A stretch of 64,000 nucleotides of DNA, from contig CBDHHL010000029.1 in the NCBI GenBank assembly GCA_965263355.1, positions 10,442-74,441 of the forward strand, in the 5' to 3' direction. Within the stretch, counting starts at the first letter, position 1, and every line of letters begins with the position of its first letter. A program made the position numbers and the translations under genes. A model generated the notes under the pieces. The model had not been told where the DNA came from. It worked only from the letters and a program-made list of their open reading frames with translations, and did not search any database. Below are positions 1 to 64,000 of this stretch, piece by piece. The DNA comes from Leptolyngbyaceae cyanobacterium (lineage in GTDB: Bacteria > Cyanobacteriota > Cyanobacteriia > Phormidesmidales > Phormidesmidaceae).

Positions 1-1614
1 AAACTATGCGATCGCGTTCGTGGGTTTGGGTTTAAGCGAGCTGATGAGGTAGCTCTTGGCCTGGGTATTGGTGCTGTTAGCAAAACTCGGCTAGCCGCTG
101 GGATTAAGTATGTCTTGAAAGAAGCCGCTAGCTTTAATGGGCATTGCTATCTCCCCACTGACGAGTTGCTGGCCAAAGCTGCAGCATTACTGAAGTTGCC
201 AGGGGTGGCTATCCAGTCCAGTGATGTGGCCGCAGTATGCCAAAAAATGCAGTCCATTATCCAAGAAAGAGATCGAGTTTACCTTGACAAATATTGGAAG
301 GCTGAGCACGAATTAGCTGATGCCATTGTTGCTCAGTGTGGCGCGCTGCCACACGACCAAGGGCTTAATCTGTGGTTGGACAAATACGACCTAACCAATG
401 CTTTCCCATTAGGGAGTGACCAGCGTAAAGCAGTTCAGATGGTCGCACAAAGTCAGCTGTCAATCATCACAGGTGGTGCTGGTGTGGGCAAGTCCAGTGT
501 GGCAAAAGCCATCATTGAATACTGGGATAGTCAGGGCAAAAAGATTGTCAGCTGCGCACCGACCGGCAAAGCTGCTCAGCGGATCAAAGAAGCGACTGGG
601 GTAAGTGCATCGACTATCCACCGGTTACTTGGTTGGACTGGCCATGGGTTTGAGAAGGACGGCGAGAACCCAATTGAGTGCGATGCCATCCTGATCGATG
701 AAACCTCTATGCCCAATCTGGAGTTAATGAACTCATTGTTCAGGGCAATTCCTGCGCATGCTTCAGTGTTGATGATTGGTGACCCTAACCAGCTGCCTTG
801 TATTGGAGCGGGCAATGTCTTAAAAGACGCGATCGAAAGTGGACTGCTGCCAGTCAAAGAGTTAACCCAGGTATTTCGACAATCTGGCGACAGCCGGATT
901 ATTCAGGTATCTCATGACATCAATGCAGGTCGTTTCCCCTGCTTTCAGCGGGTATCACGTAACACTGAGATTGTGACTGACGCACTGTGGGTGGCATGTG
1001 ATCAGGCAAAAATACCAGTAGCTATTCAATGGTTGCTTAGAGAATGCTTGCCAACAATGGGCATCCCCAACAGCGACATCCAGCTACTTAGCCCGCAACA
1101 TCGTGGTGATGTGGGCAATATTGCACTCAATCAAATGGTGCAGGACATATGGAATCCCAAGCCTGTCCAGGAGCTATCTGGATGGCGATTAAATGACCGA
1201 GTGATACAAACCAGTAACGACTATGACAAAGGCGTATTCAACGGCGACATAGGTGTCATCGAGGGGATCAACACCGAAGACAAGGAGTTTACTATTCGGT
1301 ATCCCTGTTCGGAGTCACCCGACGGTAAAGCTGTAGTGTATGCCAGTGGTGAGATGTCTGATGTGATGCTGGCTTACTCAATCAGTGTCCACAAATCCCA
1401 GGGCTCTGAGTTCCCTGTGGTGGTTATCCCAGCAACGATGCAGCATTATATGATGCTCAAGCGGAACCTGTATTACACCGCCGTCACCCGTGGCAAAAAG
1501 CTGGTGATTATGGTGGGCGAGGAAAAGGCGATCCAGGTGGCCGTTAAAACCCAAACGTCCGATAGTCGGAATACGACTTTGGTGGATAGGCTTTATCAGC
1601 AGCTAAAGGGTTAG
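1..1614 (+). CDS. recD2: RecD2-like SF1B helicase (5' truncated by window edge)
   Basis: Frame is open from base 1 (GFGFKRADEVA). Walker A GGAGVGKS, APTGKAA, TIHRLL, Walker B ILIDE, GDPNQLP, LAYSISVHKSQGSEF, YTAVTR. Confidence 0.93.
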   Translation, partial: KLCDRVRGFGFKRADEVALGLGIGAVSKTRLAAGIKYVLKEAASFNGHCYLPTDELLAKAAALLKLPGVAIQSSDVAAVCQKMQSIIQERDRVYLDKYWKAEHELADAIVAQCGALPHDQGLNLWLDKYDLTNAFPLGSDQRKAVQMVAQSQLSIITGGAGVGKSSVAKAIIEYWDSQGKKIVSCAPTGKAAQRIKEATGVSASTIHRLLGWTGHGFEKDGENPIECDAILIDETSMPNLELMNSLFRAIPAHASVLMIGDPNQLPCIGAGNVLKDAIESGLLPVKELTQVFRQSGDSRIIQVSHDINAGRFPCFQRVSRNTEIVTDALWVACDQAKIPVAIQWLLRECLPTMGIPNSDIQLLSPQHRGDVGNIALNQMVQDIWNPKPVQELSGWRLNDRVIQTSNDYDKGVFNGDIGVIEGINTEDKEFTIRYPCSESPDGKAVVYASGEMSDVMLAYSISVHKSQGSEFPVVVIPATMQHYMMLKRNLYYTAVTRGKKLVIMVGEEKAIQVAVKTQTSDSRNTTLVDRLYQQLKG

Positions 1615-1689
1615 TAGAATTGCTAAAATATAAGCACCGCCTACGTTTTGGAGCCGTTGCGGTGCTTACTGGAGTTTCGAATTTTCATC

Positions 1690-2970
1690 ATGAGTATAAC
1701 AGATTTTATGCAGGGTTGGCTTCAGAGTGAAGAGTCCGCCCGTGACTGCATTAACGTCAAACGCATTTACATCGATATCAACGATGGGAACCTAAATGAC
1801 GGGGTAATTTTCAGTCAAATCATGTTTTGGCATGGCAACAACCTAGAAACTGGTCAACCCCGACTAAAGATCAAAAAGCATGGCCACCTTTGGCTGGCTA
1901 AAGCCTACAAAGACTGGGTTGATGAATGCAGGATTAAGCCAAGAAGAGCTAGGACCGCAATTGAGAACATTGAGCAAAGAGGGCTAATAGAAACCAACGT
2001 CTGGAAATTTAACGGGACGCCCATGCTCCACATCAGAGTTAAGTGGGAGGCGCTGGAGTCCGCCATTAAGGACAAAAAGAGCAAAAACAGGGCTGAAACC
2101 ATTGGAAACACTGGAAGTGGCAGAAATCGTCAAATCGATGTGGCAGAAAGTGGCAGATCGAAGTGGCAGAAATCGTCACTTCCATTAACAGAGACTACTA
2201 GCAAAGAACACAAGTCAGCTGCTACGCAGCTTTATACAGTAGCTCCGCTACTTTATAAAGAGACAGGCAAGCTGCCTCCGCCTAAAGTGATTCCTGAGGA
2301 ATGCACTGCCGCTGACTCTTCCTTTTTTGATTTGTCTGGCCAGGGAGTTCAAGACTCACCACTGACCCAAGGCGATCAAGTAGCATCACTGACCGACTAC
2401 GCCACTGACCCCAATGATTCTTCTGGCCAAAAAGCAATCACCCTACCGGAGATTGAAAAGGTTCCGCAACGTTCGAAAAGACTGAACAAACGTGGAGCGC
2501 ATAGGACTAAGCTTCAGTACGACAAGCGCGGATGGCTGCAGCTGCCCTATGGGAAGCTTTACAAACTCCCCCGCTGGATGGCAACACGCATCATGCAGTA
2601 TGAGCTAGCTTTTGACTACTTGGACTATGAGCTAGCTGGAACGGCCCCTGACGGCAGTTTAGTGGTTGAAGGTAAAGATGGGACCATGACCCTAGATACA
2701 GCCTTTGGAGGGCCGCACAGCGGCGGCAGGTTGCCTTTGCAGCTGCTTAGGGATTGTGCGACTCAAGATCGTGGCCAAAGCCGCACAATCGATCAGGAGT
2801 GGTACAACGAAGAGCTGCAGCTTCAGTTTGAGCAATGCGTAAATTGGTGCGAACGCATGGGGCCTGATGCGTTGACTGTAATCAATGAAAGAGGGCTACT
2901 AAGTCTATTCACCGAGTATGCAGAGGGTGCCGACAATCGACGCTATGAATGGGACGAGGTTGAGGGATAG
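1690..2970 (+). CDS. Putative replication initiator (N-terminal winged-helix, phage O/RepA-like)
   Basis: N-terminal IFSQIMFW..W..K..W..E...RARTAIENIEQRGLIE pattern, then a linker with intragenic direct repeats ending in LTETT. ATG 1690 preferred over TTG 1648. Confidence 0.6.
   Translation: MSITDFMQGWLQSEESARDCINVKRIYIDINDGNLNDGVIFSQIMFWHGNNLETGQPRLKIKKHGHLWLAKAYKDWVDECRIKPRRARTAIENIEQRGLIETNVWKFNGTPMLHIRVKWEALESAIKDKKSKNRAETIGNTGSGRNRQIDVAESGRSKWQKSSLPLTETTSKEHKSAATQLYTVAPLLYKETGKLPPPKVIPEECTAADSSFFDLSGQGVQDSPLTQGDQVASLTDYATDPNDSSGQKAITLPEIEKVPQRSKRLNKRGAHRTKLQYDKRGWLQLPYGKLYKLPRWMATRIMQYELAFDYLDYELAGTAPDGSLVVEGKDGTMTLDTAFGGPHSGGRLPLQLLRDCATQDRGQSRTIDQEWYNEELQLQFEQCVNWCERMGPDALTVINERGLLSLFTEYAEGADNRRYEWDEVEG
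2114..2178. repeat. Iteron-like direct repeats inside the initiator gene
   Basis: GAAGTGGCAGAAATCGTCA at 2114-2132 and 2160-2178; core GTGGCAGA at 2117, 2140, 2150, 2163. Confidence 0.75.
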
Positions 2971-3042
2971 CCTAATGACGTGCTGAGCTATTACTTTTGG
3001 GAGGCTTGGGGAAGGGCTTTGCAGAGGATTGCTTGATGAGTA

Positions 3043-3444
3043 TTAAGCCCTAGTCCAGATTGCTGTGAACTTTTCCCCGATCTTCTGAGCTGCGGTTGGA
3101 TTGGATAGGCCAATACTGCACTCAATTCGACCACTGCCTAGGTCAGGGAGTGTGCATTCCCCGATAGGTCGCTGCTGCTGTCTGAGTTCTTTGGGAAATT
3201 TATAATTCCGTCTATCGTTTATCCAGCCCCAAAACAGATAGTCATATGTATTGGCCCCAGGGAATTGGTTTTGGATGATGTTGTTAGCGTCATTCGCCCC
3301 AGTGATTGGCACTAGGCGCACTGGGATGACCAACGAACTAGAGCCAGACGGTGCGCCACCTTCTCCATCGTCAGAGATCGCCCTGGCTAATCGGAATGTG
3401 ATATCGACGGCGGTTGCACCAGTGTTTTTGGCAATCCAAGTCAT
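3043..3444 (-). CDS. Hypothetical protein, possibly a head-closure protein
   Basis: 133 aa, beta-rich, next to the neck/tail genes but on the opposite strand; function inferred only. Confidence 0.4.
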   Translation of the reverse strand: MTWIAKNTGATAVDITFRLARAISDDGEGGAPSGSSSLVIPVRLVPITGANDANNIIQNQFPGANTYDYLFWGWINDRRNYKFPKELRQQQRPIGECTLPDLGSGRIECSIGLSNPTAAQKIGEKFTAIWTRA

Positions 3445-3469
3445 GGTTTTATCCTATTTAGTCGTGACT

Positions 3470-3808
3470 TCAGCCCCTTTCCCATACTTCATTACTCAGT
3501 ACATAGGGCTCCCCTTGCCCGAGAGTATAGACCAGCGTCTTGTTCGCATCCATAGAAATCCGCTTCACTTCTGACGGATGCATTGGGACAATTTCTTGGT
3601 TTCTGTTGGCCCACTGTGCTGTTATCAGTGTGGCTGCTTTCCGCTGGACATCTTCCCAACGGCTAGAGAAATACAGCAGATAAATGAGATTAACAACAGC
3701 AGTCATCGTTGCGCTATTAGTACTCCCGCCTACGAGGTCTGATATTTGTTGCCAGCGATCACATACCGCGTCAGATAGTCCGGTCGCTCTAATCTCTTTG
3801 TTAGCCAT
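3470..3808 (-). CDS. Small hypothetical protein, possible RHH-like regulator
   Basis: Start MANKEIR avoids overlap with 3872+; divergent from the tail operon. Confidence 0.35.
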   Translation of the reverse strand: MANKEIRATGLSDAVCDRWQQISDLVGGSTNSATMTAVVNLIYLLYFSSRWEDVQRKAATLITAQWANRNQEIVPMHPSEVKRISMDANKTLVYTLGQGEPYVLSNEVWERG

Positions 3809-3871
3809 TGCGATTTTCCAGGATATCTGGAATTTTAACTTAATGGCAGGATCTTCAGCCATGCTGTACTC

Positions 3872-4273
3872 ATGGCTACTGTACTCATCAACCAACCAGC
3901 TATTTACAATGCACTGATTAGCGGACTGCAGGACACAGCCCGCGAACTTGATCAGGCGTATACGACTGCCATCGAATCCCCTCGCTATGGATGGCCAGGA
4001 GAAACACTCCGACGGTCAGGAGAACGCGCTGGGACAACTAGAAATATCGTTGACCTGGGGGCATTCCGCGACTCTCAAGAATATCGATTCATTAATCCAT
4101 TCTTAGCGGAATTTAGCTGGGGAGGAGGCAGCGTGGACTATGCCCCACAAGTATTTTTTGGCTATACAACCACTGCCGGGAACAGCTTCCCCGCCCGCAA
4201 CCCAGTAGCAGAAGCCCATAAAATTACAGACCCTACTGAGTTATTTGGCGATAGCGTCAGGAGGTATGCGTGA
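3872..4273 (+). CDS. HK97 gp10-like neck/tail-completion protein
   Basis: RNIVDLGAFRDS (VDTGxLRxS-like), YAPQV..G, FPARNP; first gene of the tail operon. Confidence 0.65.
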   Translation: MATVLINQPAIYNALISGLQDTARELDQAYTTAIESPRYGWPGETLRRSGERAGTTRNIVDLGAFRDSQEYRFINPFLAEFSWGGGSVDYAPQVFFGYTTTAGNSFPARNPVAEAHKITDPTELFGDSVRRYA

Positions 4274-4713
4274 GCGTCACTCTACAAGAACTCCGCAGCC
4301 GAATAGCAACAGCGCTGGCCAGCGAGTTAGGGACCAAAACATATATGGTTCGGGGTGGGGGAGAAGTGACGGTTCAGGCGCTCACTGTCGATGATGGCAG
4401 TGTAAAAACTGTTGGTGGGAAGACCTGGGAACAAAAACCCGTTAAACATACTGGCCTGGAATGCGTAATTGAGCCAGAGATTGACAGCAATATTCAGCCG
4501 TTAATTACCCCTGGCGACTATTTCCTAACTCACACTACACGGATCACGCTGAAGCAGTTTGACCTGTCTAGCACTGTAAAAACTGCGCGGTCTCTTTTGC
4601 TGCAGGAATTAACAAGCTTAATTGACGTTGTAGGGCCACGCATCGTTAGGAACGCTGGAATTCAGTCAGTTGAGCAACAAAGTTTCGAAATCATTCAAAA
4701 CGCGAGGTCTTAG
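4270..4713 (+). CDS. Putative tail terminator
   Basis: 147 aa, between the gp10-like gene and the tail tube gene; overlapping GTGA junction. Confidence 0.5.
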   Translation: MSVTLQELRSRIATALASELGTKTYMVRGGGEVTVQALTVDDGSVKTVGGKTWEQKPVKHTGLECVIEPEIDSNIQPLITPGDYFLTHTTRITLKQFDLSSTVKTARSLLLQELTSLIDVVGPRIVRNAGIQSVEQQSFEIIQNARS

Positions 4714-4715
4714 CT

Positions 4716-4970
4716 ATGCCATCACAGCCGCAAAACAAAGAAATTACAGATCCAACCTTGGTTTTAGGTTTTTTAGATCCAACTACAGGGCAACTTATCG
4801 CGACAGCTAGCATTGAGCTTTTGCCAGCATCGAACTTGCTCAGAATTATTGCTCTAAAAGATATCCCTGAGGGAGCTACCGCTTGCCTGCCTTTGAATCA
4901 AGCTTCAATAGCGCAAACCCAGTCTACTCAGACTCAAACTCCAACGTTTTCTAGTTTTGACCATAAATAG
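4716..4970 (+). CDS. Hypothetical protein in tail operon
   Basis: Tightly packed ORF. Confidence 0.5.
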   Translation: MPSQPQNKEITDPTLVLGFLDPTTGQLIATASIELLPASNLLRIIALKDIPEGATACLPLNQASIAQTQSTQTQTPTFSSFDHK

Positions 4971-4982
4971 GAGAGATTAATC

Positions 4983-5693
4983 ATGCCTGCTGCTGGACAA
5001 CCGTTCACTCCGCCACAAGCGAAAAATGTTATTCCTCGATGTGCACTTATCCCAACGGGAAGTACAGCCAGACCCGTAGCTGGCACCTTCACCACATCAG
5101 GCTCAACAGATGTAACGACCGAGGGAACCGCTGAGTCAGTTACAGCTACGTTGTCAGCCGCCATCAGTAGCGTTGTCCAAGTTGGGCAATGGCTTGAGTT
5201 TGTTGCCCCTGCTGGAACCTCTGTCTTAGCTCAAGTCCGTACTCTGTACAACGCAGCAGGGACTAGCCTTGAGCTAACAGCTAATGAGACTATTCCGACA
5301 GGTTCTACAGCTGTATTCCCGGTCGTAGGCAGAATCAGGCAGTCAGCTGATTTGGCTGAGACTGTCGCGACTACAGCGTTTAGCTCATTTGATCACAGCT
5401 CTTCTGACGTGAGTATCGGGGAGGGCTCAGGGACATTAACTGTCAATGGTGGTTACAACTACTATGACGCGTTTGTCGCGACTGCTAAATACGCCAAAGA
5501 CAACAACCAGAAGTTGTATGTTGAGCGAGAATTGCCATCGCCCGATGGCAGCGTGTTTACTACAGGCCCCATCGACTGGGCGATCGCAATCCTGACGGGG
5601 CTAACCTCCAACGCTCAGGATGGTTCTAACGTAGGGGCAGACACGACATTCACCATCTCTGGTGCTGTTAACCGCATCGAGCCTCAAACTTGA
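4983..5693 (+). CDS. Major tail tube protein
   Basis: 236 aa, Thr/Ser/Gly-rich; C-terminal TTFTISGAV; AGGAG RBS; upstream of chaperone and tape measure. Confidence 0.7.
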   Translation: MPAAGQPFTPPQAKNVIPRCALIPTGSTARPVAGTFTTSGSTDVTTEGTAESVTATLSAAISSVVQVGQWLEFVAPAGTSVLAQVRTLYNAAGTSLELTANETIPTGSTAVFPVVGRIRQSADLAETVATTAFSSFDHSSSDVSIGEGSGTLTVNGGYNYYDAFVATAKYAKDNNQKLYVERELPSPDGSVFTTGPIDWAIAILTGLTSNAQDGSNVGADTTFTISGAVNRIEPQT

Positions 5694-5938
5694 TGAAGAT
5701 TTTTAGTAACCGTGACGTGTTTGTGCTTGGTGAGGTTCGACCTGGCGGGATTTGGGCTAATGCTGTTTGGCTGAGGCTCAAATCCATGCCAGGGACTACT
5801 CAAGAGCTATGGAATCGCTTAGAGCAAACTATCCATGGAACGGTTGAGATTCCTCAAAAAACAGACCAGATCCACACTGACATTTTTTTGCCTTATGTTA
5901 CTGCCCTGGAAGATCGAGTCCAAGAAACGAATAATTGA
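5690..5938 (+). CDS. Hypothetical tail-operon protein
   Basis: Coupled to the tail tube stop codon. Confidence 0.5.
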   Translation: MMKIFSNRDVFVLGEVRPGGIWANAVWLRLKSMPGTTQELWNRLEQTIHGTVEIPQKTDQIHTDIFLPYVTALEDRVQETNN

Positions 5939-6362
5939 AGCTGATGGCATCAAGATTGAGTTGCTTGATTACGGGTCTTTACTGATCGGTGAAATGGACT
6001 TCTTGAGGGCATTATCGACCGACAAGAGTTTGTCGGATCAACAATTTGCCAAGCAGTTTGTTGCTTACTGCCTTCGTTTCCGCTACGAGATTGCGGAAGA
6101 AATAACAGACGAGGAAATCCTAAAAGGGATGCCTGTTGTGTTACTGACTAAGGTTTTTAACTTTTTAGTGTACGGAGATGAAAACAAAAAGCTTGCGGAG
6201 GTAAAGCCAGCCACAAAAAAGCCAAAAGCATTGATACAGGAGGACTCTACTGGAGACTGCAGCTCTACTATCCAGGACACATCTACTTTGGCCAGCACTT
6301 CGAGCGATGCCCCATTAACGTTGCCAGCGCAGCAATCAGAACGTATGAAGAAAATCGCCTAA
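5895..6362 (+). CDS. Tail assembly chaperone (gpG-like)
   Basis: Sits before the tape measure; contains in-frame slippery A_AAA_AAG at 6215-6221. Confidence 0.75.
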   Translation: MLLPWKIESKKRIIEADGIKIELLDYGSLLIGEMDFLRALSTDKSLSDQQFAKQFVAYCLRFRYEIAEEITDEEILKGMPVVLLTKVFNFLVYGDENKKLAEVKPATKKPKALIQEDSTGDCSSTIQDTSTLASTSSDAPLTLPAQQSERMKKIA

Positions 6363-6619
6363 ACCAACTTAATCAGGAGTCAAGGGCAATCGCAAAACTT
6401 GGAGTAATTGTTGCCAGTTTAGCTGGGGTCAAAAACCCAGATACAGCATGGATAAATGAGTTTGAATTGGAGCTTAGGAAGCAAGAAATCAATGAGCTAT
6501 TCTCTCCAACCTTGGCCCAAAGATATTTAGAGTTACGAGAGCAACGCATTATCCCCGCATGGGTGGATGAGATGACTGATTTAGACACAATGAAATTAGC
6601 TGCATTTGAGTATGGTTGA
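6215..6619 (+). CDS. -1 frameshift extension of the chaperone (gpGT-like); absent from the ORF track
   Basis: -1 frame is open for 134 codons (KKAKSIDTGGLYWRLQLYYPG...IPAWVDEM...AFEYG*) and overlaps the tape measure ATG. Confidence 0.8.
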   Translation, partial: KKAKSIDTGGLYWRLQLYYPGHIYFGQHFERCPINVASAAIRTYEENRLNQLNQESRAIAKLGVIVASLAGVKNPDTAWINEFELELRKQEINELFSPTLAQRYLELREQRIIPAWVDEMTDLDTMKLAAFEYG

Positions 6620-9600
6620 CGCTGGTAGAGTTATTTTTCAGGTTGGGATTGATCGCGTATCAGCAGATCGCGCTATCTCTCAGCTTGAGCAGCGCTTTGC
6701 TGGGATTGGCGATATTGACCTAAAGATTCCTGATGCAGGCCCAGCAGCTAGAGCGGCTAGAACTGTTCAGGATGCTTTTTCGAATATCCAAATCCCCGAG
6801 TTTAATTTCAGCGCAAATACTCAGCAGTTGTCTCGTTCTGTTCAGTCAGCAAAAGATGAGCTACTGACCCTGGAACAAGCTATTGAGGGTCTGCAGAGGC
6901 AACGGATCGATGTTGAACTCAAAGTTGCCCGTGGGGACGCTGACTTAGCTAGGCTTGACTCACAACTCCAAGGGCTCCGAGACAAAAGGATTCAGGTCGA
7001 CGTTAATGCGCGGGCTGCAGCGGCTGAAGTGCAAGCTGTTGACGAACGGCTTAAGGCGCTAACTCGTGATGCAGTGCGGCTTGAGTTGGATGTTGAATCG
7101 GAGGAAGCCCAGCGCGAGCTGATAGATGTTAACGCTCGGATCGAAAAACTTGAATCACGTCGCGTCAAAGTGCAAGCGACGATTGACAATGTTGATTCTG
7201 AAGCAGCTAAATTTGAAGCAAAGATCAATGAGTTAGAAGCCCGCAGTATCAAAGTAGAGGCCAATACAGGAGATGCGAGGGCTCAACTAAACCAGCTAGA
7301 TAGAACATTGGAGGGGCTTAGCGGGGATGATGCGGCTGCGACGTTAGACAGGCTGCAGCGAGAACTAGGCAGCACTGCCGACGCGGCCAAAAAAGCTGAG
7401 AACGAGACCAAATCTTTTAGCTCTGCTTTGTCTGGGCTTGCGGCTGGGGCTGCTTTTGCGGTGGTCGATCGGCTGGTTGACGCGTTTGGGGGCGCTGCTG
7501 AAGCGGTCGTTGGGTTCGTCTCCGAGACGCTTCAGGTCGGAGGGGCTGCACGGTCTGCAGAGTCAGCCTTGACTACGATTTTAGGCTCAGCTGAGGAAGC
7601 CCAATCGGTCCTACAGGATCTGTCAAACTTCGCTGCAACCACACCATTTGACTTGCCTGGCATTCGCTCGGCTGGCCAGCAACTTTTAGCTTTTGGATTT
7701 AACACTAATGAATTAATCCCAACGTTAGAGGCTATAGGCAATGTTGCGGCAGGCGTTAACGTCCCCTTTGATGAACTAGCTGAAATATATGGGAAGGCAA
7801 GAGTCCAGGGTCGATTGTTCGCAGAAGACATCAATCAGCTAACAGGGAGAGGCGTCCCGATTATCGCTGAGTTCGCGGCTCAATTTGGAGTGGCAGAATC
7901 TGAAGTTCGCGAGCTGGTTGAGTCTGGCCAGATAGGATTTGCTGAGCTAGAGCAGGCATTTGTTAGCCTCACGGGGGAAGGCGGAAAATTCTTCGATCTA
8001 CTAGGAACCCAGTCAGGAACGGTCGTTGGCCAAATCTCCAACCTAGGGGACACGGTCACTCAGTTTCAAGAGCAATTATTCAAAGCATTCGAGCCTGCGC
8101 TGGGTGCTGGGCTCCAAACACTAACCGCAACATTAGAGGAAACCGCCAATAGCTCAGAAGCTTTAGATATTTTGAGTGCTGCTGGGGATCGACTCGCTGA
8201 ATCTTTAAGTGCAAATCCAGAATTAACAGAACGACTAGGGGAAGCTTTGGCGAGCTTAGCAGATAGTGGCGCATCGGCTGTTGCTACGGTTCTTGACCGA
8301 ATAGGCCAAGCACTAGAGAACCCTGAAAATATAGAAGCATTTGCGGAGGGAATTGAGACATCAGGGGAAGCGCTGGGGAATTTAGTAGAAATTGGCATAG
8401 CTGTAGCCGATGCCTTGATATTGGTAGGCTCAACTTACTCGTCACTTGTTGACACTGAAGCAGTTGCCTCAGGGCTAGGAGGCTTGGCTGATGCACTGCA
8501 GGCGATAGTATCTGTAGCCAGTAACGTTGTTGATGGACTTGGCTCAATCGCTGATGGCGTCGAACGGGTGTCTGGAGCTGTGCCAGGTTTGCGGAATGCG
8601 GTTGAAAATGTTGGCAGATTTGGCCCAGTCATTGGGACTGCAAAGACGGCGTTTGATAGCTTTTTTGGGGGCCAGGAAGCTGTAGCCGCCCCCGAAATTG
8701 ATATATCTAACGCGGTTCCACAGCAAGATGAGCTGGATAAATTTGTAAGAGCCGCGAGAAGCAGCAATGAACAGATAGCCGCCGATTCTATTCAAGCTGC
8801 CAAGGCGGCAGCGCAGGCCAGATCTCGGGAAGATAAAAAGGCTGCTAAGGAATTCGAAGAAGCCCAAAAAGAAGCTTTGGCCAATATTGACATTGCCCAA
8901 CAAAACCGCATTGCTGCTGTACGGCAGAATCAAGCGGCTGGCAATATTTCTGAGGAGCAGGCAGACGCACAGGTCAGTGAGATTGAGTCTGATGCAATTC
9001 GGGAGAGAATCCAACTGCGTGAGGATGAAATAGCGAAAATTGAAGACTTCGCTAGTCGGCAGGCCATCTCTGAAAAAGACGCTACGGATCAGATTAGGGC
9101 AGCCAGGGAGGAGATAGCAGACCTGACACTGGAAAGCATTGAAAGTGAAATTGATGCGCAAGATGCGGCTAGAGAGGCAGCCGAGAAAAAAGCAGAGGCA
9201 GCCAAAAAAGCCGCGTTAGAACAACTGGATGCGCAACAACGGCTAAACGACCTGCAGGCACAGCAGGTTTCTATTCAGTCTGGAATCGCGTCAACTGCGC
9301 TCCAAGACCAGGCCAACCTGATAGGCGCTCAGGTTTCTTTAGAGCAATCTCGCCTGTCACTTTCCCGTCAAACGCTCGAAGGGAAATTAGCTGAAGCGGA
9401 AGCAGCTGAAGACGTTGTGGCCGTTGAGGAAATAAGAGATCGGCTGCTTCTTAACCAGCGGCGATCTATACAAGCTGAATTCAACGCCCGCCGTCAACAG
9501 CTACAGATACAGCAGCAGCTAACCCAGCTAGACGCAGATCGACAGCTCAGACTAGGAGAGATTGCGGAAGCTGAGGCCAGGATAGCGGTTGAGCGTGCTA

Positions 9601-10382
9601 GAGCAGAGGGCGCTAGTGCTGATGAGATTCAGGCATTGCAGCAGATAGCGAGACTGAGAGAGCAAGAAACCGAAGCGCTACAAAGTCAAGCTCAATCCAA
9701 AAAAGATATCTTATCTATTCAGTTTGAACAACTAGACGCCGATCAAGAGCTAGCCAACCAGCGGGCGCTCCAGGAGAGGCGAGAACAAGCGATTCAGTCC
9801 TTTAGGGAGCAACAAAAAAAACTAGCTGACGAGCAGCTAAAGGTAGAAAAAGATATTGCGAGTGAGACGGAGCGACGAGAGCGGGCGACTTCTAACATTG
9901 TGTCGGCATTAGCTGGGTTGTCTGACATTTCATCTGAGGATGCGCTGGGGAGCCTTGATCAATTAGAAGACAATGCTCGAACTGCCAGGAGAGCTGGCGC
10001 ATTAGATGCCGATCAATTCGGTCAGCTGCAGGGTGCTATCGACCAAGCTCAAAGATTTAGCCGTACTGGCGATGGATTCAGCGTCGAGGAGGCTTTTAGA
10101 TTCGCTGAGAACAATGCGAACAATCCGTTTGCGGCAGGCATCCTTGACCTAGTTGGGTTGGGGGGAGTCAGCTCGCTATTGGATTCGCAGCAAGAAATTG
10201 CAATCGCAGAGAGTCAAATAGAAAGGCTAGCCAATGGCCTAACAGAGATAAAAGAAGCCATTGAGAATAGCCCAGCAGGCATAGAAAGCCTAACCGTTTC
10301 AACGCCTGATCCGGTAGCGGATGCTGCGCAAATTACAGCCGATCTAACTCGGCAACAACAGATTGCGGAGGGAGTTATCTAA
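6612..10382 (+). CDS. Tape measure protein
   Basis: ~1256 aa, Ala/Glu/Gln-rich coiled coil; tape-measure domain FAATTPFDL...GRLFAEDINQLTGRGVPI. Confidence 0.95.
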   Translation: MVDAGRVIFQVGIDRVSADRAISQLEQRFAGIGDIDLKIPDAGPAARAARTVQDAFSNIQIPEFNFSANTQQLSRSVQSAKDELLTLEQAIEGLQRQRIDVELKVARGDADLARLDSQLQGLRDKRIQVDVNARAAAAEVQAVDERLKALTRDAVRLELDVESEEAQRELIDVNARIEKLESRRVKVQATIDNVDSEAAKFEAKINELEARSIKVEANTGDARAQLNQLDRTLEGLSGDDAAATLDRLQRELGSTADAAKKAENETKSFSSALSGLAAGAAFAVVDRLVDAFGGAAEAVVGFVSETLQVGGAARSAESALTTILGSAEEAQSVLQDLSNFAATTPFDLPGIRSAGQQLLAFGFNTNELIPTLEAIGNVAAGVNVPFDELAEIYGKARVQGRLFAEDINQLTGRGVPIIAEFAAQFGVAESEVRELVESGQIGFAELEQAFVSLTGEGGKFFDLLGTQSGTVVGQISNLGDTVTQFQEQLFKAFEPALGAGLQTLTATLEETANSSEALDILSAAGDRLAESLSANPELTERLGEALASLADSGASAVATVLDRIGQALENPENIEAFAEGIETSGEALGNLVEIGIAVADALILVGSTYSSLVDTEAVASGLGGLADALQAIVSVASNVVDGLGSIADGVERVSGAVPGLRNAVENVGRFGPVIGTAKTAFDSFFGGQEAVAAPEIDISNAVPQQDELDKFVRAARSSNEQIAADSIQAAKAAAQARSREDKKAAKEFEEAQKEALANIDIAQQNRIAAVRQNQAAGNISEEQADAQVSEIESDAIRERIQLREDEIAKIEDFASRQAISEKDATDQIRAAREEIADLTLESIESEIDAQDAAREAAEKKAEAAKKAALEQLDAQQRLNDLQAQQVSIQSGIASTALQDQANLIGAQVSLEQSRLSLSRQTLEGKLAEAEAAEDVVAVEEIRDRLLLNQRRSIQAEFNARRQQLQIQQQLTQLDADRQLRLGEIAEAEARIAVERARAEGASADEIQALQQIARLREQETEALQSQAQSKKDILSIQFEQLDADQELANQRALQERREQAIQSFREQQKKLADEQLKVEKDIASETERRERATSNIVSALAGLSDISSEDALGSLDQLEDNARTARRAGALDADQFGQLQGAIDQAQRFSRTGDGFSVEEAFRFAENNANNPFAAGILDLVGLGGVSSLLDSQQEIAIAESQIERLANGLTEIKEAIENSPAGIESLTVSTPDPVADAAQITADLTRQQQIAEGVI

Positions 10383-10873
10383 TGGCCGCCCCAACGACTA
10401 CAGGACGGGGGATTGTCCTAAACCATGCTGACTACAGCTTGAGTATCACAACATTTGGCCGTTATCCTGGCAAGTATCCACGGGTTGATGGTCGTTATAA
10501 AGGGATCGTTCGTGGCAAACGGGGGGGAGCTGCTAGGACAGGGGCACAGACTAGATTTGCTATTTGGAATTTTGTTGGGAGTTTAACTCTTGAGCAGCAA
10601 GAAACATTAGCCCGAATGGAAGCTGCTTACTGGGGCACTCCTGGCCCATGGGTCATATATGACTATACAAATTATTGGTCTGAGAATGGGACGACAAACA
10701 CTAGAGCGATTGCGCCCAATAGCACAACAGCAGCTGACGCTAATACGATTTGCTACTATCCGCAATGGCAAGCCGAGCCAACGAATGAGAGGGGATTTGA
10801 ATATACTGAGCAATCTGATGGGATTGATAGTGTTCAGTTTCAATTTACCGAATCGGGGGTTATCGCTGCATGA
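10382..10873 (+). CDS. Putative distal tail protein
   Basis: 163 aa directly after the tape measure; C-terminal VQFQFTE strand. Confidence 0.55.
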   Translation: MAAPTTTGRGIVLNHADYSLSITTFGRYPGKYPRVDGRYKGIVRGKRGGAARTGAQTRFAIWNFVGSLTLEQQETLARMEAAYWGTPGPWVIYDYTNYWSENGTTNTRAIAPNSTTAADANTICYYPQWQAEPTNERGFEYTEQSDGIDSVQFQFTESGVIAA

Positions 10874-13800
10874 CCTCTTTTACTGTTGATGCTCAGGATA
10901 AAGACTGGACAGCAAGCTTGGAGATTTTAGACGCTAATCGAGCTTTGATTAGTGGCCCGCATGATATTTCTGACGCTTTGATTAGCGTCGATATTGACTT
11001 TTCCGAACTGAGATCGGGAAACAGGTTAAACGGTTGGTTGGCATGGGAATGCAGTGTTGTATTAAGCCCAGAATTGTCTACAACAGTTAGCCTTGATAAC
11101 CGCGATACTGCCTCTAATCCGTCGGGGGCTGAAGTGTTGGCCATGGGAAACCGGATCACACTGAGCATGTGGACGGGGGCAAGTTATGAAAGATTTTGGC
11201 CACCGTTTTATATCTTGAGGGAAGCTTCCCCTAGGATAGAAATCCCTACAAGCGATTCTCAAGCTCAGATCACAATTGACTTAGGGGATCTTGGCAAATC
11301 ACTAGACTTATTTACCCCAGAAAATAATTACTCAGGAATCACTCAGGGAACAACTACAACGCCCACAACGTTAATTCGTAATATCGCGACTCAGATAGGC
11401 ATCCCAACATCATCAGATACGATCGCGGGCGGTTATTCAGTCAATACAGCTGTCCAGAAAAAATCTACCCGGTCACCAGTGCGTGAGATTGGGGAAATAG
11501 CAGCAGCTCAAAAATATGTTGCTTGGCTTGATTCCAATGAAGAATTAAGACTCACCCCAGCCGACTTTACGCTCAAAACAGCTCCTGATTTTAGTCTAAC
11601 TATCGGCATTGGAGGAGACGCAGTTGGCGAGAACGGATGGGAACCCGTCAACCTTGAAGAACGTCCACCGGGGGAATTAACGGTAACGGGCGGTTCAGAC
11701 CTCGCTCAAGAGATTGAAAATCCTAGCGTAATCGATCGCACTGTTCCTGGCCCTGGATATACATCCCTGACCAGCACTGAAACTAAAACGATAACGCCAG
11801 TTGGGGGCGCACCTCAGACAGTAATTACGTATGAAGAACGCCAAGCTGAATTACAGATACAGCCTAGGGTGATCACCACGGATAACTCTGGCGTTGTTCC
11901 GACGTTGCTGACAGATGTCGATAATACGAATAATGGTCTGCAAGATTCTGAAGATAGTTCGATCACCCATCGATATAACGGAATCACTAAACGACTGACT
12001 GAAACGGTTGAGCTGATTCGTAAAGCACGGGGGCTTAGTGGTGGCGATGCATTCAGAGAGGAAGAAAACAGCTCAGCACTGACACTACTTGACAATAGTC
12101 AAACGACCACGACCTACACTTACGACAATATTTTAGGCGTAGTCAGCTCAAGAAATATCACAGAACGTAGGCCGTGGTGCCTCTGGGAATGGGGGGAAGT
12201 CACGCCTACCAATTATGATTTGAATCGCTTTTTAGAACGTGATTATTCAATTCAAACGACCACTTGGACTAGAGTACTTGACGTTAGTGGAGATCCTACG
12301 ATTGAGGCGTGGCGCGTTGAGCAAGTTACTCAGCAGCCAAGGGGCGTAATCTTCAAAAATTACACGGGGGCATTCCCTGAGACCCTGATAATTAACCCTG
12401 ACCCTGAATTAACTTTCACTTTGCAGGCCAGTGACGGTTCAACGAGGCCGCCGGATATTGAATATCAGGAAAGTATTTATACAGAGGAACACCAAGAATT
12501 TACGGGGTCAGTGCAGATTGAGCCAATCTCTGGGAATGCCCATAAATGGAAGGAAGGGGCAATCCGAGTTAATGCTGACGTTATTGTGAGCGATCGCCAG
12601 TGCAACGACCTAGCAGAATGGGCGGCAAAATGGCAACACGGATTGAGCCTGGGTCGTTCATTTATTGGAGCAATCCCGACAGAATTGTTTACTGCGTTTG
12701 ACCCGGTATCGCGGGTCGATGTGACTGTTGATGGAAATATTGAAGCTTACTTTTTGAACGGGTTTAGCATCTCGTCAAATTTAACTGAGACTCTATTTGG
12801 ATGTAACGTTGGTTTGATTGGCGAAGTTGGGGCAACGCCGGATGTGGTAACTAGTCCAATCACGACAACGACGCTATTGACCCTTAATGTTGAACTCCCT
12901 GCGCTAGATGTTGATGTGACAGCGGCGGTTGTTGCAACACCATTGACCCTAGACATTGAACTCCCTGCTTTAGATGCTGGCTTAACAATATCAACGCCGA
13001 CAGTATTAACCCTAGACGTTGAATTGCCTGCTTTAGATGTTGATTTAACCGCATCAACGCCGACAGCATTAACGCTTGATGTTGAACTTCCTGCGTTAGA
13101 TGCTGATTTGACGTTTATAGAGAATGATCCTGATGCAGATAATTATTTGGCTGCATTAAACGGGACATATACGACAGCGCAGGAATCGGCTATAAATCAA
13201 TTCTTTGTCACGCTGAAGTCAGACAATACTTATTCAGGACTAGATAGATTGTTAATCCTAGCTGGTCAAGATGCTGCAGATGCATTGATTGATCTGAAAA
13301 CTGCAACCACTGTCGCCAATGTCGTTGGCACAGGAACATTTACTGCGGGAACTGGCTACACACTAGGGGATGGGTCGGTAGGAGATGCTTATCTAGAAAC
13401 TGGTTTTATTCCGTCTAGTCCTGCCAACAATTGGGCTCAAAATTCAGCCACAATTTTCTGGGGGACTGCTTCTGGGCTCAATGACTCTGGCGTAACGGTT
13501 GATATTGGCGGACGTAGCGGAAGTCTGCAAGATGCGGTATTCGTCAAGGCAGACGACAGCGCAGCGGGCACCTTTACAATTAACAATGACAATAATATTC
13601 CACTGCAAAATATATCTGGTACTACGACCATTGGAGTTCATGCCGTACAAAGGACCGCTGCAACAACAACAACCTTGTATAAAGATGGTTCTGTTGTTGG
13701 GTCTCAATCAAATACATCTACTGGCGTTCCAACCGTTGAGCTATGGCTAGGGGGCTTCAATAATGGCGGTTCGTTAAATTTCCAGGCAAATCAAAGGACG

Positions 13801-13884
13801 TATGAAATCGTTGCTTTTGGCGATAGTACAGTTAACGTGGTCACATTAACTAATGCTTGGAATACACTAAAAACTGTGTTGTAA
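10870..13884 (+). CDS. Tail tip/baseplate hub protein with repeat linker and C-terminal beta-sandwich domain
   Basis: 1004 aa, Thr-rich, synteny after the Dit-like gene; four LTLxVELPALD repeats. Confidence 0.6.
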   Translation: MTSFTVDAQDKDWTASLEILDANRALISGPHDISDALISVDIDFSELRSGNRLNGWLAWECSVVLSPELSTTVSLDNRDTASNPSGAEVLAMGNRITLSMWTGASYERFWPPFYILREASPRIEIPTSDSQAQITIDLGDLGKSLDLFTPENNYSGITQGTTTTPTTLIRNIATQIGIPTSSDTIAGGYSVNTAVQKKSTRSPVREIGEIAAAQKYVAWLDSNEELRLTPADFTLKTAPDFSLTIGIGGDAVGENGWEPVNLEERPPGELTVTGGSDLAQEIENPSVIDRTVPGPGYTSLTSTETKTITPVGGAPQTVITYEERQAELQIQPRVITTDNSGVVPTLLTDVDNTNNGLQDSEDSSITHRYNGITKRLTETVELIRKARGLSGGDAFREEENSSALTLLDNSQTTTTYTYDNILGVVSSRNITERRPWCLWEWGEVTPTNYDLNRFLERDYSIQTTTWTRVLDVSGDPTIEAWRVEQVTQQPRGVIFKNYTGAFPETLIINPDPELTFTLQASDGSTRPPDIEYQESIYTEEHQEFTGSVQIEPISGNAHKWKEGAIRVNADVIVSDRQCNDLAEWAAKWQHGLSLGRSFIGAIPTELFTAFDPVSRVDVTVDGNIEAYFLNGFSISSNLTETLFGCNVGLIGEVGATPDVVTSPITTTTLLTLNVELPALDVDVTAAVVATPLTLDIELPALDAGLTISTPTVLTLDVELPALDVDLTASTPTALTLDVELPALDADLTFIENDPDADNYLAALNGTYTTAQESAINQFFVTLKSDNTYSGLDRLLILAGQDAADALIDLKTATTVANVVGTGTFTAGTGYTLGDGSVGDAYLETGFIPSSPANNWAQNSATIFWGTASGLNDSGVTVDIGGRSGSLQDAVFVKADDSAAGTFTINNDNNIPLQNISGTTTIGVHAVQRTAATTTTLYKDGSVVGSQSNTSTGVPTVELWLGGFNNGGSLNFQANQRTYEIVAFGDSTVNVVTLTNAWNTLKTVL
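12877..13110 (+). repeat. Four degenerate 63-66-bp coding repeats (LTLDVELPALDxDLT)
   Basis: Visible in both protein and DNA, with synonymous divergence. Confidence 0.85.
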
Positions 13885-13894
13885 GGAGGCAAAA

Positions 13895-14263
13895 ATGGTT
13901 TCAATTCCACTTTCTGATTCAGCAAAAGAGGCGCAAGTTATAGCCGCGTCAAACGATTTAGCCAATGGTTCCAGTCAGCCCCCCAGGTGGGAATATGGCG
14001 ACGGGGTTGGCTTTGCAACAACACTAATTCAGTTTGACCTGGACTTAACAAATCCCTATGCTGTCGGCAGCATTACAGCTGGGGCCACGGGTTTGACTAA
14101 TAGCCCAGTGACCGGGACAGGATTGGCGAACGGGACTGCTACTCATGCCCGTGGAGTTGACCGAACAGGCACGGTTATTTGGGGGCCGCTAGCTCTGCCA
14201 TCAAGTGTATCTGTAACGACTGGTCAAAGCTTTACTTTAGCTTCAACCCTCACTCAGCTGTGA
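13895..14263 (+). CDS. Small virion structural protein
   Basis: Gly/Thr-rich (GTATHAR...SVTTGQSF); AGGAGG RBS. Confidence 0.55.
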   Translation: MVSIPLSDSAKEAQVIAASNDLANGSSQPPRWEYGDGVGFATTLIQFDLDLTNPYAVGSITAGATGLTNSPVTGTGLANGTATHARGVDRTGTVIWGPLALPSSVSVTTGQSFTLASTLTQL

Positions 14264-15243
14264 CTGCCCTAACCCAAAGATTAGCCAGCAAAAATAAGCA
14301 ACGCACGACTCAACGCATTCAATCTCAAATGGTTGAGGCGAGAATCGGTGCTGCCACTATTACTGGCACGCTCACGGGCAGCAGTGCCGAGGGCATCACA
14401 CTTAGAACAGAATCAGGTGGTTTTCTCACAGTCCCTAGGTCTACTGTTCAAAAACTTTCACGGCAACCAGCGATCGGGCAGTCTCGGCAGTTATCGACCG
14501 GGGGGCAGTTAGAACTATTAGGCAGCAGTACGGAAACGGTTAACCAGCCTGTTAGTCAAGCACAACCGCAAGTTAGATATCCTCTTAGGCCGCCTACTCA
14601 GGGAGCAGACTTTGGGGCCAATGGCGATTTATGGCTTGAACAAACTGGCATTCAGGGCAACTATAACGAAGCCAATGCTTATGTTTGGATACAAAAGTTA
14701 GGCCAGTTTGTAAAGTTAGCATCTGGCGGCGTAGTTGTCGCGTTTGAGCCCAATGGCCCGATCACGTCAGGGACAGTAAACGGTCAGCTGCACTACAACA
14801 CGACTGATAATTCTTTATCTATTTACGACCAAGCTGCTGATGTGTGGCGGACTATTAGTAGTGGCGGCGGCGCAACTATTAACTATGTCGCAGGGCCGCC
14901 CCCTACGCCAGCTCCCCCAGGCACTGTTAATGGGGAAGGGCATCACGATACTGTGGTTGATCGCTTGTGGACTTATGATCTAGCCAATACGACTTGGCGG
15001 GCTTCCGGTTCAAAAAACTTCTTCCAAGGGGTTCCGTCGTCTGACCCTAATTCGTTTATCAGGGGAGACATGGTTACCATATATCAGGAGGATGGGACGC
15101 CTTGCGTTTATATTTGGTCGGATCAATTAAGTGATTGGCTATTGGCGACCTGTTGTCCTGGCTGCGCTGATGACTTCTTTAATAGTCGATGCGACGATGA
15201 CGAAGGGTTTAACGGAAATCTTTGTTCTCCACTGCCGCCCTAA
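14260..15243 (+). CDS. Putative tail fibre/receptor-binding protein
   Basis: GTG start overlapping the upstream stop; repeated NG(Q/E/D)xxxDT...W modules; Cys-rich tip. Confidence 0.55.
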   Translation: MTALTQRLASKNKQRTTQRIQSQMVEARIGAATITGTLTGSSAEGITLRTESGGFLTVPRSTVQKLSRQPAIGQSRQLSTGGQLELLGSSTETVNQPVSQAQPQVRYPLRPPTQGADFGANGDLWLEQTGIQGNYNEANAYVWIQKLGQFVKLASGGVVVAFEPNGPITSGTVNGQLHYNTTDNSLSIYDQAADVWRTISSGGGATINYVAGPPPTPAPPGTVNGEGHHDTVVDRLWTYDLANTTWRASGSKNFFQGVPSSDPNSFIRGDMVTIYQEDGTPCVYIWSDQLSDWLLATCCPGCADDFFNSRCDDDEGFNGNLCSPLPP

Positions 15244-15246
15244 ACT

Positions 15247-16149
15247 ATGCAACTTTATTCTCAATTTCCTCCTGACAAACTGACCACTCAACAAGTAATC
15301 AGAAACAACGGCATCAAGCCTGTGATCTCGGCTGATTTCAGAAAGATCTATGGCCTTACTTTGTCAGGAGACAATTTTGGTGCTTTTGGCACTAACCCAG
15401 ACTTCAGTGAGTTGGACAAACAATTTGACCAGGCTACGGGCTTAGACGTTCATATTCACCCAATTGTCTGTCGCTATCCTGAGCTAAAAGGCCGCGACTC
15501 GTTAGCATTGAAAGGACGTGTTGACAATCTAGCCAGACCAATTGTTGATCATTGCGTCAGTCGAGGCATCAAAAAAATAACCCTGGCAGGAGAATTAACC
15601 CTATGCGGGGACGCTGAGCTTTGGGCAGAGATAGTTGCTTTTTACAAGGCCATCCATGCGGAATATCCAGAGCTGGAACTTTGGATTTCATCACATAGAA
15701 TCCGTCAGCAAGGCGATCGCGATAGTATCCTAACTCGACTGGAAGACTTACAGGGCATTGCCTCAGGTTTTATCGGGGCTGATTATATTAGCCTGTATCG
15801 AACAAAGTCTGAGATCCCTGAGCAGATTGGGCCGGTGCAGTGGATGAAAATTTCAGCCATGGGAACAGTTTCTCTAATGCGGCTAAATTATCTCCCCCCA
15901 TTCTGGAGAGAACTGCAAAGCGCTGGGCTTAAGGTCGCGTTTGAAACATCGGCATTGTCTATGGTTGACCTGCCTATTATTAGAAAAGCACAAACCCAGA
16001 TATATAGAGAAATCAGCGCCAAATGTGAACATCATGGCGCTGATTTATGGTTGTGGAATATTTGTGAGCAAAGCTCCCGAGACCACCAGGGCAACCATAG
16101 TTACTCTGGTATCTGGGACGATCTCGGGAACATGAGACTGAGTATTTAA
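15247..16149 (+). CDS. Hypothetical protein, possible TIM-barrel glycoside hydrolase fold
   Basis: 300 aa alternating alpha/beta; HIHPIV, AFET and GIWD segments are loosely GH-like. Confidence 0.3.
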   Translation: MQLYSQFPPDKLTTQQVIRNNGIKPVISADFRKIYGLTLSGDNFGAFGTNPDFSELDKQFDQATGLDVHIHPIVCRYPELKGRDSLALKGRVDNLARPIVDHCVSRGIKKITLAGELTLCGDAELWAEIVAFYKAIHAEYPELELWISSHRIRQQGDRDSILTRLEDLQGIASGFIGADYISLYRTKSEIPEQIGPVQWMKISAMGTVSLMRLNYLPPFWRELQSAGLKVAFETSALSMVDLPIIRKAQTQIYREISAKCEHHGADLWLWNICEQSSRDHQGNHSYSGIWDDLGNMRLSI

Positions 16150-16352
16150 GTCAAAACCCTAAGATGCCTTCCCGTTGGCTTTCCGCTTTTCAACGCTGCC
16201 TCAGGGAACTCTGGCAACGATACCTCATCAGGGGGCTGAAACACGCCTTTTCGATATCTGCCGAGATATTCGCCCGTTTCAGAATCAAACTGATAACCCA
16301 GCTTAAGAGCTAATTCTTGCCGTTCTTTTGGAATGTCTGAAAGATTCGCCAT
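16146..16352 (-). CDS. Hypothetical protein
   Basis: Likely start MANLSDIP; converges on the tail operon end. Confidence 0.45.
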   Translation of the reverse strand: MANLSDIPKERQELALKLGYQFDSETGEYLGRYRKGVFQPPDEVSLPEFPEAALKSGKPTGRHLRVLT

Positions 16353-16452
16353 TGCTAAAAATCCAAAATAAAACCCCCAGCCGTAGCCGAGGGTTGAAAG
16401 AAGTTCCCATTCACACAAACTAAATTCGTGTAAATTACTGCTCGATCTTATC

Positions 16453-16761
16453 CTAAAAACCCATGGGCTGAGTCCGGCCATTGATGACCCTGTATGAGTT
16501 ATCGCCGTAGTGCAACCAGAACTGACGCTGCAGCGGAAAAACAATGCCCCAGCTGTCAGCGGGGATATCCCAATTGCCCCCTAGTGCTTTGTTCCCGCTA
16601 TGGATGAACGGGAATGGCAGGTTGTCTCCGCCTACCCCAAGCTTATCCTTGGCCCATTGGTTTAGCCCTTTAGCAGTGTCGACATCAACGTCCTGCACTG
16701 TGGGCTGTTTGACGGCCTCAGTTAGTAGGCCGAATCCGATCTGCTTGATAAGGTTGTTCAT
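16453..16761 (-). CDS. Hypothetical protein
   Basis: ATGA-coupled to 16758-16958. Confidence 0.5.
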   Translation of the reverse strand: MNNLIKQIGFGLLTEAVKQPTVQDVDVDTAKGLNQWAKDKLGVGGDNLPFPFIHSGNKALGGNWDIPADSWGIVFPLQRQFWLHYGDNSYRVINGRTQPMGF

Positions 16762-16958
16762 GAGTTCTTGATCAACTCTTTGAGCATGTTCGCTTCAGTG
16801 GACTGGGAGTTTTCCTTGATCTCTTGAACGAGATCAGAAACTACGCGGCCTGGTCGTGTGGTTTGGGTGTAGCTGTACAGCAAGCCTAAGGCTAGTAGGA
16901 CAATATCATTGCCCAGCCAGGTGGCTAGGTGGTCTGTGAAAAAAGAGGCATTTTCCAT
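16758..16958 (-). CDS. Small single-TM membrane protein (holin-like size)
   Basis: Hydrophobic IVLLALGLLY and charged C-terminus. Confidence 0.35.
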   Translation of the reverse strand: MENASFFTDHLATWLGNDIVLLALGLLYSYTQTTRPGRVVSDLVQEIKENSQSTEANMLKELIKNS

Positions 16959-17032
16959 GTCTGTGAAAGCTGAAGGTTCACCTCAAGGATAACAATTTGC
17001 TCAGGCGATAGTGTCAATAAGGCCATACGCGC

Positions 17033-17130
17033 AAAAAAGAACCCCGTCGGTCGGGACGGGGCGATCACAGGAGTATTTGTTTCGGAGATTTCAAGGCCAT
17101 TCTAACAAAAAAGCCAGCATTGGCGCTGGC
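17033..17130 (-). terminator. Two intrinsic terminator-like hairpins
   Basis: CCCCGTC..GACGGGG and AGCCAGC..GCTGGCT, each preceded by an A-run on +. Confidence 0.55.
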
Positions 17131-17225
17131 TAAGTTAGTACTATATTTCTGATGTCACAGAGAAAGAAGTCGCCTACTTGGTCAAAGACTCTGTGGGATG
17201 CTCCAAAATTAGTGACGAGACTATT

Positions 17226-17609
17226 CTAGTCTCCCAGTAACTCAACAGCCAACAAACCCAATCCCATAAGACAACCCCAAGACAAAATCACCCGAATCAC
17301 GTCACCTCGCCATAGTTCCAGCTTGCTAGGCACTCGCGTATCGTTCCAGGTGTATGGCCGTTTGGTGTGCCGAATCAGTCTCCTTTCTGCCTCATGGATT
17401 GCGTCTTTGTGCATAGTGCAGTACGCAATCCTACACCAGGGTAGTCGTTTTGCCTGGGGGTATCGGTGGTGGTCCTCCCATCGGCTTCGTAGGTTCACCG
17501 ACTTGCCAACGTACCAAGTAATAAAAAGCCAACGCACGGCGTAGAGCCCAGGTTTGCTGGGGAGCCTGTCACGCTTTGTCAGTGGCATTGATGCCCAAAA
17601 TAAAATCAT
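17226..17609 (-). CDS. GIY-YIG nuclease-domain protein with C-terminal hydrophobic helix
   Basis: LPSKPGLYAV...WYVGKSVNLRSRW..HHR...AERRLI..N. Confidence 0.8.
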   Translation of the reverse strand: MILFWASMPLTKRDRLPSKPGLYAVRWLFITWYVGKSVNLRSRWEDHHRYPQAKRLPWCRIAYCTMHKDAIHEAERRLIRHTKRPYTWNDTRVPSKLELWRGDVIRVILSWGCLMGLGLLAVELLGD

Positions 17610-17856
17610 TTTTTGGATCGAACTCTATGTGTCGAGAGATCAAGGACTCTTGAAAAATCACAATCTCTTCTAAGGCTTCTAGCCGTTGGGTGTGATTTTT
17701 AAGGATGTTCACTTGTTTATTTAGTTCGTCAATTTCTTCTTGCAAGAAAGCAATTTTTTTATTTTGCTTTCTGCTAGCGTCAGAAGTGAAGATGTTTTCT
17801 ATCGCCATGATAGCCATGGCTATTAAGCCAAATAACAGAATATCCATTTTAATCAT
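17569..17856 (-). CDS. Membrane-anchored coiled-coil protein
   Basis: N-terminal TM, then heptads. Confidence 0.5.
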   Translation of the reverse strand: MIKMDILLFGLIAMAIMAIENIFTSDASRKQNKKIAFLQEEIDELNKQVNILKNHTQRLEALEEIVIFQESLISRHIEFDPKNDFILGINATDKA

Positions 17857-18012
17857 CGCCTCGCATGCGTTTCATTAACTCAACCTGATCTCGCTTATCC
17901 ATCCCCATGGGCTTATTGCCTTGGCCGCCATTACGACCGCCTGGACCATCAGGCATAAGAGTCCACAGAATTCCTGCTAGCAAAAATCCCAAAATAGCTT
18001 CTGGTGGCATGG

Positions 18013-18387
18013 TCATTTAGCTCCAAAATAAATTCCTAAAAACACTGAACCGACAAACAAACTAACGCCTACTAAAACCCCAAATCCCCAAGCACCAACT
18101 AACCCACAGGGTGCGCCTAACAATAAAACAGTCCTAAGAACTTTGATCGCGAATTGCCTTTGAGCTTCAAGCTTTAACGCGGCCAGTTCTTCACCGCCTT
18201 CTTCTGACATATGGATTTGAGTCTGCCAGAAATTAGTTATCCCTTGTTCGTATCGTTGATGATACGAGTCTTTAAGGATGCTTAATTGTTGCTCTGCCAG
18301 GGTAGTTCCCAGTTTTCCTGTTGATTCAATAAGCCGATTAGCAGATGCGGATTTGAGCTGTATTTCCGTGCTTGCCATCCTGACCAA
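18013..18387 (-). CDS. Coiled-coil protein with two C-terminal TM helices
   Basis: Hydrophobic C-terminus; GGAGG upstream. Confidence 0.55.
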   Translation of the reverse strand: MVRMASTEIQLKSASANRLIESTGKLGTTLAEQQLSILKDSYHQRYEQGITNFWQTQIHMSEEGGEELAALKLEAQRQFAIKVLRTVLLLGAPCGLVGAWGFGVLVGVSLFVGSVFLGIYFGAK

Positions 18388-18444
18388 CCTCCCAATACAT
18401 ACATTCCCGTCATGCAGGCAAGGAACAATGCGACTTTAATGCTT

Positions 18445-18726
18445 CTAATCATCGATCTTCCTCCAAACCAAATAGCCAGTCACTAGCGCTGCTATGCCGC
18501 TGGCTCCTGATGCCGTATCAATACTTCTGGCTCGATACTCTTTCAAGTCGTGGGATGCGATCGCCAGCAATACCTGAGCGACAAACACCATCCCGAAACA
18601 CGCGCCAGCACCGTAAGCAATTGCTTGCCATCTCGGTGTTTTGATAGTTTCGGCGGGAATGTCTATCGTCTTTTCTATCCACCCAGGAAGGTGGCCATAA
18701 TCAAACGGATCATGAGGGCTGTTCAT
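18445..18726 (-). CDS. Two-TM membrane protein
   Basis: Two hydrophobic segments; packed operon. Confidence 0.55.
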   Translation of the reverse strand: MNSPHDPFDYGHLPGWIEKTIDIPAETIKTPRWQAIAYGAGACFGMVFVAQVLLAIASHDLKEYRARSIDTASGASGIAALVTGYLVWRKIDD

Positions 18727-19012
18727 ACTGCCTCCATGACTGCGGCTGATATTCCTGGGTGGGGCGAGTGACCCAGCTCAGCATTAGAAACACCAAAAAA
18801 ATGGCAACTATACCCCAAATGAGGGGCTGCAGTCGGTTGAATACCGTCGCCCACCGATACAGTTGCTCAACAGTTAGCCATGGTTTTCTCGCTTTCTCTA
18901 ACTGCGAGAGAATGACGCTCAACTCTTCGGCTGGCCCTGAATACTCAACTGTTGAGCCGTCAGGGCGATTGATTTTAATTTGGGCATTGTTCGCCCTGAC
19001 GATATTTGACAT
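18710..19012 (-). CDS. Single-TM membrane protein
   Basis: LIWGIVAIFLVFLMLSWV. Confidence 0.55.
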   Translation of the reverse strand: MSNIVRANNAQIKINRPDGSTVEYSGPAEELSVILSQLEKARKPWLTVEQLYRWATVFNRLQPLIWGIVAIFLVFLMLSWVTRPTQEYQPQSWRQYEQPS

Positions 19013-19017
19013 TTCCC

Positions 19018-19389
19018 CTAGTCTTCCTCAATCACTAATAGATCTTCAGCAATGGGTGCATATGCATCTTGGACGGAGGCAACAAGCATGTTTGCTACTT
19101 GCGTATTCACATCTTGCATAAACTTCACAACGTCTTGTGCAGCTGCATCCATCTCTTTTAAGTAGGCGTTAGCTGTAGCCGCTTTCCATGCGGTTGCGTT
19201 GGAAATAGCAATTTGCTCTGGCGTAACCGGAGCAGACACTTCAGTCTTGATATTCTCTGCAGCCTGAGAGCCGTTCAACTTGGCAGTACTACGCTTTTTA
19301 GTGCGCCGTTCAATTTTATTGCTTTGACCGGCGTTAGCAGTAGCTAGCGCGCCATCCTTAGGTTTTGCCTGAAATTCACTCATTATCAT
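19018..19389 (-). CDS. Hypothetical helical protein
   Basis: Coupled to the upstream gene. Confidence 0.55.
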   Translation of the reverse strand: MIMSEFQAKPKDGALATANAGQSNKIERRTKKRSTAKLNGSQAAENIKTEVSAPVTPEQIAISNATAWKAATANAYLKEMDAAAQDVVKFMQDVNTQVANMLVASVQDAYAPIAEDLLVIEED

Positions 19390-19772
19390 TCTCCCAATAA
19401 TCGTTTTCTTTTTTCAACTAATGCTTGCTCGAAGCGACTTTCAAGATCATCGCGTGACCCACCGACTAGATCCACATATCCCAGCTTCGTCTCATCAGTA
19501 GGGCAATCAATCGCGTAATCCTTGCGATCACCTCGCCAGCATGGATTACAACTTGACTTCCAAAGCTTCCAACAAAGGAATGCATACAAAATCCAAGCAT
19601 CATGACGATCAATACAACCGTTAGAGCAATTCGCCCTAGAAACATCAATCCTCAAATACTTGCAATCTTGGGCCAAGGCAGAATGCGAACGACCAAAAAG
19701 CTGTCCCGCTTCTCTTAGCGTTAGTAAGTTAGGAGGCGATTCAACTTTTTGGACACTCAACCAAGGCAACAT
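19386..19772 (-). CDS. Putative HTH DNA-binding protein
   Basis: LLTLREAGQLFGRSHSALAQD HTH-like start. Confidence 0.45.
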   Translation of the reverse strand: MLPWLSVQKVESPPNLLTLREAGQLFGRSHSALAQDCKYLRIDVSRANCSNGCIDRHDAWILYAFLCWKLWKSSCNPCWRGDRKDYAIDCPTDETKLGYVDLVGGSRDDLESRFEQALVEKRKRLLGE

Positions 19773-19799
19773 CTTACTGCTTTTTGACTTTCTGTCAGT

Positions 19800-19827
19800 A
19801 TCTTAGCAGCAAAAACCAGCCTGTCAA
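19800..19827 (-). promoter_or_regulatory. Sigma70-type promoter
   Basis: TTGACA-16 nt-TAAGAT upstream of 19772. Confidence 0.55.
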
Positions 19828-20018
19828 CGGTTTATTTTTGGTGCGTGCGGTATGCACTCGATGTTTTTGCCCTGTTCTGTATAATTCGCTACCGTTTTAG
19901 CCGTATAACATGCTTCACAGAATAATTCTGACTTAGGATAAATTCTTTAACTGGAAAGGGTTCTAAGCTGTAAAGGGTCGTCGTAAGGGGTTAAGGACAA
20001 AAAGTGCAGATTTACAGC

Positions 20019-20050
20019 AAAAAGCCCATCTTTTTGGGTAAAGATGGGCT
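20019..20050 (-). terminator. Intrinsic terminator
   Basis: AGCCCATCTTT/AAAGATGGGCT 11-bp stem plus U-run, downstream of the ATPase gene. Confidence 0.7.
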
Positions 20051-20077
20051 GAAAAAATATTTAGTTGTGTCACGCGG

Positions 20078-21289
20078 TTAGACTTTTTGAGCGCTGTACT
20101 TAGCTAATGTGTGCTGATCAACGCCGACAGGCATCCAAGCCCCATCGATAAAGCAGATGCGAGAATGACCCGCTAAATCTGCAGAGACGGGCGGCATTGT
20201 AATTCCCTTGAAGTTTCTGGCAACTTGTTCATAAAGTCCTTTGTCAAACGTAAAGGTTTGCCCTTTCCATTCGATAGAATCTGTAGGCGATACGGAGACG
20301 TAACAAAGGTTTAATTTCTTCACTGCCTTAGCATCGTCTACCAGGGTCGTTGCCGTGAACTCTGGCGCAAGCGTCCAAATAGCCCGTTGTCTTTTTGCGC
20401 CTGCACTGGTTAAAGTTGCAATTTTATCAGCGACAACATGCATCAACTGATCTAGTGTCTCTGAATAAATATTACTAACTGAACCCGTGTAAGCCAGTTC
20501 GTCAAATATTAATAAGCTGTTCGGTTCCTGAAACCATTCCAGTACTAACGCGATCGCATCCTGAATTTTATTGACGGCAGTGTTGGCATCGACAGAGGAT
20601 AAATCGCAGCGGACAGATTTTGCGTGCTGCCAGTATACGCCGTCTTCCTCTTCGCCATAGCTGCATAGATTTATGTGAAATACTTTAGTTTGCTGCAGCC
20701 GATGTAGCGCAAGCGAAGCACAAGCTGCCAGGTAACTTTTGCCTGTTCGTTGCCCTCCAAAGATAGCTCTAGAGATGAATGGCGATTTTAATAATGTTAA
20801 AAATGCGGTTGGCTTCGTCCTTTCAACCGGTTTAGCTGCGGGTTCGGCTTGAATCTTAGGCAGTGCCATAACTCCTTTGACTGATAATTCAGCTAATTTA
20901 GCCTCAGCTTTTGTCGCGGCTGCTGACTCGGCAACGGGTCGCATTGCCTCTAATTCACTTGCAGTAATTAACTGTTGCTGTTGAACTTCAGCGTCTAAAA
21001 TTACAGCCTGAGTCGCCAGTCTGATTTCTTCGAACTCTTCAGCCTTACCAACCAGAAAAAATGCCCATATTGCCATACCAAACCCAGCGGCAGAGGCAAT
21101 AATCTTTAGCCAACCATAGCTAGGGCTAACGTCAATAACTTGTTTATTAGTCGATTGAGCAACAGTCCATGAACTGACTTGCTGTCCATCTTGCAGGGTA
21201 TACGTGGGTTCTAGCTGCCCTACACCTGCTAAAAGAGTGAGGCTAACCGACGCGGCTCCAACGATTGCAGCTTTAATCCTTCCGTCCAT
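20078..21289 (-). CDS. Membrane-anchored P-loop NTPase
   Basis: Two N-terminal hydrophobic segments, coiled coil, Walker A GGQRTGKS, Walker B LLIFDE. Confidence 0.75.
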   Translation of the reverse strand: MDGRIKAAIVGAASVSLTLLAGVGQLEPTYTLQDGQQVSSWTVAQSTNKQVIDVSPSYGWLKIIASAAGFGMAIWAFFLVGKAEEFEEIRLATQAVILDAEVQQQQLITASELEAMRPVAESAAATKAEAKLAELSVKGVMALPKIQAEPAAKPVERTKPTAFLTLLKSPFISRAIFGGQRTGKSYLAACASLALHRLQQTKVFHINLCSYGEEEDGVYWQHAKSVRCDLSSVDANTAVNKIQDAIALVLEWFQEPNSLLIFDELAYTGSVSNIYSETLDQLMHVVADKIATLTSAGAKRQRAIWTLAPEFTATTLVDDAKAVKKLNLCYVSVSPTDSIEWKGQTFTFDKGLYEQVARNFKGITMPPVSADLAGHSRICFIDGAWMPVGVDQHTLAKYSAQKV

Positions 21290-21683
21290 TGCTCCGGCCC
21301 TCGCTCAAAAATACAAATGCTCCAATAATTCCGATAACTCCAATTGCTACCCAGTGCTTAAGCCCGACTAACTGCAATATCTCAGCCGCATCCCAAGCCC
21401 CTAATGCAATCCCTGACAATTTAGCCAAGCCCGCCAACGTAATAGATAATCGTTGATCACCTGGCGTTAGTGCTGCCCATGCCAATAACGCGATCGCGCT
21501 AGCTCCCATAGCGATACCAATCACAGGGGCAATAGGCGGCATAGTCCTAGCCAGCTGTGTCAAAAGACAACTAAGTGATGCCGTCCCTACATAAAGGCAC
21601 GCACGACGGGATCGGCCCCATACACTTAACTGTGTTGCCTGTAATGGCGGTTGTGCGTTGAATAATTGTTGTTGTAAATCCAT
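21273..21683 (-). CDS. Multi-pass membrane protein
   Basis: About four hydrophobic helices; coupled to the ATPase. Confidence 0.6.
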   Translation of the reverse strand: MDLQQQLFNAQPPLQATQLSVWGRSRRACLYVGTASLSCLLTQLARTMPPIAPVIGIAMGASAIALLAWAALTPGDQRLSITLAGLAKLSGIALGAWDAAEILQLVGLKHWVAIGVIGIIGAFVFLSEGRSNGRKD

Positions 21684-22135
21684 TAGCTAAATAATCTCCT
21701 CAATCCTTTTTGTTTCCCGCCCTGCAGCCGCTTGTGATGTTTTCTGCCTAGCTCAATTAAGAGTCGCTGACGCTTTGTCTGTTCAACTTCAACATCACTA
21801 GCCGCTTTAGCTTGGGATAGCTGCTTAACAGTTTCTGCCTTGGCCTCCATAGTGGTCATATGCCCTTGGTGGCCTAGGCTAGACTTCAGCATTTGTAATT
21901 TTTGTTTGTCAATTTCTCTGAGTTGCTCGTCAGCTGTTTTATATAGATCAGCTTGAGTTTTAACCGTCTTAGAGATAGACCTGAGCTTAGATTTAACAGC
22001 CCTAGCGTAAACGGTGGCATACTGAGCCTGTACTTTTGCTAGCTCAGCAGACTGAGCCATTGCCGTTACATCTTCGGGCTTTACGTTAGTTAGGTCCGTA
22101 ATGACGCCAAGTTGCTGAAGTCTCTGGTCTAGCAT
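21683..22135 (-). CDS. Basic coiled-coil protein
   Basis: Lys/Gln-rich heptads; amphipathic C-terminus GLRRLFS. Confidence 0.6.
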   Translation of the reverse strand: MLDQRLQQLGVITDLTNVKPEDVTAMAQSAELAKVQAQYATVYARAVKSKLRSISKTVKTQADLYKTADEQLREIDKQKLQMLKSSLGHQGHMTTMEAKAETVKQLSQAKAASDVEVEQTKRQRLLIELGRKHHKRLQGGKQKGLRRLFS

Positions 22136-22185
22136 ACACTTAATTAATACTGAATTTAGCTTAGTTTAGCTCAATTGATACTCGC

Positions 22186-22401
22186 ATGGGAACGAATGAA
22201 TCTGACAAGACACTGCGCATCCAGGGGATAATCGAGCCAGGAATGGCCGCTGCTATTCGTTCCTATATGGCATTGGCTGGGATTGACTCTCCGACTGCAG
22301 CAGCGATCACGTTGCTCAGGAATTATCTGTATAGCCCTGAGTATCAAAAGTTCTTGGACAATGTCGCGTCGCACCCAAGGCAGAAAAGTTACGAAGATTA
22401 A
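22186..22401 (+). CDS. Small RHH-like regulator
   Basis: Strand-helix-helix pattern; divergent from the ATPase operon. Confidence 0.4.
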   Translation: MGTNESDKTLRIQGIIEPGMAAAIRSYMALAGIDSPTAAAITLLRNYLYSPEYQKFLDNVASHPRQKSYED

Positions 22402-22709
22402 CCCACCCGGACTGACATCACAGAGGTAGCCTTGTAGGCTGGCCTTTTTCATCCCAATAAAAAACGAGGACCCCGCAGAGTCCCCGTCACCGAAGCTTAT
22501 TTGTTTACTCTATCAAGTCGAACCCTTCTCCTGCTGCACAGGCTTGATCTGCGCAAACTCTGCTATTCGTCGGATCTGCCATTCAGACATGTTGGTCCGT
22601 GCGGCTACCTCTGCAGCCTGTTCTTTGCTTAATGCCATTTTCTTGAATTCCTTAGGGTTTACAGGCCGACCACCGAAGTGGGGTGATCGGCTATGGATGT
22701 GGATTGTGA

Positions 22710-22907
22710 TTAGCCGTTGTAGAAGGCTAGTGCTGCGTGCATCTCAGGGGTACGCAGCTGCGGAGTAGCTAGTAACTCATCCAGCGTGGTCCCCACATCA
22801 GTCAAAAAGGACTCTACGCTTGCCTTCGGGATGCGATAGCTTTGGTCGGTGGTTTGGCAGTCGGCATACAACTGACCAAAGGTAGTGTTTATAGTGAATG
22901 TGATCAT
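22710..22907 (-). CDS. Hypothetical protein
   Basis: GGAGG RBS after the upstream stop. Confidence 0.45.
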   Translation of the reverse strand: MITFTINTTFGQLYADCQTTDQSYRIPKASVESFLTDVGTTLDELLATPQLRTPEMHAALAFYNG

Positions 22908-22920
22908 TTGGTGCCCCTCC

Positions 22921-23424
22921 CTACGCTGCGATCGCTTGACGACGAACAGGCTTGCGAGTCCAGCGGATGCATAGCCTACCTGTGTACTTGTCGGGGAATA
23001 GCTCCACTACAGAGCCCTTAACCAGGTTGCGGGCAAAGCTGACAGGGGCTAGCACCTCATACACTTCATCGTCCACTTGCACAGTGACAGTGACCTCGTT
23101 GTGGCTGCCAGACACACGCCAAGACGTGCGACGGTGGACGTAGGCAGGCTTAGCGTCGTCTGCAATGTGGCTTACAGTAGCGACACTTGGCTTAGGTGCG
23201 TTGTCCTGGCGAGCAGCTTCTTTGCAGTGCTCAAGTGAGCCTACAGCGCTCACAGACTGGCCGTAGCCGTTGTACTCCCAGCGATAAGCAGTCAGGTTGT
23301 AAGCGATGGTACCGACGTTCTGTCCGTCGCTATAAACGAGAAATTGGCCTTTAGACTCACGGAATTCTAGTGCGCTTTGGGTTAGAGTTTGCATAGTTCG
23401 AATTGCTATTGGTTTGAGCTGCAA
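22921..23424 (-). CDS. Hypothetical early protein
   Basis: 167-aa ORF; true start may be MQTLTQ at about 23394. Confidence 0.5.
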   Translation of the reverse strand: MQLKPIAIRTMQTLTQSALEFRESKGQFLVYSDGQNVGTIAYNLTAYRWEYNGYGQSVSAVGSLEHCKEAARQDNAPKPSVATVSHIADDAKPAYVHRRTSWRVSGSHNEVTVTVQVDDEVYEVLAPVSFARNLVKGSVVELFPDKYTGRLCIRWTRKPVRRQAIAA

Positions 23425-23467
23425 GCCCTGGTGTAGTTGGTAGCTCCCCAGGGCTTTGTTATGGAAT

Positions 23468-23722
23468 TTAGTGCTGCTGCTGATTGAATGCGTAGGACTG
23501 AATCAGCTGCATTCGGTCGGTTAGCAAGTCTTGGTACTGCTCAGGGGTATTGCCATCTAGGGTCACCTGCAAGCGAGCGTTGGACAGCAGGTGTAGTCGC
23601 TTGGTGGTTACTGTGCGGCCACGCTGGTAGTCAGCGGCGGTGTTTTCCAAGGATTTTTGTAACTGAGAAAGGTTGATCATGTGGCTCCGGTGGTGTTTGC
23701 TTGCTTGACTTAATAGTATCAA
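23468..23722 (-). CDS. Hypothetical protein
   Basis: First gene after the 23713-23741 promoter; true start probably MINLSQ. Confidence 0.45.
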   Translation of the reverse strand: MILLSQASKHHRSHMINLSQLQKSLENTAADYQRGRTVTTKRLHLLSNARLQVTLDGNTPEQYQDLLTDRMQLIQSYAFNQQQH

Positions 23723-23741
23723 GCCTACAGTCGACTGTCAA
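23713..23741 (-). promoter_or_regulatory. Sigma70 promoter with overlapping palindromic operator
   Basis: TTGACA-17-TACTAT; perfect palindrome ACAGTCGACTGT at 23727-23738. Confidence 0.65.
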
Positions 23742-23822
23742 CAGTTGTGCGTAGCTTTTATTTAGGCTATAGTAGGTTGTAACGGGTTTACCGTTGGCAG
23801 TAAACACACGAAAATACAGGCA

Positions 23823-24104
23823 ATGACGACAACATTGGTTATTGAAATGCCTAAGCGTGTGATCGATATTTCTGAGTACTGGCCAAAAGATGAAAACGGG
23901 GCTGAGTACACAGTCAATAAAGTTTGGACAGACAGTGATCTAAACCCTGAAAAGATCGGTCGCTATACGCTTCAGAAGGCAAAGGCAGGTGAGTTAGGTG
24001 GTGGAGAAATCGGCACTCTCTATGATCTCGTGGCAGCTTGCTCTAGATGGAGTAACAGAGTTTTGGAGTTGAAAGATCTTATAAAAGAGGTCCCTAATGA
24101 ATGA
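23823..24104 (+). CDS. Small HTH-like regulator
   Basis: Xre-like layout (IGRYTLQKAK...TLYDLV...LKDLI); divergent from the promoter above. Confidence 0.4.
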   Translation: MTTTLVIEMPKRVIDISEYWPKDENGAEYTVNKVWTDSDLNPEKIGRYTLQKAKAGELGGGEIGTLYDLVAACSRWSNRVLELKDLIKEVPNE

Positions 24105-24927
24105 AAACACTTTGACCGTACAGGTTCGTCAAGCTATCGAATCAGAAAGCCTCGTGGAATTTATTAGAGAAAACCTGGAGGGCGAGAATTTAAGCATTAA
24201 AGGCGTTGCTGCCCTATGTGGTGTCGCTGACACTTCTATTATTAGGGGCGCTGCCTTTAATGCTGTTGCATTGGCTAAAAAGCTTGAGGCTAAAGGGTTT
24301 GAAGCCGCTGCTTTAGTCGAAGAGGGATTCGACCCTGTTGCTACGTGGCTAACGATAGATTACTTTGCCAATGAATCGAAGGCTAAAGCTGTCTTTGCTA
24401 AAGCAATCGCTAATACGTTTGGCGCATTTGGGGTAAAGACAGCTTTCAATCAAATTTCAGGCGAGAAGTTTGATAAACGCATCCAGCCAGAAGAGCCTAA
24501 GCTGATTGCTGGTTTTGTTGATGCAGGGATGGCGCTAGGTATGATGTTCGGCCCTGCATATGGGGAGAGTTTTACGTTGATAAACATCAAAAAACATTGC
24601 CCCAGTGTGGCCCTCCCCGAAGTTCCCGCCAAAGACCGCTCCTCTCTGAAATCTGCTGAAGCGCTGATGACGCCCACTGAAATAGCTGAGGTGCTTGGAT
24701 TGGCCTATAAAAGCAGTGGCAAACCTAATCCTAGGGCTGTCAACAGCATGCTCGATACATTGGGCTATCAGGAAAAGATTGAAGGCAAATGGTCTGCCAC
24801 AGAGAAGGGTGAACCCTTTAGCGAGCGCAAGCCAGTGTCAACTAACAGCAAGTCTGACAAAGACCAACTGTTTTGGTATGCCAGCATTATTGAGGAACTA
24901 CGTGGTGGTATGGAGGTAGCGGCGTGA
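24097..24927 (+). CDS. Phage antirepressor-like protein (KilA-C/ANT-type C-terminus)
   Basis: MTPTEIAEVLG...AVNSMLDTLGYQ...W..TEKG...QLFW. Confidence 0.7.
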   Translation: MNENTLTVQVRQAIESESLVEFIRENLEGENLSIKGVAALCGVADTSIIRGAAFNAVALAKKLEAKGFEAAALVEEGFDPVATWLTIDYFANESKAKAVFAKAIANTFGAFGVKTAFNQISGEKFDKRIQPEEPKLIAGFVDAGMALGMMFGPAYGESFTLINIKKHCPSVALPEVPAKDRSSLKSAEALMTPTEIAEVLGLAYKSSGKPNPRAVNSMLDTLGYQEKIEGKWSATEKGEPFSERKPVSTNSKSDKDQLFWYASIIEELRGGMEVAA

Positions 24928-25925
24928 GTGGTGACAACGAAAAGCCATGGATACAAATACCTGATTCCATATTTCAAGACGCTAAAAGTTTTGAACGTTC
25001 CGAGCCCCCATATGCTGGGGGCTCGGAAAACTTAGTGTCAGCAGGGCGATTTAAAAGAATAAATTTCAATAGCTTTCAGTTCCCTGAAATTTTTGAAAGA
25101 CGCTACAAAATGCCCAAAGGATTCCCTGATTTTTCAAAGCTTTTGGGATGGAAGCATACTAAGCTCCTTTACATTGCAGGAGAGCATTTGGAAAGAGCTA
25201 GAGCCGCAGGGTATGACCGCGCAGATGATCGCGGCTGTTTTGAGGTTTATGAAAGGGATGACGTGTGGGACAGCAAGCTACTTGAGGATTGGCAGGCTGA
25301 TATCGCAAGAGCCCTTTTTTATTGCCTTCACTGCAATCCGCCAGTTTTTTGCCTTGATCTACATCTGCTTAACAAATTCCAAAAAACAAATCCAACTTTT
25401 TTGCAAGAGTCGCCTTTCCCTAGTTTTGCCTTATGCATGAAAGGTCCAGGATTAGGGAACGACTCTATTGTTTTTGCATCATGCCACGGAGAATACATGG
25501 TCTGTGGCTGGGTGATTATTACGGGCAGCGAGCCACCCCAATCCAATACGTGGAAGATTGGCTTTGGGGAGAAGCCTTGTCAAGAAGATTTAATGAATAA
25601 CATGATATGCCACACCATTGCCTATATGAATACTTACAAAGATTCAGTAGAGGCAATGGAGTCCGTCATCCAATCAAGCAAAGGCATAGGCTTTAGCAGC
25701 AAAGCTAAAAGTAAGCCCACGGAGTTCGTCAGACCTAGGATGATTAGCTCCACCCAGCGCGTCGTAGTGCGTCACAAACCCAGAAGCACTACGACAGATC
25801 GCGACTCTCCGTCAGCTCACTGGCGACGCGGGCACTGGCATAAATATTGGACAGGAAAGGGGCGAAAAGAAGAGAAGTTTAATTGGATTGAGCCAATATT
25901 AGTAGGAGCTGGCGACGATGAATAG
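24924..25925 (+). CDS. Phage hypothetical protein with C-terminal PxxHWRRGHW...WIxP motif
   Basis: Motif seen directly; function unknown. Confidence 0.65.
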   Translation: MSGDNEKPWIQIPDSIFQDAKSFERSEPPYAGGSENLVSAGRFKRINFNSFQFPEIFERRYKMPKGFPDFSKLLGWKHTKLLYIAGEHLERARAAGYDRADDRGCFEVYERDDVWDSKLLEDWQADIARALFYCLHCNPPVFCLDLHLLNKFQKTNPTFLQESPFPSFALCMKGPGLGNDSIVFASCHGEYMVCGWVIITGSEPPQSNTWKIGFGEKPCQEDLMNNMICHTIAYMNTYKDSVEAMESVIQSSKGIGFSSKAKSKPTEFVRPRMISSTQRVVVRHKPRSTTTDRDSPSAHWRRGHWHKYWTGKGRKEEKFNWIEPILVGAGDDE

Positions 25926-26067
25926 CGGTGATATCGAGTCTTTGAAGGTTAATTTTGAAGCGCTAAAGCAGTCTTTGTCCAAAAAGTTTGAAGACGACTT
26001 TGATGAGGACTTGTGGTTACAAAGGCTGACTGAAACCATTGATTGCATTTTAGCAAGAGTATAAACC

Positions 26068-26439
26068 ATGCCCCACATACTGCACGAATTAAGCATTGAA
26101 TCGACTCAGTTCTCAACCGAGCTAGAGATCGTGTTGCGTCAAAGCAACAGCTGCCTAACAATCAGCGCCAGCTCAACCCAAAGGGGACTTGCCTGGGCGT
26201 TTGCGTCTTGTTTAAGCGAGCTGATTGGGACTGAGGTAGAGGTCCATGTCACTGAAACCCAGGTTTCAATTGGCGAATGTCTGCTGCCTGGGGATGTGCT
26301 TAGTGAGTTGACGACGTTTGAAGAGGCTAAGACAAATGACACATTGTTTGAAAAAATCCGGCGTGTTTCAAAAACACTTATCCCAGGAGAAAGCGAGTGC
26401 GAAGAGGTTATTGTGTCGATGATTGATAGAAATGATTAG
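26068..26439 (+). CDS. Hypothetical acidic protein
   Basis: ORF in + strand early cluster. Confidence 0.5.
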   Translation: MPHILHELSIESTQFSTELEIVLRQSNSCLTISASSTQRGLAWAFASCLSELIGTEVEVHVTETQVSIGECLLPGDVLSELTTFEEAKTNDTLFEKIRRVSKTLIPGESECEEVIVSMIDRND

Positions 26440-26558
26440 AAAAATATTGTGCGCCATTGGCTGGCATAAATGGACTTGGCTGCTGTCTGAAGTCGGTTAT
26501 ATAGATCTGGATGGGCCACCTCCAGACTGCGCAAAGTGTAAATATTGTGGCGTGAGGT

Positions 26559-27056
26559 ATGGGAAAGATGAGCCTAGCTGAAGCTATAAGGGAACGAATC
26601 GACTACGCGCAAGGCAAAATCACTTCATGGTCATTTACCAAGGAATATATTAATCGAAGTGAAGTTCCTCATGAAATCCTTGTCAAGCTAAACAGCGGCA
26701 AGACTCATGCCAAAAGTACAGAAAGTCATATCTCTTGGTATGAGCAGGATAACGAAGGAAAGATTTTTAAGTGGATCGAGGTTAGGGGCGTTATTTGCCC
26801 AAATCTAGAAAAGTGGTCCGGTAAAGTGCCAAAAATGTCTGACAGACGGCAAGGCGTCCCAGTGATTCAAGGCTATTGGATCAGGCAAACTGAATGTCGC
26901 AAGTGTGAGTTTTACAAAACACGAAAACAATCAAGCCTAAAATTTCCGACCTGTGATTGGGCCAAAAAAGATAGATGCGGCGATGAAAGCCCTAGTGTAG
27001 TTGCCCGAAAAAATCTTAAAAAAGATGTATTGGAAGTAATGAAATTCATCTCATGA
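26559..27056 (+). CDS. Hypothetical protein with CxxC motif
   Basis: CRKC plus two further Cys. Confidence 0.5.
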   Translation: MGKMSLAEAIRERIDYAQGKITSWSFTKEYINRSEVPHEILVKLNSGKTHAKSTESHISWYEQDNEGKIFKWIEVRGVICPNLEKWSGKVPKMSDRRQGVPVIQGYWIRQTECRKCEFYKTRKQSSLKFPTCDWAKKDRCGDESPSVVARKNLKKDVLEVMKFIS

Positions 27057-27316
27057 ATGAAGACGACCTGAAGCAACTTATTTACCATCTCTGCGATGTA
27101 ACTATGCGGCAGTATAGTTGCCGACTTGAAGCGCTGGCCAAAGATGACGATGCAGATTGCAGAAAGCATCTATCTGAGCAGTTCCCCATAATTCAGGGAA
27201 CGAAGCTGCAGCAAACGCTTAGAAAGCTTGGCAACCGTGCGTCAAACAAAGAAGCTGCGAATCGCGCGATCGCGCGACTGACTGAGGAAGCCTCCATGCA
27301 GGAGTTGGCCGAATGA
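27053..27316 (+). CDS. Hypothetical protein
   Basis: ATGA-coupled. Confidence 0.5.
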   Translation: MNEDDLKQLIYHLCDVTMRQYSCRLEALAKDDDADCRKHLSEQFPIIQGTKLQQTLRKLGNRASNKEAANRAIARLTEEASMQELAE

Positions 27317-27449
27317 CCAAGCTATCTGACGCTGAATACGAACAATGGGGGCAGCACATCTGCCCTTGCCTTAATCCATACTGTGAGCCTAAGCAGCGGG
27401 CATTGTGCATCAGTCGAGCCTATCCGCAGCATAAGGCCAGTGTGCGGGC

Positions 27450-27878
27450 GTGGTTGAAAGAAAAAATAAGAAAATGACCAAAACCAAAGCATTTAGAAAA
27501 ATGGCTCGCGAGCACTTAAAAAGCGAGTCGGCAAAATACCCCAAAAACGGGCTGGTTGAAATCCCTAAAGAAAAGTGGCCAACAACCAAGGGCAAGCCAC
27601 CCTTTAGAGTGCTAAGAGGTCGCAAGTTCTTTGTTCAGCTTTACCTGGAGCCCAATGGCGTTGTTAGAATTAGCGTTACCAAGGCTGAGCTAGGCATGGG
27701 CCGCACGTTTGCTGACGGGATTTCTTGGGATGAATTGCAGGAGATTAAGCGTTGGTGTGGTTATGGGGATTTGATGGCCGTAGAAATATATCCAGCTGAC
27801 TGCAACATCGTGAACGACGCGAATATGCGCCATCTATGGGTATTGAATGAGCCTATACCTGTTGGATGGGTGTTGTAG
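27450..27878 (+). CDS. Conserved phage hypothetical protein
   Basis: ISWDELQEIK..G.....AVEIYP....VN.ANMRHLW motif. Confidence 0.65.
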   Translation: MVERKNKKMTKTKAFRKMAREHLKSESAKYPKNGLVEIPKEKWPTTKGKPPFRVLRGRKFFVQLYLEPNGVVRISVTKAELGMGRTFADGISWDELQEIKRWCGYGDLMAVEIYPADCNIVNDANMRHLWVLNEPIPVGWVL

Positions 27879-28197
27879 CACGTAATTCGCTACCATAGAC
27901 CTGTAGCACTTGGAGCAACATCATGATCGTAATCGGCGGCATTGCAGGCGACACTGGCCTTATTGGTGGGGATACTGGTTATTTGGGTGGGAGCACAGCA
28001 GGCTAATCAAATGACCATCAAATAGCCAAGACCTTACACATGGCCAGATTCGGCATCTCTCCGTAATTCATTACGGTACCACCCAAAACAAAAACTCAAC
28101 CCCAATAAGCCCGCTGCCAGCCCTAGGCGTCTGATATCGCGAAAGCAGCGGGCATGGCCATTGTAGCGGAGATTCCTCAGACATAGAAAGGGAGGTC

Positions 28198-28677
28198 GTG
28201 AGAAGATTAACCTGTAAACCACTCCCTAAACAAGCAATGAATGACATTGAATCAAGGCTAGCTTCTCCTGAGATATTGGAGGAGTATTATGACTCTAAAA
28301 CAGACGATCAGCTCTCGGCACTTAATCTGCTTTGGTTGGCAGAAGTTACATGTGAATTGCCTAAAATCTTGTACAAAGACGACGATCCAATCCTGATGCA
28401 GACTCTAAGCATGAATGACACGTTTGGGTGGGCACTGGCGATGAGTGAATACGTTCCTGACGAGGATTTGCATGAGGTCGCCAGACTTTATAAGCAGTAC
28501 GGGCAAGGTGGGCTTATCTATTGGGTTAGTGAACGCAACAATCAAATGCGTAGCGAATTTCCTGCAATAAACCGACAGATAGAGTTCGTCAGGCAGGAAG
28601 AGATTTTGCGGTCTGAAGCCCCAGATTTATCCCAATGGGCTTATAGAAAATTTTCGTACTCGATTGGTGAGCAATGA
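28198..28677 (+). CDS. Hypothetical protein
   Basis: GGAGG RBS; last + strand gene before the convergent terminator. Confidence 0.55.
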   Translation: MRRLTCKPLPKQAMNDIESRLASPEILEEYYDSKTDDQLSALNLLWLAEVTCELPKILYKDDDPILMQTLSMNDTFGWALAMSEYVPDEDLHEVARLYKQYGQGGLIYWVSERNNQMRSEFPAINRQIEFVRQEEILRSEAPDLSQWAYRKFSYSIGEQ

Positions 28678-28715
28678 GCGCTTAGCCTGACGACGAACTA
28701 TATCAATAGTCCAAC

Positions 28716-28743
28716 AAAAAACGCAGCCTCGAAAGACTGCGTT
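28716..28743 (-). terminator. Intrinsic terminator with UUCG loop
   Basis: On -: AACGCAGTCT-TTCG-AGGCTGCGTT followed by T-run. Confidence 0.75.
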
Positions 28744-28768
28744 ATCTATCCATCAGGTTGGCTTTATT

Positions 28769-28951
28769 CTAGCTTGGGGTTCCTGATGCGATGGCTATTA
28801 CCAGGGCCAAAACGGTCCTCCCAGCTTTAGCCTTAATTAAGCTGTCGGGAGTTTTGCCCTCTAGTTCTCGGTGTGGGGTTTTGAGCCACTTTTCGGCCCC
28901 ATCGTCGCTGTATCCGTAGCTAATCAGAAGGCTTTTTATTTTTTGTCTCAT
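28769..28951 (-). CDS. Stand-alone Xre/MbcA/ParS antitoxin C-terminal (DUF2384-like) domain
   Basis: AEKWLKTPHRELEGKTPDSLI...GRTVLALV...G fits the WLxxPxxxLxGxxP pattern. Confidence 0.7.
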   Translation of the reverse strand: MRQKIKSLLISYGYSDDGAEKWLKTPHRELEGKTPDSLIKAKAGRTVLALVIAIASGTPS

Positions 28952-30222
28952 ACTGTCTCCAAACTCGCAAACTGAAAATTAAGCATCGAGCCGTTGGCGA
29001 ATCTCACTCTGGCTGTTGTCAGGCCAACGCTAATAACAGTACCTGTCTGACCTGCGTACCGGGCTTGACACCGAGTTAACCTTGTAGCGTCAGAGTCTAT
29101 AGTCACTGTGTCGCCTGGGCTCATCGACTTGCCCCTCCTAGCGCACATTCTCCGCAGGGTTCGGGCGCTTGGTCGTCGTCTGTAGGCCAGAATTCAGCCC
29201 TAGGGCAAGACCGCGCACTGCAGAGCACGTCATCACTTGGCAATCCTTGCCGGGTTTCAGCGCCCGCTGGGGTTGCAGCAGTTAGTAGTAGCATGGTCAC
29301 GCATAATAGTCGTATCATCGATTTATCCTTCCTTTGTGGTGGGTGCCCGGTGGAGAGTTGGTAGCTGGCCACCGGGATGAACTTAAACTTTTTCTATCGT
29401 CGAGTTTGGATAATCGGCTTTAGCTTCTCGAAAAGCTTGGCCGATATTTTCGTGTGAATATTTCACAACCAATCCGTCAATCAGAAAGCTGTACGTTGTT
29501 GTCTGTTGTCTTGCTTGGGTCATAAGTCTTTCCAAAAAGTTCAAGCAGTAGCGACTCCGAAGAAATCACTTCTGGCTTTGCCTCCGCATCGACAGCAGCA
29601 CGTTTTAACGCCGACTCGATGCTCCTTCCTTCTAACAAAGAGCTGAGTAGTTCCATTAAATAAACTTCCCCGTCCCCTCTTTGGACCCGCGAGTCCGAGT
29701 TGTCCTCCAACGGCCCTCATATTTGTTAGGGTCGCCGAATGGGAGGGGCTTCGGAGTAGGCAGGGGCTTGGTGATCGATTGCTGAAGAATGCCGATCTGC
29801 CTTAAAGCAACTTCGTCCCACCAGCGGCCATAGAGCAAGGTTTCGCCAGTGGTTCGGTCAAAGTTCAGGTTGATAATGTCACCTGAGCTATTTCGATAGG
29901 GTCGTTGGATGACCCTGGGTGTGTTTTGTTGTTGTTCCATAGTTCAGAATAGTTGTGGATATCAGAATAGTTGTGGATGATCTGCGATCGCTTGCCGGAC
30001 CACTCTGCCGCGTTCTTCTAGTGTGTTTGCTGGCAGTCGAACCAGCGATGCGTATATGTTTATCGATTGGTCCAGTGTCTGTTGGTCCCCAGTTGGGTCT
30101 ATGTTCTGGGCTATAGCCTGGGCCACCTGCTTCTTCCACTGCTCAGGGCTAAGAGTTTTTGCCATGCTTCCCCCGGTGGATTTTAGGCAGCACCACGCTG
30201 CATACCTGAGCCCTGAGCCCAA
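28948..30222 (-). other. Run of small hypothetical early ORFs (28948-29148 KOW/SH3-like, 29121-29372, 29477-29710, 29656-29940, 29962-30222)
   Basis: Co-oriented, overlapping short ORFs; starts uncertain. Confidence 0.45.
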
Positions 30223-30615
30223 GCAACTCGCCCGATTGATATGCAGTTTCAGGCTGCTCTACCACCCCATTGGTTGGGGGTGCAATTGGTTTGTTTTGCA
30301 TATTGTTCTCCGTTGTCAATTCTCCCTTTTCAGGGAATGCCCCATGTCCGCACTGCCCGGACGGCCACGCTGTCTGTGGTGGCTGCACTGTGCTGGGGTG
30401 GTCGTTAGATGTTGTCGTCTATCTCTATCTGGCTTTCAACCCGTGGCCAGAACACCACGTACAATGCCCCAATAATTAACGGTGTGGCGAGGACCACAGT
30501 CGCTACCAGGATTACTGCTTCAAACATTCGAGAACTCCTTCAAAATCACCCAACCGCTGAGGGCAACGGCGATCATTAACAACAGCTGGGCTATAGATAG
30601 TGCGGTGTGCATAAC

Positions 30616-31053
30616 CTAAGCCCCCCAGTTCAGCTCATCGCCAAAACGGTTGAATGGAATTTCATCGTAATCAACACCCCCAGCAGCAACAGGTTTAGCC
30701 GCAGGTGCAGGTGGGCGGGATTGCTGTTGGGGGCCGTCGTCTTTTTTGGAGCTTAGTAGCTCCACTTGGTTGAATGTGGGCACGTACTTAAACCGATCTT
30801 TGCCAGTCTCTTTGTCCTGCCAGGTTTCTTTTTTTAACTGACCTGTCAAAGCCACCTTAGAGCCCTTTCGGCAATAGTCGGCTATCACTTCAGCCGCCTT
30901 GCCCCATGCCTTGCAGTTGTACCAGTCCGTAATTTTCTCCCCACCTTTTCGACTATTAACTGCCAAAGAAAATTCAGCTAGAGTGTTGCCAGACTCGAAA
31001 TATCGAATCTCAGGATCTTGCCCAAAGTTGCCAGTAAGAATCAATACGTTCAC
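30616..31053 (-). CDS. ssb: Single-stranded DNA-binding protein
   Basis: MNVLILTGNFGQDPEIRYFESG...W..AE....KGSKV..G...W; acidic DEIPF tail. Confidence 0.95.
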   Translation of the reverse strand: MNVLILTGNFGQDPEIRYFESGNTLAEFSLAVNSRKGGEKITDWYNCKAWGKAAEVIADYCRKGSKVALTGQLKKETWQDKETGKDRFKYVPTFNQVELLSSKKDDGPQQQSRPPAPAAKPVAAGGVDYDEIPFNRFGDELNWGA

Positions 31054-31622
31054 GCCGCTTTACCTCCCTGTACGCCTTTCTCAAATGCCTTAATCACTTC
31101 GTCGTACTTAGCCTTTGTCACATCATCACTGGATTCAAACCCAAACGACTTGAGCAAACCCTTAGAAGAGTCCTTGTCAAACCCATTCTGATTAGCGATC
31201 GCATACAGTCGTTTGCGCTGGCCCTCACTAATTAAGTTGGGGTTTCTTTTTGGGGGTTGAGCCGCGTTACCATCGTCGTCCTCGTCTGCGCTAATCCCAA
31301 GGATCGCCGATAGAGAATAACGACGGGCGTAGGTGATTGCTGCGCCCAGCTTCTGCATATCCTGAATGTTGGGCAGCATTAGGAAACTTTCCAGCTTTTC
31401 CCCTGATGAATGCCAGAGCGTAGTTTTAACCCCCTGACCAGAGTCCATAGGCTCAGTAACCTGGGTTACAACCAAATCGTTCTCACACAGAGCATCCAGC
31501 ACCGCAGTATTGACGCTATCCAAGCTTGCGTAACGGTTCTTGAAATGCGGATTTACCTTATCCTTTTTTATTGGCTTAAAGCCTTTCCTGGCCTTAATCA
31601 AAGCCTTAATCAGATTTTCCAT
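31050..31622 (-). CDS. erf: ERF-family single-strand annealing protein
   Basis: NPHFKNRYASLD...HSSGE...QKLGAAITYARRYSLSAILGI..DEDDDG. Confidence 0.92.
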   Translation of the reverse strand: MENLIKALIKARKGFKPIKKDKVNPHFKNRYASLDSVNTAVLDALCENDLVVTQVTEPMDSGQGVKTTLWHSSGEKLESFLMLPNIQDMQKLGAAITYARRYSLSAILGISADEDDDGNAAQPPKRNPNLISEGQRKRLYAIANQNGFDKDSSKGLLKSFGFESSDDVTKAKYDEVIKAFEKGVQGGKAA

Positions 31623-31843
31623 AGCTCATTGTTCATTCGCAAACAACTCTGGCCACTGCAGCCACCCAACCACTAAGGCAGGTTGCGCCATGGGGTTAAC
31701 TAACTAACTCTCCTGCTTCATAAACTGCAGCCCAGTTCTGATAATCCTCCCTAGCTTCCTCTTTGCTGGCAAACAACACATCCGACTGCACTAACGCAGT
31801 CTTCCAACACCAAAGCCCGAGGGAGTTTCGCTGGAATACTGGA

Positions 31844-32878
31844 TTATTCATTGGCTAGCTCCGTTAACAGAGCATCGGCAAACTTGACCGCCTCTTGGGC
31901 TAAGTACTGATGCAAATCATTGTGGGCAGCGCTAAACCCAGCCTTGGACAGTATCCCCTGCATTGCTAGGCCAGCAAAATGCTCACGCTTGGTTAGACCC
32001 TCGTGAGCATTACCACCGAATGAGTCCCCGAACTGAAAAGGGAAAGCTAACTCATTCTCATTTCCATTACTCACAATCTTTCTCCAAAAAACAACAACAG
32101 AAAAGCCCTGGCCGCATAGGCAAGTCAACGATGGCCAGGGCAAAGCGTCACGCTACTCCTACATAACTAAATTCCGGTAAATCGCTCCCATGCCGAATCG
32201 CATCAGGGAACCTCACCCACACCCCTTTGATACCAACCACATACCACTCAGACGGATACGCTCTTAGCAGTGATTTGACCGTCGTCCCCGCAGCCTTGGC
32301 GTTGATGTGAGTGAGCTTAACCCTGCCGCCCTTCCCCTCACAGTGGGACCAGCACAGAAACTTCTCTCCTGGCCTCCCAGCATTGCGGCCTGGTAAATAG
32401 CTGTAACGATGCTGCCTATACTCAGGGACTTCCCACAGCGCAGAGGCAGCCTGCCTGTAGGTGTGGATGCGGTACCTCATGACTAAAATGGCTCGTCTTC
32501 AATCTGCCAATCCGAGAGATAACTCTCCCAGTCGACATAGTTGACCAGGGTTGCATCAGGGATGTACTGAGACAGCCAGTATTGGATCATATTGGCCGCT
32601 AGTCCAAAACCAGCACCGATAGTGAGCTTCATCGAGAAGTCCTCGGAAAAGCCCTCGCTATCCTCGAGGATTGCGGTAACCCAATAATCCACGACAGTAT
32701 CGGCATCCAGTACTGAAGCATGAATGCCATAGGACAATTCTCTCCAGCTGCCATTAACATCGCAGCATGGGCCGCATGGGGTGAGCTGGGATACTGGCAA
32801 TCCACATCGAGGGATAACTTTAACTCGGTCGCCCAGGGGGGCTATATATTCCGCTTCGTGGGGTGCGGCGGTGGTCAT
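31844..32878 (-). other. Three small hypothetical ORFs (31844-32143, 32148-32480, 32483-32878)
   Basis: Packed ORFs; the first carries the common phage motif GLTKREHFAGLAMQG...ADALL. Confidence 0.55.
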
Positions 32879-32920
32879 ATTGCTTGCGATTCCTGCGAAC
32901 TGAGTTCAGTTTAGCAACTA

Positions 32921-32951
32921 CTTTGCAAAAATGCAATAGCTTTGCAAAAAT
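32921..32951. promoter_or_regulatory. Operator-like direct repeat
   Basis: CTTTGCAAAAAT at 32921 and 32940, upstream of the leftward early operon. Confidence 0.5.
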
Positions 32952-33274
32952 AACAATCGCCTGAATTCAATGCCTGCTAGCAGTACCCTATTAATAAAGT
33001 GTTAAGACCGACAAGTTTCTTAACTAATTCGCATCACTTTTTTTTATAGCCTGGATCACAATGCGCTCTAATTGAACATGCGATTTTTATATGTGTACCC
33101 TGAGAATCAAGGTTTATATGCAATATCTGGTTATAAACACTGAGTTAAAAAATGCAGCTAGGTCACTAAACGAGGCGCTGTCAGAATGCCAAAAAATATG
33201 CGGAGAACCAGGCGCTCATCTGGTTCTCCGCAGTAACACAGGGCTAAATGTGCAGTGGACTAAAGAGGCATTGG

Positions 33275-33703
33275 TTACCCTTTTGTGTAAGGAGGATTGC
33301 CCCTTATTAAGCGGACTAGCTGGAGCGGATCAGTGATCGGGCGACCATTTTTATCTTTGATTATTCTGCAATGAGCAATTGCCGTGATCAGCAAAATGTC
33401 TTCGCCTGCGCTTTTTTCAGGGGATTTCGCCCATTGAGAGTAGCGACCTATCCGGGTTACGTATTCGCTATGGTCTCGGGAGCTATCAGCCATCTCTGGG
33501 ATGCCAGCTTCCTGGGCCATCCAATCTACGAGCATTGAATAAGTGGGCTGCTGGTAATTGCCCCTGAAAGGCTCGAAGTACGCGCTAAAGCTTTCTGGCC
33601 AGAGTGAACGGTCGCCCAGAAAATCCTTAATGCACCTAGCAAACGTGCGTCTCCCTCTATAGATCTTTTCATATTTTTGTGAATTCACGGTACAGCAAAT
33701 CAT
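33275..33703 (-). CDS. Hypothetical protein in repressor position
   Basis: Lies between divergent early operons; no CI motif recognised. Confidence 0.4.
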   Translation of the reverse strand: MICCTVNSQKYEKIYRGRRTFARCIKDFLGDRSLWPESFSAYFEPFRGNYQQPTYSMLVDWMAQEAGIPEMADSSRDHSEYVTRIGRYSQWAKSPEKSAGEDILLITAIAHCRIIKDKNGRPITDPLQLVRLIRGNPPYTKG

Positions 33704-33860
33704 CTATCTTGCTCCCTGATTGTATAAATGCGGGCTTGATATAGAAAGGCTTTGACGATTTTGGCAGGAAGCCCCAATAAAGGCGGGTGGCAGTATTTTT
33801 GAAAAGTAATTGCAAATTTGCAAAGCTGCCGATATACTGAACTCAGTGATTGGCAAAATA

Positions 33861-34022
33861 ATGGCTAGACAGTCAACAACAAAACAGATCTGGGTCGAAC
33901 CAGAAGCTATAGAGGCGATCAAGTCGTATAAAAAGCGGCGCAAAAGTTCGCTGACAATTGGCCAAATTGCTGCGGCTATCATCCTTCAGTTCTTTGACGA
34001 ATATAACAGCGACGCAGCATAG
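33861..34022 (+). CDS. Small Cro/RHH-like regulator
   Basis: 53 aa basic protein, first rightward gene, followed by a hairpin. Confidence 0.45.
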   Translation: MARQSTTKQIWVEPEAIEAIKSYKKRRKSSLTIGQIAAAIILQFFDEYNSDAA

Positions 34023-34024
34023 GA

Positions 34025-34053
34025 AAAGGCCACAGGATAGCCCTGTGGCCTTT
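34025..34053 (+). terminator. Hairpin/terminator
   Basis: AAAGGCCACAGG/CCTGTGGCCTTT 12-bp stem. Confidence 0.65.
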
Positions 34054-34081
34054 GTTCGCAAGTAAATAATTTACTAGGCCC

Positions 34082-34402
34082 ATGATACCTATCTCCATAG
34101 AATCTTTGTCAGCAGTTTATCGCAATTTCATCAAAACTACGTGTGGGGTACGTGCCCTACGCGACATCTACTACGGATACATCGACTGCTTCGAAGCCGC
34201 CGAAGAGTGGCGGGACACCCTGGCCGTTCATCTGGACGAGCCTGGGGATTTTGAGTTTTTCAAGGTTCTCCGACTGGATACTTTCTGGCAGTGCTTAGGC
34301 GTGCCTGGAGAGCTGCCAGACTATCCAACGCCCTGGGATGCCTATCTAGAGCGGCTGGAGTGTGGGGAAAGGTATAAGTCGTTGTTTGTAGGTTCAGAAT
34401 GA
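34082..34402 (+). CDS. Hypothetical protein
   Basis: Coupled to rusA. Confidence 0.5.
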   Translation: MIPISIESLSAVYRNFIKTTCGVRALRDIYYGYIDCFEAAEEWRDTLAVHLDEPGDFEFFKVLRLDTFWQCLGVPGELPDYPTPWDAYLERLECGERYKSLFVGSE

Positions 34403-34767
34403 GCGTTTACACCTTTGAACTACTTGGCCCAATCGTCCCCAAGGCCAGGGCAAGAACAACTGCCAACGGCACCTACCACCCCCATCGGTATAACGAGTGG
34501 AAGCGTGGGGCGATAGCGGATATCTCCAGCCAGTATCGGGGGACTCCGCTAGAGCGGGCCGAAGTCACCATCAGCTTGACAGGCAAGCACAACCGCCAAG
34601 GCGATGCTGACAACGTAGCTGGTTCGATTCTGGACGCGTTGGTTCAGGCAAAAGTGCTAGTGGACGACAACATGAAACGGGTGCCCAGCCTGACGATTGC
34701 GTTGGACTGGAAAAAGAAAGCTGCCCCTAGGGCTGTAGTTGTTTTAAGTACGTCAGAGGAGTCATGA
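34399..34767 (+). CDS. rusA: RusA-family Holliday junction resolvase
   Basis: PKARAR...GDADNVAGSILDAL....DD motif. Confidence 0.85.
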   Translation: MSVYTFELLGPIVPKARARTTANGTYHPHRYNEWKRGAIADISSQYRGTPLERAEVTISLTGKHNRQGDADNVAGSILDALVQAKVLVDDNMKRVPSLTIALDWKKKAAPRAVVVLSTSEES

Positions 34768-35323
34768 AAATAATCCATGATCTGCAGCCAATCGAGCTGG
34801 AATACTATTCGCTCGACGAGCGACTGAATGAGGCGAATAAAAGAATTATGAGGCTGCCCGAGCTTGGCATATTGCGCCGAGAGTTTGCGGGCAGTGCGCA
34901 CAGCGTACCTGTATGTTTCGGGCTGAACAGGATGATTGGCAGTAACAACGTCGAGCGCTACCGAAAGGCTGTATTCCGGGTGTACAAAGAGTTTGGGCTT
35001 GAGCTGTTGGAGGGTTTCTGATGAATCACCCACCGACACAATGCAGTAAATTCCTGGACGAGAAAGGCAACCCCTTGGTTGTCACGTCCGACGATATCGA
35101 CAAGGCGGTTAGTTGGTATGAGGCCAACTGGATGACCGTTTCTATGGCCCTGCCAGTGACTGTGTGGGGCACTGTCTACTCGGTGCGCTGGCGAGAAAGA
35201 TTTGACAGCCAAACGCTGCCACTGTGGCGAGATGGGAAGCTGCGGCTAAACCTGGCTGTGGCGTATGTCTATGCCGCATTGAGAAGGCTGTGCACTGCGC
35301 TAAAAAGCAAAGCCAAGCCCTAG
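34764..35323 (+). other. Two hypothetical ORFs (34764-35021, 35021-35323)
   Basis: Translationally coupled. Confidence 0.5.
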
Positions 35324-35550
35324 CCCGATTCCATCTACCGTTCACTTCAAGCACCTGTTAATCATCACTGAAAAATGAGCAAGTACGAGCAGGCCATAAA
35401 AGCAGGTCACAAGATTTTACGCTCTTTTGTGGGCGATGACCCTATAAATCAAGCGATTCGAGCTGATGCAGAGCGCTTATACGAAAACCTAATAATTCTG
35501 CCTTGTGAGTTGATGACGCTGGTCACTCGCAAGATTGAGAGGGGGGATCT

Positions 35551-36561
35551 GTGAGTATCACATGGTTTCGTCTGTATCACGACATGCCCAATGACAGGAA
35601 ACTTAGAAAATTCAGTCCACAGCAAAAATGGGCGTGGGTAGTGCTTTTGTGTTTAGCCAGCGACTCCAAAGAAAGGGGGTTTGTGGATACGGGGGATGAA
35701 GAAGACCTAGCGGATTATTGCGGATTCGAAAGTACGCAAGACTTTCAATTTTTTTTGGACAAACTTCGCCAAAAAGGAATGATCGAACCGTTCCCAGGAA
35801 GGCTAAAGATCACCCACTGGGAAGACAGGCAGTATGAAAAACCTAGCGACAAACCAGAGGCGATAAAAGCCCGTGTAGCAAAGCATAGGGCTAAGAAAAA
35901 GGCTCAAAAAGAGGGTGTAACGGTAACGCCTTGTAACGCGTTACAAACGCTAAGTAACGCGGATGAAACGCCAAAGAAACACCCTGTAACGGACAGAACA
36001 GATACAGATACAGATACAAAGAAGAAAGAAGAAATAATGTCACCTGAAGGTGACTTGTCACGCGTGGCATCGGATAAGTCTAAAAAGCGGAAGGATGCAA
36101 GCTACTACCTGAAAAAGTGCTCTGAAGCCTACAGGAGTAAGTTTGAGGATTGGTGGACTTGGTACAAGTCCAGGTGCGAGGATCTTGGCTCTCACTACGG
36201 CTCAAAGGCCAGCGCAGCTCAAGTGTGGGCTCAGATGGAAAAGGATTTTGACATCGAGCAATTCAGGCTAGGGTGCTCGACTTGGTTCAAGGAAGCTAAA
36301 GCCAAAGGCAGCAAAGCGCCTCATGGATGCATTTTTCTTAAGGGCAAGGATACGCACAAAGACCCGTACTGGGTAGCAGCGCTGGAGTCGCTGAAGCCGC
36401 AGCAAAAGTCAGACTTTCTTGCCACATCGCCAGTGCAAACACTCACGATTACTCCAGAGCAAGAGGCTGAGTTGAGGGCTAAAGACCCAATGGAATTAAC
36501 CGACGAAGAGTTCGCCTTGCTCAATCCAGGATTCAAGATTTACGGCAAGGGGGCAGCATGA
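35551..36561 (+). CDS. Phage replication initiator/replisome organiser
   Basis: WFRLYHDM..D.K...LLCLA...ITHWEDRQ...RVAKHR, repeat linker, TDTDTD; directly upstream of DnaB. Confidence 0.8.
   Translation: MSITWFRLYHDMPNDRKLRKFSPQQKWAWVVLLCLASDSKERGFVDTGDEEDLADYCGFESTQDFQFFLDKLRQKGMIEPFPGRLKITHWEDRQYEKPSDKPEAIKARVAKHRAKKKAQKEGVTVTPCNALQTLSNADETPKKHPVTDRTDTDTDTKKKEEIMSPEGDLSRVASDKSKKRKDASYYLKKCSEAYRSKFEDWWTWYKSRCEDLGSHYGSKASAAQVWAQMEKDFDIEQFRLGCSTWFKEAKAKGSKAPHGCIFLKGKDTHKDPYWVAALESLKPQQKSDFLATSPVQTLTITPEQEAELRAKDPMELTDEEFALLNPGFKIYGKGAA
35917..36018. repeat. Iteron-like GTAACG cluster plus ACAGAT x3 (candidate origin)
   Basis: GTAACG at 35917, 35923, 35933, 35954, 35986 and inverted at 35939. 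Confidence 0.65.
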
Positions 36562-38057
36562 CAATTGCGTTCAACATACTGGACCACGTTGGCCAGCTCA
36601 CCCCAGTGGAAGAACGGGGCAAAAATGGGTACTACCATTGCCCGGTGTGTGGCGACGATAATTTCACGGTCTCCAAAACAGGCGCTTATCAGTGCTGGGG
36701 CAATCAGTGCAAGCCTGAGGATATCCGCAACGCAGTTAGCCCACTGAAAAAGGCAGACAGGCTAACCTCAGTTCAGCGAGAAAAGATAAAGCTCAGCAAG
36801 CAATCCAAAGAAGCCGAACTTGGCACTGCTGAGGTAAAGGCTCAGGCTGAACATTACATGCTCATGGTGGCAGAAAAAGTCATCTCAGAAGCTGAGGCCT
36901 ATCTGAGGCTTTCTGAGTGGTGTAAAAGCACCCGTCATGATGAGTTCAACGCTAAGCGTATTCTAAAGGGCTTCCTGGAGCTGCTAGGGCCATCTGATGG
37001 AACGTTAGACCCGACAGAGGATGCTAAAGTTTTGAAGTCGCTAGTCAAGGCTTATGCTGAAGAGCGTGATTTGACTTGCAAGTATGTTTTGAAGGGTCGC
37101 ATTACGACTCGCTTTAAGCTCAATGACTCTCAAATCGAAGCGCTTCTTGAGCAGGTTGCCCCATCAGCGAACTTAGATTTTCGGCACTGTTCAGAAGACT
37201 TTGAGGATCGTGATTACTTAGCCCAGTTAGAGGCGCTTTCTAGGAATGAGATCCCTGCTGGCTTAAGTACTGGTCTGCTAGGGCTTGATCGAGTGCTGGG
37301 AGGGCTTGAAGAGAAATCTCTTTACATCATTGGAGGTAAGCCGTCTCAAGGAAAATCCGCCCTTGCCCAGACTGTTACTCGTGAAATATTAAAAAAATAT
37401 CGCATCCCTACGGCTGTGTTCACTCTTGAGATGCCTGCGCGGCAATGGAAGGGGAGATGGCTGTCAGCGGAGAGAAGCATTGATTACACAAAGATTCGGC
37501 TGGGCACTTTTTCAGAGTACGAGTGGGGGCAAGTGCTTGATTGCATGGCTTATTTCTATGAACTCCCGTTGTTCCTTTCAGAAATTAGCGGGATCACCCC
37601 TAGCTACTTGCGTAGGAGTTGTCTAGCTATTTCTGAGAAATGCAAAGAGCAGTACGGTCAGGGGCTTGGCTTAGTTGTCGTCGATTACTTGAATTTAATG
37701 CGCTGCCCTGGCCATGCAAATCGGACTCAAGAGGTGTCGCAGATCGCTAGAGAACTGCAATCTTTAGCGAAAGAGATTGGGTGCCGAGTAATTGCCCTAA
37801 GCCAACTTCGGAAAGGTGATGGCGTTGCGTCATCGAAAGAGCCTGGACTTGATGATTTGCGTGAGTCTGGAGAGATTGCCCAGGTTGCTGATGGGGTTGT
37901 TTTAGTGCATCGGCCAGGCCGCTATGACGAGACTGTTCCAGATAGCGTCAGTAAGTTGATTGTGGCAAAAAATCGCCATGGGAAGGTTGGTGAGTGTGAG
38001 GCAGTGTTTGAAGGAAAATACATGAGGTTTTTGGACGCAAGCGGGAGGATGGGTTAA
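36558..38057 (+). CDS. dnaB: DnaB-family replicative helicase with N-terminal primase-type Zn finger
   Basis: CPVC...CWGNQC; GGKPSQGKS, TLEM, VVDYLNLM, LSQL, LRESGEIAQVAD, KNRHG. Confidence 0.9.
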   Translation: MTIAFNILDHVGQLTPVEERGKNGYYHCPVCGDDNFTVSKTGAYQCWGNQCKPEDIRNAVSPLKKADRLTSVQREKIKLSKQSKEAELGTAEVKAQAEHYMLMVAEKVISEAEAYLRLSEWCKSTRHDEFNAKRILKGFLELLGPSDGTLDPTEDAKVLKSLVKAYAEERDLTCKYVLKGRITTRFKLNDSQIEALLEQVAPSANLDFRHCSEDFEDRDYLAQLEALSRNEIPAGLSTGLLGLDRVLGGLEEKSLYIIGGKPSQGKSALAQTVTREILKKYRIPTAVFTLEMPARQWKGRWLSAERSIDYTKIRLGTFSEYEWGQVLDCMAYFYELPLFLSEISGITPSYLRRSCLAISEKCKEQYGQGLGLVVVDYLNLMRCPGHANRTQEVSQIARELQSLAKEIGCRVIALSQLRKGDGVASSKEPGLDDLRESGEIAQVADGVVLVHRPGRYDETVPDSVSKLIVAKNRHGKVGECEAVFEGKYMRFLDASGRMG

Positions 38058-39737
38058 TGCAAAAGAAATTTACTTATTGGTATGTCGATGGTGACTACGT
38101 AGTCACCGATATTTCAGGGGTTGAGTACGACCTGCATCTGCCAACGATGCGGGCAAATCGAACGACATTCGAGGGTGTCCTGCTTTGCTTAGAAGACAAG
38201 TGCTGGACTAATGATTTTTTGATTCAGGAGTTCAAGCAAATTGTTCAGGGCAACAAAGATTGTTCAAATGCAGCGTGAGGATATAGAGGGGAAGACGTTT
38301 TTTAAAGAAGTTAGTGAAATGGCGAGGAGAAAGACATGAGTGCAAGGTTCGAGGTTAGAGATAGCGAGGTAAATTTTGAAATTGAGAACATTTCAGCTGA
38401 GTATATCCAGTGCCAAGACTGCAGCTGGATCGGCAAAACGGAGCACGCACTAATGCCGCCGGGTTATGGTGGTCTGCTGTCATGCCCTGCCTGTAGCTGT
38501 ATGTCGGTTGAGGAGTATACAGGGCCGAGAACGGTTGGGATTCCCGTTGAGCTGCTAAGTGCAGTCAACTCAAAGCTTATCAACGCCTTCATTTACCTGA
38601 AGGGTGACTGGGATGAGGAAATGAAAGAAATTCAGCGCGATTGCACCATCGAGGTGTGGAAGCAGCTTCGCGAATTCATGAAAGGGCAGGGACTGTTGAT
38701 TGAAAGGGAGGAAGATCAATCATGAAACGAGAAACATTTGACGAAAATTGGATTACGGGCACTCGCTACCAGTTCTTTGAGCCCAAATTGTGGCGATGGC
38801 ATTGGCCGAAGCTGTCGAAGACTGAGAACGAGATCTTATGGGTTCTGCCGACTATGAGCGTGAGGTGGTTTAGATGACTTGGGATAGGACAGTTAAATTT
38901 ATGGAGTTAATAGCATGACGATAACATTGACCACCGAGCCCGGCACCGTGCCAGGGCAACTGACTCATGAAGATCTCAGTGAAGTTGAACCGAAATACAG
39001 CCGAGCACCGATCAAAGTGAGCCAAAAAGACTTAATCCGCTGGTGGGATCAGGGGGTGATTAACACCGCTCACTTTATCCGCTTTGCCCTTATGGTTGAG
39101 CGGGTGGGAGAGGATGGGCTAGAGAATTTTGATATTGAGAAATTCTGTGGCGATTGGGTGGGGACCAAGAAAAGCGGAGACGAGCGCTTTGTTACGCCTA
39201 AGCAAGTGATGGCTGAAATTCAAGCGCTGCAGCAGTGTGGGGCTGCTCACGTCGAGACAACTGTACAAATGAGCTTGGATTTACGATGAAGCAAATAACT
39301 TGGCAAAAAAGCACGGCAGACAGGGCATATCCAGTCTTTCGTGATACCCCAACCGAGCCATGGCAGCCGCTAAATAAGCACGCGTGGGCGGTTGGGTTAA
39401 CTGACTTTCAGAGGTTCCAGGCTTTGCTGAAGCAAGGCTATGTGGCGGTTGTGGAGGAGGGTGAGGGATGAAGTTTACTGTATGGCAGGAAGTAGAGGTA
39501 GAAGTAGATTTAGGCTCTCAGGAGCTGCAAAGCTTTATTGCGGAACATTGGAGCGCAATTGATGAAGACGGCTTCCCCGTTCGAGACAAAGTTATTAGCG
39601 TTGTGACACTCTTCAGTGATTTATCTGATGAGCAGCTCAAATCTTTTTCAAGTAAATCATTGTCCACAATTGCGGCGGAGTTGGACAAGCAGGCTGGAAG
39701 GTTAAGACGCTTAATCCAGGAGGTTGAGGGGAAATGA
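38057..39737 (+). other. Run of small hypothetical ORFs (38057-38278, 38336-38725 with two CxxC, 38915-39289, ~39286-39471, 39468-39737)
   Basis: Co-oriented, mostly coupled ORFs downstream of the helicase. Confidence 0.55.
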
Positions 39738-40028
39738 ATGACAGAGAGATACGAGAAAACTGGAGGCAGCATGAATCCACTTGAACTAACGCCAAGACAG
39801 CACAGCATTGTTTCAATGCTGGCTCAGGGCATGCATAACAAAAAAATTGCGAGCCAACTGGGAATAACCACTATTGTTATTCGCTCTCACATCAAGCTAG
39901 CTGTTGATAAAGTAGGGGCTCAATCGACAGCCCAGCTCATGTTTTGGTACGGGCAACGGGGGGCAATCACTAAAGATTCGCGAGGCCGAAATAATCAATT
40001 TGTCCAGCGACGACGGGAGGCAGCATGA
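39738..40028 (+). CDS. LuxR/GerE-type HTH regulator
   Basis: LTPRQHSIVSMLAQGMHNKKIASQLGIT...HI....KVG..STAQL. Confidence 0.8.
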   Translation: MTERYEKTGGSMNPLELTPRQHSIVSMLAQGMHNKKIASQLGITTIVIRSHIKLAVDKVGAQSTAQLMFWYGQRGAITKDSRGRNNQFVQRRREAA

Positions 40029-40282
40029 CAGTCTGGAATCAAAATGAAATGAATTTACAATATCCTCGCACTGAGCCTGAGCCTGATGGTGCGTCATGGC
40101 CGGAAATAATATTCGGGATAATTATCTTGCCATTCGCTCTGTTGACTGTTGGGATAACGACGATGATCGTCTATTGGATATCCCTGCAAGATCAGCGACG
40201 CACGGAGCAGTGGCGGGCAGCTGCAAAGATGGGGCCTGAGGAGCATTTAGAACGCTGTTTTAAGCTGGGAGGAAAACGGTGA
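40025..40282 (+). CDS. Small membrane protein
   Basis: Long hydrophobic central segment. Confidence 0.5.
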   Translation: MTVWNQNEMNLQYPRTEPEPDGASWPEIIFGIIILPFALLTVGITTMIVYWISLQDQRRTEQWRAAAKMGPEEHLERCFKLGGKR

Positions 40283-40339
40283 CGAGTGCTAAAGAGATCT
40301 TCACGCAAAGAGCCAAACAGTATTACGAGAAAAAATACC

Positions 40340-41800
40340 CTAACGGTAAAATTGAACCTTTACCCGTTGTTGTGGCGAAAGTTGTTTCCCATGAACAACA
40401 ACCTGCTTGATTAGTGAGTCAAGAATTATCCTTAGCTCACTGGGGGCTAGTTCTTCCCAGAATTCAGGATCCGCAGCAACCGTTTCGTAAATGTCAACGT
40501 CGTTTGGATCTACGTCTTGCCCAGTGGCTTGCTCTAGTTTTGATAGTTGCTGCTGCTTAGCCTGGATCACTCCACTCAATTCCGGATCCGCCATTGCCTG
40601 CAGCTGCTGTATCTGGTTTCTGAGTTTTATTATTTCTGGGTTCACTTCAGTGTTCGGCTCAGCAAATTCTTGAGCAATGTCGAGTGCCCTAGCGCAAACC
40701 TGTGAGATCACTTCCTTGAAGAATTGATCCGTTTTAATTGAATTCTTATAAGGGCACTGCCTTTTCACTCGGCTGTTAATGGTTGATTCTGCTCCTCCAC
40801 GGCAAACCAGATATGAATACGTTTTTCCCTGCCTATGGACAGTACTATTATTGTGTCTGCCGCCGCATAAGCCACACTTAATTTTGCCAGCTAATGGCTT
40901 TCTGCTCCTGGGGAATCCATTGTTCATTGGATTAGGAGCAGAGGCAATATTTTCGACAGTTACTTGCACAGCTCGCCATCGGTCAGGATCCATAATCGCT
41001 TCATGGTCTCCCTTCCTGACTAGCTCATTAGGCTTGCCAGGGAAATCAACCAGATAACCACGAATCACGGGAGACTGGACCCATCGCATAAATCCCTTAG
41101 TACTGACAGGGAAGTTTTTAGCAACTCCCCATCTCTCAGGATGCTTTTCGCTATAACGACCGCACATTGCCCGAATAGTGGCCCGGTATCCTCCAAGCTC
41201 AATTAACGTATCGATCATTTCGATAGCGATTTCCCGATAAGTCTTTCCGTCAGAACCAGGGAAAATATCATCATTAATTACTAGCCGCTGATCGCTGTCC
41301 TTTTTATAGCCAAATGGCGGATTAACTATCCTGTTTTGACTACGCCTGAACGCATGCCCTTTTACACTGTGCTCCCGTGCTTGGTCTCGTTGATGCTGCG
41401 CAAATGTGGCATCCAGGTTAGCTTGCAGGTTCCCGGCTGCACTGGTCAGGTCGATAGGCTTGATCCCTTTGTCCAGCTCGATTAATTCGCAGTCATTTTC
41501 TAAAAGTGCATCCCTGATTTTTACCCACACTCCAATATCTCGATGCCCCCTGGAGTGATACGGGACTACAAAGTATTTCTTATTAGGATCTTTCAACCTG
41601 GCTAATGCTTTTTGTAAATCCTTGCGTTCGAATATGCCGCCGGATTCAGCATCAGAATAAATATCAGTAGGAGCAATGCCGACCGCTTCAAGACGCTCTA
41701 AATAACGCTCGGGACTATGGCCCTCTTGCTCCTGCCGTTGCGTCGAAACACGATAATACCCAATGGCCTGAGATGGGTCGAAACTACTGTTTGCGGTCAA
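40340..41800 (-). CDS. Large serine recombinase (integrase), XisF-like
   Basis: Catalytic YYRVST, D.ESG...R, SR, PFGY, HEAI, Zn ribbon CGLC...YLVC, coiled coil, LIKQVVV. Confidence 0.92.
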   Translation of the reverse strand: MTANSSFDPSQAIGYYRVSTQRQEQEGHSPERYLERLEAVGIAPTDIYSDAESGGIFERKDLQKALARLKDPNKKYFVVPYHSRGHRDIGVWVKIRDALLENDCELIELDKGIKPIDLTSAAGNLQANLDATFAQHQRDQAREHSVKGHAFRRSQNRIVNPPFGYKKDSDQRLVINDDIFPGSDGKTYREIAIEMIDTLIELGGYRATIRAMCGRYSEKHPERWGVAKNFPVSTKGFMRWVQSPVIRGYLVDFPGKPNELVRKGDHEAIMDPDRWRAVQVTVENIASAPNPMNNGFPRSRKPLAGKIKCGLCGGRHNNSTVHRQGKTYSYLVCRGGAESTINSRVKRQCPYKNSIKTDQFFKEVISQVCARALDIAQEFAEPNTEVNPEIIKLRNQIQQLQAMADPELSGVIQAKQQQLSKLEQATGQDVDPNDVDIYETVAADPEFWEELAPSELRIILDSLIKQVVVHGKQLSPQQRVKVQFYR

Positions 41801-41972
41801 CGTTAAACCTGCTTAACACACCACAAAGCATGATATCATCATTGTTGTACGCCAAGGGTTTAGCCCTGGCTTAGGAAATAATGCACAACTAAGACGGCAT
41901 AATGGTTAGACCTTTCTCACCATTCGTGAGTTAGTGAATGCAGCTGCTGGCAGCTGAAAATCGGCATCTACC

Positions 41973-42458
41973 TTATGGCTGGGCCGATTGCTCTATCCAG
42001 CTTGGGACGTAATCGGTTCTATCGCAGTTCATTCCGTATTCCTGAATCAAAGGCAGTAGAATCCTGTCGGCCACCCTTGATAGCTCCTCGCTCAGCAGAT
42101 CTTCAACCGGAATGTTTAGCTGTTGAGCTTTTCTGAGAGTAGCTGAGTCCACTGGGATCGTAATATTCGCTTTCAAAATTAGCCTCCAACCTCATAGTTG
42201 GGCTGCATCTTGCAGGACTTTCCAACTTGATTCTTCTACAACAAAAGTCTCGGTGCCGGGGGCACTACATAAAGCGTATCCTTTACGCTTCAACCCTTCT
42301 TCAGTATCCTCAAAAGACAAAGGATCTTCAGACCAAGGGAAGACTTCTGCAAAGTCTTCTCCCTTGTAACCCCAATAGCATCCGAGGTCGTCTTTTACGA
42401 TTCGGTCGAAAGTGTAATGATTGATTTGAGCAGACATAATTTTTAACTCCGTTCTCAC
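41973..42458 (-). other. Two small ORFs (41973-42176 RHH/CcdA-like; 42192-42458 acidic hypothetical)
   Basis: Downstream of the leftward promoter at 42472-42500; GGAG(G) RBSs. Confidence 0.45.
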
Positions 42459-42471
42459 TTAACTTGCCCTG

Positions 42472-42545
42472 ATTGTATACGTTACATTTTTGAGTGTCAA
42501 CACTTTTGTTGAGGACTTGACAAGTCATCTTTAAGCGCTTATCTT
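42472..42545. promoter_or_regulatory. Divergent sigma70 promoters
   Basis: - strand TTGACA(42500-42495)-17-TACAAT; + strand TTGACA(42517)-17-TATCTT. Confidence 0.65.
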
Positions 42546-42558
42546 TTGATAGCAATCA

Positions 42559-42861
42559 ATGATTTTATTGAGGCGCATGAGCGAAGAGATTACACCTCAA
42601 CAGCTGTTAGATGCAGTTGAGAACCCATACAAGCTATTAAGTAAGTGGGTTCTAATGCGTGGTGGCTGGACTGCTTTGTATAAGGTTTTTGGCTATGTTT
42701 CAGCACAAAGCTTTAATGAGGCTTTTAGTCGTAGGGCCACTAAAAACCGATGGACTGGGAAGGGGCTGAGAACTCATTTGTCCATACTGGTTCATCTAGA
42801 CAATAATAGTCCAGAATTAGTCCAAAAAAATAGCACTCTCAATGAAAATGTTGAGGAATAA
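42559..42861 (+). CDS. Small putative DNA-binding protein
   Basis: Follows the rightward promoter; HTH-like segment. Confidence 0.45.
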   Translation: MILLRRMSEEITPQQLLDAVENPYKLLSKWVLMRGGWTALYKVFGYVSAQSFNEAFSRRATKNRWTGKGLRTHLSILVHLDNNSPELVQKNSTLNENVEE

Positions 42862-42934
42862 GGGGTTTATTGGGCTGATTAGTTGCGGTTGCAGCAGCAA
42901 GTCAAAGATATGATTTTTCGGAAGTAAAAAAAGT

Positions 42935-42956
42935 ACTTTATCATTCCGTAATTCCT
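42935..42956. repeat. Left direct repeat of the CRISPR cassette (partner 45553-45574)
   Basis: ACTTTATCATTCCGTAATTCCT vs ACTTTATCACTCCGTAATTCCT, 21/22 identical. Confidence 0.85.
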
Positions 42957-44635
42957 CTTTTCTTGTGGTTCTTTGCGGCGTTAACATCTGCATTTTGCTT
43001 CTGTTCAAATAGGCTACAGCTCTCATTTACGCAAATAAACGTGTCTTGGGCTGGCCTGATGCCTTTCCCTCCGCAACAATGACAGCGTTGTGATGAGTAT
43101 CTAGCCTCCGTCTCTATGTATAATTTCCCGGCTTCCTCTAATTTAGATTTTGTTTTAGTTCTAAGGTCGCCCATACAGGCTATTTTCAATGATCTGTTCA
43201 ATCCTGCCTTAGCTGTTCTGCCGTTTTGCTCGTAATAACTTCCATCTTCAGCTAACTTAGGCGTTGTCTGCCTCCCCATGTTAGTTAACGCCGTAGCCTC
43301 CCAGGCGATGACATCATAAGTTCTGGCTAACCTGGTTGACAGCTTATGATTGAAAGCATTTGAACTATTAACAGCTCGCTCATGCAGCCTGGATATTTTA
43401 TTCCTAAGTTTTTGCTCGTTATTAGTGGCTTCACGCTTCCCACGCTTCCATATTTGTCCTAGCCGCTTATCATTTTTTTCAGTCATAATGTCAAGCTTGG
43501 ATTGCAGCTTTTCAATATGATTGTGTATTCGTTGTCTGCTTTCGTTAGGATTAAATAAATGACCTTCGTCAGTCGCTACAATTGCCTTAACGCCAGGGTC
43601 AATGCCCGCCATATGCCCGGTTCGTTTAGCGCATTTTGAGTCTTCTATTAGCAAGTATGGCAGCTCATTTTCTATTGACTTTTTCTTGGCTAATGCCGCT
43701 TGATAGTCTTCACTGTTAGCTAACGCCTTGGCTTGCTCCTTTTTCCCTTTAATGCCATCAATAACTTTTTTCTTGATAGCGATTAAAACTCTTTTTTGCC
43801 GTTTAAGCTCTAATCTATTTTCTTCTTCCGCTTCACTTTGAGTAGTTAAGCATAGATAGAAGCCACTCGGTTTTAATATCAGTTTGTAAGTCTTTATTAC
43901 ATAGCCTTCGAGTCTTTTTGAATAGCTACGATCGCACGGTTCTAAAACTAAGCCTTGACCGTCGAATTGCCCTTTTTTGAACGGGATGGCTTTTTGATTA
44001 TTGTTCAGCGTGCTAATTTTACACTGCTTGCCGTCCTTGTACTTTGGCTGCTTTCTAGCGGGCAGTTTCCCGTCTAAATAAGCCCTCCAGGCAACCTCAA
44101 AGTCAGCTAGTAGCCCCCCAACAAAATCGCTATTGCACGTTAATTCATCAAGACCCTGAGAACTTCGTGACGCATTTAGCAACGCCATATTGTCTAGTCC
44201 CCATGATTTCCCCTTTAGCTCACGTATTAATGGGACGCCTTCCTTGAAATAAGGGACTTCGATATATTTATGGGGTTCTGGCTTTATCCGCCTATATGGC
44301 TTATCCCCAGTCACTAACTCATAGCCAAGTTTTGTTTTGCCATCGCCATAGTGAATCAAAGGGGCTTTATCTGACTTCTTAAAATACGGACCTCCTTTAG
44401 CAATCTGACAAGCTGCGCCATTCCAACCGCCACTCTTTGAAAAGCGTAACGGCGTTCTAATGCAGCCTGATAAGTCGACGCCTTTCTTTTCTACCCAGGC
44501 ATACCACTCAAGGCAATGATTATGTAAGGCTACGGCCCGTACATAATTCCACAACCATTCAAGCTCTCTGCAAATTTTCTCGTATGTAATTAGTGTTTCA
44601 GGAGTCGGCTGGACTTTTACCTTGATCGTCTTCAT
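42941..44635 (-). CDS. TnpB/Cas12-family RNA-guided nuclease, CRISPR-associated (C2c8/type V-U-like), 564 aa
   Basis: N-terminal KVKVQPT...WLWN; RuvC-I GIDPG, RuvC-II IAWE, YSSQRCHCCG...C Zn finger, RuvC-III NADVNAAKN; larger than typical TnpB; no tnpA; adjacent array. Subtype is tentative. Confidence 0.88.
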   Translation of the reverse strand: MKTIKVKVQPTPETLITYEKICRELEWLWNYVRAVALHNHCLEWYAWVEKKGVDLSGCIRTPLRFSKSGGWNGAACQIAKGGPYFKKSDKAPLIHYGDGKTKLGYELVTGDKPYRRIKPEPHKYIEVPYFKEGVPLIRELKGKSWGLDNMALLNASRSSQGLDELTCNSDFVGGLLADFEVAWRAYLDGKLPARKQPKYKDGKQCKISTLNNNQKAIPFKKGQFDGQGLVLEPCDRSYSKRLEGYVIKTYKLILKPSGFYLCLTTQSEAEEENRLELKRQKRVLIAIKKKVIDGIKGKKEQAKALANSEDYQAALAKKKSIENELPYLLIEDSKCAKRTGHMAGIDPGVKAIVATDEGHLFNPNESRQRIHNHIEKLQSKLDIMTEKNDKRLGQIWKRGKREATNNEQKLRNKISRLHERAVNSSNAFNHKLSTRLARTYDVIAWEATALTNMGRQTTPKLAEDGSYYEQNGRTAKAGLNRSLKIACMGDLRTKTKSKLEEAGKLYIETEARYSSQRCHCCGGKGIRPAQDTFICVNESCSLFEQKQNADVNAAKNHKKRGITE

Positions 44636-44798
44636 TATTTTGTACGTCGTTTTGTGGCAGCTCTGGCAGCATATCAATAAAGCGTTCCAATAGGTCTGCT
44701 ATCGATATATCCCAAAGTCTACAATACTGCTCTAGCTTTTGTTTGCGACTTTGCTTGATGCGCGCGTAAATCCTGCCTTCTCTATTCTCTTTTCCCAT
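44598..44798 (-). CDS. Ribbon-helix-helix regulator upstream of the nuclease
   Basis: RIYARIKQSRKQKLEQYC...SIADLLERFIDML; overlaps the nuclease start. Confidence 0.75.
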   Translation of the reverse strand: MGKENREGRIYARIKQSRKQKLEQYCRLWDISIADLLERFIDMLPELPQNDVQNNEDDQGKSPADS

Positions 44799-44814
44799 TT
44801 ATATTAAAAAATAC

Positions 44815-44843
44815 TTGGCGTACAAAATATAACACGCTAATAT
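44815..44843 (+). promoter_or_regulatory. Candidate promoter for ncRNA/array
   Basis: TTGGCG-17-TAATAT in an AT-rich gap, just before the structured region. Confidence 0.55.
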
Positions 44844-44849
44844 AAGGAC

Positions 44850-45040
44850 ATCGCAGTTTGGGCGACAAGGCAGCGGAAACGTTGTTGGATGGCTTCAGCG
44901 CTAAGGTTCTCTAGGGGGCTATGGGTATCTTCTGTCGGGAAACCGATAAACACCAGCCGAAAGGCAAGATAGGAGCAAAAGGAGTCCGTAAGGCCCTTAT
45001 AGATTCGCCGGATCTATGGCGAACAGTCTCAACTTTTTTT
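44850..45040 (+). ncRNA. Putative tracrRNA/omegaRNA-like structured RNA
   Basis: Four GNRA-capped hairpins (44870-85, 44934-47, 44956-65, 44986-93), enclosing helix TATCTT/AAGATA, terminal TTCGCC/GGCGAA stem and T7 run at 45034-40. Confidence 0.7.
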
Positions 45041-45080
45041 GGCAAAGCTAAGCGAGGCCAAAAGAAGAACCTTGAAAAAC

Positions 45081-45099
45081 AGGGATTAAAGCTTTGGCA
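45081..45099 (+). other. 19-nt perfect anti-repeat in the leader
   Basis: AGGGATTAAAGCTTTGGCA is the reverse complement of repeat nt 3-21. Confidence 0.85.
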
Positions 45100-45171
45100 A
45101 AATTGCCATTTTATGAGCTTTGCCAGAATCGCTCATAAAAGCCTTGCGGCTAAAGGGATGCAGCTGTTTAA

Positions 45172-45554
45172 GCTGCCAAATCTTTTATCCCTACCAAGGG
45201 ACTGAAACCATGATGGGGCGATTCTGGATATTGATTCCCTACCGCTGCCAAAGCTTTAATCCCTACTAAGGGACTGAAACGCGGCAAAACCATTTGCTTT
45301 AGCTACGTCATCGCTGAGGCTGCCAAAGCTTTAATCCCTACTAAGGGACTGAAACAGCAGGTCAAAATCTGGAGAATTAGCAATCGCGATGGCTGCCAAG
45401 GCTTTGATCCCTACCAAGGGACTGAAACTAGCAATTGATAGCGATGAGTAAGGCATCACGGGCTGCCAAAGCTTTAATCCCTACCAAGGGGCTGAAACGA
45501 GTCAATCTCTTGGATCACAGCCAAGCTTTTCTTGCGCTGCCAAGGGACTGAAAC
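45172..45554 (+). CRISPR. CRISPR array: five 37-bp repeats plus one 19-bp internally deleted repeat; five spacers
   Basis: Consensus GCTGCCAAAGCTTTAATCCCTAC(C/T)AAGGGACTGAAAC at 45172, 45244, 45319, 45392, 45462; GCTGCCAAGGGACTGAAAC at 45536. Unique spacers of 35, 38, 36, 33, 37 nt. Orientation from the 3' GAAAC and the degenerate last repeat. Confidence 0.97.
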
Positions 45555-45558
45555 TTTA

Positions 45559-46431
45559 TCACTCCGTAATTCCTTTTAGCCCGAGTATAGTTACGACTGA
45601 CCCCACGATCAGCGTAGACCACTCGAATATGTTCTTAATAGTTTCGTGGTCCAGGTTCAGTGCGAACGCCGCGATTGCAGCCAATGATACGCCAAGTACA
45701 AGCATGCCAAGCTTGATTTTTTTCTCAGCCTTGCGACGGGCGAGTAGCTGGGATTCTTGCTGACGGTTTAACGCTCGCTCTTGCTCCAGCGTGCTACTAA
45801 GGTCTAATAGGACACTGCTTTGTTCATTGAGCTTTTGGCCAAACTCCTCACGCTCTTTGGAGTATTGGACTTGCATCCGGCCCATGGCTTCAGTGAGCTT
45901 TTCTAGCTGATGCTTGGCCTGTGTGGCTTCCTGTTCGTAGATCCTCCGCTCCATTTGGATAGCTTGGAATTGCTGCAGCGTTGGGGGGTCCGTATCATCT
46001 CCCGGCTCTTTTTCTGCAGGCCACTCAAGGATGCAATAGTATCGTGAGTTAATTAAATCATTTTGGAATTTAGGGAAAATAGTGATACTTCCTGCAAGGC
46101 CAGGACGGAGCTGCATGAATCCAGTCACAGGACGATGGCCAACCCATACTCGTTGTTTCGACGGCTTCCATTCGCCGTCGACTAAGTGGCCATCGTGAAC
46201 AAAATAATCCCAGCCCCTGGGACTTGCCTGGTTCTCTTCTGCTAACAAAGTGCATTGACGAGAGCTGATCCAATTTTGGCAGCGGGCACCGACACCAATC
46301 TGAATGTGGTTTTCTGCAGGTTCAGCTCTGCCAATCGTAATTGGCCCACGCCTGAGTCTTTCTAGTGAGATTTCGTGTTGCTGATCACTCCCGCCTATTT
46401 CGGTGATCAGCAGATACTCTTCGGCTTTCAT
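45559..46431 (-). CDS. FHA-like domain, coiled coil and two C-terminal TM helices
   Basis: ITIGR...WISSRQCTL...VHDG...S...WV (degenerate FHA motifs). Confidence 0.65.
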   Translation of the reverse strand: MKAEEYLLITEIGGSDQQHEISLERLRRGPITIGRAEPAENHIQIGVGARCQNWISSRQCTLLAEENQASPRGWDYFVHDGHLVDGEWKPSKQRVWVGHRPVTGFMQLRPGLAGSITIFPKFQNDLINSRYYCILEWPAEKEPGDDTDPPTLQQFQAIQMERRIYEQEATQAKHQLEKLTEAMGRMQVQYSKEREEFGQKLNEQSSVLLDLSSTLEQERALNRQQESQLLARRKAEKKIKLGMLVLGVSLAAIAAFALNLDHETIKNIFEWSTLIVGSVVTILGLKGITE

Positions 46432-46486
46432 ATTGGGCTATAAATACTCTCTTATAGGCTAACCTATAAAAGAATCTTTCTCCTCA

Positions 46487-47020
46487 GTGCTATCTATGGC
46501 CACTATCCCAGACAGTTCAGGGTTACCGACAAGCGGGACAGGCACTGGACGGAGACTTACTCGCGCTGATCTCCAGGCAATGATCGACAAATCGGTCACA
46601 AGCAGTATAGGCGAGGCGTTTCGACTCTCTGGGCAAGCTGACGAGCGGAATGCTGCTAGACTCCGAGACTTGGAAGCCAGGATGGAGACTTTAATAAAGA
46701 AAGTCTCTGACAGCAGCTCGACAATAGCAGAGATAAAGGCTGGCTACGACGAATACAGGGAATGGGGCAGCAAAGTGGCTGAGGCTGTAGCGGCCACTGG
46801 AGGAGATGCTAGAACGCTGCACAGGACTATGGAACGGGTTGATGGCCTTGTTGAGATTGCTCAGTTGTTATTGAGAGTGCTAGAGCCAACAAGCAGGGCG
46901 ATCAATTGGATGATCGACCGACTGCACCGGCTGGACAAAAGAACATACAGTCACAAAGACGGGGCGGATATCACTAACCTAGTGAATGGCCCCCGACGAA
47001 GATCGAGTGATCGCGGGTAG
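46487..47020 (+). CDS. Coiled-coil hypothetical protein
   Basis: Heptad-rich ORF divergent from the FHA gene. Confidence 0.5.
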   Translation: MLSMATIPDSSGLPTSGTGTGRRLTRADLQAMIDKSVTSSIGEAFRLSGQADERNAARLRDLEARMETLIKKVSDSSSTIAEIKAGYDEYREWGSKVAEAVAATGGDARTLHRTMERVDGLVEIAQLLLRVLEPTSRAINWMIDRLHRLDKRTYSHKDGADITNLVNGPRRRSSDRG

Positions 47021-48069
47021 TGGCGCAGGGCGACCGAATAGGTAACCCTGCGCCATGTCACAGCCGATTGCCTTAAGCATGTCGGCCTGTTGCTGGGTTT
47101 CCACGCCTTCAGCGATAACTTTGATGCTGAGTTTTTGCGATAGCGCCACAATTGCGTCAACCATTACTCTGGATTCGCGAGCAGGCAGGCCACTAATAAT
47201 AGATCTGTCGAGCTTTACCAGGTCAACTTGACCCTTCAGCAATCTATCGTAGCTGCAGTATCCGGTGCCGAAATCGTCCAGGGCGATCTTTACGCCTTTC
47301 CCCCTAGCTGACTGAATCCGGCTCTGAATCTCCTCAGAAACAGCCTCAGTCTCCAATATCTCCATATGCCCTCTAGCAGGCAGCTTTTGATCGTGCCAAT
47401 CTGCTCTAGCTAGAGTGAATGGGCTGATATTAAAGCTGATCCACTGGCCAATCTTGCTTGAATCTGCCTGGGTTCGCTCGATTACCCAGTAGCACAGCAA
47501 GTGTTCACTGTTTGCCTTTCTCAGTAAAGGCAAGAAATCCCTGGAAAGATTAATGCATTGTCTTTTGCCCATCTTGACAACGCCTCATAACCAACGGTCT
47601 CATCGGATCTTAGGTCAACTATCGGCTGATAATGCAGGGCAAATCCGTTGTGGTTAATTGCGTATTTTATTTCTGAAAGCCTTTGTGTTTCAACCTCTGT
47701 CAGCTCTTTGTCGCCAAGTTTGCTGACTTGGGAAAAGAAATAAAGAAATTCTCCAGACTCAGAATGGAATCCTTCACAGTGCAACGTGCAAGAGATCCAT
47801 TCTGCTGTTTGTCCATGCTTATAACGTTTTTTCAGTGTGAAAGATTTAAGTTCTCCATTGATTACGCTGCGGAATGGGTTGACCTGAGGCGTTAGATCGT
47901 CAGGATGACTGATTTCCTGAAACGTTAGGCGCAGCAACGTTTCTCGTTGATAACCCAGTATTTCACACAGAGTCTCATTTACATCCCAGAACTTTCCGTC
48001 TGGCCCAACAATAGCAGCCCCTATCAGGCTGTTCCGTTTAAGTAGCTCTGGGATTCTATGCATCATCAA
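46979..48069 (-). pseudogene. PAS-EAL c-di-GMP phosphodiesterase, split by a 1-nt frameshift
   Basis: PAS (VNETLCEILGY...ISHPDD), YQPIVDL..GYEAL.RW, then in another frame DFLP...FNISP, MEILE, LDDFGTGY, VKLDRS, IAEGVET, QGYLFGRP. One extra G at 47539-41 restores ..FPGDFLP. Confidence 0.88.
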
Positions 48070-48091
48070 AAATACCTAATCCTGCTTCCGC
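48062..48091. repeat. Direct repeat flanking the methyltransferase (partner 49405-49434)
   Basis: ATCATCAAAAATA(C/T)CTAATCCTGCTTCCGC, 29/30 identical. Confidence 0.9.
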
Positions 48092-48225
48092 ATTTTGGCT
48101 GCTAGTTAAATTTTAAGCTTGGTTACGCTTTCTGCCCTCGTCGTTATTGGTTTGACGTGGTTGATAGATTATTTAGATATTGTCGATGTGGTCAAGACAC
48201 TAATCCCCTGATTGATGATTGAGGC

Positions 48226-49404
48226 TTAGCTTGCAAGTAAATCCAATAAGCTTAGCTGTTGCTTTTTGGGGGCTTCCTCAGTCGTTGCGGTCTGTTGTTT
48301 TAGCCAGTCTAATCTAGCCTGCTGCGATACAAAGTTTTGTTCTTTGCCGACTTTGCTACGGGCTACATCTGCCCAATGAGGATCAATATCAATCCCGATA
48401 AAATGTCGTCCATGCTTTTTGGCCGCTACTAGAGTATTGCCGGAACCACAAAAGCAATCTAGAACTACTGAATTAGGTTTAGAACTAGCGTTTATTATGT
48501 GCGCCATCATGGCCAATGGCTTCTCGCATGGGTGCTTACCTGGGTAGCTTTGCACTGTCGGGAAGTCCCATATATCCGTGTAGGGTACGTCTGACGATAC
48601 AATAAACGGTCTACGTAGTTCTTCGTATTGCTGACGTAGTTCTTCGTATTGCTGACGTAGTTCTTCGTATTGCTGACGTAGTTCTTCGTATTGCTGACGT
48701 AGTTCTTCGTATTGCTGACGTAGTGAGTTAGGCCCAAACAATTGGCGTAACCATTGATAATTATGTTTTGTTGGCAATGCCCATTGAATAGAGGTGAACC
48801 AGTGGCCAGCCATACCCGTTACTGTTCGGCTACCTGTTTTTTTTTGAAAAGCTTCAGCAACTTGTCTTATTGAAAATCCAGCCTCCATTCTCTCTCCATC
48901 CAAATACGCCCGCAACGGTTCAAAAACAAACCCGCGCAACTCATCACACTTTGCCTGATAACCTGCTTCGCCTTTAGCTGCGTTATCTGCGCCGTAATGT
49001 TCACAAAAGATAATTGATTCCGATGCAGGGAAATAGCCTCTAAGAATTTCTTTGCATGATCCTTTATGAAATCCTTGTTCCTTTCGCCATCGAATATTGT
49101 TCAGCACATTAAACCGATCGCTCAACAACACCTCAACTCGTGCTGACATTTTTGTGCTCGCGAAACAATACAGGCTGCCATTAGGTTTTAATATGCGTTG
49201 CCATTGCGCGGCTAGCTGGTCAATCCATCTCAAGAATTCTGCTGAATTATCCCAGGCGCGATCCCACCATTCGAATTTGCCTTTAGAACCGCCCCCTTTT
49301 ACCTTAAAAAAAGGCGGGTCAGTTGCTATTAGATCAATGCTGCTATCAGGGATGCCGTTCATCACTTCCAAGCAATCGCCTTGAATAACTTGATTTAATT
49401 CCAT
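48226..49404 (-). CDS. Orphan N4-C/N6-A DNA methyltransferase (beta order) with HTH/coiled-coil insert
   Basis: GDCLE, TDPPF, HPCEKP, VLDCFCGSG; no restriction partner nearby. Confidence 0.92.
   Translation of the reverse strand: MELNQVIQGDCLEVMNGIPDSSIDLIATDPPFFKVKGGGSKGKFEWWDRAWDNSAEFLRWIDQLAAQWQRILKPNGSLYCFASTKMSARVEVLLSDRFNVLNNIRWRKEQGFHKGSCKEILRGYFPASESIIFCEHYGADNAAKGEAGYQAKCDELRGFVFEPLRAYLDGERMEAGFSIRQVAEAFQKKTGSRTVTGMAGHWFTSIQWALPTKHNYQWLRQLFGPNSLRQQYEELRQQYEELRQQYEELRQQYEELRQQYEELRRPFIVSSDVPYTDIWDFPTVQSYPGKHPCEKPLAMMAHIINASSKPNSVVLDCFCGSGNTLVAAKKHGRHFIGIDIDPHWADVARSKVGKEQNFVSQQARLDWLKQQTATTEEAPKKQQLSLLDLLAS
48613..48724. repeat. Perfect 21-bp tandem repeat x5.3 (QQYEELR heptads)
   Basis: ACGTAGTTCTTCGTATTGCTG at 48613, 48634, 48655, 48676, 48697, plus a partial copy. 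Confidence 0.97.
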
Positions 49405-49408
49405 ATCA

Positions 49409-51487
49409 TCAAAAATATCTAATCCTGCTTCCGCCAACTGGGCCGCGTGGAAGTGCCAATATCCGCTTATCCCATTGTGTTCGCATCGCAGTCCAGTTAG
49501 GAGGGGTGATTGATCGATTGCTTCCAATGCTGCCCACCCCAGTCCCCCCAGATCGGCTTAGATCGCCCTGAAGAATATTGCCTGAAAACTGCGGGTCTTC
49601 CTGATAGCTGTTGTCATCGAGCAGAGCTTTACCCAGGCTGTTCCAGTTGGTTAGCCCATTGTATTGGACGTTGTCGATTAGCACGCTCGGAGTACTGTCT
49701 GTACTGTCCCACAAAATATTGTTGTCGGCGGTTATGAAGTCGCCTGTGTTGACCGCTTCGTAGAGGTTCCCGTCGCCTTGCAGGATGCTGTCCCTGATGT
49801 CTGGCAGGCTAAATGCAAATGAGCCGGTGTGATATTTCACTACAGGCTCATTGTCCAGCTGCGTCGTGGTGACATTCCTAACTGTAGTAGTCCCGTTTCT
49901 GCCCCAAAACAAAGCCGTATCCACACTAGTCAGTGAGCCTACAACGGCGTTGCGGACTGTTGTGTTTGCAGTAGCTGAGTTTAAATTATTCCTGACGATG
50001 TATCCGTCAGTGCCCCCATTGATAGCCATGAGCCCATCAACCTCTATCGACTCGTGCCCAGAGAGTACAACCTGAACGTAACCATCAAAATAGCAATCTT
50101 GGATGTCCAGCTCTTCGCAGTCGTCAGCTTGAACTCCTCGCGTCCCGTTCAGTGCATAGCAATCTTTGACCAATAGTTTTTTGAGATCATCAGTCCCATT
50201 ACTGGCATGGCAAAAGAAACTAGCGCCCGTACTGAGTGTATTGGGCGAATCTACAACGCAGCCTAGATAGGCATTCAACGCGGGCTCGTCATTGCTGCTT
50301 TTGAATATGACAGCAGGAGTACTAGACGGGATGCGAGAGTCGTTAACAATATGATCTTTGTAAAAGGCGCAATTCTCGAATATGCCCGATCCGATTTGCG
50401 CAAAATGGCTGTTCCCAAACTTAAAAAGACAATTTCTTACAATTGTCCCTCTAGCCGTAAAATACAGAGCGCCATTATCTCCAGTAGCAGTATCAATCTG
50501 GAAGCCATCAACGATGGACCCGTCGCCAGCGTTGTGAAACGCATACTGCCTAACCCCACACTCATAGACTTTCCCATTAGTGCGGACATCAGAGCTGTCA
50601 GAAGCGTGGATATACAGTGGAATTGTTGCTGCTGAGTTGGCATTTACATTGTCATGACCGGTGTATGTATAACTCCCCGCAGTCGTTTGACATGTCGCCA
50701 CATCAGCCACGTACGTCAGTAGTTCGTCGTCCTCGATAACAATTGGGAACGATTCAATTGCAGTGATCGTGTGACTGATGTTGATCGTCCATGCATTACT
50801 GCTGGCATCGCTGAAGTTGGCGTTAGTCAGCACGTCAGCCGTTGTGACTCGCGGCAGTGGCCTGTCAGTTGATTCAGCCCGAATTGTTAGCCGTTTCCCG
50901 CCAAGATCACATTCCTCCCTAAAGGTGCTGTTGGTGCCATCAGCCGTATTGCGGACAATAATGGTGTCTCCGTCAGACGATGCCGCAATCGCCGCTGAAA
51001 TAGTGGCATAAGGAGCATAGTAATTCCCTGCTATCCCATCAGTAAAACTATCGTTGCCAATAGCAGCGCTGACAAACACTGCAGTAGAGTCAATATTCAA
51101 CGTCGCTTCTACTGCTGCTGTGGGGGCTGTAATCGTAAAGCTGCCAGTGAAGTCAGTGTCATCATCGCCTGCAATTTTTGTCCCCCCAATAATGCTGGCC
51201 GCTTCCCAGTTGACCAGCACGTCGGTCGCGGAGTTATTGAGTAGCGTGGCCTTATGAGTGGGGCTGATTAGTGCAGACCATTCTTGCTTGTTTGCGTTGT
51301 CGACAACCTTGGTCAATCCGTCGCCTTCAGTTAATTTTACGACTTGAGAACCAGCTGTGAGGGTTAATTCGAACCCAGCATTTAGTAATGAATCTTCTGT
51401 TTTGCGGACAAGGAAAACTTTTTTGCTGCCATATCGCCAACTGACGATAGACCCGTTGAACAATTTATCGGCATCAGTGCAGACCAT
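49409..51487 (-). CDS. Parallel beta-helix (pectate-lyase-like) virion protein/depolymerase candidate
   Basis: VFVS...GND...PYATISAAIAA..GDTIIVR cap, then repeated IVRNCLF/FENCAF/VKDCYA strands. Confidence 0.65.
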   Translation of the reverse strand: MVCTDADKLFNGSIVSWRYGSKKVFLVRKTEDSLLNAGFELTLTAGSQVVKLTEGDGLTKVVDNANKQEWSALISPTHKATLLNNSATDVLVNWEAASIIGGTKIAGDDDTDFTGSFTITAPTAAVEATLNIDSTAVFVSAAIGNDSFTDGIAGNYYAPYATISAAIAASSDGDTIIVRNTADGTNSTFREECDLGGKRLTIRAESTDRPLPRVTTADVLTNANFSDASSNAWTINISHTITAIESFPIVIEDDELLTYVADVATCQTTAGSYTYTGHDNVNANSAATIPLYIHASDSSDVRTNGKVYECGVRQYAFHNAGDGSIVDGFQIDTATGDNGALYFTARGTIVRNCLFKFGNSHFAQIGSGIFENCAFYKDHIVNDSRIPSSTPAVIFKSSNDEPALNAYLGCVVDSPNTLSTGASFFCHASNGTDDLKKLLVKDCYALNGTRGVQADDCEELDIQDCYFDGYVQVVLSGHESIEVDGLMAINGGTDGYIVRNNLNSATANTTVRNAVVGSLTSVDTALFWGRNGTTTVRNVTTTQLDNEPVVKYHTGSFAFSLPDIRDSILQGDGNLYEAVNTGDFITADNNILWDSTDSTPSVLIDNVQYNGLTNWNSLGKALLDDNSYQEDPQFSGNILQGDLSRSGGTGVGSIGSNRSITPPNWTAMRTQWDKRILALPRGPVGGSRIRYF

Positions 51488-51771
51488 TAACAACAATCCT
51501 CCGCTAATAGATCGGGTTCAGCGTCAAGCGCTGATGTCATAGGCTCAACTCCCACAAAAAAGCTGATCGGATCTCCTGCTATGGCAGCAATTCCAGGGCC
51601 ATTGTCCAAAACGAATAACAGCGGGCTTCCGTCAGCAGCTAGCAGTTTTGGAGCGCATATGACGCGGTTGTCGAAGGCAGCGATAAAATCTCCCAGGATT
51701 CCCCGAGAGATAGTACTCAGTCCGCCGAAGCCAACACCCCTTCTGATTGTACTTAATCCGTTTGGCATCAT
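51487..51771 (-). CDS. Small hypothetical protein
   Basis: Coupled on both sides; internal LSTI(R/S)RG duplication. Confidence 0.5.
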   Translation of the reverse strand: MMPNGLSTIRRGVGFGGLSTISRGILGDFIAAFDNRVICAPKLLAADGSPLLFVLDNGPGIAAIAGDPISFFVGVEPMTSALDAEPDLLAEDCC

Positions 51772-54700
51772 GCCCCCTGCACTGTGTAACTATCACTCCC
51801 GTTGTCTGTGATAGTAGTTGACCCGTCGCCGTCACTGACCGTGATTGCCGTTGGCGTGTGTGTCGCTGTTACGCCAGCAACCAACCCTAGTTGTTTGGCC
51901 ATAGGGCGGGTGTGACCAAGGATTAAACCCACATTTGATTGGATCGTGGAGATGTCGATCAGATCGTTGGGCGCTTGTCCAGCTGCATAGCCCCCAACCG
52001 TGACCGTGCCCCCCATGGACCCGGTCGTTACTTGCCCGCTACCGTCAATAGCCAGTAGGGCAAAGTTGCTTGGGAAAGCCTGAGTGAGACTATAGCCGGA
52101 TTTATCATTGTTGGTGGCCACGACAACTTGGTCCGACGCGTGGTTGAACGTACTTAACCCAGACACGTCAGCAGTGGTCCATGAGGCATTGCCTTGAGTG
52201 AGAATGCTGTTTATATCGCTCGTCAACTCTGCTCGCGTTGGGGGATTATAGGCATTCAATGATGCGGTCGCAGCCGTTTGAACATCAACGCTGGAGAGGT
52301 TATTGAATGATGCCGGGAATGTAACGCCTGTAACACCCCCTACATTGCCTGAAACGGATCCAGTGGTGGTCACATTGGCAACCGTATCCGCAGCAGGGTC
52401 AAAATAATCTGCTGAAGCCAGCGTGCGGGCGTTAAACTCAGACACTGTTGGAATATCTCCTAGCTGAGTGTCTAAATTAGCAGACGACAGGCCAACGGCT
52501 GTTCTGATATCTGCCTGAGATATGTTGTTAAGTGCTGAAATCGATGCGGGGATATCTGTTCCAGTGTTGGCAAGAATGGCAGCTAGTTGAGTGCTGTTGG
52601 CGTCTATCTCGGCCCGTACGTCAGCAGCGCTGTGGGTGCTGAAGCCAGTAGCTTTAAATGCGTCCTCTCGGCTTGAACTGGTGAAATAAGTGTAGATTGT
52701 GGCGGCATCATCTCCACCCCCACCTCCTGATGGGGCCTGCTCAAGAGCATTTGCTGTGAATCGGTAAATCACTCCGTCTAGTTCCGTCAGGTCATCCAGC
52801 TTTGCCAAAGTGGCGGACTCCCCCGATGTCAGCCCGCTCACGCCTGTCTCGACGGTAGCGCCTGTCCCTAAGGCAAGGGCATTGAAAGCAATGCCACCAC
52901 TACCTGTTTGTGGCTGGGCCAGAAGAGACGAGCCGTCGATTGTCCTCGCAATTCCTCCAACGATAGCTAATGGGGTAGAGCTGATGTTGTCAAATTGAAG
53001 GTTTTTAAGATCAAACGTCCTGAGGTTTACTGCGGTGAATGTGTCAGCGTTCACTAGCCGTATCCCGGATTCGGTCGACGTAACAAACACTCCCCAGGCG
53101 TATAGATCTTGCCAAATAGCAATCCCATCGGAGTCATTTGAATTTACTTGGAGCTTCCCGCCCCCGCCTTCCAAGACAAGGCCATAAACAGAGGATAAAG
53201 AGGAGCCATCGTTAGTAGGTGTAACGCTTGTCACACCTACTCCGCTTGCGTTTTTGATTTCTCCATCTAACTCCAGGTTGGTCAGGCTGATTATTCTGTT
53301 GTGAATCGTATCGACTTCGCTAGAAACGTTGACAACTTGAGGGTCGGACACTCCAGCAGTCGCGCTCCAAGTAAACCGCTGGATAAATAATGGGGTTGCC
53401 ATTGTTGTTCCGCTGTTATCCCAATAGATAGCCTTTCTTAGTACGCTAGTACCATTAGAAAGAGACAGTGTTTGAAATACGCCACTACCGCCACTCACTG
53501 ATGCGTTATACAGCTCAGTCTCAGCAGCTGCTGTAAAGACAGAGCCGCTACTATCTGTTCCTTGATCAGAGAATGAGATCGGACTGCCTGGGATGTCAGA
53601 TTCAGCGGAGAATAGTTGCATGTCTCCGCTTGACACTGTGGCATAGTATCGCCCCCCATCCACAATCTGGGGCGATGTTGTGGGCATCGTTGCTCCAGAC
53701 GTTAGGTTGACGTGAACGGTTGTATACGGGCTGGAACTCGCAAACGCAGCCGCGTCACCATTGTTGTCATTCCCCAATGTAATATCGTTGTCAGCTGTAT
53801 TGATATCTGCTGCTGCGACTGTAAAAGTCTGCTCATGGGCGAGAAAGAACCTTGATCCATCAGCTACGTTTGCCGCACTAAACCCTACTGGTGGCGCTGG
53901 GTACGGGCGCTCTGTTCCTCCAACGTCAACAGGGATGTGTGTCAACTGAGCCGCGATGGCAAAACTATCAATTACTCCGCCGGTCGCCATTATCAAATCA
54001 CTGCCTCTTGTCGTAGCGATTCGGTCAGCTGCCCTGCCTGTTCTGTTCGCGGAACCTGCGTCAATGTCAACGTCCTGTCGAACCAACCAGAACAGATAGG
54101 CTATCATCTGCTCCAGGGTTCCGTTATTGGCATCATAAATAATGTTGAAGGCATAATAGCTTCCATCAATTTGCCGCTCTCCAGAGTACGCGACCCAAGT
54201 CACCCCAGTGTCATCCCCTACTCCAGTCCCAGACGAGGTGCCTCCAGCAGTTGTTATATACCATCGCCCTCCATCGCTAACCACTGCATTAGCTGCATAG
54301 ACAGTGCTATTAGCCCATGCAGTAAATCCAGTGCCATCCAAATAAGTGACTGACATCCCATCAAAAGGCGCTACATCTGCCGCCCCATCGCTGTTAGCGT
54401 CAATAGCTGTGTCCGCAATCGTTATATTCGGATTTGCTGTTGTTGTTAGTGGAACAAAATAACGTTGAGGATTGAGGCTAGATAAATCTTGTTCTGCTGC
54501 CAGGTCGTAAGTGACCGTATTTTCTCCCTGAGCCCTGATAGAGAGTTTTAAGAAAGTTCTTAGGTCAAAATTCCCATTACTAGCATCACCAAAAACCTGA
54601 ACTAGTTGATTAGGAAGCCCGCTATTAATGGCCTCTACAATAGTTGGATTGGTTACGTCAGATTGCCAATAGTAGGGCGTTGCAGCTGTTGCTAAGTTAC

Positions 54701-56909
54701 CTAAGCCCGTAATATTGAGCCATTCAATTTCTAGTGCATTGGCTGCGGAATACTGAGCTAGCCCCCCATCACGAAGTAGGTCTCTAGTTGTGTTGTCTTT
54801 TAGATGCCATCCACGACGCAGCTCAAACTCCCCAGCTGTCGCAGAGATGGCCACGACTGGATCGTGATAGGGCATCAACTCATCATTCAAATATCGAGAC
54901 TCGATAATGAAGCTGTATAGGTTTTGCAGGCTAATTCCTGTTGGCTGTGAAAGATTATTTCCTGTTGCAAGCTGCATCTCTACGTTTGCGGTGTCCAGCC
55001 ATAAATCAGCACTAACTCCAATGCCTGAGCCATCTAGCGTAATATCGTAAGCTCCCGCTGTAGCTGAGTAGTTGATGTCAGCAGTTTGCTCAACTGGAAG
55101 AGTAGTGCTACTAGACGGATAAATATAGTTCTCAATAAATACTGATTTTTGCCCAGGATTGACAATATAAATGTCGTATCCTTGGCTAGCGGTTCCTGTG
55201 CTGAACGAGAAGCTAGTGCCTGAACTGTTTACGCCATCAACTAGCGTCGTAGTGCCTGTGTCATATATTTTTAGGCGACTACCTGATATCAATGGTGAAA
55301 TTGTGACGGCAACTGTAGGAGCGACAATATTGATTGTCCCAGCACCCGTAGTTATTATCCCTGGGTCAGACGCCACAGTAACGGTGGCCGTGCCTGAGTC
55401 TAGGTTAAGTGTTGAGCCTGAAGCAAAAGTAAATGCTTGGAGATCATAGGTGCCTGCGGCTAGATTTATGGTGCTAGCAGCAGGAGCAAGAATACTCTCA
55501 AATGTCGTGCCCGCAGTAAAGGTTCCGTTGTATCCGCTGATGTCTAACGTTAAAGAACCTAGGCTTACGCTAGCACCCACAGCATTCAACAAAAGCTGGT
55601 TTATAGCTGGGAATTTGTCAAGAAAATTGTCGCGCTTCCATGCTTTAGCTTTATCAAACAAGGCATCAGGGTTTGAGGGGAACCCTGTAGTCAGGGTAAT
55701 TGTTGAAGTCCCTGTGTCTACAGCAAACCCTGTGTAGCCATCAACAATAGACTTGTCAGATTCTGTAATAGAAGGGTCATCAAGCAGCACCCAGTTTATA
55801 TCTAAGTCCCCTGAGCCCTTAAAAGCCTCAGATGTTATTAAGCCTCCACTAAATAAGTGTTCATAGGAGATAGTATAAACATCAAAAATATCAGTACTAT
55901 TAGAATTTTTACTATAGTAAGTAGTAGTCAAGCTTCCGTTATTCAGAACCCAATTAACTAGTTGTGCTGAGATGGTTGGGGTTTCACCTGAAGAATCTGT
56001 CGTAGCTGAATAGTCTGTATTGCCAGTTACGGCCACAAAAGCACTTTCTACTGGGTTTGCACTGGCGTCACTTATAGACACATTTACGTCTTTGAAAACA
56101 TTTGCTATCCAGGATCGGCCACTTGTACTAATAAAGCTATAGTCAGACCCATTTGTAGCATTAGTGATATTCAATGTCGGCTTATTGCTTGTAACGTTAC
56201 GGCCAAATGTAATAAGCCCCATGCCAGTTTCTAGCAGAGGAATATCCCGGATGCTATAAACAGAGCCTGAGGGAGTGGAGGCAGATATACCAAAGTAAGC
56301 CGTAGCTTTAATAGTCACGTTTTGCCAGAGAAGTGCATTTCCCACTAAGAAGAAACCAATAGAGTCACTATCACTCAGGATAGTGGAGGAGTTTAGCGAA
56401 AAGTCCCCGTACCAATAGTAATTACTTGCTGCAACAAAAGAGTGTTCTAGGGTTACTGCTGAGCCAGCAAGTGCTTGGAAGCCTCCTGTGATTGTTATTG
56501 CTGAGCCGTAGCAATTAAGAACCCCTTCTATACGAATTATTCTTTCTACCCTACTAATTAGCGCTGAACCGCTAGTGCTAGTACTTTGAAGTATTGATGG
56601 GATATATCTGTTCTGTCGATAATCGGCGCTGTTCGACTCTTGGACACCTACGTTCAGAGTGCCTGTCGTTGCAACTTGAATAACTATTTCTGAGTTATTC
56701 GGAGGCTGTATTTCCAAGCTTTCTCCGGGGGGGATTGTCAATGTCCCTTCGACAATTAGTTGAGCCCCAGATGCTAGTATCCATACGTCCCCAAACCCTT
56801 TGACTTCTTTCGTTACAGCTTCTAACGACTCTAGCCCAGATAAAGAAGTGTCTGTCCCTGTTTGGGTTATTTCAGCAGAAGCACCAGTCCCAGTTTGGGC
56901 AAAAGTCAT
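51768..56909 (-). CDS. Giant (~1713 aa) fibre/appendage-like structural protein
   Basis: Ser/Thr/Gly-rich; CBM5/12-like WANSTVY...VV..GRWY; ATG 56909 with GGAGG RBS. Confidence 0.65.
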   Translation of the reverse strand: MTFAQTGTGASAEITQTGTDTSLSGLESLEAVTKEVKGFGDVWILASGAQLIVEGTLTIPPGESLEIQPPNNSEIVIQVATTGTLNVGVQESNSADYRQNRYIPSILQSTSTSGSALISRVERIIRIEGVLNCYGSAITITGGFQALAGSAVTLEHSFVAASNYYWYGDFSLNSSTILSDSDSIGFFLVGNALLWQNVTIKATAYFGISASTPSGSVYSIRDIPLLETGMGLITFGRNVTSNKPTLNITNATNGSDYSFISTSGRSWIANVFKDVNVSISDASANPVESAFVAVTGNTDYSATTDSSGETPTISAQLVNWVLNNGSLTTTYYSKNSNSTDIFDVYTISYEHLFSGGLITSEAFKGSGDLDINWVLLDDPSITESDKSIVDGYTGFAVDTGTSTITLTTGFPSNPDALFDKAKAWKRDNFLDKFPAINQLLLNAVGASVSLGSLTLDISGYNGTFTAGTTFESILAPAASTINLAAGTYDLQAFTFASGSTLNLDSGTATVTVASDPGIITTGAGTINIVAPTVAVTISPLISGSRLKIYDTGTTTLVDGVNSSGTSFSFSTGTASQGYDIYIVNPGQKSVFIENYIYPSSSTTLPVEQTADINYSATAGAYDITLDGSGIGVSADLWLDTANVEMQLATGNNLSQPTGISLQNLYSFIIESRYLNDELMPYHDPVVAISATAGEFELRRGWHLKDNTTRDLLRDGGLAQYSAANALEIEWLNITGLGNLATAATPYYWQSDVTNPTIVEAINSGLPNQLVQVFGDASNGNFDLRTFLKLSIRAQGENTVTYDLAAEQDLSSLNPQRYFVPLTTTANPNITIADTAIDANSDGAADVAPFDGMSVTYLDGTGFTAWANSTVYAANAVVSDGGRWYITTAGGTSSGTGVGDDTGVTWVAYSGERQIDGSYYAFNIIYDANNGTLEQMIAYLFWLVRQDVDIDAGSANRTGRAADRIATTRGSDLIMATGGVIDSFAIAAQLTHIPVDVGGTERPYPAPPVGFSAANVADGSRFFLAHEQTFTVAAADINTADNDITLGNDNNGDAAAFASSSPYTTVHVNLTSGATMPTTSPQIVDGGRYYATVSSGDMQLFSAESDIPGSPISFSDQGTDSSGSVFTAAAETELYNASVSGGSGVFQTLSLSNGTSVLRKAIYWDNSGTTMATPLFIQRFTWSATAGVSDPQVVNVSSEVDTIHNRIISLTNLELDGEIKNASGVGVTSVTPTNDGSSLSSVYGLVLEGGGGKLQVNSNDSDGIAIWQDLYAWGVFVTSTESGIRLVNADTFTAVNLRTFDLKNLQFDNISSTPLAIVGGIARTIDGSSLLAQPQTGSGGIAFNALALGTGATVETGVSGLTSGESATLAKLDDLTELDGVIYRFTANALEQAPSGGGGGDDAATIYTYFTSSSREDAFKATGFSTHSAADVRAEIDANSTQLAAILANTGTDIPASISALNNISQADIRTAVGLSSANLDTQLGDIPTVSEFNARTLASADYFDPAADTVANVTTTGSVSGNVGGVTGVTFPASFNNLSSVDVQTAATASLNAYNPPTRAELTSDINSILTQGNASWTTADVSGLSTFNHASDQVVVATNNDKSGYSLTQAFPSNFALLAIDGSGQVTTGSMGGTVTVGGYAAGQAPNDLIDISTIQSNVGLILGHTRPMAKQLGLVAGVTATHTPTAITVSDGDGSTTITDNGSDSYTVQGA

Positions 56910-57547
56910 AGCGCAACCTCCCAAATCCACCAATACGTATGCCACCAGGCCACCTCTTTAACGTCAGTGGCATTAGCGTTGTAAGCACCTAGACAAACAA
57001 CCTTATCTGTTGTGCTTTCGGATAAATCGATTCTCCCCGCACCAGTAGTGCTACGGAGTGTGTTGTTGTTGTCTGTTTGGCCAGTCCCGTCACTCTGGTA
57101 GTTTTCTAATGCATCCGAGTGGGGGGAGGGGTCATCATTCGTGACGTGAGCGTCAAATTTATCTCGATCCATTATACCGATATCGATATACTCAGAATCG
57201 CCAAAATTTTGGAATGCTAAGTCGTACTGAAACTCGTATATAGCCCCAGCAGCTAACCTAACGTTCTGGCCAGCTGTATTGCTACCTTCCCCAATTACTT
57301 GGTCAGAGTTATCTAATAACTGAATTTTGTTCCCTTTTATAAAAGCATTGCTGCGTCTTTGAATGGTCCCACTAGCAAACACATAGGGCGTTCTAACGAA
57401 GGACAGCTTCGCGTCGGCTGGGTCTAGAGACGCTGGATTAAATCGTATTTCAAACGGGCTAGCAGGAGGAGTAAGCGAGTTTGCAGGCATATACAGATGG
57501 GCTTTGCTGGTTGGAGCCGATGGCGCAGGCTGGTGAACAAAAGTCAT
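56906..57547 (-). CDS. Putative structural protein
   Basis: ATGA-coupled in the head operon; beta-rich. Confidence 0.5.
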   Translation of the reverse strand: MTFVHQPAPSAPTSKAHLYMPANSLTPPASPFEIRFNPASLDPADAKLSFVRTPYVFASGTIQRRSNAFIKGNKIQLLDNSDQVIGEGSNTAGQNVRLAAGAIYEFQYDLAFQNFGDSEYIDIGIMDRDKFDAHVTNDDPSPHSDALENYQSDGTGQTDNNNTLRSTTGAGRIDLSESTTDKVVCLGAYNANATDVKEVAWWHTYWWIWEVAL

Positions 57548-57909
57548 GCCGACACCTCCGCTACTGTGCTGCCGCTCGCAACAGAGGCGAGAAATTGAAT
57601 CGCATAGAACTTATAATCCAGTAATCTAAACAAAGCGAAATTAATCCCCTCGCCTGCTGCTAGAGTAGTTGGGCTGGTCGTGTTTCCAATAGAAATCAGG
57701 CTTCCTGTAGCTGGATTGGTCCAGTCTGTTGCCTGGTTGTAGGCGAGACGGAATGTGGACGCTTCGGTCGCTTTTAAGCGAATCTCAAATGCATTAAAAG
57801 CGGTCCCTCCTTTGTTGACAACTTCAACAGCAAGGCCATTGCTTTGGATCTCCATTTCTCCAATAGCAGTTAGGCTTGTCCCAATGGTCTGCTCTATAGT
57901 GGTTGCCAT
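57544..57909 (-). CDS. Putative small structural protein
   Basis: 121 aa, beta-rich. Confidence 0.5.
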   Translation of the reverse strand: MATTIEQTIGTSLTAIGEMEIQSNGLAVEVVNKGGTAFNAFEIRLKATEASTFRLAYNQATDWTNPATGSLISIGNTTSPTTLAAGEGINFALFRLLDYKFYAIQFLASVASGSTVAEVSA

Positions 57910-57911
57910 GC

Positions 57912-58403
57912 CTAAACCAGCCCCCTCCCTCTGTTATACAGCCCTACTCGACTGGGCTCTGATCGGCCTCCTGGCCATGCAGTGTTCAGGCTGTTATTGC
58001 CTGTTTGCTGGCTAAGCGCTAGATCTCTTCGAATGCTAGAGATCAGGTATTTTTTATAGGATTCTAGTGATGCTGCCTCCCCGGTATAGCCACTCCCCGA
58101 CGTCGGGTTCGCGTATGTTTCACTGAACTGGTCAGGAATGTTGATCGACTTAGCAAAACTAGAACTGGATTGAATCGCCTCTATCCAGTTCCCTTGAGAT
58201 CCGTCAACAGACTCTAGACAGTCAAGAGTCTTAAGTCGTGATTGAATATCAGCAGCGATTGTAGTGCCCTCTGATTCGTCGATAGTTTCGACGTAGCTGA
58301 GAGCACTCCATAAGTAACTGCCTTCTCGCACTTCCTGAATAGGGAGATTGAGATAGTGTTGCAGCTTGCGTCTGTCGTCAATTGTGAAAACGTTTAACGC
58401 CAT
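57912..58403 (-). CDS. Putative head-tail adaptor
   Basis: Helical, about 163 aa, two genes downstream of the capsid. Confidence 0.45.
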   Translation of the reverse strand: MALNVFTIDDRRKLQHYLNLPIQEVREGSYLWSALSYVETIDESEGTTIAADIQSRLKTLDCLESVDGSQGNWIEAIQSSSSFAKSINIPDQFSETYANPTSGSGYTGEAASLESYKKYLISSIRRDLALSQQTGNNSLNTAWPGGRSEPSRVGLYNRGRGLV

Positions 58404-58774
58404 CAGCCGAACCAAATAACGCCAGATTCTTCAAGCTTGACCCAATCGACAGCTTCGGTAACCGCAACAAGATCCTCAGCTGCCGAATAGGGCCGTTTTC
58501 CGATCAGCTCTCTCCCTTTCGCTAAACCAATCCCTTTGATACTAGTCAACTCAGTCAGAGAGGCTGAGTTGACATTGATTGAATCAGGCTGGGGAGGTTC
58601 TGCTGCAGCTCTTTCGGCGGCCTCGTCGTTGTCGACTTGCTGGCCTTCAGTGGTGGATGAATCCGCCAACTTCACAGGCTGTCGGCGATACAGCCCACTT
58701 GCGAGAGCTGCGCTAGCGTCCCCTTTGCTATGAAAAAGAGTGGGCATATTGCCCCGGAACAAAATAGTCGCCAT
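58403..58774 (-). CDS. Helix-hairpin-helix (ComEA-like) DNA-binding protein
   Basis: INVNSASLTELTSIKGIGLAKGRELIGKRPY...EDL. Confidence 0.8.
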   Translation of the reverse strand: MATILFRGNMPTLFHSKGDASAALASGLYRRQPVKLADSSTTEGQQVDNDEAAERAAAEPPQPDSINVNSASLTELTSIKGIGLAKGRELIGKRPYSAAEDLVAVTEAVDWVKLEESGVIWFG

Positions 58775-58782
58775 AGGATTAA

Positions 58783-60129
58783 TTAGGCTGATAGCAACAA
58801 AACGCCTTTCCGAAAATCGGTAGGAGTAGCGCCACATAAGCAGGCAGTACGAATGCCTTCCTTGAATTGATGGACATTATATGAGCCTTTGAAAACCTGC
58901 ATCACCAAACCTGTGTCTTGGTCGGTAGAACGCTCTACAATTGCACCAGAGCCAGGAGTAGGTTCTGTGAGTAGCCGCGTAGCAAAGGCTAGATGCTCAA
59001 TGTGGTAGCCGACATTCACAGCACCAATCGCAGGGACAGAGAAGTTGTAAGCTGTGTTCACGTCAGCGGCAGCAACTTTTTGACCTTTGCTGTTGTAAGG
59101 GATCATCCAAACGTATTTATTAGCGCTATCAACACGAAGGATTACGCCATAATTTACGTCAGCTGCAGTAGAGCCATTAGGTCCAATCCGACCAATCGCG
59201 CCAACAGCAACGCCAGCAGCCAGAGCCGCAGTCTGGTTAACAGTCACTCGAACAGCGCCAGCTTGAGTAACAGTGGATTGGTTGCCGTCGATGAACTCAT
59301 CTGCACCAGTCGCAGCAGCAACAGCGCTAATAGGTTCAAAAGCAACGCCATCGCCTAAGTCTGCAACAGCGTCTTGTCCAGTAATTGCATTAGAACCACG
59401 GGTCATGAACTGCCGCATCATGAAATCACGGCTCATGTAGCTAGGCTCTTGTAGCAGCTGCTGACCTAACGCGATATTGCCTTCAGTTAAAGCACTGCCA
59501 GTGACAGGAGTAATCGCACCCATCAAAGACTCAGCAGCACGAGGAGATAATCTTGCGTAACGGCCAGACTCAGGAACATCCACTTCGTTGAGCGCAGCGC
59601 CACCAGCACGGTGAAGAGCATCACCGTATTCAGCCAGGACGCCACCGCTGGTCTCAGTGAAAGCAACTGTTGTAGGAGGGTGACCGCCTAGAGTGATGTC
59701 CCCACTAGCTGCCAATGTCCATGTACGGAACCCGGTATTGTACAGATAATTATCGAACGACTTACGAACTGCGCCACCAGTAGAAAGTGAATAATCCCTT
59801 ACGTAGCGTTCCACCTGGGTATCGCTTCCATAAACGCGAAAACCAGAAGTGAAAAGTTTCTCTAGCGTTAGAGTAACAGGGAGATAATCAGTGTCGTTGG
59901 TCGTCGCGTCAGTGTTTGTGCGAGGGTCATAATCTTGCGCCTCGCCATAGTCTTTAGCCATCAGCAGGCTAACCGACTGACCTTTCTCGAAATAAGTGTT
60001 TAGGTCACGACCGCCAAGCGTTGTAGTTGCTGCTGTAGCGAAAGCCGAAGACCGATACAATTGAAAGAGTGAACCATCAGCCAACGCCTTAACGACTGTT
60101 GACTGCTCTGCATTAGCGAAAGTAACCAT
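58783..60129 (-). CDS. Major capsid protein (P22 coat-like)
   Basis: 448 aa after the scaffold; KGQSVSL, LNEVDVP..GR, YH..LAFATR.L segments recall the P22 coat family. Confidence 0.75.
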   Translation of the reverse strand: MVTFANAEQSTVVKALADGSLFQLYRSSAFATAATTTLGGRDLNTYFEKGQSVSLLMAKDYGEAQDYDPRTNTDATTNDTDYLPVTLTLEKLFTSGFRVYGSDTQVERYVRDYSLSTGGAVRKSFDNYLYNTGFRTWTLAASGDITLGGHPPTTVAFTETSGGVLAEYGDALHRAGGAALNEVDVPESGRYARLSPRAAESLMGAITPVTGSALTEGNIALGQQLLQEPSYMSRDFMMRQFMTRGSNAITGQDAVADLGDGVAFEPISAVAAATGADEFIDGNQSTVTQAGAVRVTVNQTAALAAGVAVGAIGRIGPNGSTAADVNYGVILRVDSANKYVWMIPYNSKGQKVAAADVNTAYNFSVPAIGAVNVGYHIEHLAFATRLLTEPTPGSGAIVERSTDQDTGLVMQVFKGSYNVHQFKEGIRTACLCGATPTDFRKGVLLLSA

Positions 60130-60290
60130 CGGAAAAAGAAGGATTGTTGATTTCCTTCCGCATCCCTAGAGCTAAATTCAAATTCTCAGGGACCGAACCC
60201 CAGACTTAAGGCGTCTGCCATGCCTTCCCAAGGTTTACGGCCCTTGCCATGCCATTTCAAGAACAATATAACAAACGCCGTAGTTTTGTG

Positions 60291-61109
60291 CTACTGAGCA
60301 GATGCTTTGGCCACATTTTCGGCGATCGCAGAGAATGGATCCGCCGACTTCTTAAGCGCATCTATCCTGGCTTGAGCGTCCATGCCATCTGCATAAATGC
60401 CTGATCCCCCAGACGAAGCCGGTTGCTGTGTTCCTGGCTGAGTCCCAGTCCCAGTCCCAGGTCGAGGCTTAAATAAGTAGCCCGCTTCTTTCTCTAGACT
60501 AGATAACTGCTCTGACAAAGGAGTGAATGTAGGATTTTGAAATTCGTCTTTCCCCGCGACACCATAACCGCCCTTCTCAGGATCATAAGAGACTCCCTTG
60601 CTTTCAAGATAAGCCCAGGCTAAATCTGGGTTGTGCAGCCTGTCTCTTATGGGGTCTAATGCTGCGGTGCGGGCTTGAGACATTGCAGTATTAAGCCTTT
60701 CTTCCTCGACAGCCTTTTGCATCGCCTCAATGCGCTCTTCGTATTGCCTTGTGGTCTCGCTTAGCTTTTGCTCCATCTGCTGCGTTTGGGCCTGAAGCAT
60801 GGCCTGTAGACGTGCCGTAATATCGTCGCCCGCCTGGGGCTGCTGTTCGGCTTCCCCAGTTGTTGGGGGCTGTGCGATCTGCTGCTGTTGGCCGTCTCCC
60901 TCGGACGGGATAACCTCGTCTAGTACTGACGTTAGCTGAGCCTTGACGGTCTCGTTCAGCTTTCCTTCTAAAGACTTATGTGACTTCTGGACAGCACCTG
61001 TGACCATTTTAGAGATCTCGTCTTTGAATCCTCCAAGCACTTGCTGTAGCTGCTCCAGAGTTACACTAGTCTGCTGCTCTGCATTTGGATCTTGAGTGCC
61101 GTCTGTCAT
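60291..61109 (-). CDS. Capsid scaffolding protein
   Basis: Gln/Glu-rich coiled coil; YLFKP..GTGTG motif; precedes the capsid gene. Confidence 0.75.
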   Translation of the reverse strand: MTDGTQDPNAEQQTSVTLEQLQQVLGGFKDEISKMVTGAVQKSHKSLEGKLNETVKAQLTSVLDEVIPSEGDGQQQQIAQPPTTGEAEQQPQAGDDITARLQAMLQAQTQQMEQKLSETTRQYEERIEAMQKAVEEERLNTAMSQARTAALDPIRDRLHNPDLAWAYLESKGVSYDPEKGGYGVAGKDEFQNPTFTPLSEQLSSLEKEAGYLFKPRPGTGTGTQPGTQQPASSGGSGIYADGMDAQARIDALKKSADPFSAIAENVAKASAQ

Positions 61110-61165
61110 ATCACGATTTTAGGATTTCAGCAACATCATAGCGAATCCCTTGTAGAATAAGCAAC

Positions 61166-61429
61166 TTATCTGTTTTTGCGGAATTCTTGAATAGCCTTCC
61201 ATTGTTTTGAGTCAACCTTTCTTGCCTTTCCGCCAGTGATCACGCTGTTAATTCTGGCTAACGCCCATTGCTCTGGCGAAACCCCAGGTCGTCTACCAGA
61301 GCTAGCCGCAGCCCCTAGTCCTTTTAGCGCGATCTGTCGCAGCGCTGATACAGGTGCATTGGACTTCTCTGCTTTATTTTTGATGGCCTTTTGGAGTCGT
61401 GCCGATAGTCTCTGCCTACGAGTTTCCAT
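61166..61429 (-). CDS. Small basic phage protein (DUF5824-like)
   Basis: KAEKS...LRQI..KG.GA..SG.RPGVSPEQWALARINS..GG. Confidence 0.6.
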   Translation of the reverse strand: METRRQRLSARLQKAIKNKAEKSNAPVSALRQIALKGLGAAASSGRRPGVSPEQWALARINSVITGGKARKVDSKQWKAIQEFRKNR

Positions 61430-61628
61430 AGCGTTTATTGAATTTGCGAGTAAATCGGCTTCTCCTAGTTTTTGTTTTGTCGTCCCCAGGGAGTGTCCGA
61501 GGCATTGGTTCGCCTGACTTGCGAGCTTTAGCAATCGCAGCTAGCCGCTTGCGACGGGTGGACCCGGGCAGGCCACTTACGTATTTAGAGGGAATATTGA
61601 CACCGTTGTAAGAGATTGATTTAGGCAT
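61416..61628 (-). CDS. Small very basic protein
   Basis: IPSKYVSGL...SRFTRKFNKRYG; overlaps the next ORF. Confidence 0.55.
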   Translation of the reverse strand: MPKSISYNGVNIPSKYVSGLPGSTRRKRLAAIAKARKSGEPMPRTLPGDDKTKTRRSRFTRKFNKRYGNS

Positions 61629-62013
61629 TAGACTTACCCAGCTTTTTGGCTAAAATATTTTTCCTTGATTGGTAGCGATCTCGAATTGCTCTGATTTTCT
61701 CGTAAGTTGGGTTTGCTATTGACGACAAAGGAACCCCCCAACGTGCAAATTGCAATACAGCAGGCGTAGGCAAGCCGTCGTACTTGCCACCTTTGCGGGT
61801 TAACGGTTGCCTCTGACTTAAGACTTGATTGGCTTTACGGGTGTTGAATTTAGCTTGATCGTATGCGGCTTGGTCGCTTTTGGGCTTTGACGACCTGACT
61901 GGTCTCCGAACGTTCCCGCCACTTCGATTGTATGCCGTCATATTCTTAGACGTGCGGCTACTGTATTTGTTGAATAATTCTTGCAGTAGTTCAGAGCGGG
62001 TGGGCATGATCAA
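61621..62013 (-). CDS. Basic hypothetical protein
   Basis: Lys/Arg-rich; coupled on both sides. Confidence 0.55.
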   Translation of the reverse strand: MIMPTRSELLQELFNKYSSRTSKNMTAYNRSGGNVRRPVRSSKPKSDQAAYDQAKFNTRKANQVLSQRQPLTRKGGKYDGLPTPAVLQFARWGVPLSSIANPTYEKIRAIRDRYQSRKNILAKKLGKSNA

Positions 62014-62897
62014 CCTAAGATTGCTTGACTAAATCCTACTGTACTAAATCCATTACGAGCCAGCTTGAGCCTGACTTCCAGGGTACAGGCGCAATTTGAT
62101 CGGCACCGGCAATCATTACCAATAGGTGTTACTTGATCAATAGGGGTCCATTCGAGCACCTGTAAGCCAGGGCAGTCAGGGCAATGCCTAGGCACGTTCC
62201 CCAGAGACCTTCTCGCTTCCCATCGCTCTGACTGAACCATCGATACATGCCGTCCATCTTGATAGCTAGGCGCTGTATTCGCCCCATACCGCCTGGATCT
62301 GTCCCGTATCTGAGCGTCAGATAATTCCCCTAGCCTGATTCGCTCAACATGCTGTCTTAGCCGGTTCAGGTCTCCCCGGCCAGGGCCATCTCCATATAGT
62401 TGCTCTTGTAGCCTTGCCCAGTGCCCACGGGCCATCCTGCGCCGACCGCCAGCCCCTAGCTCCATCATGCGAACGTGCCCATTCACAATATCCCTGGCCA
62501 TCCGTTCATGATATTCACGCAGGCTGATCCGGTTATTCAGTAAATCCCTGGCATGTCGTAGCGTGCGCTGTGATGCCTGACGTCGGTGACTGGCGACTAA
62601 CTGGTCGATGCGTTGTTGTGGGACAGGACGGCGACCACGATAGTACTCTTCGCGTGGGATAAAGTAACGAACCCCTGGGCCACGGGTGTTTAGCAACACT
62701 AAGGCTGAGGCTATGGCAGTCGCGGCTATGAATTCTGACAATTGCCTTGGGAGCCCGTCATTTACTTCATCTAGCAGCGCCTCTAACTCAGATTGAGATA
62801 ACGAGTCGAGTGAGTCTATACCGAGAAGTTCTGCTAACTCTTCCTCGGTGTATGGGGTGCCATTTATGGTGGTAGCTTCACTCATTCCTGGGATCAA
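62010..62897 (-). CDS. Minor head protein (Mu gpF/SPP1 gp7-like)
   Basis: HCPDC...CRCRSNCACTL C-terminus; follows the portal. Confidence 0.65.
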   Translation of the reverse strand: MIPGMSEATTINGTPYTEEELAELLGIDSLDSLSQSELEALLDEVNDGLPRQLSEFIAATAIASALVLLNTRGPGVRYFIPREEYYRGRRPVPQQRIDQLVASHRRQASQRTLRHARDLLNNRISLREYHERMARDIVNGHVRMMELGAGGRRRMARGHWARLQEQLYGDGPGRGDLNRLRQHVERIRLGELSDAQIRDRSRRYGANTAPSYQDGRHVSMVQSERWEARRSLGNVPRHCPDCPGLQVLEWTPIDQVTPIGNDCRCRSNCACTLEVRLKLARNGFSTVGFSQAILG

Positions 62898-63171
62898 TTT
62901 TGCCTTCTGCGGAATGATTCCAGCCTTCTGAATTACCTGTGGAATCCCCTAGGTATGTGATGTCGCGGCTTACGAATTCTCTGACATCCCCATCGTCAAA
63001 TAGGACTAAGATTCTGGATGGGTATTTATCTCCTGGGTGCGCATATTTCACCTCTTGGATGCACTCTATCTTCCTATGGGATTGCTCGCATTTCATGGCA
63101 TCAGCTTCCGTCCATCCTGGGAGGGAGAGCCCGCATATCTCGCATTGCCATTGAGTTATTTGTTTAGGCAT
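62878..63171 (-). CDS. Small Zn-finger-like hypothetical protein
   Basis: WQCEICG...CEQSH. Confidence 0.55.
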   Translation of the reverse strand: MPKQITQWQCEICGLSLPGWTEADAMKCEQSHRKIECIQEVKYAHPGDKYPSRILVLFDDGDVREFVSRDITYLGDSTGNSEGWNHSAEGKIDPRNE

Positions 63172-64000
63172 TATTCACGACTCCATTGCCATTAACTTCA
63201 CCCGCCAACACTGGATTATCTGTCTGTGGCAACCCAGGTTCTAAGCCCAGGTTCCTGAGTAATGCCATTAAGTCCATGTCAGGTGGAATGATGCCAGCTT
63301 TCTGGAATATCTGATGCAAGTCGCCAGGAGATATCAAGTTAGACCCAGCCAATTGCACCAATGCGTTCATACCTTCTGGCTGCAGCGTAAATGGCGAATC
63401 TTCCCCAATCTCATCAGCGATCTCCGACACAATCGTAGGCGACAGGTTGAGACTGGCTACTGCTTTATTGGCAATCGCAATCCTGCTCTCACGCTTCAGT
63501 GTATCGCTATCAATCCCAGCTTGATCCAGGGCTGTGTATTCCTGCAATGCCTCCATCAGGCCAGTGGTGTTGTAGTCGGTGAAACCGTTGATCTTCCATT
63601 CCGTATCTTCATTGCGGACGATTGAGGCCGCATCCAGAATCGACTTAGCAAAGCCCCTGAGTTCCTCCCCATAAACCTCAAGCAAAATGTCTAGATCCCG
63701 TCGCCCTTCTTTTTTGGACTCACCTGATTGCATCCGCATTGCATAAGCATTGGCCGCAGTTTCAGCGATCTTATGCACCAAGTCCAGCATCTTTTGCTTT
63801 TGGCGGTCCTGATAATCCAGACTCAGTTGGATGTCACTCCCAGGACGAACAAACCATTTGCAGTCAACTCCAGGCGGCAGTTCCCACCAGAACCCATTGC
63901 CTGCTTTTTGAAATCGTGCAGGATTGCTGTTGCCCTCTTCGTGTGGGTAGTCTACGCCAGTAAAAACAGGCATGGCGTAATTAGTTTGGACTAACGCCCA
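63164..64000 (-). CDS. Portal protein, C-terminal part (runs off the window)
   Basis: Frame open to the window edge; QSGESKK motif; synteny portal-gpF-scaffold-capsid. Confidence 0.7.
   Translation of the reverse strand, partial: WALVQTNYAMPVFTGVDYPHEEGNSNPARFQKAGNGFWWELPPGVDCKWFVRPGSDIQLSLDYQDRQKQKMLDLVHKIAETAANAYAMRMQSGESKKEGRRDLDILLEVYGEELRGFAKSILDAASIVRNEDTEWKINGFTDYNTTGLMEALQEYTALDQAGIDSDTLKRESRIAIANKAVASLNLSPTIVSEIADEIGEDSPFTLQPEGMNALVQLAGSNLISPGDLHQIFQKAGIIPPDMDLMALLRNLGLEPGLPQTDNPVLAGEVNGNGVVNNA

Follow-up and report, generated by a model that had tools for sequence, protein, structure and literature searches.

The window analysed here, a stretch of 64,000 nucleotides, represents 64 of about 74 kb of a phage whose genes within it include those for a tape measure protein, an Erf annealing protein, RusA, DnaB, a serine integrase and a scaffold protein. 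It also carries a compact CRISPR cassette. On the minus strand, the gene for a 564-amino-acid nuclease (positions 42941–44635, counted from its ATG) is overlapped at its start, by 38 nucleotides, by a reading frame for a 66-amino-acid RHH/CopG-like protein (44598–44798, minus strand). The plus strand carries a likely promoter, a tracrRNA, a leader and a repeat array. A Pfam scan (E 0.001) found no cas1, cas2, cas4, cas6 or tnpA families among 91 open reading frames of at least 75 amino acids, which were kept from 131 after 40, mostly nested in longer frames, had been dropped. This confirms an earlier note on this DNA, which had seen none of these genes in the window.

That note had suggested that the nuclease may be an uncharacterised C2c8/V-U-like effector. 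Judged from its sequence, the protein is instead a relative of Cas12p (‘Cas12 hacker’, type V-P), a phage-borne nuclease of 500–700 amino acids that likewise lacks adaptation genes and whose structures have been solved (Wang et al., bioRxiv 10.1101/2025.01.20.633832; 9JFS and 9JG3). A sequence search matches it to these structures with an E value of 5.8e-112, and its fold matches Cas12p at 5.8e-45 in Foldseek (TM 0.71), the next family following at 1.2e-11. As a stand-in for Cas12p we used a homologue, L003, which has five motifs of the PDB chain and the preprint’s residue at 28 of 28 numbered positions tested; the window nuclease is 46.5% identical to it over 529 aligned residues. In a quick tree of 46 rows with SH-aLRT support only, the two proteins lie within one 27-row clade (97), where the window nuclease belongs to a subclade that is sister to Cas12p proper (46% identity). 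C2c8 proteins form the nearest sister group, which is separate (98), and TnpB proteins also stand apart (99). The preprint’s divergent ‘hacker-2’ could fall in the subclade of the window nuclease.

These data weigh heavily against a rival reading in which the protein is a C2c8 (V-U2) effector, or a TnpB of the common IS605/IS607 type, situated next to an unrelated array. The nuclease does pass the broad guided_TnpB model (115 versus 100 bits), has the C2c8 model NF038192 as its best NCBIfam match and is accompanied by an RHH partner. However, its C2c8 score of 172.4 bits, from a match restricted to the RuvC half, falls far short of the cut-off of 350, as do its scores for IS200_TnpB (50.6 of 425 bits) and IS607_TnpB (42.7 of 350), and Cas12p itself is likewise under the C2c8 cut-off (194 of 350). 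The C2c8 system of the cyanophage vB_AphaS-CL131 (PMC6293099) resembles the window cassette as a compact TnpB-derived effector beside an array without cas1 or cas2, yet its protein, which is within the separate C2c8 clade, aligns to the window nuclease only over residues 343–556, in the RuvC half, at 32% identity. A literature search for c2c8 in a cyanophage with CRISPR found no match. TnpB proteins of IS200/IS605 and IS607 elements share the RuvC domain and zinc finger, and their RNA scaffold has a 3′ end that abuts flanking DNA as a possible guide, whereas the window has a separate tracrRNA and array, no tnpA, an RNA that is upstream and divergent rather than over the gene end, and a 22-bp duplication. 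IS605 elements are not known to make a target duplication. Moreover, a family tracrRNA and array adjoin nearly all full-length relatives that have enough flanking sequence. The scores and separate clades refute membership of TnpB or C2c8, leaving such a protein beside an unrelated array very improbable; the earlier description of a phage-borne, array-linked type V system distinct from IS605/IS607 TnpB is borne out.

The RuvC acidic residues and zinc finger reported earlier are all present. The triad D346/E446/D550 (D378/E478/D582 in Cas12p) and the zinc-finger cysteines C518/C521/C535/C540 show no variation across aligned homologues (n = 22). Residues identical in the window nuclease are, in Cas12p numbering, W44/Y45/W47, L107, I111, L115, C127, I129, D197, N261, Q262 and the RuvC triad. 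Among these, the PAM residues D197, N261 and Q262 correspond to D148, N213 and Q214, and K332 maps ambiguously to K278 or K289. The thioredoxin-binding region (approximately residues 45–119) contains C76, the equivalent of C127.

Other parts of the thioredoxin-binding surface are altered. Roughly 51 residues of the reference REC hairpin are missing, as is the Cas12p C-terminal tail; 8 of the 14 residues of the TrxA pocket are identical (including C76), L51, W102, F105, I110, V113 and I172 are changed or missing, and five of seven basic TB.b residues are changed or missing. These losses, together with a nuclease tail replaced by flank sequence and a tracrRNA that is 55 nucleotides longer, might indicate a crippled or thioredoxin-independent derivative that has lost TrxA binding or cleavage, where the enlarged tracrRNA compensates or the locus decays. 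We consider such a derivative improbable, because the short form is common to an eight-row subclade in which C76 is invariant, 13 of 13 full-length close alleles retain the catalytic and zinc residues (apart from one H-to-N change beside the finger), and the array shows spacer turnover. A model of the nuclease–TrxA complex also argues against it, scoring 0.87 versus 0.00 for the best of three controls, although a similar complex has been solved and the score may therefore reflect memory. Of 157 solved pairs, 116 reach the mark used for such models, as do 2 of 215 mismatched ones. Agreement between runs covers at least 94% of contacts with a partner pLDDT of at least 91, and C76 faces C33/P35 of TrxA as in the solved structure, which again may be memory. 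By analogy with Cas12p, the nuclease would depend on thioredoxin.

The earlier note had marked a structured region on the plus strand, and its fold is indeed exceptional: positions 44845–45210 give a z-score of −4.07, equalled by none of 100 shuffles. From its homology and conserved stems, this region is a Cas12p tracrRNA (44851–45035). Its alignment with 15 homologues reveals compensatory changes at 15 of the 23 pairs predicted. A 5′ GUUU (44856–44859) is available for the pseudoknot with the AAAC of the repeat that the preprint describes, and a 7-bp anti-repeat, CAGTCTC, is located at 45024–45030. An insert of about 55 nucleotides with GAAA-capped hairpins (about 44911–44966) distinguishes this RNA from that of Cas12p. 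Across the family, the own anti-repeat pairs over at least 6 bp in 11 of 14 loci and exceeds the foreign-repeat mean in 12 of 14. Cofolding of 44851–45035 with the repeat missed the anti-repeat duplex (ddG −3.2), which was recovered with a longer RNA and by duplex folding. An Rfam search of 42000–46500 at E 5 gave no match, and a 94-amino-acid reading frame over the tracrRNA (44921–45205), with no Pfam match, we regard as spurious. The leader (45036–45171, plus strand) contains a second anti-repeat, a perfect 19-nucleotide reverse complement of repeat positions 3–21 at 45081–45099; this is the longest such match of 17 modules compared, the rest measuring 6–15 nucleotides. Neither the tracrRNA nature of the region with its 7-bp anti-repeat nor this second anti-repeat had been described in the earlier note.

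A candidate promoter for the tracrRNA and array lies at 44815–44843 on the plus strand, with a −35-like TTGGCG (44815–44820), a 17-nucleotide spacer and a −10-like TAATAT (44838–44843). A consensus scan of this strand called no promoter, but the distance of the candidate from the tracrRNA start matches that of TTGACA-17-T(A/T)ATAT in relatives, so the promoter proposed earlier is likely by positional homology. A 12-mer common to the regions upstream of the integrase and the tracrRNA is not a motif (five matches at two mismatches versus 4.7 expected). The upstream RHH gene of the earlier note exists as a reading frame. That it encodes an RHH protein is no more than a lead: it has Atlas feature matches of 0.92–0.93 to CopG/RHH clusters but no match in Pfam or NCBIfam. 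The encoded protein is likely an autorepressor, and would probably repress the divergent promoters. A 90%-identical RHH-like copy is tied to a sister-allele contig by a proxy link; kinship with a reading frame upstream of the nuclease at locus L046 is unsupported (E 0.16).

The array (45172–45535, plus strand) comprises five 37-nucleotide repeats ending in GAAAC, with spacers of 35, 38, 36, 33 and 37 nucleotides. The leader and five spacers reported earlier are thus confirmed, and a truncated sixth repeat that had gone unreported follows them at 45536–45554 on the plus strand. This terminal repeat has an internal 18-nucleotide deletion, and the remaining 19 nucleotides include the last 11, which hold both tracrRNA-pairing segments. 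Spacer turnover is visible as a joint between 45165 and 45244, found in three of three runs from one study. Because the sequenced relatives thereby lack the first repeat–spacer unit, the leader is placed at the 45172 end.

None of the five spacers has a target within the window, matches in phages and plasmids are at chance level, and 401 genomes of the cyanobacterial phylum yielded nothing convincing. We also searched IMG/VR with exact seeds from spacers 2–5. A 20-nucleotide seed of spacer 2 gave no matches, and 17-nucleotide seeds of spacers 3–5 gave 20, whose extension did not exceed chance (0–7 of 16–20 further bases); the exact repeat was also not found there. Use against host genes, which had been suggested earlier, is unsupported by these searches. 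Since the window’s spacers are without target, the target class and PAM are taken from relatives. Four distinct spacers of relatives match other Cas12p loci over 33–36 nucleotides at 91–100% identity, adjacent to GTG, GTG, ATA and TTG, and thus T occupies position −2 in all four. In Cas12p, D197 reads this T, and the PAM order is GTA>GTG>GTT>GTC (bioRxiv 10.1101/2025.01.20.633832); the window nuclease may share a GTN PAM. The matches of relatives’ spacers to sibling Cas12p phages agree with the earlier suggestion of inter-phage competition, and by this analogy the targets are likely rival phages or plasmids.

The cassette thus resembles Cas12p in its 37-nucleotide repeat ending in AAAC, its homologous tracrRNA with a pseudoknot, its RuvC triad, zinc finger, TB-region cysteine and D/N/Q PAM residues. 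Unlike Cas12p, whose tracrRNA and array are downstream, it has these elements upstream and divergent, and it adds the RHH-like gene, the 19-nucleotide extra anti-repeat and a flanking duplication. The head-to-head layout, called unusual earlier, is indeed uncommon but not unique: five loci (L024–L028) have upstream divergent modules, and three more (L002, L006 and L017) have one besides a downstream module.

Two copies of a 22-bp sequence flank the cassette on the plus strand, at 42935–42956 and 45553–45574. They had not been named in the earlier note, although they border the interval it described. The copies match at 21 of 22 positions (23 of 25 through 42959). Read on the minus strand, the left copy encodes the last nuclease residues, GITE, and the stop codon; the right copy is the native 3′ end of a gene for 290 amino acids (45559–46431, minus strand) whose product has an FHA-like N terminus, a coiled coil and two hydrophobic C-terminal helices. 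Sequence comparisons place this gene outside the cassette, as the donor of the duplicated end. The GITE-stop end occurs in 15 of 15 flank proteins among the matches listed, which represent 15 of the 19–24 members of the protein clusters, and a 74%-identical homologue ends in GMTE. By comparison, GITE is the terminus of 6 of the 14 close alleles of the nuclease, and the other 8 have a longer, different tail. The duplicated gene end has thus replaced the nuclease’s C terminus. Searches of IMG/VR and of 3 + 401 genomes did not turn up the 290-amino-acid gene.

The site also appears to vary among relatives. With contigs paired by equal length as a proxy, no nuclease is listed for 8 of 10 contigs with genes from both flanks, and at most two of these could hide one. 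Three contig-only runs of one study list no joint that bypasses the cassette, although a short bridging contig could escape there. The cassette looks to have entered recently where the 290-amino-acid gene ends, and its presence there to be polymorphic. From position 45555, the right copy directly follows the terminal repeat, as a sixth guide would, and this would-be guide matches the left copy at 19 of 20 positions from its first base. The sole mismatch of the duplication, at guide position 8 (42944), is synonymous. The trinucleotide immediately 5′ of the guide match is TAC; GTA, the top Cas12p PAM in the preprint, is at 42933–42935 on the plus strand, one base off register with the terminal guide.

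Taken as a whole, the locus is probably a complete, adaptation-less Cas12p system on a temperate cyanophage, recently inserted. The plus-strand promoter would yield a tracrRNA and a pre-crRNA, and the tracrRNA would pair with the repeat 3′ end through a 7-bp duplex and a GUUU:AAAC pseudoknot. The nuclease would use its TB/REC pocket to bind host thioredoxin, and would cut double-stranded DNA beside a 5′ GTN PAM in rival phages or plasmids, with new spacers presumably supplied in trans by host Cas1–Cas2. Insertion at the end of the 290-amino-acid gene would have left the 22-bp duplication. The most economical origin would be a single recombination event that joined a spacer to the site it matches, followed by decay of the last repeat. 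We give this spacer–protospacer route nearly an even chance. Spacer–target recombination that moves CRISPR loci has been reported (Varble 2019; Watson 2018), for host loci in transducing particles, and it too yields a cassette with a short direct repeat of the target on each side.

The same system could alternatively carry a generic scar, in which phage recombination duplicated the target, as for restriction-modification genes, and the duplicated stretch stopped at the last repeat through microhomology or coincidence, without ever having been a spacer. Indeed, a second duplication of about 30 nucleotides flanks a methyltransferase gene of the same phage, and short duplications in this phage therefore need no CRISPR cause. 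Restriction-modification genes, including in Microcystis, are documented to insert with long target duplications (PMC2853133, where the lower limit was 30 bp). A degenerate terminal repeat, as is often found at array ends, and an off-register PAM also fit. However, such a scar leaves unexplained why the duplication starts exactly at the repeat 3′ end (two bases are shared; about 3 of the 73 positions in each repeat unit) and why GTA is beside the other copy. It is a reasonable contender that we hold at somewhat under even. The reports on either route are not known to concern a phage-fixed Cas12 cassette.

Active homing would make more of the same features. Here the truncated last repeat and the flank would form a guide that cuts cassette-free siblings, repair would copy the cassette in, and the seed mismatch would protect the filled allele. 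A guide match that starts immediately behind the repeat, the retained tracrRNA-pairing segments, the single mismatch at position 8 and a site that seems polymorphic by proxy contig pairing all favour this idea, as does the 22–25 bp of the duplication, which is about the PAM-to-cut distance of compact Cas12 and TnpB nucleases. Nevertheless, the in-register PAM is TAC rather than GTN, which lacks the T at −2 that the conserved D197 reads and that all natural matches in relatives have. Furthermore, no indel at the repeat–flank junction is listed in three runs, and of 39 loci the window is the only one in which a guide at the flank edge matches the far end. (A frameshift elsewhere in the window contig could be an assembly slip.) The delocalized homing crRNAs of V-K and I-F CASTs (PMC11656645) similarly have a partial repeat followed by sequence matching their own insertion neighbourhood, whereas the window has no transposase, an intact RuvC domain, a match that is the flank itself and a PAM off register. 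Literature on homing and target duplication, as judged short of full texts, describes no Cas12 cassette with a guide-edge duplication. Ongoing homing is therefore unlikely.

The window nuclease is a shorter natural variant of Cas12p, with 564 amino acids, no REC hairpin and a larger tracrRNA, which offers a test of which parts of the thioredoxin pocket matter and could help in the design of compact editors. The scar at the insertion site speaks to the question of how phages gain and spread CRISPR cassettes without an integrase. It may record a natural spacer-directed capture and, at lower odds, ongoing homing. If homing were true, which we doubt, a Cas12 would have retained or won back homing in the manner of TnpB, with no transposase involved, leaving a guide-length duplication behind. 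In the weaker form, to which we lend distinctly more credence while stopping just short of even, the locus would be a natural fossil of a single spacer-directed capture into a phage.

The 564-aa nuclease of the cassette at 42935..45574, encoded on the minus strand from 44635 to 42941, is a relative of Cas12p, the type V-P 'Cas12 hacker'. Its sequence matches the Cas12p structures PDB 9JFS/9JG3 with an E value of 5.8e-112 (next chain, 5.5e-9), and its predicted model (pLDDT 85.9) matches the same entries by fold (E 5.8e-45, TM 0.71). The protein of a fetched relative locus, L003, was taken as the Cas12p reference because it carries five PDB-chain motifs and the preprint's residue at 28 of 28 numbered positions tested; the nuclease shares 246 identities with it over 529 aligned residues. 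In a quick tree of 46 proteins, scored by SH-aLRT support only, both fall in one 27-row clade (97), in which the nuclease's eight-row subclade (99) adjoins a 13-row group containing L003 (98). C2c8 with the cyanophage CL131 protein (98) and TnpB (99) form separate groups. The tree called for by the earlier note sets the nuclease outside both, and TnpB membership was rejected on the separate TnpB clade. That note's uncharacterized C2c8/V-U-like effector also gives way to a Cas12p assignment, as the nuclease scores 172 against the C2c8 model, where the cut-off is 350 and the reference Cas12p reaches 194.

The preprint (bioRxiv 10.1101/2025.01.20.633832) describes Cas12p as a phage-encoded nuclease that works with a tracrRNA and a 37-nt repeat, prefers GTN and requires host TrxA; the divergent 'hacker-2' reported there may fall within the nuclease's subclade. 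Compact type V systems on cyanophages are already published, namely the V-U2 system of CL131 (PMC6293099) and Cas12p. V-U groups targeting viruses have also been reported, with no correspondence made to this clade (Altae-Tran 2023; PMC10691335). Among protein-cluster members, the close nuclease alleles P0002, P0076, P0079 and P0081-P0086 are mosaics of two types, and their thioredoxin-binding region carries short in-frame duplications, pointing to frequent recombination.

All parts described earlier (the RuvC/zinc-finger protein, structured RNA, leader and five spacers) were recovered. RuvC residues D346, E446 and D550 and the four zinc-finger cysteines are invariant in an alignment with 22 homologs. 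The upstream gene previously called RHH is present as a 66-aa minus-strand ORF that overlaps the nuclease start by 38 nt. Pfam and NCBIfam gave no match for it, but CopG/RHH clusters are among its nearest Atlas clusters (0.92-0.93), which makes its RHH identity a good lead rather than an established assignment. The plus strand carries the structured region, leader, five 37-nt repeats, five spacers and a sixth repeat shortened to 19 nt, and 44845-45210 folds with a z score of -4.07. As noted before, no cas1, cas2, cas4, cas6 or tnpA family matched among 91 of the window's 131 ORFs (40, mostly nested in longer ORFs, were left out). Tape measure, scaffold, Erf, SSB, RusA, DnaB and serine integrase genes identify the window as phage DNA. 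Its host is probably cyanobacterial, because cyanobacteria and cyanophages are the sources of the named full-length homologs, the best integrase family is XisF and a right-flank gene has a Leptolyngbya homolog. The large serine recombinase (40340-41800) lies 1.1 kb from the cassette and scores 254 of 375 bits for XisF, its best NCBIfam family.

The Cas12p PAM residues D197, N261 and Q262 are conserved as D148, N213 and Q214, and the K332 equivalent maps ambiguously. In the thioredoxin pocket, 8 of 14 residues are identical, including C127 (C76 here). The six others (L51, W102, F105, I110, V113 and I172) differ because the nuclease lacks about 51 REC residues of the reference Cas12p, and two of seven TB.b positions are still basic. 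A complex model of residues 1-200 with Escherichia coli TrxA scored 0.87 (best of three controls, 0.00) and so clears a mark that 116 of 157 solved pairs attain, as do 2 of 215 mismatched ones. Runs share at least 94% of contacts with partner pLDDT of at least 91, and C76 faces TrxA C33/P35. Since a similar complex is already solved, this model indicates likeness rather than binding.

By sequence comparison, the structured region is the Cas12p tracrRNA. It shares the opening motif and closing hairpin of relatives' tracrRNAs, and across 16 aligned copies compensatory changes are seen at 15 of the 23 predicted pairs. GUUU at 44856-44859 is compatible with the published pseudoknot to repeat AAAC, and the anti-repeat, which pairs with the repeat, is CAGTCTC (45024-45030). 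A locus's own anti-repeat pairs over at least 6 bp in 11 of 14 loci, and better than with the mean foreign repeat in 12 of 14. A single insert makes this tracrRNA about 55 nt longer than most. A promoter-like hexamer pair, not called by a consensus promoter scan, has the spacing of the relatives' TTGACA-17-T(A/T)ATAT, and the leader contains a 19-nt perfect anti-repeat, the longest of 17 modules compared. In the canonical loci L003, L005, L009, L010, L020, L046 and L047 (~5860-5895), the TTGACA of the tracr promoter is found at, or inside, the final cas12p codons, which by analogy may echo TnpB's overlapping RNA.

Tracr and array are downstream and co-oriented in most full-length fetched loci. 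The head-to-head layout, earlier called unusual, is indeed the minority form but not unique, as L024-L028 have divergent modules upstream, and so do L002/L006/L017 beside a downstream module. In the Cr-LKS4-like loci L024-L028 and L007, multiple tracr-plus-array modules stand in tandem; their repeats end in GGGAAC, and their tracr has GTTC where the pseudoknot forms, which looks like a compensatory change. The first repeat-spacer unit is absent from relatives in all three sequenced runs of one study, which fixes array direction and demonstrates spacer turnover. With no cas1 or cas2 in the window, we infer that spacers are acquired in trans.

A 22-bp direct repeat at 42935 and 45553 (one mismatch; 23/25 when extended) flanks the cassette, and both copies encode GITE-stop on the minus strand. 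This end is native to the 290-aa right-flank gene (45559-46431, minus), as all 15 listed cluster members share it and a homolog with 74% identity terminates in GMTE; it is derived in the nuclease, where it ends 6 of 14 close alleles, with a longer unrelated tail in the other 8. Contigs with that tail appear as loose ends at 43059. When contigs were paired by equal length between protein lists, 10 carry genes of both flanks, with a listed nuclease in 2 and none listed in 8 (at most 2 hidden behind multi-contig entries). Among matches listed (15 of 20-24 members), a right-flank gene is seen in none of the eight sister-allele contigs. This proxy pairing suggests polymorphic insertion; no read joint skipping the cassette was found in three runs of one study. 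In all three runs, some contigs diverge at 42907 into other, gene-start-like sequence, and different cargo seems to be accepted at this site, which separates the 100-aa gene from the 290-aa gene.

Several neighbouring phage genes have features of their own. The 290-aa product has an FHA-like N-terminus, a coiled coil and hydrophobic C-terminal helices; Pfam FHA is found in two homologs, and one homolog is from a Leptolyngbya MAG. A PAS-EAL (c-di-GMP phosphodiesterase-like) gene at 46979-48069, 362 aa and intact in most listed cluster members, is split by a frameshift near 47539 that is either a real lesion or an assembly slip. A ~30-nt direct repeat (48062-48091 and 49405-49434, one mismatch), each copy directly preceding a start codon, flanks a DNA methyltransferase gene, which has the appearance of another cassette whose insertion duplicated its target. 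The methyltransferase contains an internal 21-nt tandem repeat (48592-48745; EELRQQY units) with a weak leucine-zipper score.

The right copy follows directly on the last repeat, so that a sixth guide produced by read-through would match the left copy at 19 of 20 positions, a flank-edge match found only in the window among 486 guides in 39 loci. The truncated repeat retains both tracr-pairing segments. The bases directly before the left copy are TAC, with GTA, the best Cas12p PAM, one base further out. In the literature listings searched, which left aside most subscription papers including the Cas12p journal version, no report of a guide-edge duplication at a Cas12 cassette was found. One-off capture through spacer-target recombination, to which we give close to an even chance, would explain the exact repeat-edge boundary. 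A surviving recombinant would need an off-register PAM, because one in register would turn the left copy into a target of the cassette itself. Erf is encoded by the phage, and precedents are reported (Varble 2019, Watson 2018).

Generic insertion with target duplication is an alternative judged only slightly less probable, given the ~30-nt repeat around the methyltransferase gene of the same phage and the documentation of such insertion for RM genes (PMC2853133). Ongoing homing by the repeat-flank guide is unlikely: either TAC would have to support activity or the assembly would have to be off by one base at the junction, where the sequenced runs list no indel, although the PAS-EAL gene, whole in relatives, is frameshifted elsewhere on the contig. 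Homing guides with a partial repeat have been described for CASTs (PMC11656645), which, unlike this cassette, have transposases.

From the observed parts and their homology, we consider it likely that the promoter would drive tracr:crRNA for a TrxA-bound Cas12p, which would cleave the DNA of competing phages or plasmids next to GTN. New spacers would come from host Cas1-Cas2, and the RHH-like protein would repress its own expression. Searches of the window and other sequence sets found no target for the five spacers. The end of the newest spacer (45209-45243) resembles the central part of the repeat of this array, either by chance or because the spacer is directed at the array of another phage. 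An L020 spacer perfectly matches L006/L017 5445-5477 (GTG), in the cas12p gene of a sibling phage, and an L002 spacer (5398-5433) matches its own cas12p gene (4128-4163; 35/36, TTG). When 381 spacers and tails of relatives were compared with the fetched loci, matches of 33-36 nt to other Cas12p loci were found for four distinct spacers, with GTG, GTG, ATA and TTG as 5′ bases; two of these matches lie inside cas12p. These sequence matches support a role for the Cas12p family in inter-phage conflict, and a T at position -2.

Follow-up and report, generated by a model that had tools for sequence, protein, structure and literature searches.

The 64,000-nucleotide stretch of cyanobacterial DNA analysed here (the window) has, at 44850-45040, a short hairpin-rich stretch that sits between a minus-strand nuclease gene, cas12p, and a plus-strand CRISPR array; does this stretch encode a guide-binding RNA and, if so, for which system? 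A sequence-only reading had proposed a tracrRNA or scaffold RNA rich in GNRA tetraloops, and all of the motifs that it named are found where it placed them:

44870, plus strand: GCAGCG-GAAA-CGTTGT hairpin
44934, plus strand: GTCGG-GAAA-CCGAT hairpin
44956, plus strand: GCC-GAAA-GGC hairpin
44986, plus strand: CC-GTAA-GG hairpin
44926 and 44966, plus strand: TATCTT and AAGATA, a candidate junction-closing helix
44994, plus strand: CCCTTATAG
45024, plus strand: CAGTCTC
45034, plus strand: T7 run

The GNRA loops indeed read correctly on one strand only, with four GNRA-closed hairpins on the plus strand and none on the minus strand. Their enrichment over chance is modest: at least four such hairpins with stems of at least two pairs appear in 2.8% of 5,000 dinucleotide shuffles and in 1.6% of 191-nt tiles of the window, and at least three with stems of at least three pairs in 1.0% and 0.3%, respectively. 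Pair probabilities are mostly above 0.85 for the three GAAA hairpins and the last stem. The proposed three-way junction closed by TATCTT/AAGATA is possible; we go no further because the probability of this helix is low, 0.05 in the free RNA and 0.2-0.3 with the family core enforced, and its fold, within 0.4 kcal/mol of the best fold of the domain, is one among several near-equal ones. The final stem and the T7 run that was said to follow it are both present, but 10 nt lie between them and no terminator was called; in homologues, the T run opens a conserved leader motif.

We conclude that 44850-45030 (plus strand) is very probably the tracrRNA of a phage-encoded type V-P (Cas12p) system whose crRNA is caught by two duplexes. 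The hairpins are real, and the type of system is already published, not new; this copy of the RNA is a structural and architectural variant, with an extra folded domain and a back-to-back arrangement with the nuclease gene. The preprint on Cas12p ('Cas12 hacker-1', type V-P; PDB 9JFS and 9JG3) gives in its main text a family of 12 members, 11 of them more than 70% identical, and also names a divergent 'hacker-2' (bioRxiv 10.1101/2025.01.20.633832). For Cas12p-1, the same text describes a 185-nt tracrRNA with 118 nt resolved, six stems, and a 37-nt repeat; a pseudoknot of tracrRNA G7-U10 with crRNA -1C to -4A; contacts of C77/G78/A79 with U42/U43/G64; a GTN PAM; and activation by thioredoxin via C127 (10.1101/2025.01.20.633832). 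The words 'leader' and 'cyanobacter' occur zero times in that main text. In the window, the stretch is flanked by the following features:

42941-44635, minus strand: cas12p, 564 aa, ATG at 44635, best solved relative PDB 9JFS
45034-45171, plus strand: leader, opening with the T7 run, with motifs common to the leaders of homologous loci
45172-45554, plus strand: CRISPR array of five 37-nt repeats ending GAAAC, five 33-38-nt spacers, and a truncated 19-nt last repeat

The protein, within the 500-700 aa size range of these miniature Cas12 nucleases, matches 9JFS (E 9.7e-113) in two stretches, 15-71 and 67-575. At 246 of 529 aligned residues (46.5%) it is identical to the protein of L002, the locus of the solved system, which itself matches 9JFS over 613/613 residues. 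The RuvC triad D346/E446/D550 is intact (D378/E478/D582 of Cas12p-1), the TB-domain cysteine C76 is kept (C127 of Cas12p-1), and the PAM-contact residues D197/N261/Q262/K332 map to D148/N213/Q214/K289. The hydrophobic pocket retains W44, Y45, W47, L55, I59, L63, C76, and I78, with the changes L51K, I110C, and V113T; W102 and F105 are unaligned. A model of the complex with thioredoxin scored 0.85 compared to 0.02 for the best control, a score that may reflect likeness to 9JFS; the mark used was reached by 116 of 157 solved pairs and 2 of 215 mismatched ones. Contacts agree by at least 95% between runs, the pLDDT of the partner is at least 92, and C76 touches the active-site loop. Residue 58 is a second cysteine (I110 in Cas12p-1) that lies beside C76 in the modelled interface and is common to several clade members.

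In a quick tree, the window and L001 proteins fall into a 15-row clade (SH-aLRT 99) without the REC insert of about 50 aa and without the C-terminal tail; the window protein also has a longer PI region than Cas12p-1. C2c8/Cas12u2 (V-U2) gave the best curated profile match and was rejected: NCBIfam NF038192 scores 172.4 bits, below its 350-bit cut-off (184 bits with PADLOC), and its best stretch covers residues 346-537 alone. Cas12f profiles match the C-terminal RuvC part alone.

To check the RNA itself, we collected 20 full-length loci (14 viral, 6 genomic) by alignment scans and built a covariance model from 13 homologous tracrRNAs, with the window left out and L002 in. The sole match in the 64 kb at E ≤ 1 is 44850-45033 on the plus strand (49.9 bits, with a rough E of 1.8e-12). 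In the alignment of the 13 homologues, a hand-set core of 20 pairs has 94.2% of its cells paired compared to 85.0 ± 1.0% after shuffling, and 9 of the 20 pairs show double changes compared to 4.0 ± 1.3 (0 of 500 shuffles as good). The window RNA keeps all core pairs of the family via double changes, its own being U-A for C-G in the outer pair of stem 1 (C-G in 13/13 homologues), AA/UU for GG/CC in stem 4, and UUC/GAA for CCA/UGG in stem 5. When the L002 RNA, downstream of its gene, is counted from ACCGCAG, the numbering agrees with the preprint and recovers G7-U10, U42/U43/G64, C77-G78-A79, and the 118-nt core. The six-stem scaffold, with its contact between stems 3 and 4, has every stem in register in the window, though this is not the free minimum:

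44850-45030, plus strand: tracrRNA core, 181 nt compared to about 118-119 nt in the solved system; covariance-model match 44850-45033
44851-44865, plus strand: stem 1, its loop GTTT (44856-44859) being anti-repeat 1, positions 7-10 as in the preprint
44869-44886, plus strand: stem 2, GAAA-capped, sequence and loop variable across the family
44892-44976, plus strand: stem 3, GCTTC (44892-96) with GGAGC (44972-76), enclosing the expansion 44897-44971
44979-44998, plus strand: stem 4, with a GTAA loop (44988-44991), counterpart of G76-C77-G78-A79 of L002
45004-45023, plus strand: stem 5, with a conserved CCGGA..TATGG cap and compensatory outer pairs
45024-45030, plus strand: anti-repeat 2, CAGTCTC, pairing with repeat positions -5 to -11

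The GNRA richness is therefore partly incidental: only the GTAA loop occupies the conserved tetraloop position of the family, and of the GAAA loops one caps the variable stem 2 and two lie inside the stem-3 expansion. Other searches added little: a 5' motif scan found 28 viral stretches, comprising 15 tracrRNAs and 13 chance matches; locus scans run with a single sequence confirmed none of 6 viral and none of 74 genome candidates; and a metagenome scan gave one full-length locus among the 80 kept, too short for use. No RNA data set is among the sequencing runs listed as containing the stretch; contigs of three runs from one study cover 44764-45139 with 14-18 differing letters, among the matches listed.

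The array supplies a further line of evidence. The proposed pairing of the GTTT loop (44856-59) with AAAC corresponds to the published G7-U10 pseudoknot; every repeat in the window ends AAAC, and the loop is invariant in the 16 array-bearing modules compared. The pairing of CAGTCTC (45024-30) with GGGACTG is also borne out, forming 7/7 pairs with repeat positions -5 to -11 and covarying with the cognate repeat. Across 13 lineages, anti-repeat 2 makes 5.69 of 7 pairs with its cognate repeat compared to 4.53 ± 0.24 with permuted ones (0 of 20,000 permutations as good, in a test that ignores kinship); the test used a fixed offset, at which L083 scored 2 pairs, compared to 7 by eye after a one-base shift. 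In contrast, CCCTTATAG (44994-45002), suggested as another anti-repeat, shows no preference for the cognate repeat and was rejected (-6.18 compared to -6.27 kcal/mol; 58% of permutations do equally well); its letters form the 3' strand of the conserved stem 4 and a conserved ATAGA linker.

The idea of a tracrRNA with a split repeat:anti-repeat is thus supported by the covariance-model match and by covariation. Its likeness to Cas12f and Cas12k scaffolds holds for the split pairing type, and for the pseudoknot on the 3' end of the repeat, but the family is Cas12p (V-P). Cas12k (V-K) has an inactive RuvC and Tn7-like tnsB/tnsC/tniQ genes; the RuvC triad in the window is intact and no Tn7-like genes were seen beside the locus. 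TnpB omega-RNA is a single RNA that overlaps or follows the 3' end of its gene, with no array, whereas the window RNA precedes the 5' end of the gene on the opposite strand and is accompanied by an array; 3' of the nuclease gene there is no covariance-model match. Cas12k and Cas12p have the GTN PAM in common, according to the main text of the preprint (10.1101/2025.01.20.633832).

Compared to Cas12p-1, the window has the same stems 1-5, G7-U10 pseudoknot, stem-4 tetraloop, short second duplex, 37-nt repeat ending AAAC, intact RuvC, TB cysteine, PAM-contact residues, and phage host, and in neither case is cas1/cas2 seen beside the locus. It differs in that its protein is 46.5% identical, in a separate clade without the REC insert and tail; stem 3 encloses 77 nt instead of 18; and the gene is head-to-head with the tracrRNA rather than upstream in tandem. 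The nearest locus in hand, the IMG/VR phage L001, encodes a protein of the same clade (50% identical to that of the window) and has the same core and an expanded stem 3 (42 nt) with two GNRA hairpins (GAGA, GCAA). Its expansion is shorter and without evident sequence likeness to that of the window; the locus is tandem, and its family structure is the minimum.

By homology, a working cycle can be sketched. Transcription would start at 44850, from a sigma-70-like promoter:

44815-44843, plus strand: putative tracrRNA promoter, -35 TTGGCG at 44815-20, 17 nt, -10 TAATAT at 44838-43, then 6 nt to +1 at 44850

The spacing equals that in the L002 locus (TTGACA-17-TAATAT-6); the boxes have 8 of 12 consensus matches and fall under the promoter-scan threshold. 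The transcript would fold into stems 1-5, with the stem-4 GTAA loop docked on stem 3 as in the solved homologue and the 59 extra nt of stem 3 forming a peripheral domain. Because of the homology and covariation found here, we propose that each crRNA would be captured via two short duplexes, the GUUU loop with the AAAC end and CAGUCUC with repeat positions -5 to -11. The RNA pair would then load the nuclease made from the divergent gene and, judging from Cas12p-1, the loaded nuclease would, with host thioredoxin, cut DNA beside what is probably a GTN PAM, its targets presumably being rival mobile DNA. New spacers are presumably acquired with Cas1-Cas2 borrowed from the host, via the leader.

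The sole site found by the promoter scan, 44839-44868 on the minus strand (1 compared to 1.7 expected), is oriented towards cas12p and shares bases with the -10 box of the tracrRNA; that tracrRNA and cas12p have back-to-back promoters is no more than a possibility. A 12-nt box, CTTGGCGTACAA, is common to the region upstream of the integrase (41845-41861, minus strand) and the tracrRNA promoter (44809-44825, plus strand), and TTGGCGTAC occurs at just two sites in the window, in the same two regions; the common box is possibly a shared -35 or regulator site.

Where the RNA ends is less certain. The stretch delimited by the sequence-only reading, which left the nuclease unnamed, ends 5' of a further element:

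45081-45099, plus strand: perfect 19-nt inverted copy of repeat positions 3-21 (19/19 complementary)

It may be a third anti-repeat or a leader element. Its duplex is worth -33 kcal/mol with repeats 2-5 and -22.6 kcal/mol with repeat 1. A longer tracrRNA, reaching to at least 45099 or joint with the array, in which this copy serves as a third anti-repeat for double-strand processing, is a possibility that we take seriously but hold to be rather unlikely; it extends the best explanation and does not replace it. Besides the full complementarity to the 5' half of the repeat, five homologues have a long anti-repeat right after anti-repeat 2, where the window has none; no hairpin directly adjoins the T7 run; and the 185-nt tracrRNA in the main text of the preprint also extends into the leader. 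Inverted partial copies of the own repeat occur in the leaders of L001, L006, L008, L081, L082, and L083, with the window's the longest, and perfect, among those compared. Leaders fit their cognate repeat better than others (10.2 compared to 7.8; 1 in 20,000 permutations, with kinship uncontrolled and the L324 leader trimmed by hand). However, several homologues (L002, L005, and L085) lack both a long anti-repeat and a well-matching copy in the leader, and, given its conserved position in the leader, the copy may serve spacer integration as a DNA motif or form part of a leader-repeat hairpin. In type VI and II systems, leader-repeat hairpins block an extra crRNA, according to excerpts of PMC13187072; that logic does not carry over directly to type V.

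A second question is whether the tracrRNA, with the two duplexes assigned above, can fold at all. Stem 3 encloses 14-32 nt in 13 homologues, 42 nt in L001, and 77 nt in the window:

44933-44948 and 44956-44965, plus strand: expansion hairpins, both GAAA-capped
44926-31 with 44966-71, plus strand: possible helix in the expansion

The family fold of the window RNA has an energy of -48.7 compared to -58.5 kcal/mol for the free minimum, and stems 1, 3, and 4 have free probabilities of at most 0.04 because 44908-44930 can pair with 44983-45004. This competing duplex (-21.0 kcal/mol) beats 97% of shuffles. Stem 3 has a probability of 0.36-1.0 in the 14 homologues parsed (L085 was unparsable) compared to 0.0 in the window, and folding of successive prefixes rescues stem 1 alone, and early on. 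The competing pairing of stem 4 is absent in L001 and L002.

These data could mean that the RNA is a tracrRNA by descent but that the insertion misfolds this copy, making the module weak, conditional, or decaying. The gap of about 10 kcal/mol speaks for this; the array is short, with a degenerate first repeat and a last repeat truncated to 19 nt, and none of the five spacers gave a target (within the loci fetched, no match at up to 3 mismatches per 20 nt, and E=2 at best in phages). We nevertheless consider this reading improbable: the core pairs are all kept via double changes, the nuclease, with 7 + 7 close cluster members, is intact, and the energy models omit the pseudoknot, docking, and protein. 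Moreover, the free probability of stem 1 is also at most 0.06 in 4 of 15 homologues with ordinary loci, so that folding assisted by protein and crRNA appears to be normal.

As to the origin of the expansion, an expansion-specific pattern search found one match, unrelated, and a decayed repeat was rejected since 30% of 6,342 background tiles score equally well. Speculatively, the 59-nt domain stands in for the REC insert and tail absent from the protein clade; this idea of an RNA-for-protein trade rests on two loci, the window and L001, and short-REC proteins also occur outside the clade. The most ambitious version, in which this Cas12p branch traded its REC insert and tail for a GNRA-capped stem-3 domain, perhaps with the competing helix as a switch, and the inverted cassette is self-mobile by TnpB-like homing, is a long shot. 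As for a chance hairpin cluster in a leader or 5' UTR with no role as a tracrRNA, the folding energy of the stretch is unexceptional (z -1.12 and -1.55) and Rfam has no match for it at the gathering score, but the independent model match, residue-level fit to the solved tracrRNA, and covariation make this hardly credible, and its homology side is refuted.

What the tracrRNA assignment offers is a smaller Cas12p, 564 aa and 46% identical, whose RNA can be mapped base by base onto a solved structure. The comparison tells the structural GNRA loop from the others, and stem 3 is seen to accommodate a 59-nt domain; this matters for the engineering of guides and for how RNA and protein trade off between TnpB and Cas12. 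With the type of system already published, the advance is an incremental one, unless a function emerges for the expansion or for the terminal guide described below.

The setting is that of a mobile element. From the matches among 35 ORFs scanned (tape measure, DnaB, Erf, integrase, and scaffolding proteins) and from an XisF-like recombinase match below its own cut-off, the window looks like a temperate cyanophage; a neighbouring gene has a Leptolyngbya homologue. The cassette lies among a serine integrase, small ORFs, and an FHA-like gene, and no cas1/cas2 was seen beside it. The gene is head-to-head with the tracrRNA, compared to a gene-then-tracrRNA tandem in 18 of the 20 full-length loci, 17 of which show the array (L009 ends before it). 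There are partial precedents: two phages have a second module that is divergent and lies 2-3.5 kb upstream, and the array-less L010 has a divergent copy of the RNA some 70 nt from its gene. Two phages (L324/L323 and L343/L332) each carry two tracrRNA-array modules and one nuclease; the repeats of the modules differ and the anti-repeats match their own repeat.

A direct repeat brackets the cassette:

42935-42959: left copy, 25 bp (23/25 identical), supplying the last cas12p codons
45553-45577: right copy, formed by the 3' end of the FHA-like gene and immediately following the last repeat

It gives cas12p and its FHA-like neighbour one and the same GITE ending. The cassette was probably inserted at the stop codon of the neighbouring gene, because the GxTE ending is native to that gene (a 72% homologue ends GMTE) and the sister nuclease cluster ends otherwise. 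As a consequence of such an insertion, the flank after the last repeat matches the end of cas12p at 19/20 nt, and a guide made of the truncated repeat and this flank would be directed at the allele that lacks the cassette. The homing part is weakened because TAC occupies the PAM position and the nearest GTA is one base out of register. Searches for the empty site gave 0 matches to the direct repeat and none among 18 candidates for the neighbouring gene. In the contig data, no joint among the 11 listed leaves out the cassette, and the listed pieces include none that connects the gene start with the RNA.

Relatives without arrays were also found. Cylindrospermopsis phage Cr-LKS4 (OQ625504.1; L352-L360, L159) has 10 covariance-model matches, dispersed tracrRNA-like genes, and L010/L011 (G006, G007) have 4 each; these are array-less Cas12p-like phages, and the nuclease triad is intact. 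The tracrRNA-like genes of all three have their own -10 box and the loop GTTC. Some dispersed copies run on into a fused hairpin, then GAAC and a tail that is unique, most clearly L359 (CCATTGG/CCAATGG, then GAAC), and apparently represent natural single-guide RNAs. In a sister clade, the loop is GTTC in 14/14 copies read; 3 of the 14 run directly into a short hairpin plus GAAC, in 5 others a GGAAC-type word follows at a greater distance, and in 6 no such word occurs within 260 nt. GTTC/GAAC thus reads as a compensatory change, seen in few cases.

Two minor observations concern genes beyond the array. At 48592-48745, six 21-nt tandem copies in a DNA methyltransferase gene encode (QQYEELR)n. 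At 46979-48069 on the minus strand, two overlapping ORFs both match phrog_11823; they resemble PAS and EAL portions of a single signalling protein, perhaps frameshifted.

Follow-up and report, generated by a model that had tools for sequence, protein, structure and literature searches.

The last repeat of a CRISPR array in a temperate-looking tailed phage runs directly into the end of a neighbouring gene, and the same gene end is present a second time at the opposite edge of the CRISPR cassette, where it supplies the last codons of the nuclease. The feature is real and is probably a relic. The explanation that we tentatively favour, with rather less than even confidence, is that the duplication is the scar of a capture event, in which a spacer once served both as guide and as homology arm and is now disarmed.

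The phage and its Cas12p cassette

The 64-kb stretch of DNA analysed here (the window) gives matches to tape measure, scaffold and portal proteins and to DnaB, which points to a temperate-looking tailed phage. Its host was probably cyanobacterial, since the named homologues of the nuclease come from cyanobacteria and cyanophages. The phage has two separate replication-type modules, one with a RecD-like helicase and a DnaD-like protein (115-2970) and one with a DnaD-like protein and DnaB (35551-38057). The cassette itself, 2.6 kb bracketed by a 22-nt core repeat, consists of the nuclease gene, a tracrRNA and a six-repeat array (Table 1). An XisF-like serine recombinase (40340-41800, a match under the family cut-off) lies outside this segment. 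No TnpA ORF or insertion sequence ends were found inside it, the ORF list holds no further gene there, and no cas1 or cas2 match was seen beside the nuclease. Rfam gave 0 matches over 42000-47000, and a promoter scan stayed at chance level (6 vs 6.6).

Judged by its sequence, the nuclease is a member of the published Cas12p family (type V-P, 'Cas12 hacker'; 10.1101/2025.01.20.633832, also Nat Microbiol 2026 as cited in PMC13728456; structures PDB 9JFS and 9JG3). An alignment built with 28 homologues matches Cas12p (PDB 9JFS/9JG3) over its full length (positions 1-553, E 9e-233). Identity to the protein of locus L004, our stand-in for the solved protein (the printed sequences nearly coincide), is about 38%. 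RuvC residues D347, E447 and D551 and the four cysteines of the zinc finger are invariant in the homologue alignment. Among the PAM-contacting residues, D148, N213 and Q214 align with D197, N261 and Q262, and the K332 region is not cleanly aligned; C76 aligns with the thioredoxin-contact residue C127. As in the published family, we found a TnpB-like effector within 500-700 aa (564 aa here), phage origin, an array with 37-nt repeats, and a tracrRNA with an AAAC:GUUU pseudoknot and its GUUU at nt 7-10. The accessible text of the Cas12p preprint reports a GTN PAM at -3 to -1 (GTA > GTG > GTT > GTC), PAM contacts at -3, -2 and -1 with D197 essential, pairing of crRNA -1C to -4A with tracrRNA 7G to 10U, and PAM-distal cutting (10.1101/2025.01.20.633832). 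The locus differs from this family in gene order: tracrRNA and array lie upstream of the cas gene and divergent from it, with 44635-44850 between them, whereas in the array-bearing relatives examined they come 3' of the gene. It also differs in that its terminal repeat enters a duplicated flank, an arrangement that goes unmentioned in the accessible portions of the same preprint.

Other Cas12p loci vary in their own ways. L002/L003 (8155-10928), L005 and L008 have two arrays with different repeats, in tandem or flanking the gene. L009 (2989-3500) and L010 (Cr-LKS4, CrV-01T) encode a Cas12p-like nuclease with no CRISPR array found; upstream, a duplicated block contains two tracr-like units with a GCAGTTC motif, which suggests reversion to single-guide RNAs.

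Table 1. Features of the cassette and its surroundings, in window positions.
Feature	Position	Strand	Remark
Left-neighbour ORF, 100 aa	42559..42861	+	Marker for left side of cassette site
GTAC flank	42933..42936	+	-3 to -1 of target copy = TAC; GTA (best Cas12p PAM) at -4 to -2
Left copy, 22-nt duplication of FHA-like gene end	42935..42956	+	20-nt target 42937-42956; provides last codons and stop of nuclease
Cas12p-family nuclease gene, 564 aa	42941..44635	-	RuvC D/E/D and zinc finger intact; C-terminus KKRGITE, stop
tracrRNA, ends predicted	44850..45099	+	GUUU 44856-44859; partner of repeat -11 to -5 at 45024-45030; long anti-repeat 45081-45099
CRISPR array	45172..45554	+	Five 37-nt repeats, five spacers of 33-38 nt, shortened terminal repeat
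Terminal repeat, 19 nt	45536..45554	+	18-nt internal deletion between two CCAA; both tracr pairings kept
Putative flank-derived guide	45555..45574	+	Antisense of FHA-like gene end; right copy of duplication
FHA-like membrane-anchored protein gene, 290 aa	45559..46431	-	C-terminus LGLKGITE, stop; 20-member cluster
Methylase-module repeat, downstream copy, 30 nt	48062..48091	+	Internal control
Methylase-module repeat, upstream copy, 30 nt	49405..49434	+	End of 692-aa gene (GSRIRYF, two stops); one synonymous mismatch

The duplicated gene end and the terminal repeat

The initial annotation of this DNA had reported that the 3' handle of the last repeat is followed at once by the end of an FHA gene, that the same 20-mer recurs at the other cassette edge, and that nuclease and FHA protein therefore share a C-terminus. 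All of this was borne out. The repeat ends AAGGGACTGAAAC at 45554 and the 20-mer (45555-45574) comes next; the copy at 42937-42956 has one mismatch, at +8, and is preceded by ...AAGTAC; and both proteins end in GITE followed by two stops. The chance expectation for a 20-mer with at most one mismatch, over both strands of the 64-kb window, is about 9e-6. Two bases of the repeat (AC) also belong to the match, so that the duplicated core comprises 22 nt (42935-42956 and 45553-45574, one mismatch); on the other side the duplicated stretch stops at +20. The copies differ at the wobble position of the last Glu codon, GAG against GAA, a change that is silent in each of the two genes.

A comparison of C-termini supports the view that the GITE ending is native to the FHA-like gene and that the nuclease borrowed its last codons from there, since GITE is universal among the listed members of the FHA cluster and is found in only 6 of the 14 close nucleases. 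LGLKGITE ends all 15 cluster members compared (15/15), with LGLKGMTE in a 72% homologue; the close nucleases end in KKRGITE (6/14) or in NNGLK.LK.G/S (8/14), and more distant ones in KKNGEQ, KKRGD and similar. The repeat pair may be read as a target duplication around the inserted 2.6-kb cassette. The label FHA proved to be a loose one: Pfam gives no FHA hit on the protein itself, PF00498 is found in 2 of 6 homologues, and FHA clusters come up at 0.79 for it in the Atlas, a lead only.

The last repeat had also been called truncated. It is indeed shortened, to 19 nt, but it is not truncated at its 5' end, which is kept; compared with repeat 4, 18 nt are lost internally. What remains probably still gives a loadable RNA, in line with the earlier suggestion that repeat and flank could load as a guide, since both tracrRNA pairings are predicted to be kept. 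A conserved tracr motif, present in 9 of 10 relatives tested, puts the GUUU at nt 7-10 of the tracrRNA if this RNA starts at 44850. By duplex prediction, AAAC and the 7-nt partner of 45024-45030 are retained in the terminal repeat, which gains six more pairs with 45039-45044 (-17.3 kcal/mol with 45024-45047). The long anti-repeat duplex is mostly lost (-12.6 vs -28 to -40 for full repeats), and the folding of the terminal RNA is unremarkable (z -0.4 to -0.5). There are parallels for such an RNA: in the accessible parts of the respective reports, terminal repeats give functional extraneous crRNAs by default in Cas12a (PMC6610086) and in Cas12r (10.64898/2026.04.20.719267), and native terminal repeats are usually mutated (11/14), which stops such products (PMC6610086). 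In those systems the last repeat and downstream DNA can form a loaded, functional guide, and here they may form one that is loaded; the present case differs in that the repeat retains its handle and in that its predicted RNA corresponds to the other edge of its own cassette.

PAM register and related phages

The register of the guide is fixed by the AAAC:GUUU pseudoknot, the guide beginning after AAAC. The idea that the PAM might match the GTAC-ending flank is not supported in this register, for the reconstructed empty site gives TAC at -3 to -1, and GTA stands one base too far upstream. Because the family's GTN PAM is out of register at the left flank, an empty site with the same flank, as well as the occupied junction, should go uncut, a prediction that borrows its PAM rule from a protein of about 38% identity. 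GTA, the best PAM of the family, adjoins the C that repeat and flank have in common; the frequency of GT in the window is 0.053.

Natural targets are too few and too mixed to set the PAM of this subclade. The five spacers of the window found no protospacers in phages, plasmids, 401 genomes or the window itself. Among the matches listed for 220 spacers of the family at least two are informative; an L013 target has GTG with 4 mismatches in 36, and a self-match in G001 has TTC with 5 mismatches in 34. Two 17-mer spacer matches (CTG, CCA) that were considered as natural targets are probably due to chance. The first 18 nt of an L001 spacer at 8507 match that phage's own genome, G001, at 21751(-), preceded by TTC instead of GTN, possibly a PAM escape from self-targeting.

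The register also bears on the suggestion, raised as an alternative in the initial annotation, that Cas12p, guided by the terminal RNA, binds where its own gene ends (3') and so dampens expression. The end of the cas gene is the only near-perfect target in the window, but this site is a stop codon rather than a promoter, and binding would need the same displaced PAM. With a nuclease that is catalytically intact by its RuvC residues and relatives that lack the feature, we regard autoregulation or self-binding of this kind as very improbable.

More weight attaches to homing, the main proposal of that annotation, although we still consider it unlikely. Here the RNA made of terminal repeat and flank would cut cassette-free phages during co-infection, and the cassette would be copied in by recombination. 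This would require either that GTN immediately precedes the 20-mer in empty alleles, in which case the occupied left junction would have gained one base and destroyed its own PAM, or that this subclade reads TAC. The proposal retains an intact nuclease, a terminal repeat that keeps both tracr pairings, unlike those of L012 and L017, and published precedents in the flank guides of TnpB and the truncated-repeat guides of Cas12k, as far as the available text of these reports goes. It also has probable nuclease-free kin. Linkage was judged by a proxy, equal lengths of source contigs, for the 16 of 20 members of the FHA cluster that were listed with lengths; 12 of the 16 share no contig size with any of 14 nucleases, so that FHA-bearing relatives free of the nuclease probably exist. 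The other 4 pair with a nuclease. Seven of the 12 unpaired members share a size with the left-of-cassette gene, and at most two of the 12 could be hidden as further contigs that encode an identical protein, which is excluded for the contigs of 77,623 and 81,257 nt.

Against homing stands first the TAC at the PAM of the reconstructed site. A second objection is that the array-bearing relatives compared do not share the trait. For 12 of them (some being near-duplicates), the 17 nt that follow each detected end of a repeat were compared with the locus, or with the whole record for L001. Only 1 of the 12 gave a match for a terminal flank guide, purine-rich, with two mismatches and without GTN; rechecking the terminal repeats of L012, L014 and L015 gave no match. 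The terminal repeats of L012 and L017 are without the GAAAC end. Since the anatomy is absent from array-bearing relatives, the terminal guide is, on this comparison, a lineage-specific event. Direct repeats bracketing the nuclease gene were absent from 13 of 16 loci; of the remaining 3, two (L015 and L006) show repeats of the dispersed kind, and the cassette of L017 is surrounded by a repeat of about 55 nt (5666-5718 and 8549-8601, 2883 nt apart) whose start is not at a CRISPR repeat.

Alleles of the FHA-like gene were likewise equivocal. This type of junction is kept in 6 nucleases beside differing FHA alleles. The four cassette-linked alleles differ at many distal sites but near the junction share S278, present in 4/4 of them vs 3/12 unlinked alleles; p is 0.019 for this site, which was one out of 9 tested. 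Such linkage would suit homing, but the pattern fits a single origin followed by recombination as well. Nor does the mismatch between the two copies seem to protect the occupied allele, as had been supposed: it is synonymous, and a methylase module unrelated to CRISPR, described below, shows the same scar.

This DNA was found in three sequencing runs, all from one study, with no RNA run among those listed. Their contigs indicate that the left flank is itself variable, because other genomes leave the window sequence at 42907 and 43059. None of the 6 joints in these contigs, which show presence and not absence, skips the cassette, and none of the best 12 of 13 indels falls at either junction; the best 40 of 538 substitutions and the best 18 of 133 loose ends were considered. 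Apparent 'skips' within the array more likely reflect a canonical first repeat than deletions. Scans of viral sequences with the nuclease, the FHA-like protein, its alignment, the 20-mer pattern and the recombinase found no DNA of a close relative; no FHA match was found in GenBank phages, and the FHA alignment matched 0/5, 0/401 and 0/90 genomes. A match in the metagenome scan, L091, spans 16 residues and was dismissed as chance.

Origin of the junctions and relation to homing elements

In the capture that we favour, the cassette would be a phage Cas12p CRISPR system of the ordinary anti-competitor kind, which this lineage acquired a single time, where the FHA-like gene ends. We infer the following order of events. 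A donor phage would have carried a spacer against this gene end, at a target with a GTA PAM, and Cas12p would have cut the recipient some 20 nt away from the PAM. Repair of the gene-side end on the spacer would then have made the repeat run directly into the gene, and microhomology would have joined the PAM-side end (PAM plus about 20 nt) to the nuclease gene at its 3' end, giving it the GITE terminus. The product would have been self-targeting, and would have survived as repeat and guide came to share one C, which put the PAM one base out of register and presumably left the guide inactive.

A Cas step is favoured because the junction lies at the exact end of the repeat, the duplication extends to +20, and the best PAM abuts the shared base. 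A junction exactly at the 3' end of the repeat corresponds to about 3 of 72 positions per repeat unit. Recombination between spacer and protospacer is reported to move CRISPR loci (Varble 2019, as cited in the accessible text of PMC8616872). There, as would be the case here, the spacer is the homology arm and the repeat continues into target DNA; the difference is that host loci and transducing phages were involved in that work, whereas here the transfer would have been from phage to phage. The capture needs, however, a one-base loss that is unobserved, and the coincidences that support it were recognized post hoc.

A plainer scar of module insertion explains the locus nearly as well, although we think it somewhat doubtful. 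Short-homology recombination between two genomes at gene ends would have duplicated 20-30 nt including the stop, the junction would have met the repeat end through a 2-nt (AC) microhomology, and the terminal RNA would be an inert extraneous crRNA. The same phage offers an internal control. A DNA methylase gene (48226-49404) is bracketed by a 30-nt repeat (48062-48091 and 49405-49434), the end of the upstream gene, again with one synonymous mismatch, and the downstream copy provides the start of a PAS-EAL gene. In relatives, one methylase (P0206, N-terminus) has the other allele of the repeat upstream, and the context upstream of another (P0205) is different. In this phage a gene end can thus be duplicated, with a silent mismatch, in the absence of CRISPR, and a scar of the same kind without CRISPR means that no Cas step is required for the cassette either. 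An origin of the methylase scar by a Cas12p cut (GTT at -4 to -2 on the - strand) was rejected, as the 30-nt geometry misfits a cut near +20.

The plain scar is further consistent with the direct repeats around the L017 cassette, with a PAM that is out of register, and with extraneous crRNAs being the default product of terminal repeats, as the available parts of the Cas12a and Cas12r reports describe. On this reading it is by coincidence that the junction lies exactly at the repeat end, that the length is 20 nt and that GTA is adjacent; moreover, no relative lacking the methylase module was found (18 members in 4 close clusters). The methylase has an in-frame 21-nt tandem repeat (48613-48724; ELRQQYE), and its relatives are shorter (366-377 aa). 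The PAS-EAL gene (46979-48069, c-di-GMP phosphodiesterase-like) is split into two ORFs here and is 362 aa long in most relatives; a one-base difference at 47538 was found in it in the three sequencing runs.

Flank-derived guides are known from homing systems, and the comparison is instructive. According to the accessible text of two reports, TnpB of IS200/IS605 takes its guides from flanking DNA in restorative homing (10.1101/2023.03.14.532601; PMC13565253). As in TnpB, the scaffold lies at the edge of the element, the guide comes from the right flank and the target is at the empty site. Unlike TnpB elements, this cassette has no TnpA or insertion sequence ends, and its 22-nt duplication means that the occupied allele keeps a copy of the target; the TAM of TnpB abuts its target, whereas the left-flank motif here is out of register. 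Of the hallmarks of TnpB homing, the flank-derived guide is thus seen in the sequence, the PAM inferred from a homologue is not in register, and there is no transposase. Cas12k CAST elements use truncated repeat-spacer units as homing guides, as far as the available text describes (10.1101/2021.02.06.429022). They share with this locus a shortened last repeat that has the tracr-pairing part, the GTN PAM family, a cyanobacterial setting and a target near the edge of the element. They differ from it in a dead nuclease, insertion by a transposase, separate 17-nt spacers and a GTN in register at nearly all targets; the present nuclease is intact, the flank itself would act as the guide, and GTN lies one base out of place. 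Because an in-register PAM and a transposase are both lacking, we do not assign the locus to TnpB homing or to Cas12k guides. In the literature that was searched, on natural CRISPR homing cassettes in phages and on Cas12p, the coverage of which was incomplete, we found no description of a Cas12 cassette in which the last repeat continues into the site where the cassette is inserted. A natural phage CRISPR gene drive, in which an active, array-bearing Cas12p would have regained TnpB-like selfishness and would cut sister phages that lack the cassette, last repeat and gene end forming a homing guide that is self-shielded by a one-base PAM shift, strikes us as improbable.

The locus bears on how type V systems that lack adaptation genes move between phage genomes, since it appears to preserve the junctions of one such move, and these junctions are compatible with transfer by a spacer that doubles as guide and homology arm. 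Should the PAM prove to be in register in empty alleles, the cassette would be a natural CRISPR homing element, which would link Cas12 back to the behaviour of TnpB. Otherwise, it may represent a self-targeting junction made harmless by a shift of register, or plain module swapping in phages.
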